From: a virus
Lineage: Duplodnaviria; Caudoviricetes
Length of the DNA: 33,072 bases
Virus record (IMG/VR): IMGVR_UViG_3300033514_000261
Span: 1 to 33,072 of that record
Reading direction: 5' to 3' (one strand)
In this document: positions 1 through 33,072 of the stretch, one piece after another
How the letters are laid out: every line of letters begins with the position of its first letter
Numbering within the stretch: position 1 is the stretch's first letter
Notes under the pieces: model-generated
What the model was told of the DNA's origin: nothing
Databases searched by the model: none
The model's input: only the letters and a program-made list of their open reading frames with translations
Program-made: the position numbers and the translations under genes

Positions 1-33
1 AAAAAAAAATAAAAAAAGGTTTAGACCTTAACT

Positions 34-1239
34 ATGGAAAAACAAATTATTCTATCTGAGACTTCTGCTAATGGAGAAGAATCAGAGCCACCGGTTGCTC
101 AGAAACCAAATGTCTTTAATAGACAAACCGAAGATGATAAGGTTATAGAATTCATCACAAACAACTACCCAAACACAACAATAGAACAATGGAACTCATG
201 GCAGTGGCAAGTAAAGAATAGTATTACCAAGTCAGATGATTTAATTAATATATTAGGGAAAAAAAGAGAAAATATAATTCTCAATATTCCAGAAAACCAC
301 TTACCTTTTAGAATAACACCTTACTTTGCTTCTTTATTAGATAGATTAGAAAGTAATCATCCATTGTACAAAACAATTATTCCAACTTTAAATGAATTAG
401 ATGTTTATGAAGGAGAATCACCAGATTCTTTAAATGAAGAACATAGTTCACCAGTTAAGAATATTGTACATAGATATCCAGATAGAGCATTATTTTTAGT
501 TACTGCTTTTTGTAGTACATATTGTAGATTTTGTACAAGAAGTTATATGGTAGCTAAACAAAATTCTATTAAAGTATCTCATAAAGATTGGGAAGATGCA
601 TTCAACTATTTAGAAAAACATACTGAAATAAGGGATATTATAGTGTCGGGGGGTGACCCTTTAACATTATCTGATGAACAATTAGAATATATATTAAGTA
701 GATTAAGAAGTATTGAACATATTGAAATCATTAGAATTGGTACAAAGGTTCCTACTGTATTACCTCAAAGAATTACACCAGAATTAGTGAATATGTTAAA
801 AAAATATCATCCACTATATTTAAGTGTACACTTTACTCATCCTGATGAATTCAGTAAAGAAACTAAAAGAGCTTGTAATATGTTAGTTGACAATGGAATA
901 GTATTAAGAAGTCAGACTGTATTATTAAAAGATATAAATGATAATGTAGAAACTATGAAAAAATTAATGCATAATTTATTATTAAATAGAATTGTACCAT
1001 ATTATTTGTATCAGATGGATAAAATTCCAGGTGCTAAGATATTTGAAACTACAATTGATAAGGGTATTGAAATAATAAGAGGGTTGCGTGGATTCACATC
1101 TGGTTATGCAATTCCACAATATATTGTTGATACTGCAATTGGAAAAATGCCAATAAGTCCAAATTACATAAAAGATATAAATGATGGAATTGTTACTTTT
1201 GAAAATTATGAAGGAAAATATATATCACAATATCATTAA
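34..1239 (+). CDS. kamA: KamA-family radical SAM enzyme (lysine 2,3-aminomutase/EpmB-like)
   Basis: CSTYCRFC radical SAM motif preceded by HRYPDR; SGGDPL, RIGTKVP, QTVLLK and PYYLYQ motifs typical of KamA. Confidence 0.9.
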   Translation: MEKQIILSETSANGEESEPPVAQKPNVFNRQTEDDKVIEFITNNYPNTTIEQWNSWQWQVKNSITKSDDLINILGKKRENIILNIPENHLPFRITPYFASLLDRLESNHPLYKTIIPTLNELDVYEGESPDSLNEEHSSPVKNIVHRYPDRALFLVTAFCSTYCRFCTRSYMVAKQNSIKVSHKDWEDAFNYLEKHTEIRDIIVSGGDPLTLSDEQLEYILSRLRSIEHIEIIRIGTKVPTVLPQRITPELVNMLKKYHPLYLSVHFTHPDEFSKETKRACNMLVDNGIVLRSQTVLLKDINDNVETMKKLMHNLLLNRIVPYYLYQMDKIPGAKIFETTIDKGIEIIRGLRGFTSGYAIPQYIVDTAIGKMPISPNYIKDINDGIVTFENYEGKYISQYH

Positions 1240-1258
1240 GAAATAAAAATACTTTAAG

Positions 1259-1293
1259 AAAAAGTAGAAGATTTATTTCTTCTACTTTTTTTT
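1259..1293 (+). terminator. Intrinsic terminator
   Basis: aaaaagtagaaga/tcttctacttttt hairpin followed by a T-run after kamA. Confidence 0.8.
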
Positions 1294-1335
1294 ATTAAAA
1301 ATATTTATTATCTTTGTAAAAATAATATTTTATAA

Positions 1336-1731
1336 ATGGTAGAAAAAATATTAAAATTAGGTGTAAAAAAAGGTCTGTGGACTGATAACTTCAAACAGTC
1401 TTGGAGAATTACTTATAGTGGTCATAAACAGTCAGATTCATCTAATAGAAGTTATAATATAATAAATATTATTATAAATATTGATGGTGTTGATATTCCT
1501 TGTTATACTTGGGATGGTTATAGAAGAGGATATTTACACTATTTACATTATGATAGTGATGAATCTTTTGATAATGGGTATCAAAAAAGATATGATTTAT
1601 ATGTACCAATAGATGATGTATTAGATGGGAATCCATTTTATACAACAAATAAAATAGAAAGAAGAAAATTAAAAATTGAAAAATTAATAAAAATAAAAAA
1701 TGAAAGATTACAGAATACTATTTCCATCTGA
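1336..1731 (+). CDS. Hypothetical protein with C-terminal RxxK[LI]xx[LI] motif
   Basis: ORF after TATCTTTG at 1309; contains ERRKLKIEKLIK near the C-terminus. Confidence 0.7.
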   Translation: MVEKILKLGVKKGLWTDNFKQSWRITYSGHKQSDSSNRSYNIINIIINIDGVDIPCYTWDGYRRGYLHYLHYDSDESFDNGYQKRYDLYVPIDDVLDGNPFYTTNKIERRKLKIEKLIKIKNERLQNTISI

Positions 1732-2575
1732 ACCTTTTGAACAAAAGGTTGTTGATTCTGCTTATACTGAAGAGTATAACATATGTAAACTTATGGGAAT
1801 TAAGACACATCTTTTTGATTATGAAGAATTAGTTGAAAATGATAAATTAGTATCTGATATATTTTTTGATGATAGTGCCACTCTTATTTATAGGGGATGG
1901 ATGTTAAAACCTGAACAATATAGTAAGTTGTATAATAAGATATTACATAAGACAAATGGATATGTAACTTTATTAAATTCACCAGAACAATATAAGACTT
2001 GTCATTGTTTCCCATTTGTATATAAAGAAATAAAAGATTATACACCTAAGATATTAGTATTTGATAAGTATAATGAAGTAATGGAATTATTTAGTATATT
2101 ACCATTATTGAATTTTGATTTCTTTTTAAAAGATTATGTAAAATCAATTAAGACAAATTTAGGAGTAGAAAAGATAACAAGAAAAATAAGTACAGGTGAT
2201 TTATTTAGAAAAATTCAAGAATTTGTAGAAGAAAGAGGTCATTTATTTACTGGTGGAATTGTATTTAAAGAATATGTTGATTTGAAAAAGGTAGATGGAA
2301 TTACTAATGAATGGAGAGCGTTTTATTTATATGGTAAACTTGTTGATATAAGTAATAATTCAAGTATTGATATATCTAAAGGAGAGCAACCACCTATTGA
2401 ATTTGTTGAAAGTGTAGGTAGGGTATTAGGTGAAAAAAGTAATTTCTTGACAATTGATTTTGCATTAAAAGAAAATGGAACTTGGACAATTATAGAAACA
2501 GGTGATGGTGGTGTATCAGGATTATCACCACATTGTAATGTATTAGGATTTTATAATAAGTTATTTGAAATTTAA
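1700..2575 (+). CDS. ATP-grasp domain protein (R2K/DUF4343-like)
   Basis: YRGWML, FLKDYVKS, EWRAF and TIDFA...WTIIETGDGGVSGL motifs. Confidence 0.8.
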   Translation: MKDYRILFPSEPFEQKVVDSAYTEEYNICKLMGIKTHLFDYEELVENDKLVSDIFFDDSATLIYRGWMLKPEQYSKLYNKILHKTNGYVTLLNSPEQYKTCHCFPFVYKEIKDYTPKILVFDKYNEVMELFSILPLLNFDFFLKDYVKSIKTNLGVEKITRKISTGDLFRKIQEFVEERGHLFTGGIVFKEYVDLKKVDGITNEWRAFYLYGKLVDISNNSSIDISKGEQPPIEFVESVGRVLGEKSNFLTIDFALKENGTWTIIETGDGGVSGLSPHCNVLGFYNKLFEI

Positions 2576-2588
2576 ATAACTTATTTTT

Positions 2589-2663
2589 GACCCGGTGGGC
2601 AAACTGGTAAAGTCGCTTGGCTCAAACCCAAGAGTTGTGAGGGTTCGATTCCCTTTCGGGTCA
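2589..2663 (+). tRNA. trnL: tRNA-Leu(CAA) with short variable loop
   Basis: Acceptor gacccgg/tcgggtc; anticodon arm cttgg-ctCAAac-ccaag; T arm gaggg-ttcgatt-ccctt. Confidence 0.85.
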
Positions 2664-2667
2664 CAAT

Positions 2668-2787
2668 ATGAAGAAGAAAAAGAAAACTGATTGGTGTAAA
2701 CAAAATGTACATGAAGTACATACAAATGAATATGGAATTATGTGGTGTGTTAAATGTGGATTATTAATTTCAGAAAAAAAATGTTAA
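2668..2787 (+). CDS. Small Cys/His protein (39 aa, not in ORF track)
   Basis: MKKKKKTDWCKQNVHEVHTNEYGIMWCVKCGLLISEKKC; stop overlaps the next ATG. Confidence 0.55.
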   Translation: MKKKKKTDWCKQNVHEVHTNEYGIMWCVKCGLLISEKKC

Positions 2788-2957
2788 GATTCACTATTCA
2801 TAATGATCCTATTAAAATGTGTGAACTTTATAAACACAAAGGATGTAGTCATGTAGATGGATTATTATGTGATATTGATCAGTGTAAAGAATTAATTGAT
2901 TACAGAAAGGAATTAGAAAGAATTAAGAAGATAAATAAAATAAGGAGATTATGTTAG
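2781..2957 (+). CDS. Small Cys/His protein with C-terminal RxxK[LI]xx[LI] motif
   Basis: Likely start ATG 2781 (MLRFTIHND); C/H cluster; ends ERIKKINKIRRLC. Confidence 0.65.
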   Translation: MLRFTIHNDPIKMCELYKHKGCSHVDGLLCDIDQCKELIDYRKELERIKKINKIRRLC

Positions 2958-3700
2958 ATAAGATTAAAAGAATAAAGTATGCTAGGATGAAACCGGAAGA
3001 AAGGTATGCTTATGGTATTTTTACTAATTTAGTTGAATATTATTATAAAGATGATATTAATGATGTTTATTATAAACATAATGATATTACTATTTTTAAT
3101 TATAAATTAAATAGTGGTGATTTTTGGTGTGATCATTATAATTTTTGGGCAGTTTTACAAAATGAATATCAGCTTAATTATGAACAAATATCAGCTTTAG
3201 TAAAACATATGGTGGAAGAATATATAATTAAAAAGGATGTAACACTCCAATTTCTATTATCCCATTTGTCTTACTCGGAGGAAGACCAACTAATTAAAAA
3301 GGATGTTACACCAAGTCGATATGGGGTTGGTGATCACAATTTTGTAGAAGAACACCTAATTAAAAAAGATATAAAACCTTTCGCTAATGAATATATTACA
3401 TCAGTAGGTCAAGATGAAGACTTAATTAAAAAGGATGTAACACCTAAAGGATATGTGCATACTATGAACATATTGGTGGAAGAACAGTTAATTAAAAAGG
3501 ATGTAACAACAAAAAAAAGAATTTTCCCTGTATCATCATGGGATAAAGAAAACCTAATTAAAAAGGATGTATTACCAGGAATAATCCCAACACCATTATC
3601 AGAAACAGTGGTTGAAAACTTAATTAAAAAGGATATAAACCCATTAGCAAAACTTTTTGCGGCAGATTCAACAATAGAAGGAAATATAATTAAAAAATAA
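2951..3700 (+). CDS. Protein with eight 22-aa repeats (ExLIKKDV core plus variable segment)
   Basis: IKK core repeats 8 times in the C-terminal two-thirds. Confidence 0.8.
   Translation: MLDKIKRIKYARMKPEERYAYGIFTNLVEYYYKDDINDVYYKHNDITIFNYKLNSGDFWCDHYNFWAVLQNEYQLNYEQISALVKHMVEEYIIKKDVTLQFLLSHLSYSEEDQLIKKDVTPSRYGVGDHNFVEEHLIKKDIKPFANEYITSVGQDEDLIKKDVTPKGYVHTMNILVEEQLIKKDVTTKKRIFPVSSWDKENLIKKDVLPGIIPTPLSETVVENLIKKDINPLAKLFAADSTIEGNIIKK
3211..3700 (+). repeat. 66-nt-period coding repeat
   Basis: aattaaaaa core at 3226, 3292, 3358, 3424, 3490, 3556, 3622, 3688. Confidence 0.9.
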
Positions 3701-3703
3701 ATT

Positions 3704-4063
3704 ATGAAAGTAAGTTTTGATTTTGATGGAACATTAAGTGAAGACTTTGTACAAGTCATTGCTAAATCTATGTTAGATAGTGGACATGATGTATGGGTTA
3801 TTACTTCCCGTAATGAAGGTCATAATTGGAATATGGATGTATTTGAAACTTGTTTGAGTATTAAATTACCATTACAAAAAGTAATATTTACCAATGGTCA
3901 GTTAAAACAAGGTGAATATGCAAGGGGTGGATTTGAATTACATTTTGATAATGATTGGGAAGAAGTATCAGTAATTAATGAAAATGGTGGACATGCAATT
4001 TTAATCAATCCAGATTTTGAAGAAATTTATAGTGAAATGAATTATAGGAGAAATGAATTATGA
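3704..4063 (+). CDS. Minimal HAD-superfamily hydrolase
   Basis: SFDFDGTL motif I, ITSR motif II, HFDND motif IV. Confidence 0.75.
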   Translation: MKVSFDFDGTLSEDFVQVIAKSMLDSGHDVWVITSRNEGHNWNMDVFETCLSIKLPLQKVIFTNGQLKQGEYARGGFELHFDNDWEEVSVINENGGHAILINPDFEEIYSEMNYRRNEL

Positions 4064-4632
4064 CAGAAAGAAGAGATAATCGTTATTGGATAGATTATAG
4101 AAAAACAATTAATATTGTAAATATTGGTGATAAAAAGACAATATATGCATATGACCATGAACAAAGATATATTACTGTTTTGATAAAATTAGGATATCTT
4201 GAAAGATGTATTTATCCAAATAGATATCATATGGGTAATGAATATAAGAAACTTAAAGATATACCAGAAGATTTAAGATGGATGGAAGCTTTAAGATTAT
4301 CTAAAACAATTCCTGTTGAAAAAAAAGGACGGAAGAAATATAGTTACTTTAATAATGTAGTAGAACAATTGAACAGAATGGATATTAATCATGTTTTTCA
4401 AAGGTCTGTTTTTAGTAAGGGTAATAATTATAATTCATTAACAGGATACTTTTCACTTCTAACAAGATTAGAATATATTGAAAAAATGCCTGAAAGGGGA
4501 GCTTATAAATACATTAAAAGAATACCAGATGGATTGACTACAACTTTAGCAAATAAAATGTTGACTGATAAATTTTATAAGAGAGCAAGAAAATTACAAA
4601 AATTAAGAGAAAAACTAAATGGAACTAATTGA
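4060..4632 (+). CDS. Hypothetical protein with internal duplication (possibly winged-helix) and C-terminal motif
   Basis: YITVLIKLGYLER..YKKLKDIPEDL resembles YFSLLTRLEYIEK..YKYIKRIPDGL; ends KRARKLQKLRE. Confidence 0.7.
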   Translation: MTERRDNRYWIDYRKTINIVNIGDKKTIYAYDHEQRYITVLIKLGYLERCIYPNRYHMGNEYKKLKDIPEDLRWMEALRLSKTIPVEKKGRKKYSYFNNVVEQLNRMDINHVFQRSVFSKGNNYNSLTGYFSLLTRLEYIEKMPERGAYKYIKRIPDGLTTTLANKMLTDKFYKRARKLQKLREKLNGTN

Positions 4633-4996
4633 TTTTGATAACATTAAACGTAATTCATATTATAGGGGAGTTTCCACATATGATTTTAATGAATTATTTC
4701 TTCAACTATTAATAGTTAAAGAAGAAAATAATGGTACTTTCCCTGGTCCTTTACAATTAATTAAAATATTAAAAGATAAAGGTGGATATGGATTAAAAGA
4801 TACAAAAGATTTTTATGATCTTTTCAGAGATTTAAAGTTGATTGATAGTCAAACTAGGACAATATCAAAATATATAGATGAAATAAATTCTTTTAGTGAT
4901 ATAAAATATATGGTTGAAAATGAATTAAATATTGTACATTTCTTAAGATTGAAGAAATTAAAGAAAATAAAATCAAACATATTGACTAAATCTTAA
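4619..4996 (+). CDS. Hypothetical protein with C-terminal motif
   Basis: Overlapping operonic ORF; LRLKKLKKIKS near the C-terminus. Confidence 0.7.
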   Translation: MELIDFDNIKRNSYYRGVSTYDFNELFLQLLIVKEENNGTFPGPLQLIKILKDKGGYGLKDTKDFYDLFRDLKLIDSQTRTISKYIDEINSFSDIKYMVENELNIVHFLRLKKLKKIKSNILTKS

Positions 4997-5007
4997 TATA
5001 ATACAAA

Positions 5008-5259
5008 ATGAAAAGCAAATATACCATTGAACAGACTAAAACAATTATTACAAGATTAGCATTACTTGAAATATCTTGGTTCATAATGTTAATATTAACA
5101 ATGATTATTAGTAGTCAACCTGCTACTTTAATATTTGGAATATGGTGTTTGATTACAGGATTGGTTATGATGGTATTTAAAAAAAGATATAATCAATGGT
5201 ATAATAATAATCTTGATAATATAAAGAAAATTGAAGAAGAATTAATTGATGAAAATTAA
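5008..5259 (+). CDS. Small membrane protein
   Basis: Two hydrophobic segments. Confidence 0.65.
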   Translation: MKSKYTIEQTKTIITRLALLEISWFIMLILTMIISSQPATLIFGIWCLITGLVMMVFKKRYNQWYNNNLDNIKKIEEELIDEN

Positions 5260-5279
5260 TAAAAATAAATTAAAATAAA

Positions 5280-5573
5280 ATGGAAAAGGTGGAAGTAAAA
5301 TTTAAAACTTGTGAAGCAGTACATATAGATGTACAATGCGAACGAAATGATTCAGAAGATATTGAATGTGGTGGACCAGTAATGTTGGGATATTCATTTT
5401 ATATTTCAAAGTCAGATAACTTATCTGAATATAAACAATTTATAAAAGATTGTCTTGAAAAATATAACAGACCTTTTGTAAATATGGTTATTACTCTTAA
5501 AAGTAGACTGAATACTAAATATCTTAATGATAAGAAACAAATAGAAGAAACAATTAGAGTTGAATCAATTTAA
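5280..5573 (+). CDS. Hypothetical protein
   Basis: ORF with A-rich leader in a co-oriented gene string. Confidence 0.65.
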   Translation: MEKVEVKFKTCEAVHIDVQCERNDSEDIECGGPVMLGYSFYISKSDNLSEYKQFIKDCLEKYNRPFVNMVITLKSRLNTKYLNDKKQIEETIRVESI

Positions 5574-5578
5574 TTATT

Positions 5579-5722
5579 ATGTCATTAGATAAATTTACTC
5601 CAAATTTTGATTTTGCTTCTTTATATCCAACTGTAATGAAGGTTTATAATAATGATTATTTTAAAATGATTGAAAGAAGAAAGAAATTAGATAAAATAAT
5701 TAACAGGATGAACAATGTATAA
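5579..5722 (+). CDS. 47-aa peptide with FDFASLYP and the C-terminal motif (not in ORF track)
   Basis: MSLDKFTPNFDFASLYPTVMKVYNNDYFKMIERRKKLDKIINRMNNV; fills the gap between neighbouring ORFs. Confidence 0.65.
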   Translation: MSLDKFTPNFDFASLYPTVMKVYNNDYFKMIERRKKLDKIINRMNNV

Positions 5723-5912
5723 CTATATTTATTGTAATAGGTGTGAAAGATTTTATCTTAATTGGTCAGTTGACTTTGGTAGTATGGATAAAGCATGTCC
5801 TAAATGTTTCACTAAAGATATTATAGAATATAGGTCAGATAGTTTTGCTGGTATGGCTCAGGTAGAAAGAGAATATAAATTAAGAAAATTAAATGGAATC
5901 AACAGAACTTGA
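5715..5912 (+). CDS. Zinc-ribbon protein with C-terminal motif
   Basis: CNRC...CPKC; ends EREYKLRKLNGINRT. Confidence 0.7.
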   Translation: MYNYIYCNRCERFYLNWSVDFGSMDKACPKCFTKDIIEYRSDSFAGMAQVEREYKLRKLNGINRT

Positions 5913-6096
5913 TAAATTAGCACATACATTATTTATCAATCATATGATTAAATTTGATCCTATGAATAAATTCCTTTCACCACCAATACATGTATTTATT
6001 TATTATAAAGAAAAAGAATTGTTTAGTGAATTTTATGATAAGGCAAGGTTAGAATTAAGAAAGAATAAGATTAATAAAATAAAAAAATGCATCTAA
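5893..6096 (+). CDS. Hypothetical protein with C-terminal motif
   Basis: Ends ELRKNKINKIKKCI; resembles 6563..6745. Confidence 0.7.
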   Translation: MESTELDKLAHTLFINHMIKFDPMNKFLSPPIHVFIYYKEKELFSEFYDKARLELRKNKINKIKKCI

Positions 6097-6575
6097 TAGA
6101 ATATATTTTACAAAGTGATAAGATAGTAATTGGTACTGATTCAAGTTATTTATCTTACATTTCTACAATTAAATTGGTAAAAAAACTTGAAACATATTTA
6201 GGTAAAGATAATTGTATAGAAATAACTGAAAATATATCTGATTTTATTAAAAATAATAATATATATGGTAAATATACTATTTCTAATAATAATTATTATC
6301 TTCCTATTAAAGAATTAAAAAATATTAATATAAGAAATAAAAAATATATACTTGTATCACCAAAATATACCAATGTCTTAACTGGTTTAAATGCTGTACC
6401 ATCTATATTAATGTATGAATCAAATTTAGTATTAAGTGTAGATGAAGGAATATTAAAATCATTGAAAAACAGATATATTAGTCAAGAATTAGAAAAGGGA
6501 ATAGATTTATCAGAATATTTTTTACAAGAAAGAAAAGATAAAATAATTAAAATAAGAGAAAAGTGGAAGATGTAA
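6087..6575 (+). CDS. Hypothetical protein with C-terminal motif
   Basis: Ends ERKDKIIKIREKWKM. Confidence 0.7.
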   Translation: MHLIEYILQSDKIVIGTDSSYLSYISTIKLVKKLETYLGKDNCIEITENISDFIKNNNIYGKYTISNNNYYLPIKELKNINIRNKKYILVSPKYTNVLTGLNAVPSILMYESNLVLSVDEGILKSLKNRYISQELEKGIDLSEYFLQERKDKIIKIREKWKM

Positions 6576-6745
6576 TTAAAGATAAGGCATATAGTTTATA
6601 TTTAAGTAAAATAAAAACAAAATATTGTTATCCTAAAGAAATATTCTTTGAATCACATCCAGATAGATTTCATTATATACAAGAAGTAAAAATAGAACTT
6701 AGAAAAATAAAATTAAAAAAACTTCAAAAAAATTTGGTAGAATGA
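6563..6745 (+). CDS. Hypothetical protein with C-terminal motif
   Basis: Ends ELRKIKLKKLQKNLVE. Confidence 0.7.
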   Translation: MEDVIKDKAYSLYLSKIKTKYCYPKEIFFESHPDRFHYIQEVKIELRKIKLKKLQKNLVE

Positions 6746-6764
6746 AAATCTTGTATTATCTTTG
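6733..6764 (+). promoter_or_regulatory. Bacteroidota-type -33/-7 promoter (representative; also at 7054, 12230, 12485, 14755, 15537, 17767, 18131)
   Basis: TTTG-N19/20-TATCTTTG matches the TTTG/TAnnTTTG consensus of the Bacteroidota primary sigma factor. Confidence 0.85.
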
Positions 6765-6786
6765 TATCATAATTAGAAAATAAATC

Positions 6787-6824
6787 AAAAATGGATAAAA
6801 ATGATATTTTTAATTAAATATATA
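6787..6824 (+). promoter_or_regulatory. Phage-specific promoter-like motif AAAATGG...ATATATA
   Basis: aaaaatggataaaaatgatatttttaattaaatatata closely matches the elements upstream of the capsid and protease genes. Confidence 0.6.
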
Positions 6825-6887
6825 CTTTTATTAAACTTTTGAAAAAACTTTGTATATAAGAATAAAATTAAATAATAAACAAAACAA

Positions 6888-6974
6888 ATGAACTTAAACT
6901 TAAATATAACCTTGAATTCTTCATTAGAGAATACAAATAGTGATACAAAAACACTAATCGGGATTGATATGTAA
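6888..6974 (+). CDS. Putative leader peptide (28 aa)
   Basis: MNLNLNITLNSSLENTNSDTKTLIGIDM with A-rich leader, directly upstream of a terminator. Confidence 0.6.
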   Translation: MNLNLNITLNSSLENTNSDTKTLIGIDM

Positions 6975-6993
6975 ATAAGTCATACATAATATC

Positions 6994-7030
6994 AAAAACC
7001 CGGTTTGAAAAAATCGGGTTTTTTGTTTTT
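6994..7030 (+). terminator. Intrinsic terminator (candidate attenuator)
   Basis: aaaaacccggttt/aaatcgggttttt hairpin plus T-run. Confidence 0.8.
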
Positions 7031-7307
7031 ATAAAAAGTTTTTTGAAAATAAATTTGGTGGAGTCGAAAATAACATTTATCTTTGTACTCTATTAAAAAG
7101 GAAAAAGTTCCTTGACATGTTGGACTATTAAAAATAAGTAAATTTATTTTATAATAAAATGTAGCATTGGTAGTATGCATCATCTAAGGAGTGAATCGTA
7201 CCAAGTAGATTTAAAAACATTACGGTAATAGTAGTGTAAATAGTAGAAATTGGACAAATATGGATTCTTTGGTGTAACAACACATTATTATAAAATATAT
7301 TGAAAAT

Positions 7308-7499
7308 AAAAGAGGATATTTGTCCTTGATTATAATCTTTATACCAGAAATGGGAGAGTACCTGATATTTTCTATGAAAATATTGTTAACACTACACAGG
7401 TTCGAAGAGAGATTTTACTCAAGATGATGGTTACAGAAATTATAGTATGTATTTACGTAAGGACATCCGATAAAGACTTTAATCAAGGACACCTCTTTT
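7308..7499 (+). ncRNA. Unassigned structured RNA, about 190 nt
   Basis: Terminal helices aaaagagg/cctctttt, tgtccttgatta/taatcaaggaca and tctttat/ataaaga. Confidence 0.6.
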
Positions 7500-7505
7500 C
7501 TATAT

Positions 7506-7579
7506 GCTCGGTTCGTCTAGCTGGTCAGGACGTCAGGTTTTCATCCTGGAGATCAGGGGTTCGAACCCCCTACCGAGTG
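7506..7579 (+). tRNA. trnE: tRNA-Glu(TTC)
   Basis: gctcggt/accgagt; tcagg-ttTTCat-cctgg; GTTCGAA T loop. Confidence 0.92.
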
Positions 7580-7580
7580 C

Positions 7581-7705
7581 AATTATTATAACAGTGAGAA
7601 GTATTGGTTCGACTCCAAGGTGGGCCGTATCGGATGGCGAAGTAATTCTAAGTGTATTCCCGATATGACGTACCCCAATCCAGGAAGGTATGGATTATAA
7701 TAATT
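7581..7705 (+). ncRNA. Unassigned structured RNA with a T-arm-like hairpin
   Basis: 11-bp closing stem aattattataa/ttataataatt; ttgg-ttcgact-ccaa; gtatcgg/ccgatat. Confidence 0.5.
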
Positions 7706-7711
7706 ACAAAT

Positions 7712-7783
7712 GCTCGGTTCATATAACGGCCAGTATAAATGGTTTTCATCCATTAAATAGGAGTTCGATTCTCCTACCGAGTA
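7712..7783 (+). tRNA. trnE: tRNA-Glu(TTC), second copy
   Basis: gctcggt/accgagt; aatgg-ttTTCat-ccatt. Confidence 0.9.
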
Positions 7784-7802
7784 CTAAGTTTTCAAAATAT
7801 AT

Positions 7803-7891
7803 TGCGGGGTGGAGAAGTTGGTTATCTCACCTGTCTCATAAGCACGGAGTCCCCTATAAGGTTTACACTGGTTCGAATCCAGTTCCCGCAA
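7803..7891 (+). tRNA. trnM: tRNA-Met(CAT), initiator-like body, atypical
   Basis: tgcgggg/tcccgca; ctCATaa loop; bulged anticodon stem and long variable region. Confidence 0.75.
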
Positions 7892-7919
7892 CTAAATAAT
7901 TTTTAACCTAAAATTATGT

Positions 7920-8207
7920 ATGAATTATTTTAATAATGTATTAATTAATGAACAGATATTCAATGGGTGGGATGCAGATATTATTTTAAATGACCAAAAA
8001 ATTGCAATATTATGGAATGGTAAATGGCATTATAAAAAAATTAAAAAAGAACATTCTGTTGAACAAGTACAAAATAGAGATAAAATTAAAATAAAAGAAA
8101 TTAAAAAATTAGGATATACACCATATATTATTAAAGATATGGGTAAATTTAATAAAGAATTTGTTGAAAATGAATTTGAGAAATTAAAAATTATAATGGG
8201 GGTGTAG
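7920..8207 (+). CDS. Truncated Vsr/DUF559-like PD-(D/E)xK endonuclease
   Basis: DADIIL..IAILWNGKWHY..RDKIK..LGY; appears to lack an N-terminal region. Confidence 0.55.
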   Translation: MNYFNNVLINEQIFNGWDADIILNDQKIAILWNGKWHYKKIKKEHSVEQVQNRDKIKIKEIKKLGYTPYIIKDMGKFNKEFVENEFEKLKIIMGV

Positions 8208-8286
8208 CTGATCAGGTTTAGCTGCAGACTGTTAATCTGTGAATGAAAATATTGAAATAAAGTAGGTTCGAATCCTTCCTCCCCCG
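8198..8286 (+). tRNA. trnN: tRNA-Asn(GTT) with enlarged variable region
   Basis: gcaga-ctGTTaa-tctgt; GGTTCGAATCC; about 21-nt variable region. Confidence 0.75.
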
Positions 8287-8292
8287 CAAACT

Positions 8293-8375
8293 GGATGTAT
8301 GATTAAGGTGTAAAAACTTTAAAAATCTTTAAGTTGGTTTGATCACCAAAATAGGTTAAAATCCTATTACATTCT
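8293..8375 (+). pseudogene. Degenerate tRNA
   Basis: Acceptor ggatgta/tacattc and T arm atagg-ttaaaat-cctat; no clear D or anticodon arm. Confidence 0.5.
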
Positions 8376-8382
8376 TTTAAAT

Positions 8383-8466
8383 ACCCCTATGGTGAAATTT
8401 GGTAGACGCAACGGTTTTAAAAGCCGTCATCCTTTGGATATGCAGGTTCGATGCCTGTTAGGGGTA
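8383..8466 (+). tRNA. trnL: tRNA-Leu(TAA), intronless
   Basis: accccta/taggggt; acggt-ttTAAaa-gccgt; variable arm present. Confidence 0.88.
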
Positions 8467-8541
8467 CAAAATTTTAACTTATTACCCATCGGAAGGTGGG
8501 AAATACATCTGAAAATAATTACGTAATAAAAGCAGATGTTT

Positions 8542-8617
8542 TCCGATATAACTCAGTTGGCTAGAGTACCCTCACAAGCTTTGGGGGATGTCACAGGTTC
8601 GAATCCTGTTATCGGCA
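8542..8617 (+). tRNA. tRNA with non-canonical anticodon arm (isotype undetermined)
   Basis: Good D arm and T arm; anticodon arm ccctca-caagctt-tggggg lacks U33 and purine-37. Confidence 0.6.
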
Positions 8618-8886
8618 CTAGAGTGGTGTAAGGGTAATGGTTAATCCTGGCAGGGATTAGACACTATGTTTATAACAGCTTATTAATTGAAACTGCCAGT
8701 GATATTAGTAAGTACCGGGAAAACCGGCCTCGCGTAATAGGATTTTTCTATTTATCCTAGTCTTAAATAGAATGGTGGTGTAGTTGAAGTAAAATTCAGC
8801 CCCAATCAGTTTTCTTGGCTTCTGGTAAAAAACCAAGATTTTAAAATATTTCAGTTTTCTTGGTTTCTGTCAAAAATCATATTTTT

Positions 8887-8967
8887 AGGGTGTGTGGTGT
8901 AATTGGTTAGCATATTTCCCTGTCACGGAAATGGTATATAAACGGGGTTCGAATCCCCCACATCCTG
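8887..8967 (+). tRNA. trnD: tRNA-Asp(GTC)
   Basis: tttcc-ctGTCac-ggaaa; G73; enlarged variable region. Confidence 0.85.
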
Positions 8968-9007
8968 CAATTCAGTTTTCTTGGTTTCTGTCAAAAATCA
9001 TATTTTT

Positions 9008-9086
9008 AGGGTGTGTGGTGTAATTGGTTAGCATAAAATCCTGTCACGATTTTGGTATTGGGGTTCGAGTCCCCCACATCCTGCCA
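9008..9086 (+). tRNA. trnD: tRNA-Asp(GTC), second copy with encoded CCA
   Basis: aaatc-ctGTCac-gattt; ends acatcct-G-CCA. Confidence 0.9.
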
Positions 9087-9155
9087 ATGTTTATAGTATA
9101 AGAAAAGAGTTCAAAATGAACTTACACCGTTTTATATATACAAATAAAAAAGTTT

Positions 9156-10064
9156 ATGAATAAATGTTTATATTGTGGTAAAGAAGTAAAGAATAAATTT
9201 TGTAATACTAGTTGTCAGAATAGATATCAGAAAAGAAAACCTACATCTGAACAACTTAAAAAAGGTAAAATTACAAGATTTGGTGAATTTAAACCTTTTA
9301 TGGTTGTTTGTAATAAATGTGAAAAAGAATTTGAAGTGATTGAAAGAGAAAAATTACATCCACAAAAAGAAAAATATTATTGTTCAAGAAGCTGTGCTAA
9401 TTCAAGACAACATACAGAAGAATCAAAATTAAAAACAAGTAATAGTATTAAGAAATTAATTGAAAATGGTAATGCACCCGGTGTTTTAGCAAAATATGAA
9501 AATATTCAATTATCAGAAAATAAAACAATACATAATAAAAAATGTAAAAATTGTGAAAAAGAATTTGAAACAAAAAAAGTAAACCAAAAATATTGTTCAA
9601 GATTATGTTCTTCAAGAAATGCGATTAAACTTGCATCTTTAAAAATACAAGAAAAAATGAGAAATGATCCAGAGTGGTGGTCAAAAATACAAAAGAAAGC
9701 ATATTCAAATGGACATAATTATGTAGCAGGAGGAACTTGTAGGTGGTATGATTATAAGGATATAAGGGTACAAGGAACATATGAATTAAGGACTTGTTCT
9801 ATATTAGATAGATGGAAAGAAACTGGTAAGATAAAAGATTGGAAATACACTAATGATAGATTTGATTATGTTGGTGTAGATGGTAAAAATCACACATATC
9901 TATTAGATTTTAAGATATTTGAAAATGATAATTCTTTTTATTATTTAGAAACAAAGGGTTGGGAAAAGGATAATGATAAATTAAAATGGGAATCAGTTAA
10001 AGAGAAAGGATTTAAATTAGAAATATGGTTTGAAGAAGATATAATTAAAAATGAATTAGGTTAA
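9156..10064 (+). CDS. Zn-finger PD-(D/E)xK endonuclease (homing/TnsA-like)
   Basis: Three CxxC...[FY]CxxxC repeats; QGTYE, YLLDF and LETKG nuclease motifs. Confidence 0.75.
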   Translation: MNKCLYCGKEVKNKFCNTSCQNRYQKRKPTSEQLKKGKITRFGEFKPFMVVCNKCEKEFEVIEREKLHPQKEKYYCSRSCANSRQHTEESKLKTSNSIKKLIENGNAPGVLAKYENIQLSENKTIHNKKCKNCEKEFETKKVNQKYCSRLCSSRNAIKLASLKIQEKMRNDPEWWSKIQKKAYSNGHNYVAGGTCRWYDYKDIRVQGTYELRTCSILDRWKETGKIKDWKYTNDRFDYVGVDGKNHTYLLDFKIFENDNSFYYLETKGWEKDNDKLKWESVKEKGFKLEIWFEEDIIKNELG

Positions 10065-10103
10065 ATTTATTTAATATATAAATAAAAAAATAATCAAATT
10101 ATT

Positions 10104-10343
10104 ATGAATAAAATTTTAGATAGAATGTTGTCAAGAATTCCTTGGGTATGGATAATAATATTAACTATATCAGTAGTAATCGCATTAATTATTAAAATAT
10201 TTATATCTGCACCATTTGCAGTTATACTATTTGGTGTATTCTTTACTATTGGACTTGGATTTTCTTTGTTCTTATTATTTAGACAATTATATTGGTTTAT
10301 AACTAAAAAGGGTGATTATGAGAAGAAAAATATTAAAAAATAG
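10104..10343 (+). CDS. Small membrane protein
   Basis: Two hydrophobic helices and a basic C-terminus. Confidence 0.7.
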   Translation: MNKILDRMLSRIPWVWIIILTISVVIALIIKIFISAPFAVILFGVFFTIGLGFSLFLLFRQLYWFITKKGDYEKKNIKK

Positions 10344-10854
10344 AAGAAGACCTACTTTTTGGTTAGAATTTATTCCAATTATATTTAAAAAGAATAAATC
10401 ATTTTCAATTGTAAAAGATTTTGAATTTACACCATCTACAATGTATTTCTTTGATGATGCAGACCAGTTTGATATAAATAAATTATTTGGTTTCAGTATA
10501 GGAATGCACCATCATAATTCATTTAGATTTGGATGGAGACCAAGTAAAGATTTAATGAAAATGGAAATTGATGGTTATGAATACCATAATAAAGTTAGAG
10601 TACCTGCTATTTTTCTTTATGAAATTGAAATAGGTAAGACTTATAGATTTAAAATGGATTTTTTATCTGATAAACAACAAGTAGTATATACTATTATTGA
10701 TAAAGATATACTTAATGCATGTTATGATAAAACACTTGTTACTCATACAAGTAATGTTGATGTAAAAAAATGTTGGGGATATAGTTTGAGTTTATATTTT
10801 GGTGGTAATAAAAAAGCACCACATGATATGATATTCTTCCAAACAAATTTTTAA
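10312..10854 (+). CDS. Hypothetical protein
   Basis: 180-aa ORF; DINKLFGFS, RFGWR and YFGGNKKAP look conserved but are unassigned. Confidence 0.7.
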   Translation: MIMRRKILKNRRRPTFWLEFIPIIFKKNKSFSIVKDFEFTPSTMYFFDDADQFDINKLFGFSIGMHHHNSFRFGWRPSKDLMKMEIDGYEYHNKVRVPAIFLYEIEIGKTYRFKMDFLSDKQQVVYTIIDKDILNACYDKTLVTHTSNVDVKKCWGYSLSLYFGGNKKAPHDMIFFQTNF

Positions 10855-10884
10855 AAATAAAATTATTAATTAAATTATTAAAAT

Positions 10885-10957
10885 GCTTCCTTAACTCAGT
10901 TGGTAGAGTGATACTCTTGTAAAGTATATGTCATTAGTTCGATCCTAATAGGAAGCT
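10885..10957 (+). tRNA. trnT: tRNA-Thr(TGT)
   Basis: gcttcct/aggaagc; atact-ctTGTaa-agtat. Confidence 0.92.
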
Positions 10958-11104
10958 CAAATTATATGTAAATCCTTAGATGGGTTTTTGGATAAGAACA
11001 GGAGTACTACTTTTCTTATTGGGTGTAAAAAGTTATTTGGTCGCTCCATTGAAACATTTATACAATCAAAATATCGAATTGGTTTTTAAACATATATTTC
11101 ATTT

Positions 11105-11186
11105 GGAGGTACGCATGCAAGGTGCATAACTGGACTTGAAATCCAGGCCAACCTGAGGGTTGAGGTTTCGATTACTTGTATCTCCG
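11105..11186 (+). tRNA. trnS: tRNA-Ser(TGA)
   Basis: ggaggta/tatctcc with G73; ctgga-ctTGAaa-tccag; variable arm. Confidence 0.8.
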
Positions 11187-11247
11187 CTAATTAATGAAAT
11201 GGAAAAAAGAGGTAGTCTTGATTTTTATATATAAAAATAAAAAGATT

Positions 11248-12021
11248 ATGCATAATTGTTCAAAATGTAATAAGGAATTTAAATTTAAATCATCTGTATC
11301 TAATCACGAAAAATCTTGTAATGGAACTGGGTTAGGTAATAAAAGAAAAAAGAAACCACCTTTTATTTGTCCTAAATGTGGATTTGAAATAAAAAGTTCA
11401 AGAGAAAAACACGTAAATTATTGTGATGGAAGTGGACCAAGAAGAAAAAGACCATTAAAAGGATATCATTCTTGGAATAAAGGTAAAAAATATAAAGATG
11501 TATTTAGTATTGAAAAAAATTTAGAGATTTCCACTAAAATTAGTAATAAATTAAAATTAGCATTTAAAAGTGGTAAAATAACAGGAAGATGTGCTGATCC
11601 AGAAAAGGAAAAAGAAAGGAAAAGAAAAATTTCTGAAACTATGATTTTAAAAAGACTTGGTGGATATAGAAAAGGAAGTGGTAGAGGAAAACAAGGATGG
11701 TATAAAGGATATTGGTGTGATAGTAGTTGGGAATTAGCATATGTTATTTATAATTTAGAACATAATATAAAAATAGAAAGAAATAAAGAAAGGTTTAATT
11801 ATATATTTAATAATAGAAAATATACATATTCACCGGATTTTATAGTGAATAATGAATATATTGAAATAAAAGGATATATTACAGAACAAGTTAAAGCAAA
11901 AACAAATCAATTTCCAAATAAATTAATTGTTATAGATAAGTATGGTATAAAACCATATTTAGAATATGTAATAAATAAATATGGGAAAAATTTTATAGAT
12001 TTATATGATGATAATATTTAA
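11248..12021 (+). CDS. Zn-finger/NUMOD-like PD-(D/E)xK homing endonuclease
   Basis: Probable start ATG 11248 after TATATA; two CxxC..HxxxC; WNKG; DSSWE, YSPDF and IEIKG. Confidence 0.75.
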   Translation: MHNCSKCNKEFKFKSSVSNHEKSCNGTGLGNKRKKKPPFICPKCGFEIKSSREKHVNYCDGSGPRRKRPLKGYHSWNKGKKYKDVFSIEKNLEISTKISNKLKLAFKSGKITGRCADPEKEKERKRKISETMILKRLGGYRKGSGRGKQGWYKGYWCDSSWELAYVIYNLEHNIKIERNKERFNYIFNNRKYTYSPDFIVNNEYIEIKGYITEQVKAKTNQFPNKLIVIDKYGIKPYLEYVINKYGKNFIDLYDDNI

Positions 12022-12123
12022 AATAAGGTTCAAATCCTTATATCATCACACCAAAAACGCGACAGGTTATTAAAGTTTGGAAAATCCAACACCTAAATGG
12101 GAGGCTGGTCGCGTCCGCATAAT

Positions 12124-12211
12124 GGAAAGTTGACTGAGTTGGTCTATAGTGACACCCTGCTAAGGTGTTGTACGAGAAATTGTACCGTGAGTTCGAATCT
12201 CACACTTTCCG
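12124..12211 (+). tRNA. trnS: tRNA-Ser(GCT)
   Basis: ggaaagt/actttcc with G73; acacc-ctGCTaa-ggtgt; long variable arm. Confidence 0.92.
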
Positions 12212-12292
12212 CACTTTTTTTAAAATAAATTTGGATAGTTCAATAATTCGTATTATCTTTGCAATATTACTAATCACTTAACACATTACATT

Positions 12293-12484
12293 ATGAGAAC
12301 AATACTTGATATCATAATCCTAATGACTGGAATTTTTGTAAGTGGAATATCACTGATGATTTCTTGGAACATATGTAATTTATCACATAATACAAAATTT
12401 GTAGAATTTATGTTATTCCAGGGAATATCTTCTGTATTAGTATCAATATGTTCTTTTATTGAAACTATAATAATTAAAAATTAA
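12293..12484 (+). CDS. Small membrane protein
   Basis: Hydrophobic ORF downstream of promoter 12230-12261. Confidence 0.55.
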   Translation: MRTILDIIILMTGIFVSGISLMISWNICNLSHNTKFVEFMLFQGISSVLVSICSFIETIIIKN

Positions 12485-12535
12485 TTTGTTTATTCAGAAA
12501 TTAGTATTATCTTTGTAATCTAAATTATAAAACAT

Positions 12536-12976
12536 ATGAATAGAATTCACAAGTGGTCAAAGGAAGATACAATAGTAACTTACTTTTTTGTAAAGTTTGG
12601 AATAAAAGGACTTCCAGTTAAGGATGAAAAAGAACTTGCAGAATTTGTTATTGGTACAAGTGTTGTATCTTTACAGATGCAAGCATCAAATATCAGATAT
12701 CTACTTGGTTATGAAGATGGTGTATTAACTGACTTTTCAAAAGTTCAGTCTGATGTTGTTGACCAATATAAAAATACTTCAGTAGAAGAATTAAAACAGA
12801 TTGTTATTGACATTATTCTTAAAAGGGATTTTGAAGATAATGTAAAGAAGGTAAGGGAATCAATCAGATTGAAAGATTTGGAATTGAAGAAGAAGAATGC
12901 TAAGAATGAACTTGATGAAATTTTTAGAAAGATGGGTAAAGACCCTTCAAAGATGAAAAAAGTTGTAAAAAATTAA
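12536..12976 (+). CDS. Hypothetical protein
   Basis: ORF with its own Bacteroidota-type promoter. Confidence 0.75.
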   Translation: MNRIHKWSKEDTIVTYFFVKFGIKGLPVKDEKELAEFVIGTSVVSLQMQASNIRYLLGYEDGVLTDFSKVQSDVVDQYKNTSVEELKQIVIDIILKRDFEDNVKKVRESIRLKDLELKKKNAKNELDEIFRKMGKDPSKMKKVVKN

Positions 12977-12980
12977 AGAT

Positions 12981-13340
12981 ATGATAAACAGAAAAGAGTA
13001 TGCAAAACATTTGGTAGATAGGTTTGGTTCAACTGCATCTGCATCACAATGTATTGAAGAAATGTTGAAAGTATGTCCAGAAGGTCAAGATAGAATTGAC
13101 TTGAAAAAAACAAGAAAAATGATAAATGAAGATAGTCTTGGTAATAGAGTTTATGTTGGTTGTGTTATAGATAGAGGGGAAAGGCCATATTCATGGGTAC
13201 AAGATGGTTTTTTTAGAAGATGTTCTTCAAAGAAAGAAGCTAAGAAATACATAGCTGATTTGGGTAGAAAGATGAAATGTGTAAAGTATTTTACAGAAGA
13301 AGAATATAAAGAAATTAAAAAAAGACAAACAGGAAATTAA
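12981..13340 (+). CDS. Hypothetical protein
   Basis: Operonic ORF. Confidence 0.7.
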   Translation: MINRKEYAKHLVDRFGSTASASQCIEEMLKVCPEGQDRIDLKKTRKMINEDSLGNRVYVGCVIDRGERPYSWVQDGFFRRCSSKKEAKKYIADLGRKMKCVKYFTEEEYKEIKKRQTGN

Positions 13341-13346
13341 AGATAA

Positions 13347-13530
13347 GTAAGTTGGTCATTCTGTCAAATCAATGGTAGGCATACCATTAGAAAGGTGAGT
13401 TCGCTACTCGTATAATCTCTTATGGAGAGCCAAGTAACAGATATAGTGTCATAACCTAGTGCTGATGCATCATTAAAACTCAAATGAAGCACTAAATAGT
13501 GAAGTAATAATGGGTATTTCACCAACTTAC
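13347..13530 (+). ncRNA. Unassigned structured RNA, about 185 nt
   Basis: 10-bp closing stem gtaagttggt/accaacttac; hairpins aatggta-GGCA-taccatt and tagtgct/agcacta. Confidence 0.55.
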
Positions 13531-13557
13531 CCTTTTAAAAATATAAAAGAAAAATAT

Positions 13558-13791
13558 ATGAATCCTAAAGATATTTTGAATAAGTATAACATACTTGGTA
13601 ATTATTATGATTATCATCCAGATGGTAGTAGTGTTTGGGTAACAACGACACCAAGTAAAAATATTACTATTAAAGATGTATTAGATAAATTTACACCAGA
13701 ACAATTGATTGATGCAATTGGAGTGGATGAAGTACAAAATATTTTAAGAAATAAAAAATTAAGTTTTCTTAAAAAGAAATTAAACAAATAG
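13558..13791 (+). CDS. Hypothetical protein with C-terminal motif
   Basis: Likely start ATG 13558 (MNPKDIL); ends LRNKKLSFLKKKLNK. Confidence 0.7.
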   Translation: MNPKDILNKYNILGNYYDYHPDGSSVWVTTTPSKNITIKDVLDKFTPEQLIDAIGVDEVQNILRNKKLSFLKKKLNK

Positions 13792-13829
13792 TAGATTATA
13801 ATATATAAAGTATAGTTCTTTAAAATAAT

Positions 13830-14182
13830 GGCTTGGTGGTGAAATTGGTAGACACGCAGGACTTTATAACTAATTGATAATCAATGAGTTAAATAAATTG
13901 ATAATCAATATTATATGGAGTGCTAAAAGAGAAATCTTTTAAGTAGAATTTGTCAAATTCGGGGAATCCTTAACACATAGTGGTGATGGTAATCCCGAGC
14001 GAAGCATCTGTAAAAGGATGAACGTGTAGAGACTTAACGGCAAACACCTAAATAGAAATATATGGTGAAGAGAAAGTCCAGACTACAAATTTGTATGTAA
14101 AAATACAAAGCAGTGAAAACTGTAGTTAGTAAGAAAATCCTGTGGCTTCACGGCTGTGCGGGTTCAAGTCCCGCCCGAGCTA
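13830..14182 (+). tRNA. trnL: Intron-containing tRNA-Leu(UAA): exons 13830-13864 and 14134-14182
   Basis: Joining ...gcaggactt and aaaatcctgt... rebuilds cagga-ctTAAaa-tcctg; acceptor ggcttgg/ccgagct. Confidence 0.92.
13865..14133 (+). ncRNA. Group I intron (IC3-like), no ORF
   Basis: P aaattcggggaa, Q aatcccgagc, R gtagagacttaacgg, S aagagaaagtcc, terminal G; inserted at U^AA. Confidence 0.92.
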
Positions 14183-14197
14183 CAAAATTATTATAAA

Positions 14198-14443
14198 ATG
14201 AAAAAAATTTTTTTGTTATTTACATTTATATGTATAATAACTTCTTGTGAATCCAATAAAGTAACAGATAGAGAAATTGATACAATTGATTGGATATTAC
14301 TTTCTCCAAAACCTATTACTTGTGTTAGACTTGATACCACTGATAAAGAAATTCTTTACAATCTAACATATTCAAATGATACTTGTTCATATAATTATAT
14401 GACAGGATATATCAGATTAGATTTACCAGATACAATTAAATAA
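14198..14443 (+). CDS. Putative lipoprotein
   Basis: Start ATG 14198: MKKIFLLFTFICIITS-C lipoprotein-type signal. Confidence 0.65.
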   Translation: MKKIFLLFTFICIITSCESNKVTDREIDTIDWILLSPKPITCVRLDTTDKEILYNLTYSNDTCSYNYMTGYIRLDLPDTIK

Positions 14444-14468
14444 TTATTAACTTAAAATAAATAAAATT

Positions 14469-14750
14469 ATGGGAAAAATTACAGTAAGTGATGTGTATAA
14501 TTGGATGGAAGAATATGGAGAAGATCCTATTGTTGATGGTCCAATTGATTTAAGTGAAGAAGATGAACAAGAATTTTTGGAATCATTGGATAAGAATACT
14601 ATTGATGAAGATGACTTTGATTATTTGTTCCTCAATGGTGGTAGTGAAGATGAATACTTAGTAAATGCATGGGTTGACTTTTTGAATGAAAAAGAATATC
14701 CAAATGATTATCTTCTTGATGAAGATATGGATGAATTTGAAGATGAATAA
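14469..14750 (+). CDS. Highly acidic small protein
   Basis: Very D/E-rich 93-aa ORF. Confidence 0.7.
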   Translation: MGKITVSDVYNWMEEYGEDPIVDGPIDLSEEDEQEFLESLDKNTIDEDDFDYLFLNGGSEDEYLVNAWVDFLNEKEYPNDYLLDEDMDEFEDE

Positions 14751-14809
14751 TAAATTTGGTAAATTGAAAAAATAGTATTATCTTTGTAATCTAATTAAAT
14801 TTTAAAAAA

Positions 14810-15523
14810 ATGGGAAAACAACAAGACATTAAAATTCAAGAAATTGCACAAGATTTATTTAATCTTAAATTTGATGACCAAACTGGTATTGATAATTATT
14901 TCTTTGAGAAAATGTTTGATCAGTATTTAGGATTACATTGTAAGAATATTGAAAAATGGATTGATACTATTTTTGAAAAACAAACAGATAAAAAACGTTC
15001 ATATGGTGATATTGATTGGTCAGTGACCATTCTTAAAAATGATGATAGTAAAAGAGTATTATTTTTTGATAACCATGTAACTTGTGCCAGTGAAACAAAG
15101 TTTATTATAATTCAAGATGTCAGAAAAGATTATAAAAAAACTACACATTTCCGGATGGTTTGGAATAATTCAGATTATAAAAAAGGAAATCAATATGTAC
15201 ATAGACCTAATTTGAAATGGTATAAGGACAGAGGATTTGATCTGAATTTTAATGATAAATTACATATGACACCTCTTGGTGGTTCATATGGGGATTGTAG
15301 GGATCATGGTTTTTTAATGACTTTTAAGAAAGATATCCTTTCTAATATGTTAGGTGAAAGTTCAGATGATCCAGCAATTCAAAAAGTAATTGATTCTATA
15401 AAAGAATTTAATGAAGGAAGAGGGGATTATGATGTGGAAGATGGTTCTCTTTATAGATATAGTGAATTGAAAAGAGCAATATTTGATTTAAATTGTTCAG
15501 CAAATGAATTGAATAATAAATAG
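14810..15523 (+). CDS. Hypothetical protein
   Basis: ORF with promoter 14755-14786. Confidence 0.75.
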   Translation: MGKQQDIKIQEIAQDLFNLKFDDQTGIDNYFFEKMFDQYLGLHCKNIEKWIDTIFEKQTDKKRSYGDIDWSVTILKNDDSKRVLFFDNHVTCASETKFIIIQDVRKDYKKTTHFRMVWNNSDYKKGNQYVHRPNLKWYKDRGFDLNFNDKLHMTPLGGSYGDCRDHGFLMTFKKDILSNMLGESSDDPAIQKVIDSIKEFNEGRGDYDVEDGSLYRYSELKRAIFDLNCSANELNNK

Positions 15524-15590
15524 TTCTTTAAATAAATTTGGTATATTCAAAAAAGTTTGTTATCTTTGTAATCTAATTAAAACAAAAATT

Positions 15591-15884
15591 ATGAAAAACA
15601 TAACAAGAGCAACAGTAAAGAGTTTTATTAAGAAAAATAAAGAAAATCTTTTTATTAATGTTACATCTAGTTTTGATGGTATGGTAGATTGTTGTATGCC
15701 TCAAAAAGATGGTTTTGTAAAAGCCAAAGAAGATACACATAATATTGAGAATACTTTAGGAATTAATGGTGCTTGGTTTGTAGGTAGTAGCAGAGATTAT
15801 TTTACTGCTTATGATAAAAATGGTTTCGAAGGAATTGAAGTTTATAATTCCTGTGGTTGTTTTACTTTAGCTGTAAAAAAATAA
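15591..15884 (+). CDS. Hypothetical protein
   Basis: ORF with promoter 15537-15568. Confidence 0.75.
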   Translation: MKNITRATVKSFIKKNKENLFINVTSSFDGMVDCCMPQKDGFVKAKEDTHNIENTLGINGAWFVGSSRDYFTAYDKNGFEGIEVYNSCGCFTLAVKK

Positions 15885-15926
15885 TGAAAAATAAATAGTA
15901 TTAACTTTAAAAATAAATAAAAAAAA

Positions 15927-16157
15927 ATGGCACAAAAATTAGGAAAAGTAGTAAAAGATGTAGTAGGATACAAAGTTCGTATAATGTTGTCCAGTAAGAC
16001 ATCAGAAAAACCAGGTCGTGGTGATAAGGTTGTAAAGGTAACAAAGTTACTTGATAATGGTACTTTTGGTGTATATGCTGGTAAGAAGAAACTTGTAAAA
16101 AATGGTTTCAAATCAGTTGATGAAGCTACTACATATGTACTTGATAAAGTAGTATAA
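15927..16157 (+). CDS. Small basic protein
   Basis: K/V-rich ORF with A-rich leader. Confidence 0.7.
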   Translation: MAQKLGKVVKDVVGYKVRIMLSSKTSEKPGRGDKVVKVTKLLDNGTFGVYAGKKKLVKNGFKSVDEATTYVLDKVV

Positions 16158-16158
16158 T

Positions 16159-16218
16159 AAATATCCCTACCAATACTGTATATTTGTAGACCTACCCTCT
16201 TTATTGGTAGGGATATTT
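16159..16218. repeat. 17-bp perfect inverted repeat (possible terminator or processing stem)
   Basis: aaatatccctaccaata / tattggtagggatattt. Confidence 0.7.
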
Positions 16219-16233
16219 TTAAAACTTTAAATT

Positions 16234-16572
16234 ATGATAAATCAAACTATATTAAATGATGAAATCTTTTACCTTAAAAAAGTTAAGTACAAAGGTAATA
16301 TTCAAGATATAAAATTAGAATATTGCAAAGATGAAGAAGGAAACTATATTTATCTTGTACAAATTAGGATTAAGAAATCACAAAAGAATAAAGGTTATGG
16401 TTCATCAGTACTTTCAGAAGTTATTGAACTTGCAGATAAACATAATCTTAGAATTAAACTTTGGGCAACAGATGTATTTGGTGCTGATTTGAATAGGTTG
16501 ATTGAATTCTATAAAAGATTTGGATTTGTTTTATTGGAAGAAAATAAAATGGTTTATTATCCAAAAGAATAA
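16234..16572 (+). CDS. GNAT-family acetyltransferase
   Basis: QKNKGYGS acetyl-CoA motif A and FYKRFGF motif B. Confidence 0.8.
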   Translation: MINQTILNDEIFYLKKVKYKGNIQDIKLEYCKDEEGNYIYLVQIRIKKSQKNKGYGSSVLSEVIELADKHNLRIKLWATDVFGADLNRLIEFYKRFGFVLLEENKMVYYPKE

Positions 16573-16578
16573 TTGAAG

Positions 16579-16652
16579 GGGCCTTTAGCTCAGTTGGTCA
16601 GAGCGGCGGACTCATAATCCGAAGGTCGGGGGATCATGCCCCTCAAGGCCCA
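16579..16652 (+). tRNA. tRNA with CAT anticodon (Ile2-like or Met)
   Basis: gggcctt/aaggccc; cgga-ctCATaa-tccg; atypical T loop atcatgc. Confidence 0.8.
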
Positions 16653-16671
16653 CAAATTTAAAAAATTTAAA

Positions 16672-16893
16672 ATGGCTATACTAAATTTCCTATTTAAAGA
16701 AAAACACACATTTGATGAAAACAATCCTATTGTTGATGTAATAACAATAACAGAAGAATATCAATTATCAGGAAGGAAAGTAGTTAAAAAGATGATTGTT
16801 ACTGGATTTACTTGTACTAAATGTGGTAGAGTATTGTGGGTTGATAAAGAAGATTTAAAAAATGTTTCAGGTGAACAAAAATATTGTAAATAA
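16672..16893 (+). CDS. Small Zn-binding protein
   Basis: Likely start ATG 16672; CTKC motif. Confidence 0.6.
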   Translation: MAILNFLFKEKHTFDENNPIVDVITITEEYQLSGRKVVKKMIVTGFTCTKCGRVLWVDKEDLKNVSGEQKYCK

Positions 16894-16904
16894 AATTAAA
16901 TAAT

Positions 16905-17213
16905 ATGGGATTAAGAGATATAAAGTTTGGACCTGGAAATAATAATTATGGTCGTGATAAAGACTTAAGAGAAAATGATGAAGTTATGAATAAATTGAAA
17001 TCATTTGTTCAAAAAAGTACAATTAAACAATTTCAAGAAGAACTTAACAAATCTAAGGAAGAAAAAAAATCTGATGTTAAAATAGTTCTTGAATTGACTA
17101 AAGAAGAAGCAAAGGGATTGTTAAATTGTCTTGGAAGGACTATGGCTAAAGGTGATAATCTTACTATTGGAATGGAAATAGAAAATAGATTAGTGGAATT
17201 ATTAAAACAATAA
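16905..17213 (+). CDS. Hypothetical protein
   Basis: Operonic ORF. Confidence 0.65.
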   Translation: MGLRDIKFGPGNNNYGRDKDLRENDEVMNKLKSFVQKSTIKQFQEELNKSKEEKKSDVKIVLELTKEEAKGLLNCLGRTMAKGDNLTIGMEIENRLVELLKQ

Positions 17214-17216
17214 AAT

Positions 17217-17369
17217 ATGAAAAATCACAGATTATGTCCACATTGTTCTAATCTTATGTCAGGTTGTAAATATGGTTATAATTTAAAGATTTGTGAACCT
17301 AAATTAATGACTAAAACATTTTGTCCAATATGTTATAATATAAAAGGAAATTGTTCTTGTAAAAAATAA
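17217..17369 (+). CDS. 50-aa Cys-rich protein (not in ORF track)
   Basis: MKNHRLCPHC...CPIC...CSCKK; fills the gap between ORFs. Confidence 0.55.
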   Translation: MKNHRLCPHCSNLMSGCKYGYNLKICEPKLMTKTFCPICYNIKGNCSCKK

Positions 17370-17373
17370 AAAT

Positions 17374-17595
17374 ATGAAAGATATAAAAGAAGAAATATTT
17401 CATTTCATTTCAACACATGAAGCTATTGTATCTTATGAAATGCATAATAGAGATGAAAATATTAATGTTAGATTCACAACATTTGGTAATAAAGCAGGAT
17501 GTAGAGCAGTTTATGATGTCATTAGTCTATTAGATGAAGATACAAAAGCAAAAGTAATTGAAATGATGAGAAATAAAAGAGTTTCAGATAATTAA
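17374..17595 (+). CDS. Hypothetical protein
   Basis: Operonic ORF. Confidence 0.6.
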   Translation: MKDIKEEIFHFISTHEAIVSYEMHNRDENINVRFTTFGNKAGCRAVYDVISLLDEDTKAKVIEMMRNKRVSDN

Positions 17596-17741
17596 AAGAT
17601 TTCTGAAAATAAATTACAAAAAATTTGGAAAATAAATTAAACTTTTGTAATTTTGTATCCTAAATTAAAAACATCTTCTGAAAAAAGATAAGGTTCTTTA
17701 AAATGTTGAGTTAAATAGTTGAAGATTAAACAACTAAAAAG

Positions 17742-18172
17742 TTTTTTGAAAATAGTTCTCAAAAAATTTGGAAAATGAAAAAAGATGTTGTATCTTTGTA
17801 AAACAATTAGTTCTTTAAAATTATGAATATTAAGTAGTAATACTTAATCTACAAACATTAAGTTTGCAACCTCTAGGAATCGGTATGTTGCAGATGTAAG
17901 TATGCCACACTGAAACAAGACGCTGAAAGCCGATATATAGCCAAGTAAGGTGGTTTGGAGAGATATACCATAATTTTGAAATATGGTCTGAACGAATCCA
18001 TTGGGAGATTCAAAGATGATGAAAATTGTCTTCCTTTAAATAGGTACAAGTAAGGTTCAAATCCTAACCAGATCGCAAACAGTTGATAGTTAAACAACTG
18101 AAAGATTTTTTGAAAATAGTTCTCAAAAAATTTGGAAAATGAAAAAAGATGTTGTATCTTTGTAAAACAATT
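17742..18172 (+). repeat. 67-bp exact direct repeat containing a promoter (17742-17808 and 18106-18172)
   Basis: ttttttgaaaatagttctcaaaaaatttgg...tgtatctttgtaaaacaatt occurs twice. Confidence 0.9.
17985..18075 (+). ncRNA. tRNA-like element without a canonical anticodon
   Basis: ggtctg/cagatc acceptor, gaatc/gattc D arm, ggttcaaatcc T arm. Confidence 0.55.
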
Positions 18173-18509
18173 GGAAGATAAAATGTCTGATTGAAAAAAG
18201 AAAAAAGTTCTTAAAAATTTTGAAAATAATTTAAACTTTTATATCTTTATATAATATATAAACTCACCACCTAAAAATGGTGAAAAAAATAAAGAGAAAA
18301 AAGTTACAAAAAAATTGGAAATTAGAAAAAACTTTTGTATCTTTGTAGAATATAAAATTAGTTCTTTAAAATATTGGGATAAAATTAGAGCGAAAGCGAA
18401 GAAGAGTAAAGTAAACTGTTCTCTGTCTGAAAATAGGGTCAAGGTTTGTGAAAATCTTGTGAAAATATCAGATATAAAATCACTGATACGGATGTTGATG
18501 ATGATTATT

Positions 18510-19196
18510 TGAAACCGCAGGAAGTAAGTTAAGTTATCATATAAGTATGGTAATGTTTACCTGAAAGGGTAAAGTGGTTGAAACCAAAGGAAGTAAAGCG
18601 AGATTTGAAACTGCAAGGAGTAAATAAATGAAACTGGAAGGAGTAAAGTTTTTGAAATCAAGGAGAGTAAAGTTACTGAAATTGTAGGTTGTTTGTTTTT
18701 GAAACCGTAGAGAGTAGTAAAGTTGTTATACTCAGTATAACAATGTTTATCTGAAAAGATAAGGTGGTCGAAACCGTAGGGAGTAAAGTTACAAACATTA
18801 CAATGTAAGTTTTTGAAATCAAGGAGAGTAAAACAGTTGAAATCGCAGGGAGTAAAAGGATTGAAATCGCAGGGAGTAAAAGGATTGAAATCAAGGGAAG
18901 TAGGGAAACTGAAACCAAGGAGAGTAAAAGGATTGAAACCACAGAAAGTAAAAGGATTGAAATCGTAGGGAGTAAAAGGATTGAAATTGAAAGGAGTAAG
19001 GAAACTGAAACTGAAAAGAGTAAAAGGATTGAAACCGAAGAAAGTAAAAGGATTGAAACTGTAAGGAGTAAAAGGATTGAAATCAAGGGAAGTAAGGAAA
19101 CTGAAACCAAGGATAGTAAAAGGATTGAAACTGCAAGGAGTAAAAGGATTGAAACCGAAGAAAGTAAACAACAGTATTGAAATTCGTAGTAAGTAA
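18510..19196 (+). repeat. Array of about 24 TGAAA-N8-AGTA units; strict 24-nt period from 18814 to 19167
   Basis: e.g. tgaaa-tcgcaggg-agtaaaaggat, tgaaa-ccaaggag-agtaaaaggat, tgaaa-ctgcaagg-agtaaaaggat. Confidence 0.92.
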
Positions 19197-19214
19197 CTCT
19201 TTTTTATCTTATAT

Positions 19215-19381
19215 GGCCCGGTCGTCTAGCGGACAAAAATTATAACGAGGACTTTATGTGTTACTCAGTAGGATATAAAGTAGTTATAAAGGACAAAGCA
19301 AACCATTGATATGTATGGAAATACAAGGAGGTTGAGAAAAATTGTAAAAGCTTTACATAGGTTCGAATCCTTTCCGGGCTA
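19215..19381 (+). ncRNA. 167-nt tRNA-like RNA with large inserts in the D and anticodon loops
   Basis: ggcccgg/ccgggct acceptor; gtc..gac D stem; aaagc/gcttt stem; ggttcgaatcc T arm. Confidence 0.7.
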
Positions 19382-19382
19382 C

Positions 19383-19419
19383 AAAATGGAAAAAAGTGAG
19401 TTTTTTGTATGAATATATA
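19383..19419 (+). promoter_or_regulatory. Phage-specific promoter-like motif
   Basis: aaaatggaaaaaagtgagttttttgtatgaatatata resembles the capsid and protease upstream elements. Confidence 0.6.
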
Positions 19420-19444
19420 CATTCACCCACTTTTGGAAAAATAT

Positions 19445-19677
19445 TGTTCTTTGAAGATAGTTTGTTATAGGGATATAACATTAGTATGTAGGAGTGGCTA
19501 ATTCGTAAGGTAACGAGATACCTCTGGTAATTCTTAGGTCAGAAAAGGCGCTTGAAATCGACAACTGTTGGGTCCTAATGGGGAAAGTACATCAAGGTGT
19601 ATTTTGAAAAACCGAGAAATTGGTGTGTAGTTGCACCCTCTACTCGAACAGATATGCATAACTATCTTGAAAGAACA
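19445..19677 (+). ncRNA. Unassigned structured RNA domain, about 233 nt
   Basis: 17/18-bp closing stem tgttctttgaagatagtt/aactatcttgaaagaaca; interior richer in GC than the surroundings. Confidence 0.55.
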
Positions 19678-19689
19678 TCGTTCTTTGAT

Positions 19690-20659
19690 AATATTGAAAA
19701 GATAATATATGGTTCTAATCCTTATAGACCTTACCTGAAAGGGTAAAAGTTTGGGGATGAAACGCAAGAGTTGAACCTAAGTAGTATTAATCATCGTGTG
19801 TGATGATATCTTTCTTCGGAAAGAGCAAATAATGTAGGGTAACTTACAAAAGGGGGAGTCTCTCAACTTCCCACCAGGTCTTCGGATTTGGTTATAGCAC
19901 ACAAACTTCGTCTTTGTTGGCTACTAGTCAACAGATTCATCCGTAAGGACTGGATATAAGGAGTAAGTAATGAGTACATGGTTCTTTGGTAAGAATAAGT
20001 CTTGTAAGCCCCCAGTAATGGGTAAGGAGCAAGATGAATAAGGGGTGACACCCGCACCATTGCGTGTCAACATTATGAATTTGAAAGATAAGAAGTAGGT
20101 AATCTGTCAGAGTGTGGATAGCACAAAGGCTAATTATCAATACAAATGGTGAAAGGAGAAGTCCTGGAATCGTGAAGTATGGTACAGTAGGAATAATCAA
20201 CCGAAACGCATGTTTAGTTAAGTATTTTGTATGCCAAAATCTTATGAAGCTTTGTCTGAGCGCTAAACCGAGACCCTGATATTAGGGTTAAAATATCAAC
20301 TATCTTAAAAATTAATATGATAATTAAAATTTGATAAAAAGCAAAGACTCAGACAAGTATATGACGAAAGTCGTTTAAGTCTTGACATCTTCGGATGAAT
20401 CAAGATCATGGAAACTCGCAAGGTAGAAGTGTTTTATGGAAAGAAGCATCTAAGGGGTTAGCGCCTCTGAATGGCTCGCAAGGTCAAGAGAATTTTGAAC
20501 ATAGAGTAATCATATACTGATAGTGGAAAAGCTACCACTTAAAATAAAGCAACGTCGCTGATAGACTTCCATGAGGAAGTGGATAAGTGTAGAACCTTGG
20601 CCGCAAACTAAGGGTAATGACACGAAGGTATCGGTACTAAACCTGTAATCTCAAGGTTT
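19690..20659 (+). ncRNA. GOLLD-like giant RNA, copy 1 (5' end approximate)
   Basis: No credible ORF; many GNRA/UUCG hairpins; 3' domain gagta..gtggataag..acgaagg..aaacct-gtaatctca-aggttt resembles GOLLD as recalled; tRNA-cluster context. Confidence 0.7.
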
Positions 20660-20665
20660 TAAAAT

Positions 20666-20749
20666 AGTTCAGTCGTCTATTTTGGAGTACTTAATTTAAG
20701 TCAAGACACAATAACAATTGGAGATATGGTTCAAAACCTATCTGAACTG
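20666..20749 (+). ncRNA. tRNA-like element
   Basis: agttcag/ctgaact acceptor; gtct/agac D stem with inserted hairpin; minimal anticodon arm; ggttcaaaacc. Confidence 0.55.
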
Positions 20750-20947
20750 CAAAATCTGATACGTCCTAGTAACCTTGTGAAGTAGGTCATAGTCTTACGG
20801 TTATCATACCTACTTGACAATTTGGTAAATTAGATTTAGTAGTGAGTGAATCTGCTTTACGAAAATTCACCCTCTAAGAACATCATTCACTCTTAGGTTG
20901 ATGGTTGAAATGGGTAAGGAATACCATACATTCCAATAAAAACCACT

Positions 20948-21092
20948 ATGTTTAAAACCCCTTAAAAGGTATAGTAGTAATTTGTAATCAAGTAGCTCAG
21001 TGTTGAGAGCGGTCGAAAGACAGGTCAGTGGTTCAGCGCCATTCTTGAAAACAAATAATTATGTTTAAAACCCTTCAGAAAGGTATAGTAGT
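20948..21092 (+). repeat. About 31-bp direct repeat flanking a tRNA-like element
   Basis: tatgtttaaaacccc..aaaggtatagtagt at about 20948 and 21060. Confidence 0.75.
20986..21050 (+). ncRNA. tRNA-like element with a GAAA tetraloop replacing the anticodon loop
   Basis: tagctcag..gagc D arm; gtc-GAAA-gac; agtgg-ttcagcg-ccatt; tcaag/cttga. Confidence 0.65.
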
Positions 21093-21114
21093 GGTTTGTT
21101 TTGATTGTTCTTTG

Positions 21115-22022
21115 AATAATGATATTTCCTATGCTTGAATAGGAATCCGTAAGGAAGAGATAATATATCGCAAGATATAAAAAGGATAGACATCCATTTG
21201 TTTATTCACCTTAAATCCCAATTTAAGGCCAAATCAAGCAACTCCTTGCTCACCTTTACTGAAAAAGGGTTTCTCTTCGGAGGAAATAAGAGGAAGATAA
21301 GTTTTTAGGAACTTTGGAAAGTATGGAATTTCTTACTTGCCTGTAAAGGGAACAAGGGAAATTTAATAAGAACTGTGGTGGTTCACATCCTAGAATACCA
21401 ACCTTATCGTCTCAGAATTGTAAAAGGAAGATAGTAAAATAGTCCAAGTGATGCAAAAGTAAGGGCGACTATCAGTATTAAGGTTTTGAAAAGAATCTGA
21501 AATACCGCACAAGTAGGTTTAGCAGACTGAAAATGTAAGCTAAGGGTCGGATTTTGTTCTTCAAAAGAGAATGAAACGGTGAACAGGCACTTAGTAATGG
21601 AAAAAACAAGATTAGCTCAGTTGGCAGAGCGATTGGCTTCTAACCAATAGGTCATAGGTTCAAATCCTATAATTTGTAAAAAAGCGAAGTCCTGTTCAAC
21701 ATCAGTAAGAAAAGACGCTTAATTCTTGACATCTTCGGATGAATCAAGAGCAACTGAAACTCGCAAGGTGGATGTTGTTTGATGGAAAATCACACTTAGG
21801 GATTAATTATCTCGAACTGTCCGCAAGATAGGAGGCCGATTGAACATCGAGTAGTACTGGTGGTAATAAAGTTAGTCAATCTTTAAAATGGCAGCGTTGC
21901 TTGGCTAGACTATGATTGAAGGGAAACCTTGATTATAGTGGATAAGTAAAGAAAATAAAGAGTAGCATCTTTATGATAATGTTACGAAGGTGTCAAGTGA
22001 AAACCAGTAGTCTCATGGTTTT
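21115..22022 (+). ncRNA. GOLLD-like giant RNA, copy 2, with embedded tRNA (5' end approximate)
   Basis: 3' domain homologous to copy 1 (26-nt identity at 20380-20405 and 21724-21749); ends aaaacca-gtagtctca-tggtttt. Confidence 0.72.
21606..21678 (+). tRNA. trnR: tRNA-Arg(TCT) embedded in the GOLLD-like RNA
   Basis: attgg-ctTCTaa-ccaat; canonical D and T arms; weak acceptor stem. Confidence 0.8.
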
Positions 22023-22029
22023 AAATTTT

Positions 22030-22066
22030 AAACCCCTTAATCTTCCGAGGATTAAGGGGTTTTTTG
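22030..22066. terminator. Intrinsic terminator between convergent units
   Basis: aaaccccttaatc/gattaaggggttt plus T-run. Confidence 0.88.
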
Positions 22067-22843
22067 TTATTTTAAAGTTTTAATTCTTTCTGTTTGATAT
22101 TTCATTATATCAATATCTTTATTTTCTTTTAATATATTAATAATTTTAATAAACATATCAGTCATAATCCTACAATCAGTAAGGGCATCATGATAATTTA
22201 TCATACTTATATTAAGAGCAGGTCCAATCTTTGACATTGAAGAACTTATTAATCCAAAATCTCTTTCAGATGTTCCTATTGTTTCAATCATTTTTTTATA
22301 ATCTTCATCTGTTTCTGCTAATTTTTGTATTAGTGGAATATAATATAATTGAATGATTTGTTTAGTGTCTATTACTTCTTTTTCATATTTCCTACCATAT
22401 CTACCATTTAACATATTCATATCAAATGCAGCATTCTGAATGACAAATAAAGGGTTATTTTGCTCATCTATCCAACCATAAAATTCATCCAATACCATTT
22501 GTTCATCATAATATTTAGTGTCTTTTGTTCCATAGTGATTAAATGATAATACTTTTTTAATTCTTGAACCGGGTTCATTCATTTTTACTTTAGTTTCATC
22601 AGTTAATTTTATCTTTTTATTAAAAGAATCCTTTTCTGTGAAATCATTTGAATTAAAATTATAAATATTTGATATTGCAGATACTTGAGTTAATTGTTGT
22701 TTTTTATGTCCACCTAATCCAGTAGTTTCAGTATCAATAAATATCCAATCATTAACTGATTTACTTTCAATCCAATTTAAAAATTGATTAATAGATTTAT
22801 ACCATAATTTATGTTCAAGTAAAAAATCAGTATATTTAATCAT
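22067..22843 (-). CDS. DEDDh 3'-5' exonuclease (DnaQ-like)
   Basis: FIDTETTG, QNAAFD and YHDALTD; likely start ATG 22843 (MIKYTDFLLE). Confidence 0.85.
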   Translation of the reverse strand: MIKYTDFLLEHKLWYKSINQFLNWIESKSVNDWIFIDTETTGLGGHKKQQLTQVSAISNIYNFNSNDFTEKDSFNKKIKLTDETKVKMNEPGSRIKKVLSFNHYGTKDTKYYDEQMVLDEFYGWIDEQNNPLFVIQNAAFDMNMLNGRYGRKYEKEVIDTKQIIQLYYIPLIQKLAETDEDYKKMIETIGTSERDFGLISSSMSKIGPALNISMINYHDALTDCRIMTDMFIKIINILKENKDIDIMKYQTERIKTLK

Positions 22844-22902
22844 TGATAAATCTTTTTTCTTTATATATAAAAACTTTTTAATTATTTTATATAATAAATA
22901 GT

Positions 22903-24009
22903 ATGATAAATAATAAAACAATATGTCTTTGTTTAATAGTCAAGAATGAAGCTAAAGTAATTCATAGACTAATTAGGAGTTGTAAACATATCATAGATTA
23001 CTATGTAATATGTGATACAGGTTCAAGTGATAATACTATTGAAGTAATTAAAAAAGAAATGGGTGATGTTAAAGGTGAAATTCATGAAAGAAAATGGATT
23101 GGATTTGATGTTAACCGTACTGAATTAATGGAATTTGCATATAAGAAATCTGATTATCTTCTTATTGCTGATGCTGATGAAGAATTTCTAATTACTGATG
23201 ATTTTTATAAAGAAGATTTCACTTATGATTGGTATCATTTTAGATATGTAGGTGAGATGGATTATACAAGAATTCATTTAGTAAATGCTAATTTAAAATG
23301 GGTATATAAAGGCAAATTACATGAATATATTGATTCTGATGAATGTGGTGAAAGTTCAGAACTTAGTTCAATTACTACATTACATCATGATGATGGTAGC
23401 TCTATGTTAAGAGAAGATAAAATAAAAAGAGATATTGAAATATTAAAAAAAGCAATAATCAGTGAACCAAAAAATGAAAGGAATTATTTTTATCTTGGAC
23501 AAACATATTCAGATAATAAAGAGTATCAAAAGGCTATCATATATTATGAAAAAAGGGTGGAATTAGGTGGATGGGAAGAAGAAGTATATTATTCTATGTT
23601 TAAAATAGGAATTATGCATTATTATCTTAAAAATATAAATACAGCTATTATAAAATTATTAGAAGCTTATTCATATAGACCATCAAGATTTGAAACACTT
23701 TATATGTTAGGTATAATATATAGGGAACAAAATAAATATCATTTAGCTAGATTATTTCAAGTAGAATTATTAAATATGAAATATCCAAGTACTGATATAT
23801 TATTTATTGATAGAACAAGTAGGGATTATCTATCTGATTATGAACTTGCAATTTGTTATTATTGGATGGGTGATTATGAAACTGCTAAAGTTCATGCATT
23901 GGTAATAAAAAATAAGAAAGATGTACCGGAAGATATAGTTGAACAAAATGAAAAAAATTATAATTTTATAATAGATAAAATAGAAGAAATAAAAAAGGGT
24001 TCTCAATGA
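22903..24009 (+). CDS. Glycosyltransferase family 2 with TPR domain
   Basis: CLIVKNE, CDTGSSDNT, DADE and LHE; C-terminal TPR-like YFYLGQTY repeats. Confidence 0.88.
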   Translation: MINNKTICLCLIVKNEAKVIHRLIRSCKHIIDYYVICDTGSSDNTIEVIKKEMGDVKGEIHERKWIGFDVNRTELMEFAYKKSDYLLIADADEEFLITDDFYKEDFTYDWYHFRYVGEMDYTRIHLVNANLKWVYKGKLHEYIDSDECGESSELSSITTLHHDDGSSMLREDKIKRDIEILKKAIISEPKNERNYFYLGQTYSDNKEYQKAIIYYEKRVELGGWEEEVYYSMFKIGIMHYYLKNINTAIIKLLEAYSYRPSRFETLYMLGIIYREQNKYHLARLFQVELLNMKYPSTDILFIDRTSRDYLSDYELAICYYWMGDYETAKVHALVIKNKKDVPEDIVEQNEKNYNFIIDKIEEIKKGSQ

Positions 24010-24019
24010 GAACCCTTTT
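23994..24019. terminator. Bidirectional terminator
   Basis: aaaagggttctc-aat-gagaaccctttt between convergent genes. Confidence 0.85.
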
Positions 24020-24040
24020 AGTTTTATGTAATTTAATTGA

Positions 24041-25735
24041 TTAGATTAAAGTTCCATTTACGTCAGTAACGTGAATTGCCATAAATTGTTTTTCTGGGAA
24101 GAAACCAACGTCAGCAACTGCGTATCTTGATCTGATTAACATTTTAGGAGCCCAAGTTGCTTCTGAAATAAGGCTGATTGATTGAGCCATTAAGTAAGGA
24201 AGGAATAAAAGACCAGGTTGATCTACTGAATTCTTTCTACCTAAGAATACTCTGTTGTCATCCCATCTCATGTTAGGGTCAACATATAATGTCATATTAC
24301 CAACTTTACCTACTGGGTATAATTGACCATTTGTATTAAGGTTTGAACCACCTACAACTGGATTAAGTGTATAACCTGCAATGTCTTGAATAACTGAAGC
24401 AACGTTACCATTTGTTACAATGTATTGTGCTGGACCTACTCTACCTTCATTAGCGATGTAATTAGAAGCATTATTTATCTTGGATAATAATTTTCTTTGA
24501 GCTGAATGAGTTGTTTCACCACCTGGTACACTAGCACTTGCAAAATATGCATCTACATTAAAGTCAAATTTAGAAACACCTGCAACTTTAGGACATGTGT
24601 GTGAAAGTCTGTTTAATTCTGCTAATTTCTTAACTGATTCAACAATTTCTTTAGAAATAGTTTGTGAAAGTTCATTAATAAGAACTGATTCTAATTTTTG
24701 AACAATGTCCATACCTGTTGAAGCTTTGATGTCTTCAATTTCAGTTCTTTTAAGAGCTGAACTAATTTCGATATCACCAACTTGGATAGTTTTAGTGAAA
24801 ACATTTGGTCCAATTTGACCTGGGTAAGTGTTTTCATCTGTTTCTCTGTTCATACCTTTAAAAAGGTTCCAACCTGCTGAGAATCCAGGAATATGATCTT
24901 CCATTAAAGATACTAATTCAACTGTTACACCTGACATAGATGTACCTACAACTGATGAACCACTAAGAGTTAATAAACTAGCATTAGCTAAATTATCTTT
25001 TAAAGATACACTATTAGCTTGTAAGAAAGTATTTTTACTATCTGTTGCAGTTCCTGGATAGAAACCTCTTTCAACAGCTTGTCTAAATATTCTAAACATT
25101 GGGCTACCATCAATTCTTGAGAAACCTAAAAATTCCATCCAACCTGTTTTTACACTTGGTGCAGATGTTGTAAATTCAGTATTTAAAACTGTACCAGTTG
25201 TTAAACCACTGATAGCAACAAACATTCTTTTATCAAGTCCACCAACCATTTCGTGAATACCTAATGCAGTCATTTGTGCATAAAGAGCAGTTGCAAGATT
25301 AGTTGCATTAGTTGAAGCTAATTTGAAAACTAATGGTCTATCACCATCTTCTAAATTATTAGGATCATCATAACGGAAGTCAACGAATAAAAGGTCAACT
25401 TTTGGAGAAGCAGCTGGTTTTACAGAAACTAGGTCAAGACCAATAGTTTGTGCTGCAATTTTCATAGAAATAGGAAGTAAATTTTGTCCTACGTCACCTG
25501 ATCCAACTTCACCACCACCCCATACTTGTCCTGGGATTGCTGAAGGTTGAGCTGCTTTAATTGCACCCATACCTTGTAAGTTTCCTAATGTTGAATAAGA
25601 AACATTTTCATTCAATTGATGTAACTCAGCATATTCTGCCATCCAACTTCTTTTTTCGAAATCTGTTACATGTAATGCTTCAAGAATTGGGGACCATTTC
25701 TTTTCAGCTTTTGCTTTATCTACTATAAAATTCAT
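24041..25735 (-). CDS. gp23: Major capsid protein (T4 gp23-like)
   Basis: KWSPIL N-terminus, LVSVKP, LINELSQTISKEI, LYVDP, GLLFLPY and RSRYA; synteny with protease and portal. Confidence 0.88.
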   Translation of the reverse strand: MNFIVDKAKAEKKWSPILEALHVTDFEKRSWMAEYAELHQLNENVSYSTLGNLQGMGAIKAAQPSAIPGQVWGGGEVGSGDVGQNLLPISMKIAAQTIGLDLVSVKPAASPKVDLLFVDFRYDDPNNLEDGDRPLVFKLASTNATNLATALYAQMTALGIHEMVGGLDKRMFVAISGLTTGTVLNTEFTTSAPSVKTGWMEFLGFSRIDGSPMFRIFRQAVERGFYPGTATDSKNTFLQANSVSLKDNLANASLLTLSGSSVVGTSMSGVTVELVSLMEDHIPGFSAGWNLFKGMNRETDENTYPGQIGPNVFTKTIQVGDIEISSALKRTEIEDIKASTGMDIVQKLESVLINELSQTISKEIVESVKKLAELNRLSHTCPKVAGVSKFDFNVDAYFASASVPGGETTHSAQRKLLSKINNASNYIANEGRVGPAQYIVTNGNVASVIQDIAGYTLNPVVGGSNLNTNGQLYPVGKVGNMTLYVDPNMRWDDNRVFLGRKNSVDQPGLLFLPYLMAQSISLISEATWAPKMLIRSRYAVADVGFFPEKQFMAIHVTDVNGTLI

Positions 25736-25790
25736 TTTGTTTTTTATTATTTTTTAGACTATTATCGTCTTTTTTAATTTTGTGTAAATC

Positions 25791-25830
25791 TATATATTTA
25801 ATCAAAAATGTCATTTTTTTCCATTTTTGT
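25791..25830 (-). promoter_or_regulatory. Putative late promoter of the capsid gene
   Basis: 38/40 identical to 28386-28425; ends ATATATA on the coding strand. Confidence 0.75.
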
Positions 25831-25843
25831 TATATACAAAGGC

Positions 25844-28351
25844 TTACAAATTTTTAAATATGCTTAGGTATCTATCTACTTGATTTTCAGTTAATTTGAT
25901 ATCATCTACATATTTTTTATTTTCTGTAATAAGAGTTTTTTTAGAATCAGTATATTTACCTAATTCTCTACTATTCCAGAATGATTCCATTTTTAATTCT
26001 GACCCTACTAAGTTTGGATAGAACTTAGCTTGTGCTAATACACTTTTTTTAACTGTTGGATTTAGACTATTCCATGTTTCAACTAAGTCATTTGGAATAG
26101 AGTCAATTAGAACTTGTTCTTCTGATTTTTTATTAGAAGTTAATGATTCTCTTATGGCATTGAGAACTTCTTTTTCAGATGTATAGTTGCTTTCGTTTAA
26201 TGCAACTGTTGTTTTTTCCTTGTCTTCTAAACTTAATTTGTTCCAAGTTTCTTTATTTTTCTCAGATAAGAACATTAAGAAATGTGGTTGATTTTCTTCT
26301 GAAGCTTTTCTTTTTTTAGTTTCAGTGATAAGTTTAGCGATAGTATCTTTTATTGATATTTCTGATTCAAATACTTTGTCTCCTTTAATTCTAATTTTGG
26401 ATTCATGTACTTCTATTTCAGAAACTTCTTGTGCTTGTGGTTGTGCTTGTGGTTGTCCAACTGGTGCACCTTGTACTTGTACTTGTGCTTGTCCTGCTTG
26501 AACACCATCAACTTGTGCTTGTGCTTGTACTTCTGGTTGTGCTCCTGGTTGAACTTGAACTGGTTCAGCTAATTTTACAATTGCAAAACCGTCTTGTGGA
26601 TTAAATGAAATAATTTCACCATCTTTTTGTTCACCATTAACATCAATTTGTACCATTGTACCTGGAAGTAATGAAACATCACCATTTGCTTCTAAATCAA
26701 CTGGTTCTTCTGTTGCAACTGGTTCTTCAACTTCTGCATTAGGTGTTTCTACTTGTGCTTCTGGTTGTAATTGATCACCTTGTGCTTGTACTGGTGCTTC
26801 CATATTAACTTCTTCTTCCTCTTCTTCAATATCATTTAATTCTTCAGGAAGTTCAGTATCCATTGGAGGGAATTCTGAATCATTTTCATCTTCGTAGTAT
26901 TTATCTACATTATTAACTTTTAAGTCTGATATTCTTTGATCATCTTGAACATCTTCATTTAATTTTTCACCATTTACTAAATCAATAGTTTTATCAAGAC
27001 TTTCAGCAATGTATTTTGAATATGCTTGGTTATCGGCTAAATTTTCAGCAATGTATTCTGAATAAGCAATATTATTATCAACATGTTCTGCAACATATTC
27101 TGTATAATTAATATTATTATCAAGATGTTCTGATAAATATTCAGCATAAGCTATGTTATTATCAACTTGTTCAGCTACATATTCTGAATATTTAACACTA
27201 TTATCAACATATTCTGATAACATTTCAAAATTTTGTAAATTAGTTTCAGTATTTTCAGCAATGTATTCTGCATAATCAATAGATTTATCAAGGTGTTCAG
27301 CTAAATATTCTGAATATTTGATAGTTTTATCTACATTTTCAGCAACATATTCAGTAAAATCAATAGATTTACTTAAATTTTCAGAAATATATTCAGCATA
27401 ATCAATGTTTTTATCTACTTTACCAGCTAAATAATTAGAATAATTAATAGATTTTTCAAGATTTTCAGATAAATAATCACTGTGTTTAATAAGATTTTCT
27501 GATTGTGTTTTTAATGTTTGATTTTCATTAACTAAAATTTGAACATTGTCAGCTAAATAATCTAAATATTTAGTCATTTTACTGTAATTTTCCATAAGAA
27601 CATCATATTGTTCTTGTAATTTTAAAAATTCACTAGGGTTTTTTCCTTCTTTAATATTTTGCAAAAGTTCTTCCTTAATTTTGGCAGTTTCAGTTGCTAA
27701 ATATTCTGTGTATTCAGTCATTTGTGACTGTGTAACTTGGTCATTTTTATTCATGTCGAATAATTCATTAATTTTTGACTCGTTGGACATATCTACTATC
27801 CTTAAGTTTACTGATTCATTGTATTTTAGTGATTCATTAATCACATTGAGGTTCATTCTTGCTGATGCAAATCCAGGATCTGCCACAGCATCATAAGTGA
27901 ACAATTTTTTAACTGATACAGTACCATCTGATTCTGTAACACCAGCAGCTCTTGAAGATACGAATAAAGGACATCCATCTAATACTAATTCTTTAGCAGT
28001 CTTACCATTAGGTGTATTCAATAATCTTATTGATCCATCTACTCTGTTTTTTGATTCATTATAAGTAGCAGACTGAATTAAGTGAGATACTCTTGTTAAT
28101 GATGTGTCAAAAACATCTGGATGATCAAATTCCCCATAAACCACCCCTAAACTTTGAATCCTACCTTGCATCTCTAATAGATGGGGTAGGAAACGTTCTT
28201 TAGTATAAATTCTTTCATTTCTGTTTTTAACATCAAATTCTGTAAAAATACCAGAAAGGATAAATTTATCGCGTTTAATTTCAGATGCACTCTCATTTAA
28301 CATTAATCCACTAAGATTGCTTTCCATGATAAGTACGGGTTTCATTTCCAT
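25844..28351 (-). CDS. gp21: Prohead protease (gp21-like) fused to a scaffold/core region
   Basis: NRNERIY, GEFDHP, VSH, VSSRAAG and DAVADPGF; then 14-aa YxEY[LIV][AS]E repeats and an acidic/Q-rich linker. Confidence 0.88.
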   Translation of the reverse strand: MEMKPVLIMESNLSGLMLNESASEIKRDKFILSGIFTEFDVKNRNERIYTKERFLPHLLEMQGRIQSLGVVYGEFDHPDVFDTSLTRVSHLIQSATYNESKNRVDGSIRLLNTPNGKTAKELVLDGCPLFVSSRAAGVTESDGTVSVKKLFTYDAVADPGFASARMNLNVINESLKYNESVNLRIVDMSNESKINELFDMNKNDQVTQSQMTEYTEYLATETAKIKEELLQNIKEGKNPSEFLKLQEQYDVLMENYSKMTKYLDYLADNVQILVNENQTLKTQSENLIKHSDYLSENLEKSINYSNYLAGKVDKNIDYAEYISENLSKSIDFTEYVAENVDKTIKYSEYLAEHLDKSIDYAEYIAENTETNLQNFEMLSEYVDNSVKYSEYVAEQVDNNIAYAEYLSEHLDNNINYTEYVAEHVDNNIAYSEYIAENLADNQAYSKYIAESLDKTIDLVNGEKLNEDVQDDQRISDLKVNNVDKYYEDENDSEFPPMDTELPEELNDIEEEEEEVNMEAPVQAQGDQLQPEAQVETPNAEVEEPVATEEPVDLEANGDVSLLPGTMVQIDVNGEQKDGEIISFNPQDGFAIVKLAEPVQVQPGAQPEVQAQAQVDGVQAGQAQVQVQGAPVGQPQAQPQAQEVSEIEVHESKIRIKGDKVFESEISIKDTIAKLITETKKRKASEENQPHFLMFLSEKNKETWNKLSLEDKEKTTVALNESNYTSEKEVLNAIRESLTSNKKSEEQVLIDSIPNDLVETWNSLNPTVKKSVLAQAKFYPNLVGSELKMESFWNSRELGKYTDSKKTLITENKKYVDDIKLTENQVDRYLSIFKNL

Positions 28352-28385
28352 TTTATGTATAGAATTATTTTTATTTAATTTATAT

Positions 28386-28425
28386 TATATATTTAATCAA
28401 AAACATCATTTTTTTCCATTTTTGT
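28386..28425 (-). promoter_or_regulatory. Putative late promoter of the protease gene
   Basis: Near-identical to 25791-25830. Confidence 0.75.
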
Positions 28426-28475
28426 AAATAGAATCAACACTTCATTATCTATTGATAATCAAGTGTTTATATAAT

Positions 28476-28510
28476 AAAAAAGGAGAAATTTTTATTTTTC
28501 TCCTTTTTTT
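28476..28510 (-). terminator. Intrinsic terminator
   Basis: aaaaaaggagaaa/tttctcctttttt hairpin downstream of the peptidase gene. Confidence 0.7.
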
Positions 28511-28513
28511 AAT

Positions 28514-30112
28514 TTAAACTTTTTTTAATAAAAATTGCATTTCTATCCAATTGTCAATAACATATTCTGTAAAAGTATCTGGATTAATTGCAGTATTACT
28601 ACTATCATAAGTAGATTTATATCCTAATTTATTTAATTCATTATCAACATCTAACCATAATTTACCATCAACAGTAGTTGATTTACTTTCAGTCATATCA
28701 TCCATTACTGTTTTAAGTAAATATTTATTTTTTTCTGCTAATTCAGTAAATGCTTTTATTTGTTCTTTAGTATAATTAAAGTCTTCTTCTTTATATGATT
28801 TACCTAAATGTCTATCTAATTCATTATCAAGTTCATTACTATAATCATCACTTTCAATATTCATATGATTTTTAAAATCTTCTAAACTACCAATATTAGT
28901 GTATTTTTTAAGAGTTGAATCATCACTTAAATAGATATCAAAATCAATAATTCTCAATCCAAAGAAATCATTAGTATCATAATTTTGAAAATATATTTCA
29001 TCTGATTCACTAAAAAATTCCGGATTTAAACAATCATAATCAATCCCTAATAATAACTCACAAATAATATCAAATAATTCTTTCATTGATGAATATTCTT
29101 TTTTATTAGATTTATTACTTATGGTTTTAGGTAACATCACACTTTTTGATTGACTTCTACTATAATTATCATCCCAAGAATCCCAAGAATTATCATATTT
29201 ATATCTACCTATACTTTTAGTAACTTTAGTAGGATCTCTTTTTACAGGTAAACTATCCCAATCAATTTTAATTGCAGCTTCTACTAATTTTTCTAAATGT
29301 GCAATATCTTGTGTTTCATTAAAAGTATGTTCTGATTTATATCCCATTGATATATTTGTAACTTCTGGTATAAGTTCCATAAAAACACCAGAATCACACC
29401 ACATACCAGTTGGGTCATCTATATATTCCATACCATTCTTTTTAAATTCTTCTATTAATGCACTTACAAATTCTTGTGAACAACATGCTGTGTACATCTG
29501 TGATGAAATTATTGATGTATGTGCTTTTCTATCAAATGCTACACATTTTTCATACCCTTTAAAAAAATCACCTCTTGATTTTAATGCTTGTCTAGAACCC
29601 CAAGTTCCTGTTGGTGATGTAACACCTTCTTCACCTCTAAAGAAATAATATAGTCCAGGTACATTAGCTTCCATCATTTTAATCATAACTACTATACCTG
29701 CTTTATCATCACCACCTAATGTTGTTGTACCATCTGTTTTAATAATATCCCCATCTATTACATGCCAAACTCTTTCATACACTCTACAATATGTATCTAA
29801 ATGACCACAAAACATTGTCTTACTATCACCAATTTGTTTAAAATAATTACCATTATCATCAACTTCCATATCAGATGGAAAAAATTCTACTAAAGTTTTT
29901 TCATAGTCAAATGGAATTTGCATCTTAGTTAAATTAAGAAATAATTGTTTAACACTACCATCCATTTCATAACTAATTTCTTTCCAATTTTCACCAGGTA
30001 TTTTTATTGGTTCAACTGGTTTTTCAGTAGATTTTTTATCTTTTTTACGTGGATTTAATATGTTTAGTAAATTCCAATTCCCTTTTTCATCTAATTTATC
30101 ATACATAATCAA
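28514..30112 (-). CDS. M20/M28-clan zinc peptidase with C-terminal extension
   Basis: GHLDT, LGGDDKAG, GEE, AFDRK and EHT metal-binding motifs. Confidence 0.82.
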   Translation of the reverse strand: MIMYDKLDEKGNWNLLNILNPRKKDKKSTEKPVEPIKIPGENWKEISYEMDGSVKQLFLNLTKMQIPFDYEKTLVEFFPSDMEVDDNGNYFKQIGDSKTMFCGHLDTYCRVYERVWHVIDGDIIKTDGTTTLGGDDKAGIVVMIKMMEANVPGLYYFFRGEEGVTSPTGTWGSRQALKSRGDFFKGYEKCVAFDRKAHTSIISSQMYTACCSQEFVSALIEEFKKNGMEYIDDPTGMWCDSGVFMELIPEVTNISMGYKSEHTFNETQDIAHLEKLVEAAIKIDWDSLPVKRDPTKVTKSIGRYKYDNSWDSWDDNYSRSQSKSVMLPKTISNKSNKKEYSSMKELFDIICELLLGIDYDCLNPEFFSESDEIYFQNYDTNDFFGLRIIDFDIYLSDDSTLKKYTNIGSLEDFKNHMNIESDDYSNELDNELDRHLGKSYKEEDFNYTKEQIKAFTELAEKNKYLLKTVMDDMTESKSTTVDGKLWLDVDNELNKLGYKSTYDSSNTAINPDTFTEYVIDNWIEMQFLLKKV

Positions 30113-30177
30113 AATTATTATTTTATTTTATTTATATATAAAAAAATAATTGTATCTTTGTAAATTAAAAAACAAAA

Positions 30178-31038
30178 TTGAAAATGAAAAATTATAAAAA
30201 ATTTGTATTAGAAAATTTGAATAAAAATGTACTTTCATATAGTTGTTATGATTGGGATGACAACATACTTGTGATGCCGACTGTTATTCATGTTGAACAT
30301 TTAGAAAATGGTGAATGGATATCAAAAGATATATCAACTGCACAATTTGCAGAAATAAGAAATGAAATCTTTAAACATGCTGATGGTGAAGAATCATCTT
30401 GGAAATTAAAGAATAATAGTTATAGGGATACATATTGTGAATTTAGGGATTATGGTCCAAGAGGTGAAAATGCTTTCATAGAAGATATGATGGTAGCAGT
30501 AAAGACAAATAGTTTTGGTCCAGTTTGGGATAAATTTCTTGAATGTTTAATTGAAGGTCATGTATTTATGATTATTACTGCAAGAGGTCATGAACCACAA
30601 ACAATAAGATTTGCTGTTAATTGGATTATTTTTAATTGTCTTAATCCAAAACAAAAAGAAGAAATGGAAAAGAATCTAAGAGAATTTAATGTCTTATTTG
30701 GTTGGGATGATAAAACTTGGTCATTTAAAGATTTAATAAATCATTATTTAGATATGTGTGATTTTGTTGGAATTTATTCTAGTTATTTTTCTAAAAAATT
30801 TGGTACAGAAGGACAATCTGCAAAACCAGAAAAATATAAATCAATGGCAATTAGATCATTTACTGAAAAAGTAAATGATTTTGGAAAACAAGTAAATAGA
30901 AAAGTTAGAGTTGGTTTTTCTGATGATGATTTATCTACTGCTCAACATGTTCATAAATATTTAAAAGATGAATTATATCTTGATTTTCCATTAGAATATA
31001 CTGTATATCATACCAAAGATGGTATTGTAAAATTATAA
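30178..31038 (+). CDS. HAD-like phosphatase/nucleotidase
   Basis: YDWDDNIL, ITARGH and GFSDDD; likely start ATG 30184. Confidence 0.7.
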   Translation: MKMKNYKKFVLENLNKNVLSYSCYDWDDNILVMPTVIHVEHLENGEWISKDISTAQFAEIRNEIFKHADGEESSWKLKNNSYRDTYCEFRDYGPRGENAFIEDMMVAVKTNSFGPVWDKFLECLIEGHVFMIITARGHEPQTIRFAVNWIIFNCLNPKQKEEMEKNLREFNVLFGWDDKTWSFKDLINHYLDMCDFVGIYSSYFSKKFGTEGQSAKPEKYKSMAIRSFTEKVNDFGKQVNRKVRVGFSDDDLSTAQHVHKYLKDELYLDFPLEYTVYHTKDGIVKL

Positions 31039-31065
31039 AAGAAACTCTTAATTAAGAGTTTCTTT
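31038..31065. terminator. Bidirectional terminator (perfect palindrome)
   Basis: aaagaaactctta-at-taagagtttcttt. Confidence 0.8.
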
Positions 31066-31212
31066 TGTTATTATTCCTAAAATATGTTCTTCAATCCATT
31101 CTCTACTATACATTGGTTGACCATCTTCATCTAACATACTCATTAGCTGTTCTGCCATTTCCATTCTTTTATTATCACAATTACAATTATTACAATTACA
31201 ATTATTTTCCAT
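31048..31212 (-). CDS. 54-aa protein resembling the portal C-terminal segment (not in ORF track)
   Basis: MENNCNCNNCNCDNKRMEMAEQLMSMLDEDGQPMYSREWIEEHILGIITKETLN. Confidence 0.6.
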   Translation of the reverse strand: MENNCNCNNCNCDNKRMEMAEQLMSMLDEDGQPMYSREWIEEHILGIITKETLN

Positions 31213-31235
31213 ATCTATATATTTTATTTTTTATT

Positions 31236-33008
31236 TTATTGTACCGGTGCTTGTGGTTGACCACCTTGTGCTGGTGCTTGAGCTGGTGCTTGAGCCCCAC
31301 CTTGTGCAGGCATTTGTGCTCCACCACCTTGAGCTGGTGCTTCACCTGTCACTTCACCACCATCACCACCACCATCTTTTTCATTAAAGAAATCTGCACC
31401 TGGTCCACTATTTAGTCCACCACCGCCACCACCACCTTCACCACTACCATCACCAGTAGGAGTTCCAGCAAGAGCTGATTTTTCTTTAAGTTTATATTTT
31501 TCATTTTCTGCAATTTCTTCATCAGTAAATTTCATAATTTTTCTTATAATCCATTCTGCTGCTAATACAGTTTCACCTTCTGCATTTACTAAATTAGTAT
31601 TTAAAGTGGATGCAATTTCAGCTCTTTTAGATAAGTTAGCTAAATATTTCCATTCTTCAAATAATTCATTTGCATTAAATTCTACATTAAGTTCTTTAAT
31701 AAAATTATGGTCTTCAATTAATTCAGGGAAATCTCTCATCATTTGAATTTTAAGAGGTTTAACTATAAGTTCTCTATATACAGTTCTTATTCTTCTAATG
31801 AAATTATGAAATTTCATTTCATCTCTTGTTAATTCAGCAGCATCACTATAAATAGTACCACCACCTGATTCTGTTTCAAATCTAGTAAACGGCATACGGG
31901 ATGCTCTTTTTAAATTACCCATAAACCAATTAAGCATCATATCTTCATTTAAATCATTACCATTAGGTGTTTCAATTGTAACTTCTGGTTGTCCACCTTC
32001 TGAAGATGTAGGAAACCAAAAATCTTTACTATGTGGCATCTGTGATGAACCATTAATAGACATAGTACCTAAATTATCATCCCAAGTTATTTCTTCATGA
32101 TATTCAGACATCAATTGAAAGATTTGTTGTTCAGCTTGTTGTCTTGATAAACCACCAACAGGAATAATAAATTTTTTATAAATTGCTGCTTGATTAATGT
32201 TATAAATTAATTTAGTTTGTTCAATTAATTTAACTTGATTATAAGGTCTAATAAGTGGTTCAACATAAGAAGTTTCACCATAATCCATATTATTACCATA
32301 AGATATATAAATAATTTGTGCATCAAGTAATACTCTTCTTAATTTAGGATCATCCGGGAATTGAATCCATACAATAGTTCCTGATTCTGGATCAGTTGCA
32401 GGTACTAATGTTAATGGGTCTAATTTCATTAAGTCAGTTATATTTCTTTGTTTTTTATCATAAACAATTTCATAAGCAATAAAACCATCTATTAATAAAT
32501 CCCTCATCATATACCAAGCTTTAATACCATCATTAAAACCAAAAGTATTATATAATCTATCAAAATTCTCATGTACTTTTTTCCTTATTACATCATCAAA
32601 TTCATCTGGTAAATCTTTGGAAAAACAAAATTTATTATCATCATCAAAAATTATACATTCATCTGCTATTTGATTTACATAATCTCTAATTTCATCTTTA
32701 ATAGAATATTGTCTTAATATTTTTCTTTTATCAAAATATGACCTATCAAGATATGCAATAGATTTCTTATCTAATATTTTAGATATAATTTTCTTTGTAA
32801 ATAAATCATACATTTGTGGTCCTTGAACTTTACCATCAGCAGAAGAACCAACATAACTTTGTGGATCATCATTAGCACCAATTGCAAAGGATTGTTGAAT
32901 AGAAGATATATCATATGCTAAACCATAGTTACTAATTTTTCTTAACATTTTACTGAAGAATCCACTGTTTAATTGATTTGAACTATTTTGTTGTTTGTAA
33001 CCAGCCAT
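31236..33008 (-). CDS. gp20: Portal protein (T4 gp20-like)
   Basis: LIDG, LDP, SYVEPLIRPYNQVKLIE, DFWFP, ELTRDEMKF and MKFTDEEI motifs; G/A/Q/P-rich tail. Confidence 0.88.
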   Translation of the reverse strand: MAGYKQQNSSNQLNSGFFSKMLRKISNYGLAYDISSIQQSFAIGANDDPQSYVGSSADGKVQGPQMYDLFTKKIISKILDKKSIAYLDRSYFDKRKILRQYSIKDEIRDYVNQIADECIIFDDDNKFCFSKDLPDEFDDVIRKKVHENFDRLYNTFGFNDGIKAWYMMRDLLIDGFIAYEIVYDKKQRNITDLMKLDPLTLVPATDPESGTIVWIQFPDDPKLRRVLLDAQIIYISYGNNMDYGETSYVEPLIRPYNQVKLIEQTKLIYNINQAAIYKKFIIPVGGLSRQQAEQQIFQLMSEYHEEITWDDNLGTMSINGSSQMPHSKDFWFPTSSEGGQPEVTIETPNGNDLNEDMMLNWFMGNLKRASRMPFTRFETESGGGTIYSDAAELTRDEMKFHNFIRRIRTVYRELIVKPLKIQMMRDFPELIEDHNFIKELNVEFNANELFEEWKYLANLSKRAEIASTLNTNLVNAEGETVLAAEWIIRKIMKFTDEEIAENEKYKLKEKSALAGTPTGDGSGEGGGGGGGLNSGPGADFFNEKDGGGDGGEVTGEAPAQGGGAQMPAQGGAQAPAQAPAQGGQPQAPVQ

Positions 33009-33072
33009 TTAATATTTTAATTTTTTTATTATATATAAAAGATTATCTATTCAAAATCTATTTTTAATCTTT

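What the first reader, a model, noticed from the sequence alone, without database searches (positions are those of the whole stretch)
17620..22066. 4.4-kb protein-free RNA locus organised like an rRNA operon
Seen: no credible CDS. Four stacked host-type promoters (about 17624, 17767, 18131, 18314) and boxA-like GTTCTTT(A/G)A motifs (about 17693, 17810, 18361, 19446, 19680, 21107) precede a repeat array, four tRNA-like elements, an unknown 233-nt domain and two giant RNAs, ending at one strong terminator. Known: boxA directs Nus-dependent antitermination of untranslated rRNA transcripts. Inference: an antiterminated polycistronic ncRNA precursor cut into modules at the tRNA-like elements. This is the best candidate here for an undescribed RNA-based system.
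Basis: partly seen in the sequence, partly recalled or inferred. Interest (0 to 1): 0.9.

Follow-up and report, generated by a model that had tools for sequence, protein, structure and literature searches.

The report
Phage RNA operon with sarcin-ricin array
A likely giant phage carries a 4.4-kb stretch without a credible protein gene, present in environmental RNA libraries, that holds two copies of the known GOLLD RNA plus an RNA I could not find described, made of about 24 repeated hairpins predicted to copy the ribosome's sarcin-ricin motif; it is likely transcribed and cut like ribosomal RNA, and the repeats possibly act as a protein decoy.

Summary
The locus is real. It has no credible CDS, four host-type promoters, six boxA-like sites and one terminator. 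Contigs from RNA libraries of three studies cover its modules but not the flanking genes. The two 'giant RNAs' are known: both are GOLLD, and the second holds tRNA-Arg in its linker. A boxA-like site sits about one GOLLD length upstream of the 3' end in 13 of 17 other GOLLD loci. This scan has noted rRNA-style GOLLD leaders before on other DNA. New here: (1) an 800-nt array RNA of about 24 AGUA/GAA (sarcin-ricin-type) hairpins, with two divergent homologous arrays and a covarying closing pair (54 of 57 pair); (2) two divergent GOLLDs in tandem, where 17 other GOLLD-bearing records showed one each; (3) a tRNA-shaped family with a replaced anticodon loop, six copies on three contigs. A single precursor, antitermination and processing are inferred, not shown. 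The array's function is untested; a multivalent protein decoy is my lead.

The parts
17624..17655 (+). Promoter-like site P1 (Bacteroidetes type)
17693..17701 (+). boxA-like site 1
17767..17798 (+). Promoter-like site P2; lies in a 96-nt block 93% identical to the block holding P3
17810..17818 (+). boxA-like site 2
17985..18075 (+). tRNA-shaped element 1 (acceptor 6 of 7 pairs, 10-nt loop in place of the anticodon loop)
   Evidence: expression not shown
18131..18162 (+). Promoter-like site P3
18315..18345 (+). Promoter-like site P4 (relaxed match), likely start of the array RNA
   Evidence: RNA contigs begin at 18388 and 18396
18361..18369 (+). boxA-like site 3
18391..19195 (+). Array RNA: about 24 units UGAAA-N7-RAGUA-linker, predicted tandem bulged-G (sarcin-ricin type) hairpins capped by 2 bp and a loop
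   Evidence: homologs L140, L141; RNA contigs in 4 of 4 runs laid
19215..19381 (+). tRNA-shaped element 2: D-loop hairpin insertion, anticodon loop replaced by a hairpin plus invariant AAAAAUUGUAAAA; family of 6 copies on 3 contigs
19446..19454 (+). boxA-like site 4
19455..19670 (+). Unassigned domain closed by an 8-bp terminal helix; structure not supported
   Evidence: searches (z -0.61; one 23-nt hit in 17 records), low-depth RNA contigs in 3 of 4 runs
19680..19688 (+). boxA-like site 5, before GOLLD-1
19730..20657 (+). GOLLD-1 (5' end approximate); Rfam 3' domain 20212-20657, 164 bits
20666..20749 (+). tRNA-shaped element 3, 9 nt after GOLLD-1; acceptor 7 of 7, anticodon arm reduced to a short hairpin
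   Evidence: sequence
20986..21051 (+). tRNA-shaped element 4; anticodon arm is a 3-bp GAAA hairpin; acceptor 5 of 7
   Evidence: sequence
21107..21115 (+). boxA-like site 6, before GOLLD-2
21140..22019 (+). GOLLD-2 (5' end approximate); Rfam 3' domain 21539-22019, 129 bits, E 4.8e-34
21606..21678 (+). tRNA-Arg(TCT) embedded in the variable linker of GOLLD-2
22030..22072 (+). Intrinsic-terminator-like hairpin (15 pairs) with T tail

Best explanation
This is a stable-RNA locus of a likely Bacteroidota-infecting huge phage, likely transcribed by host polymerase under boxA/Nus antitermination and likely cut at its tRNA-shaped elements, which would release two GOLLD RNAs and an array RNA whose ~24 predicted sarcin-ricin-type hairpins likely serve as repeated binding sites (a sponge or decoy) for a protein. 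Shown: the sequence anatomy, GOLLD identity, presence of the modules in RNA libraries, positional conservation of the boxA-like site, conservation and covariation of the array unit. Inferred: one precursor from P4 (about 0.7), Nus loading (about 0.75), RNase P cutting at element 3 to free the GOLLD-1 3' end (about 0.65), the bulged-G fold (about 0.75), and the sponge role (about 0.4).
For: RNA contigs from 4 runs, 3 studies, cover the array and both GOLLDs, with zero cover at 16853-17354 and 22375-23600 in 4 of 4. One contig runs 19494-19742 across boxA-like site 5. GOLLD-2 contigs start at 21140-21143 in 4 of 4 runs. No promoter pattern between 18345 and the terminator and no other + terminator. 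boxA-like site 808-964 nt before the GOLLD 3' end in 13 of 17 loci, 10 of 14 after merging near-duplicates. The same motif lies 45-94 nt before a recalled 23S 5' anchor in 120 genome loci and 0 of 120 at 125-250 nt; 67 of the 80 listed titles are Bacteroidota. boxA precedes 16S and 23S and loads NusB:S10 (PMC13753749, passages). A tRNA or tRNA-like element starts 10-18 nt after GOLLD in 5 of 17 loci by script and in 2 more by eye. Array: 22, 30 and 7 modules in window, L141 and L140 against shuffle means 0.40, 0.65, 0.06, none on the reverse strand. Closing pair AGUA-A-X...X'-U-GAA pairs in 54 of 57 linkers, 9 as G-C, Fisher p 2e-7, 3e-4 on 43 distinct linkers; the other register gives 42 of 57 and no G-C. 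In 28 equal-length modules 55 of 56 cells pair, 8 double changes, 0 of 500 shuffles. AGUA/GAA is the sarcin-ricin signature (PMC1865062, passages).
Against: No listed contig spans the locus, contigs give neither strand nor ends, and one of the four runs is only guessed to be RNA. The RNA-versus-DNA control rests on the two short flanks alone. The array folds no better than shuffles (z +0.28): 2-bp hairpins need tertiary packing or protein. Units within an array are not independent, AGUA was fixed by the parser, and one search used 28 of 59 linkers. The second pair seen in the window (22 of 22 Watson-Crick) holds in L140 (6 of 6) but not in L141 (2 Watson-Crick plus 3 G-U of 12). Only 11 of 26 four-nt loops are GNRA; 10 are AGGA. 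The ribosomal loop has one pair under its tetraloop (recalled), these units have two. PMC13085918 (passages) warns that the motif occurs in many RNAs with no link to toxins. boxA-like site absent in 4 of 17 GOLLD loci; no tRNA-like element after GOLLD in 10 of 17. Phage sites match the host motif for only about 9 nt, and that scan selected for the motif. No binding partner was identified.
Confidence: 0.55

Rival explanations
1. Same operon, but the array RNA is a protein-free structural polymer: the repeated hairpins pack on each other or on the GOLLD cages (filament, solenoid or condensate scaffold).
For: It sits beside GOLLD, a family that forms RNA-only cages (PMC12286853, section 7). GNRA loops cap 11 of 26 short units. 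Short natural RNAs can form filaments by a repeated motif (bioRxiv 10.64898/2026.07.01.735769, abstract only). Weak Watson-Crick folding implies packing.
Against: Linker and inner lengths vary widely in L141 and L140, from 3 to over 30 nt, which suits independent binding sites better than a lattice. Copy number ranges from 7 to at least 31. The array is absent from 17 other GOLLD loci.
Confidence: 0.25
2. The modules are separate transcripts from promoters I did not recognise, each with its own boxA; the tRNA-like elements are end products (tRNA decoys), not processing marks.
For: Each module has its own boxA-like site. Modules are shuffled among phages; L134 has three copies of the element-2 family in a tRNA cluster away from its GOLLD. 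The invariant AAAAAUUGUAAAA in element 2 suggests a role beyond a cut site.
Against: No promoter pattern between 18345 and 22066, no internal terminator, and RNA contigs cover the spacers, one across boxA-like site 5. rRNA operons also repeat boxA internally.
Confidence: 0.15
3. The array works as DNA (iteron-like or protein-binding repeats) and its RNA is read-through.
For: 24-bp period in the 3' half. Y-GNA-R triplets resemble stable DNA mini-hairpins (recalled).
Against: Spacing is not kept in L141 or L140. The covarying pair and GNRA loops are single-strand RNA features. In the window and L141 the array lies on one strand downstream of promoter-like and boxA-like sites.
Confidence: 0.06
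4. The array is a CsrB-like sponge whose active sites are GGA motifs.
For: GGA in 20 of 24 window units and 4 of 7 in L140.
Against: Only 9 of 31 units in L141; the invariant positions are AGUA and GAA, not GGA.
Confidence: 0.05
5. The array encodes an 8-residue repeat protein.
For: One + frame is open for 123 codons over 18809-19177; 19 of 23 window unit lengths are multiples of three.
Against: That frame has no ATG, GTG or TTG. In L141 unit lengths fall 13/8/9 over the three phases and the longest open + frame is 41 codons.
Confidence: 0.02

Closest known systems
GOLLD RNA (Rfam RF02032)
   Same: Two matches to the conserved 3' domain; about 900 nt each; phage tRNA region; tRNA in the variable linker of one copy, as reported for other GOLLDs (PMC12286853, PMC12990946, passages).
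   Different: Two divergent copies in tandem (59% identical overall); 17 other GOLLD-bearing records gave one match each, though most are fragments.
Bacterial rrn operon with boxA / Nus antitermination
   Same: Stacked promoters, leader boxA, internal boxA before each large RNA, spacer tRNA shapes, one terminator; same 9-mer as before 23S in Bacteroidota.
   Different: Cargo is not rRNA; no leader-trailer helix enclosing the locus or a GOLLD was found; antitermination untested.
Sarcin-ricin / bulged-G / loop E motif; Dictyoglomi-1 RNA (RF01703)
   Same: AGUA opposite GAA, hairpin cap on the AGUA-3' side as in 23S helix 95; Dictyoglomi-1 has four such motifs (PMC13085918, passages).
   Different: 7 to at least 31 copies in a simple tandem chain, two pairs under the loop, no long helices; no Rfam match.
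Repeat-array decoy RNAs: CsrB/RsmZ and phage pseudo-ToxI arrays (both recalled)
   Same: An RNA built of short repeated units with variable copy number.
   Different: Unit is a non-canonical internal-loop motif, not a GGA loop or a pseudoknot; no Rfam match; partner unknown.
Phage T4 species 1 and 2 RNAs (rnaC, rnaD)
   Same: tRNA-framed stable RNAs without a normal anticodon arm in a phage tRNA region (annotation, sequence).
   Different: They lack the AAAAAUUGUAAAA block of element 2 (read by eye); similar kind, not the same family.

Membership tests
GOLLD RNA | Conserved 3' domain matching RF02032 above the gathering score (GOLLD-1) | tested here: met
   164.4 bits against 150, full model length
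GOLLD RNA | Conserved 3' domain matching RF02032 above the gathering score (GOLLD-2) | tested here: inconclusive
   129.1 bits, under 150, but E 4.8e-34 over the full model with a 73-nt tRNA inserted; falls among GOLLDs in the tree
GOLLD RNA | Variable 5' domain giving about 800-900 nt in all | tested here: met
   RNA contigs from 19730 and 21140; GOLLD-1 77% identical to the L006 GOLLD over 692 nt
GOLLD RNA | Self-assembly into a nanocage | not testable with these tools
   needs cryo-EM or SEC
rrn-type boxA antitermination | boxA-like motif shortly after a promoter or before a large untranslated RNA | tested here: met
rrn-type boxA antitermination | Same motif at the boxA position of rRNA operons in the likely host phylum | tested here: met
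   only the pre-23S position, anchor recalled and not checked by Rfam, scan selected for the motif
rrn-type boxA antitermination | Leader-trailer processing helix | tested here: not met
   no enclosing helix among seeds of 10 nt or more
rrn-type boxA antitermination | NusB:S10 binding and read-through of Rho termination | not testable with these tools
   needs biochemistry
Sarcin-ricin / bulged-G motif | AGUA opposite GAA next to a Watson-Crick stem | tested here: met
   stem is only 2 bp
Sarcin-ricin / bulged-G motif | Non-canonical pairs and base triple in 3D | not testable with these tools
   needs probing or structure
Ribosomal sarcin-ricin loop (23S helix 95) exact mimic | One C-G pair and a GAGA loop above the motif (recalled) | tested here: not met
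   two pairs; loops GAAA 8, AGGA 10, other 8 of 26, none GAGA
CsrB/RsmZ sRNA | GGA motif conserved in each unit | tested here: not met
   9 of 31 units in L141; no Rfam match
Type III antitoxin / pseudo-ToxI array | Match to an antitoxin RNA family; pseudoknot-forming repeats | tested here: inconclusive
   no Rfam match at E up to 1; pseudoknot not modelled
Canonical tRNA (elements 1-4) | Cloverleaf with a 7-nt anticodon loop | tested here: not met
   not called by ARAGORN or Rfam in the window; arm replaced or reduced

The most novel reading that the evidence does not exclude
The array is a phage-made polymer of ribosome mimics: dozens of sarcin-ricin-like hairpins, offset by one base pair so that they bind but are not cut, which soak up a host ribosome-targeting defence toxin or a translational GTPase during infection. 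It is co-produced with two different GOLLD cages, one carrying a tRNA, as an RNA-only counter-defence kit.
Probability: 0.2. Interest if true: 0.92.

Novelty: new variant of a known kind. Interest (0 to 1): 0.72.

Why it matters
GOLLD RNAs have solved cage structures but no known function or biogenesis. This locus gives testable handles: a conserved boxA-like site, tRNA-shaped cut marks, and a natural pair of divergent GOLLDs that could form mixed or separate cages. The array RNA would be a repeat RNA built from a single 3D motif, with 7 to over 30 copies against four in Dictyoglomi-1. If it titrates a ribosome-binding protein or toxin, it would be a new route of phage counter-defence or translation control, and a simple pull-down could show it.

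Tried and rejected
Array searches that found nothing usable: viral scans gave 0, or chance and coding repeats (95 loci, screened; 2, read; 1, read). GTDB genome scan 0. Array pattern in 0 of 37 related records, 0 of 5 huge-phage genomes, 0 of 13 GOLLD records. Five genomes behind Bacteroidota-titled loci gave 7 hits against 5 for the backwards control; I did not read those loci. No INPHARED match to the window array, only E 0.3 hits for L141. Of 7 metagenome loci I dropped 4 (L135, L136, L137, L139) as unrelated short or other tandem repeats; L138 is 99% identical to the window and not independent. GOLLD was in 2 of 37 related records and 2 of 5 huge-phage genomes, so it is patchy in this clade. 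17857-18358 (P2 module, element 1) had no cover in 4 of 4 runs; that proves nothing either way. Contig depths were not used to rank expression. The sigma-70 promoter scan was at chance (47 against 43). No leader-trailer helix. The complement of the invariant 13-mer of element 2 does not occur in the window with up to 1 mismatch; all 6 matches are same-strand. A fifth weak tRNA-like hit at 19621-19732 (5 of 7) was dropped as chance. A T-loop pair reading of the unit (recalled motif) was set aside because AGUA/GAA explains all invariant positions.
Full report
Context. The window is a 33-kb virus record on its own. It encodes T4-like portal, head protease and major head proteins. The head protein is 61% identical to that of the 735-kb phage LR756501 and 51-53% to three 634-642-kb phages. 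PMC7162821 (passages) places genomes of those sizes in the Mahaphage clade with predicted Bacteroidetes hosts. The promoter pattern is the Bacteroidetes type (consensus recalled; 10 matches against 1.5). Genome size and host are therefore inferred.

Observation. Three promoters match exactly and the fourth (18315) matches a relaxed pattern. All six boxA-like sites are present on + (9 in the window against 1.6). One terminator closes the locus. The 8 ORFs of 60 aa or more are mostly antisense TTG frames; I did not search them for homologs. Rfam identifies the two giant RNAs as GOLLD: 20212-20657 at 164 bits and 21539-22019 at 129 bits, with tRNA-Arg(TCT) at 21606-21678 inside the second. Nothing else in the locus matches Rfam at E up to 1.

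Expression. Twenty-one runs were listed, 20 on record as RNA; I laid 4, from 3 studies. Contigs cover the array in 4 of 4 runs (from 18388 and 18396 in two; a variant array in a third study), GOLLD-1 in 4 of 4 (from 19730 at the earliest) and GOLLD-2 in 4 of 4 (starting at 21140-21143; ending at 22013 and 22017 in two). Low-depth contigs cover 19404-19742 and 20763-21097, one crossing boxA-like site 5. Bins 16853-17354 and 22375-23600 are empty in 4 of 4, which argues against DNA carry-over. Limits: these are contigs, so no strand, ends or levels; no listed contig spans the locus; the table was cut; one run is only guessed to be RNA; a wider control over the structural genes was not obtained.

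rRNA-like layout. I gathered 17 other GOLLD loci. A GYTCTTTRA site lies 808-964 nt before the GOLLD 3' end in 13 of 17, or 10 of 14 after merging near-duplicates; it is absent in L150, L155, L156 and L161. The same 9-mer, or its A variant, lies 45-94 nt before a recalled 23S 5' anchor in 120 genome loci and never at 125-250 nt; 67 of the 80 listed titles are Bacteroidota. That scan selected for the motif, so it shows position and not frequency. boxA precedes 16S and 23S and loads NusB:S10 (PMC13753749, passages). Element 3 starts 9 nt after GOLLD-1 with a perfect 7-bp acceptor and a reduced anticodon arm. A tRNA or tRNA-like element follows GOLLD at 10-18 nt in 5 of 17 loci by script and in L144 and L149 by eye; the other 10 have none. 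RNase P cutting there would free the GOLLD 3' end; this is inference by analogy with tRNA punctuation (recalled). No enclosing leader-trailer helix was found. Earlier notes of this scan describe boxA-led GOLLD loci and tRNA bookends on other DNA, so this part is a repeat within the scan.

Two GOLLDs. The copies are 59% identical overall and 67% in the 3' part. GOLLD-1 is closest to the L006/L154 GOLLD (80%; support 85/87), and GOLLD-2 is unresolved within the same clade. They are not a recent duplication. Each of 17 other GOLLD-bearing records gave one match, but most are fragments. L138, 99% identical to the window, has both. tRNAs in the GOLLD linker are published (PMC12286853, passages and section 7; PMC12990946, passages).

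The array RNA. 18391-19195 is a chain of units UGAAA-N7-RAGUA-linker. The single metagenome scan gave 7 loci: one near-identical strain, four unrelated repeats that I dropped, and two divergent arrays. L141 has at least 31 units, runs off its contig, and lies downstream of four tRNAs, two boxA-like sites and stacked promoter-like sites. L140 has 7 units followed by a terminator-like hairpin. Whether these two contigs are phage is not shown. Module counts are 22, 30 and 7 against shuffle means of 0.40, 0.65 and 0.06. Over 62 units the core is TGAAA in 58. The two bases after AGUA pair with the two before the next GAA: the inner pair forms in 54 of 57 linkers, 42 A-U, 9 G-C and 3 G-U, with G and C co-occurring (Fisher p 2e-7; 3e-4 on 43 distinct linkers), while the alternative register gives 42 of 57 and no G-C. 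On 28 equal-length modules, 55 of 56 cells pair with 8 double changes, 0 of 500 shuffles, and slid controls fall to 50% or less. AGUA opposite GAA is the sarcin-ricin signature (PMC1865062, passages), and the cap is on the same side as in the ribosomal loop (recalled). Against: no thermodynamic signal (z +0.28); repeats are not independent; a second pair that is perfect in the window (22 of 22) and L140 (6 of 6) fails in L141 (5 of 12 with G-U); only 11 of 26 short loops are GNRA and none is GAGA; two pairs lie under the loop where the ribosome has one. Coding is rejected by L141 (longest open frame 41 codons) although the window has a startless 123-codon frame. GGA is not conserved (9 of 31 in L141). 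The family is rare: see Tried and rejected for the negative scans.

tRNA-shaped family. Element 2 has five relatives: two flanking the L006 GOLLD and three in tandem in L134. All six keep 7 of 7 acceptor pairs with four different acceptor sequences and a 4-bp NAGC/GCUN stem in which N takes all four values with its partner. They carry a 28-112-nt D-loop insertion and an invariant AAAAAUUGUAAAA in a much enlarged loop. T4 rnaC and rnaD are of a similar kind but lack that block.

Mechanism. Most likely host polymerase starts at the stacked promoters, reloads Nus factors at each boxA, and reads to 22070; host tRNA-processing enzymes cut at the tRNA shapes; GOLLD-1, GOLLD-2 and the array RNA accumulate. 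The array's variable spacing and copy number fit independent binding sites, so I favour a protein sponge (about 0.4) over an RNA-only scaffold (about 0.25). Nothing here identifies the partner, and PMC13085918 (passages) notes that the motif need have no link to toxins.

Novelty. I found no description of the array, of tandem GOLLDs or of boxA before GOLLD in ten searches (listings, plus passages of six papers and one abstract). The library lacks most subscription papers. I did not read the original GOLLD papers or any supplements, which may annotate these features. The closest published case of repeated motifs that I saw is Dictyoglomi-1 with four. Verdict: a new variant of a known kind of locus, carrying one RNA family that appears undescribed. 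Interest 0.72.

Noticed in passing
window 6733-7125: A second leader: two promoter-like sites (6733, 7054) and a boxA-like site with one mismatch near 7105 that continues like the host motif, before the tRNA cluster at 7506-9086.
   Followed up: no
window 6890-7030; L134 3940-4090; L141 790-965: A short leader with a tiny ORF-like start followed by an AAAACCC...GGGTTTTT terminator hairpin precedes tRNA clusters in three loci, like an attenuator.
   Followed up: no
window 20945-20978 and 21058-21092: A 34-nt element occurs twice, after tRNA-like element 3's spacer and after element 4; similar GTT...AAAACC hairpins follow GOLLD in L151 and L163.
   Followed up: no
window 17830-17985: Hairpin-rich stretch before element 1 that also holds UGAAA and AAGUAA words inside a closing stem.
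   Followed up: partly
L149 722-800 and 1916-1995 (LR745206): Identical tRNA-shaped RNAs with a hairpin in place of the anticodon arm lie on both sides of the GOLLD, with a third variant downstream.
   Followed up: partly
window 8850-9086: Tandem duplication of a tRNA-Asp gene with its upstream spacer.
   Followed up: no
window 13815, 15523, 31691: Three further boxA-like sites outside the locus, all on +.
   Followed up: no
L006 10200-12580: A transposon-like pair of ORFs (resolvase-like and TnpB-like by eye) interrupts the region upstream of the GOLLD locus.
   Followed up: no
window 34-1239 and 1700-2575: Radical SAM protein with lysine 2,3-aminomutase C-terminal match, and an R2K-clade ATP-grasp protein.
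   Followed up: no

Follow-up and report, generated by a model that had tools for sequence, protein, structure and literature searches.

A probably transcribed array of short GAA/AGUA units in a T4-like phage fragment, with likeness to the crRNA 5' handle

Genomic setting

The window analysed here, the whole 33,072-nt stretch of viral DNA in record IMGVR_UViG_3300033514_000261, derives from a T4-like phage, of which it is a 33-kb fragment; portal, protease and capsid were found among its open reading frames (ORFs). Its major capsid protein shares 61% identity with that of a 735-kb phage record, whose clade (Mahaphage) is described in the available text of PMC7162821 as the largest phages of that study, with predicted Bacteroidetes hosts. 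Judged by sequence, the array-bearing phage is likely a Mahaphage-like megaphage infecting Bacteroidota. The spacers of 56 CRISPR-region loci gave zero matches to the phage. No cas, Nop or reverse-transcriptase family was found among 32 ORFs of the 33-kb fragment compared with PHROGs and 30 compared with Pfam. The prohead protease (25844-28351) is 835 aa long and contains a 42-nt/14-aa repeat region and a Q/V-rich linker, as does that of L046, the closest relative found.

Around the array, 4.4 kb contain no credible genes; tRNA-like folds, one GOLLD RNA and a second, GOLLD-like one share this stretch with it. The features of this region, in window coordinates, are as follows.

18315..18345, + strand: Bacteroides-type promoter-like site, TTKG ... 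TAnnTTTG, 1 of 10 such sites in the window
18361..18369, + strand: GTTCTTTRA element, with 9 copies in the window, 6 of them within 17690-21110
18388..19210, + strand: predicted non-coding RNA of ~820 nt spanning the whole array, its start taken from contig starts and its 3' end inferred from the U-rich tail
18391..18408, + strand: degenerate head unit with an N9 core, C-GAA-G retained
18510..18595, + strand: module A, made of a unit, an 8-bp hairpin, a 7-bp GAAA hairpin, an 11-nt tail and a unit
18606..18690, + strand: units at 18606, 18629 and 18653 with loose spacing, then a truncated unit at 18677
18700..18785, + strand: module B, a diverged copy of module A, with hairpins at 18723-18743 and 18746-18763
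18814..19166, + strand: tandem block of 15 units with a 24-nt period and a 96-nt higher-order repeat
19178..19210, + strand: degenerate tail unit and U-rich end, which may pair weakly with the 5' leader
19214..19384, + strand: tRNA-like fold with a long insertion, uncalled by ARAGORN (folding z -3.07)
19730..20657, + strand: GOLLD RNA (Rfam 3' domain at 20212-20657)
21140..22062, + strand: second GOLLD-like RNA (129 bits, below the gathering score) with an internal tRNA-Arg and a terminator-like hairpin after it

All 10 promoter-like sites of the window are on the + strand, and one stands just 5' of the array. The motif is enriched in the Bacteroides nordii genome (84 versus 9 in the reversed control), and no enrichment was seen in one Chitinophagaceae genome (11 versus 9) or in three CsrA-bearing Bacteroidota genomes checked. 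A sigma-70 promoter scan remained at chance level (18 versus 15.8). The GTTCTTTRA element, which we take to resemble an antitermination boxA, also stands 5' of other RNA genes of the cluster.

Several smaller observations concern the same region. Three promoter-like sites fall within 600 nt 5' of the array, and a stretch of ~110 nt, holding a small hairpin and a promoter-like site, is duplicated at 17693-17840 and 18080-18170. The motif AATATATAHA precedes RNA genes at 10073, 13800, 18253 and 19412, is also found in L046, and is a candidate phage late promoter. Further tRNA-like elements with long insertions, likewise uncalled by ARAGORN, lie at ~17885-18078 (z -0.44) and 13825-14183; such elements also flank GOLLD in L046.

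Anatomy of the array and coding test

A preliminary description, made from the sequence alone, had reported about 24 TGAAA-N8-AGTA units starting at 18510, and recounting bears out an array of this kind. The window holds 22 copies of the motif where 1.27 are expected and 100 shuffles reach at most 5; 21 of these copies fall on the + strand at 18510-19166. One CGAAA unit at 18769 brings the N8 units (YGAAA-N8-AGTA) of the array to 22, to which three degenerate units are added, at 18391 and 19178 (N9 core) and at 18677 (without AGTA). The start at 18510 has to be given up: the element reaches ~120 nt further upstream. Fifteen units at 18814-19150 are spaced by exactly 24 nt, as had been described, and the looser spacings 5' of this tandem block are 69, 27, 23, 24, 47, 69 and 45 nt. 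The tandem block is 77% purine, and 10 of its junctions read AAGGATTGAAAY.

GAA and AGTA are invariant in 22/22 N8 units. The cores between them, described earlier as variable, comprise 17 distinct sequences but are strongly constrained. They read Y Y R N R R R and then R in 21/22, with one T at position 8 (YYRNRRRN overall), which amounts to 8.2 of 16 bits. A covariation previously missed links positions 2 and 6, which form C:G in 16/22 and T:A in 6/22 with zero mismatches. This low entropy and internal covariation rule out a guide or spacer role of the cores.

The + strand frame that reads IExxxSKR was correctly described as startless with a stop upstream: no stop interrupts it for 123 codons beyond the TAA at 18806, and it contains no ATG, GTG or TTG. 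GAA (15/15) and AGT (15/15) show no synonymous change in it, and the units 5' of the tandem block are spread over all three frames. These observations support a non-coding array.

The two GAAA hairpins mentioned in the preliminary description are located at 18556-18573 and 18746-18763, within modules A and B. In module A, the 8-bp hairpin at 18534-18553 precedes the 7-bp hairpin at 18556-18573, and the 11-nt tail ends TTGAAAC. All 8+7 and 9+7 pairs of the two modules are retained though their letters differ, with G-U pairs and GAAA loops of the GNRA type. A third version of the module appears in RNA contigs (joint 18975 to 18734). In strain L082, unit number and order differ though the sequence downstream is 99% identical (2987/3007). 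In the RNA contigs, the 18786-18813 linker bears three strain changes that are not compensatory (read by eye). As an additional observation, the GAAA hairpin of the modules occurs again at 19731-19746, the start of the GOLLD transcript.

Presence in RNA libraries

Twenty public sequencing runs hold part of 17600-22100, 8 of which are RNA. Four RNA runs from three studies were compared. Contigs covered both array bins in 4/4 of these metatranscriptomes, at summed depths of 61 and 125 in run X4 and 1-13 in the other runs. By comparison, 10 of 11 bins in 14401-18009 and 22421-23623 (tRNA-Met bin excluded) were at 0-0.18, as were flanking-gene bins save at tRNAs and the capsid gene; the runs were chosen via 17600-22100, so these bare flanks are a weak control. 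The second GOLLD-like RNA (21140-22019) was also covered. The contigs derive from ~98% identical relatives and cannot give true ends, strand or level; they start at 18388 in run X10 and 18396 in run X4. In X4, the array and GOLLD contigs both start with a remnant, presumably adapter, on the same side, which hints weakly at + strand transcription. Contigs of 477-491 nt span about the first nine units, which indicates that much of the array RNA is uncut.

Because contigs cover the array while the flanking genes are almost bare, the array is likely an RNA of ~820 nt. The earlier reading of the array as non-coding RNA is supported, and we consider it probably a functional non-coding RNA of some kind. 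A further non-coding segment at 19420-19680, after a GTTCTTTRA element, also has RNA contigs in X4 and X10 and no Rfam match.

Predicted fold

At 22/22 junctions and in 12/12 junction types, the nucleotide that follows AGTA pairs with the one that precedes the next GAA, and a second linker pair is present in 9/12 types. The closing pair switches from A-U to G-C at the sole CGAAA unit and in CT linkers. Pairing of core positions 2 and 6 across units is worse than within them (4 mismatches in 21). Only one layout is predicted to retain both pairing signals, a string of beads in which a 17-nt hairpin (R-AGUA, two pairs, tetraloop, GAA-A) alternates with a 7-nt triloop hairpin (YY-RNR-RR). Scored over the 16 of 22 units that have 8-nt linkers (15 distinct), this layout has 90% of its cells paired and is matched by 3/500 shuffles, a control that related rows such as these units can outscore; two other registers are 85% paired and were reached by 127 and 135 of 500 shuffles. 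Shuffled units show the bulged-G layout in 0.9% of cases.

GAA-AGUA is the bulged-G motif, recognised by proteins and toxins according to the available text of PMC5737476. The earlier pointer to the loop E/sarcin-ricin motif survives to this extent, as GAA and AGUA with covarying closing pairs fit a bulged-G motif; a faithful copy of the sarcin-ricin loop is not present. The covariation comes from few events: in a spanning tree of 16 edges and 25 changes, positions 2 and 6 each change once, and both on one edge, so that this may be a single event. Thermodynamic folding of the whole RNA equals that of shuffles (z -0.04). A helix closing the leader with the tail is only suggestive in this modelling: the tail is the leader's best partner within 1.3 kb (-15 kcal/mol), and 203/2000 shuffles do as well in a related test.

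Likeness to the crRNA 5' handle

Recurrence of the crRNA 5' handle in the units, claimed previously, was checked against Bacteroidota CRISPR repeats and holds in part. Three ATTGAAAY at CRISPR-like spacing occur in 86/301 Bacteroidota genomes and in 0 of the reversed control; by our own count of the table, 73 of the 86 have three or more matches. Repeats ending CAAGGATTGAAAC adjoin type I-B cas genes in 2/2 genomes checked, and repeats ending GAGGATTGAAAC adjoin type III-A genes in 1/1, cas genes being confirmed for these three repeat-bearing genomes only. Among 25 recovered repeat consensus strings, 19 end GGATTGAAAY, a biased sample whose patterns were derived from the array; the handle match is partly circular because the compared repeats were picked with those patterns.

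The type I-B 5' tag is AUUGAAAC (PMC3479195, available text), and in the I-B handle of Haloferax a changed base at -8 and a C-to-U change at -1 are tolerated (PMC4326828, available text). Ten of 23 junctions match I-B repeat ends, with the last 12 nt exact and 15/17 overall, and count as about one event because they are near-identical recent copies. GGATTGAAAY appeared in 0.03% of 200,000 trials with shuffled units. The shorter UUGAAAY (TTGAAAY in DNA) is retained in 18/24 units, where handle variation follows the changes tolerated in Haloferax I-B, and position -1 is C or T in 22/22 N8 units. The proposed handle likeness is thus upheld for this tag and for the 12 nt of ten junctions, and falls short for the full 8-nt handle ATTGAAAY, which is found in 11/24 units and only 2/12 junction types. 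In modules A and B, a 7-bp stem is followed by an 11-nt tail ending GAAAC, like the I-C-like repeats recovered (by eye), 11 nt being what we take to be the I-C handle length.

No array match extended over a whole CRISPR repeat, and Rfam CRISPR repeat models gave none at E up to 5. The string AGTAAAA-N0-4-GGATTGAAAY gave only single matches, in 8/301 genomes, with AGTA outside the matched repeats. Short-period GATTGAAAY repeats in 24 other viral stretches were simple or coding, 9 of them in GVMAG contigs, and none of the 24 had a similar architecture. For owners of the best-matching repeats, the phage promoter motif was unenriched in G189 (1 versus 0) and G149 (11 versus 8), which may therefore not be the host lineage; a third, G286, gave 22 versus 8.

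A possible decoy for CRISPR effector proteins

We tentatively propose that the array RNA is a multivalent decoy for host class 1 CRISPR effector proteins, since GAAAY, the tag of crRNA 5' handles, closes every unit; we regard this as possible, short of probable. Transcription would proceed on the + strand from the upstream Bacteroides-type promoter, and the 24 units are predicted to fold as bulged-G hairpins alternating with triloop mini-hairpins. The dominant unit would expose GG|AUUGAAAY in a loop, 8 nt before the tag end, where Cas6 or another RNase may cut. Such a cut would free 24-nt RNAs that begin with the handle and have just 16 nt more. Cut or uncut, the putative decoy would hold Cas5/Cas6/Cas7 (or Csm4/Csm3) in dead-end complexes common to types I-B, I-C and III-A. 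Precedents are the Racrs (PMC10651486), arrayed viral crlRNAs (10.1101/2024.10.29.618823) and pseudo-ToxI repeat expansion (PMC3475682), each as described in the available text. The fuller version is doubtful. In it, an abundant polymeric RNA of ~24 beads, each showing the I-B/I-C/III handle in a bulged-G hairpin, is diced to 24-nt guide-less pseudo-crRNAs and serves against several class 1 types together as a broad, copy-number-tunable anti-CRISPR of undescribed architecture.

Further observations argue against the decoy, besides the scarcity of the full handle, the lack of an Rfam repeat match, the simple GATTGAAAY repeats elsewhere and the uncut RNA contigs. The handle reading has no account of AGUA, invariant in 22/22 units; the predicted fold pairs the UU of the handle; the tandem units are without a canonical Cas6 hairpin; and the closest relative (capsid 76%) is syntenic yet without the array. 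In addition, the handle of a type I-F Racr alone is non-inhibitory and the Cas6 stem-loop is required (PMC10651486, available text). Known RNA anti-CRISPRs each copy a single complete repeat from one system. If the decoy reading is true, a concatemer of handles would inhibit several class 1 types in compact form, and would help account for the way T4-like Bacteroidota megaphages deal with arrays present in more than a quarter of sampled genomes of that phylum. Were the target not Cas, tandem bulged-G beads, here next to GOLLD, would still be an undescribed repeat architecture, short and synthesizable.

Alternative explanations

In a close rival to the decoy, the bulged-G (sarcin-ricin-type) hairpins would form a string that sponges another host protein, the handle match being incidental. 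Candidate targets are a translation factor or a toxin directed at rRNA from an abortive-infection system. This sponge accounts better than a CRISPR decoy for the invariant GAA and AGUA. The motif-adjacent pair in every junction type with its compensating G-C, the frequent second pair and the advantage of the beads layout over other registers also speak for it. We consider it somewhat unlikely all the same: it names no target, its covariation comes from few events among related units, the folding z is near zero, and a 23S loop from Bacteroidota combines a single pair with a GAGA loop, GAC and an outer stem, whereas the array units show two pairs with AGGA/GAAA loops and are without an outer stem.

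A structural or scaffolding partnership of the array RNA with the GOLLD and tRNA-like RNAs, in a self-assembling or phase-separating structure, is improbable. Clustering, promoter type and GTTCTTTRA elements are common to array and GOLLD, the module hairpin recurs at 19731 where the GOLLD transcript starts, GOLLD forms cages (PMC12286853, available text) and short RNAs can form filaments (10.64898/2026.07.01.735769, available text). However, the array is missing from the syntenic relative that retains GOLLD and from 3 more GOLLD-motif loci (2 aligned to GOLLD), and the purine bias of the tandem block leaves little to pair. Near-neutral slippage expansion within a transcribed RNA cluster seems similarly improbable. 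It would suit an array found only in near-identical strains, with unit order differing between them and non-compensatory changes in the 18786-18813 linker; the 17 distinct cores with invariant flanks and no 2-6 mismatch, the compensated hairpins of modules A and B, the array's own promoter and the RNA contigs all speak against it.

Very unlikely is a CsrB/RsmZ-like sponge for CsrA. ANGGA occurs 29 times versus 7.9 in dinucleotide shuffles (max 15 in 500 shuffles) and in 19/22 units, and in the dominant linker an ANGGAX loop sits on a pair, which is the form that CsrA binds with high affinity (PMC4005645, available text). Yet GGA is not invariant, its register shifts, and 14% of shuffled units hold such a loop. 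CsrA itself was found in just 27/201 sampled Bacteroidota genomes and is encoded in 0/3 related megaphage genomes; the 3 CsrA loci inspected (L155, L156, L157) are flagellar and fliW-csrA-like, with fliW/mot-like neighbourhoods, in genomes without enrichment of the phage promoter motif.

An array of DNA binding sites (partition, packaging or repressor) transcribed by chance, which the preliminary description had offered as its alternative, now has a very low likelihood: the fixed 17-bp frame and exact 24-bp period would suit it, but palindromic symmetry is absent, GNRA-capped hairpins with G-U pairs are compensated, and RNA contigs start just 5' of the array. Equally improbable is a type III antitoxin mimic like pseudo-ToxI: a phage repeat RNA whose copy number differs between strains would resemble that case (PMC3475682, available text), but ToxI units are 36-nt pseudoknots, the array has 24-nt, 77% purine units with stems of at most 2 bp, and no Rfam antitoxin matched it. 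A repeat-protein gene or its remnant is of negligible likelihood, for although the period is a multiple of 3, with the 123-codon + frame and - strand frames of 204 and 145 aa from TTG, the + frame is startless, upstream units lie in three frames, GAA/AGT never vary synonymously, and the covariation ties a third codon position to a first one.

Comparison with known systems

The published systems below are compared as described in the available text of each source. Racrs (PMC10651486) are, like the array, phage non-coding RNAs with their own promoter and no cas genes nearby; the array has the 18315-18345 promoter-like site and no cas genes alongside in the 33-kb fragment. Racrs share sequence with host CRISPR repeats, to which the likeness of the array is confined to repeat ends. 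A Racr is a solitary whole-repeat mimic that needs a Cas6 stem-loop, whereas the array strings together 24 copies of only the 3' 7-17 nt, with invariant AGUA and its own covarying pairs. With 22-25 tandem units and no Cas6-type stem in them, it is not a canonical Racr; only modules A and B hold a 7-bp stem before an (imperfect) handle tail. Cracr/crlRNA arrays (10.1101/2024.10.29.618823) share the form of a multi-unit phage RNA with handle-like sequence and carry 2-3 distinct spacers matching cas or toxin promoters. In the array, most of the 16-nt stretch that follows the handle is fixed (8.2 bits vary), and its constrained 8-nt cores, without unique spacers of guide length, exclude it as a CRISPR or Cracr array.

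Pseudo-ToxI of phage TE (PMC3475682) likewise combines tandem repeats, copy-number change and possible mimicry of a host RNA, in 36-nt pseudoknot units as against 24-nt purine-rich units with 2-bp stems. The array may act like a Racr or pseudo-ToxI yet belongs to neither class. CsrB/RsmZ RNAs (PMC4005645) are also purine-rich with many GGA in weak hairpin loops, and the array has the many ANGGA in loops expected of them; it differs in that GGA is not the invariant part and that the likely host lineage is mostly without CsrA.

The sarcin-ricin loop (PMC5737476) shares with the units the order of AGUA and GAA about a short stem with a capping loop, and bulged-G strands closed by pairs are found, at the sequence level only, in 22/22 units. 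The array has two pairs rather than one, no GAGA loop, no outer Watson-Crick stem and 22 copies. A strict sarcin-ricin mimic was rejected for want of a GAGA tetraloop one pair from the motif and of the outer stem, and the array shares zero 11-mers with the compared part of a Bacteroidota 23S locus. TIGR arrays (PMC12045711) resemble it as phage tandem arrays with short variable segments between fixed flanks, and differ in their 36-nt dual-spacer units, UG/CCA boxes and Nop-domain gene (PMC12045711, PMC12385481). The 24-nt units, single constrained core, missing UG/CCA pair and lack of a Nop match in 30 ORFs rule out a TIGR array. No Rfam family matches the array, and no such array is described in the titles and abstracts searched in the open literature.

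Distribution and other arrays

Other copies of the array were found only in near-identical strains: a metagenome scan gave 5 stretches, one of them strain L082. IMG/VR scans for three units, two units, variable cores, modules and handles returned 25, 15, 40, 0 and 24 stretches with no homologue, the matches being simple repeats, coding repeats, chance and one unrelated gut-phage array. A genome scan gave 8 stretches and no homologue, and blastn against phage records matched the promoter region only. Two adjacent units occurred in 0/5 large related genomes, five related contigs had only 15-25-nt matches to the array, and none of 36 capsid-anchored loci held a unit cluster; the scanned collections may omit genomes very near that of the window. 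L046 (capsid 76%) retains the small gene, promoter, tRNA-like element and GOLLD in this order, without the array. This narrow distribution restricts how far the covariation evidence reaches and how broad the finding is.

Two other arrays came to light. Eleven gut siphophage contigs carry a purine-rich non-coding array with AGTA and GAA elements at a period of ~28 nt, without an Rfam match and by eye non-homologous to that of the window. Its place is between the genes for the major capsid protein and the next head protein (L016:3897-4350; also in L004, L006, L011, L013, L014, L017-L020 and L023). The second, at L033:2946-3313 in another viral contig, is a non-coding tandem array that repeats every 27 nt and shows internal inverted symmetry; it lies 5' of a tRNA-like element.
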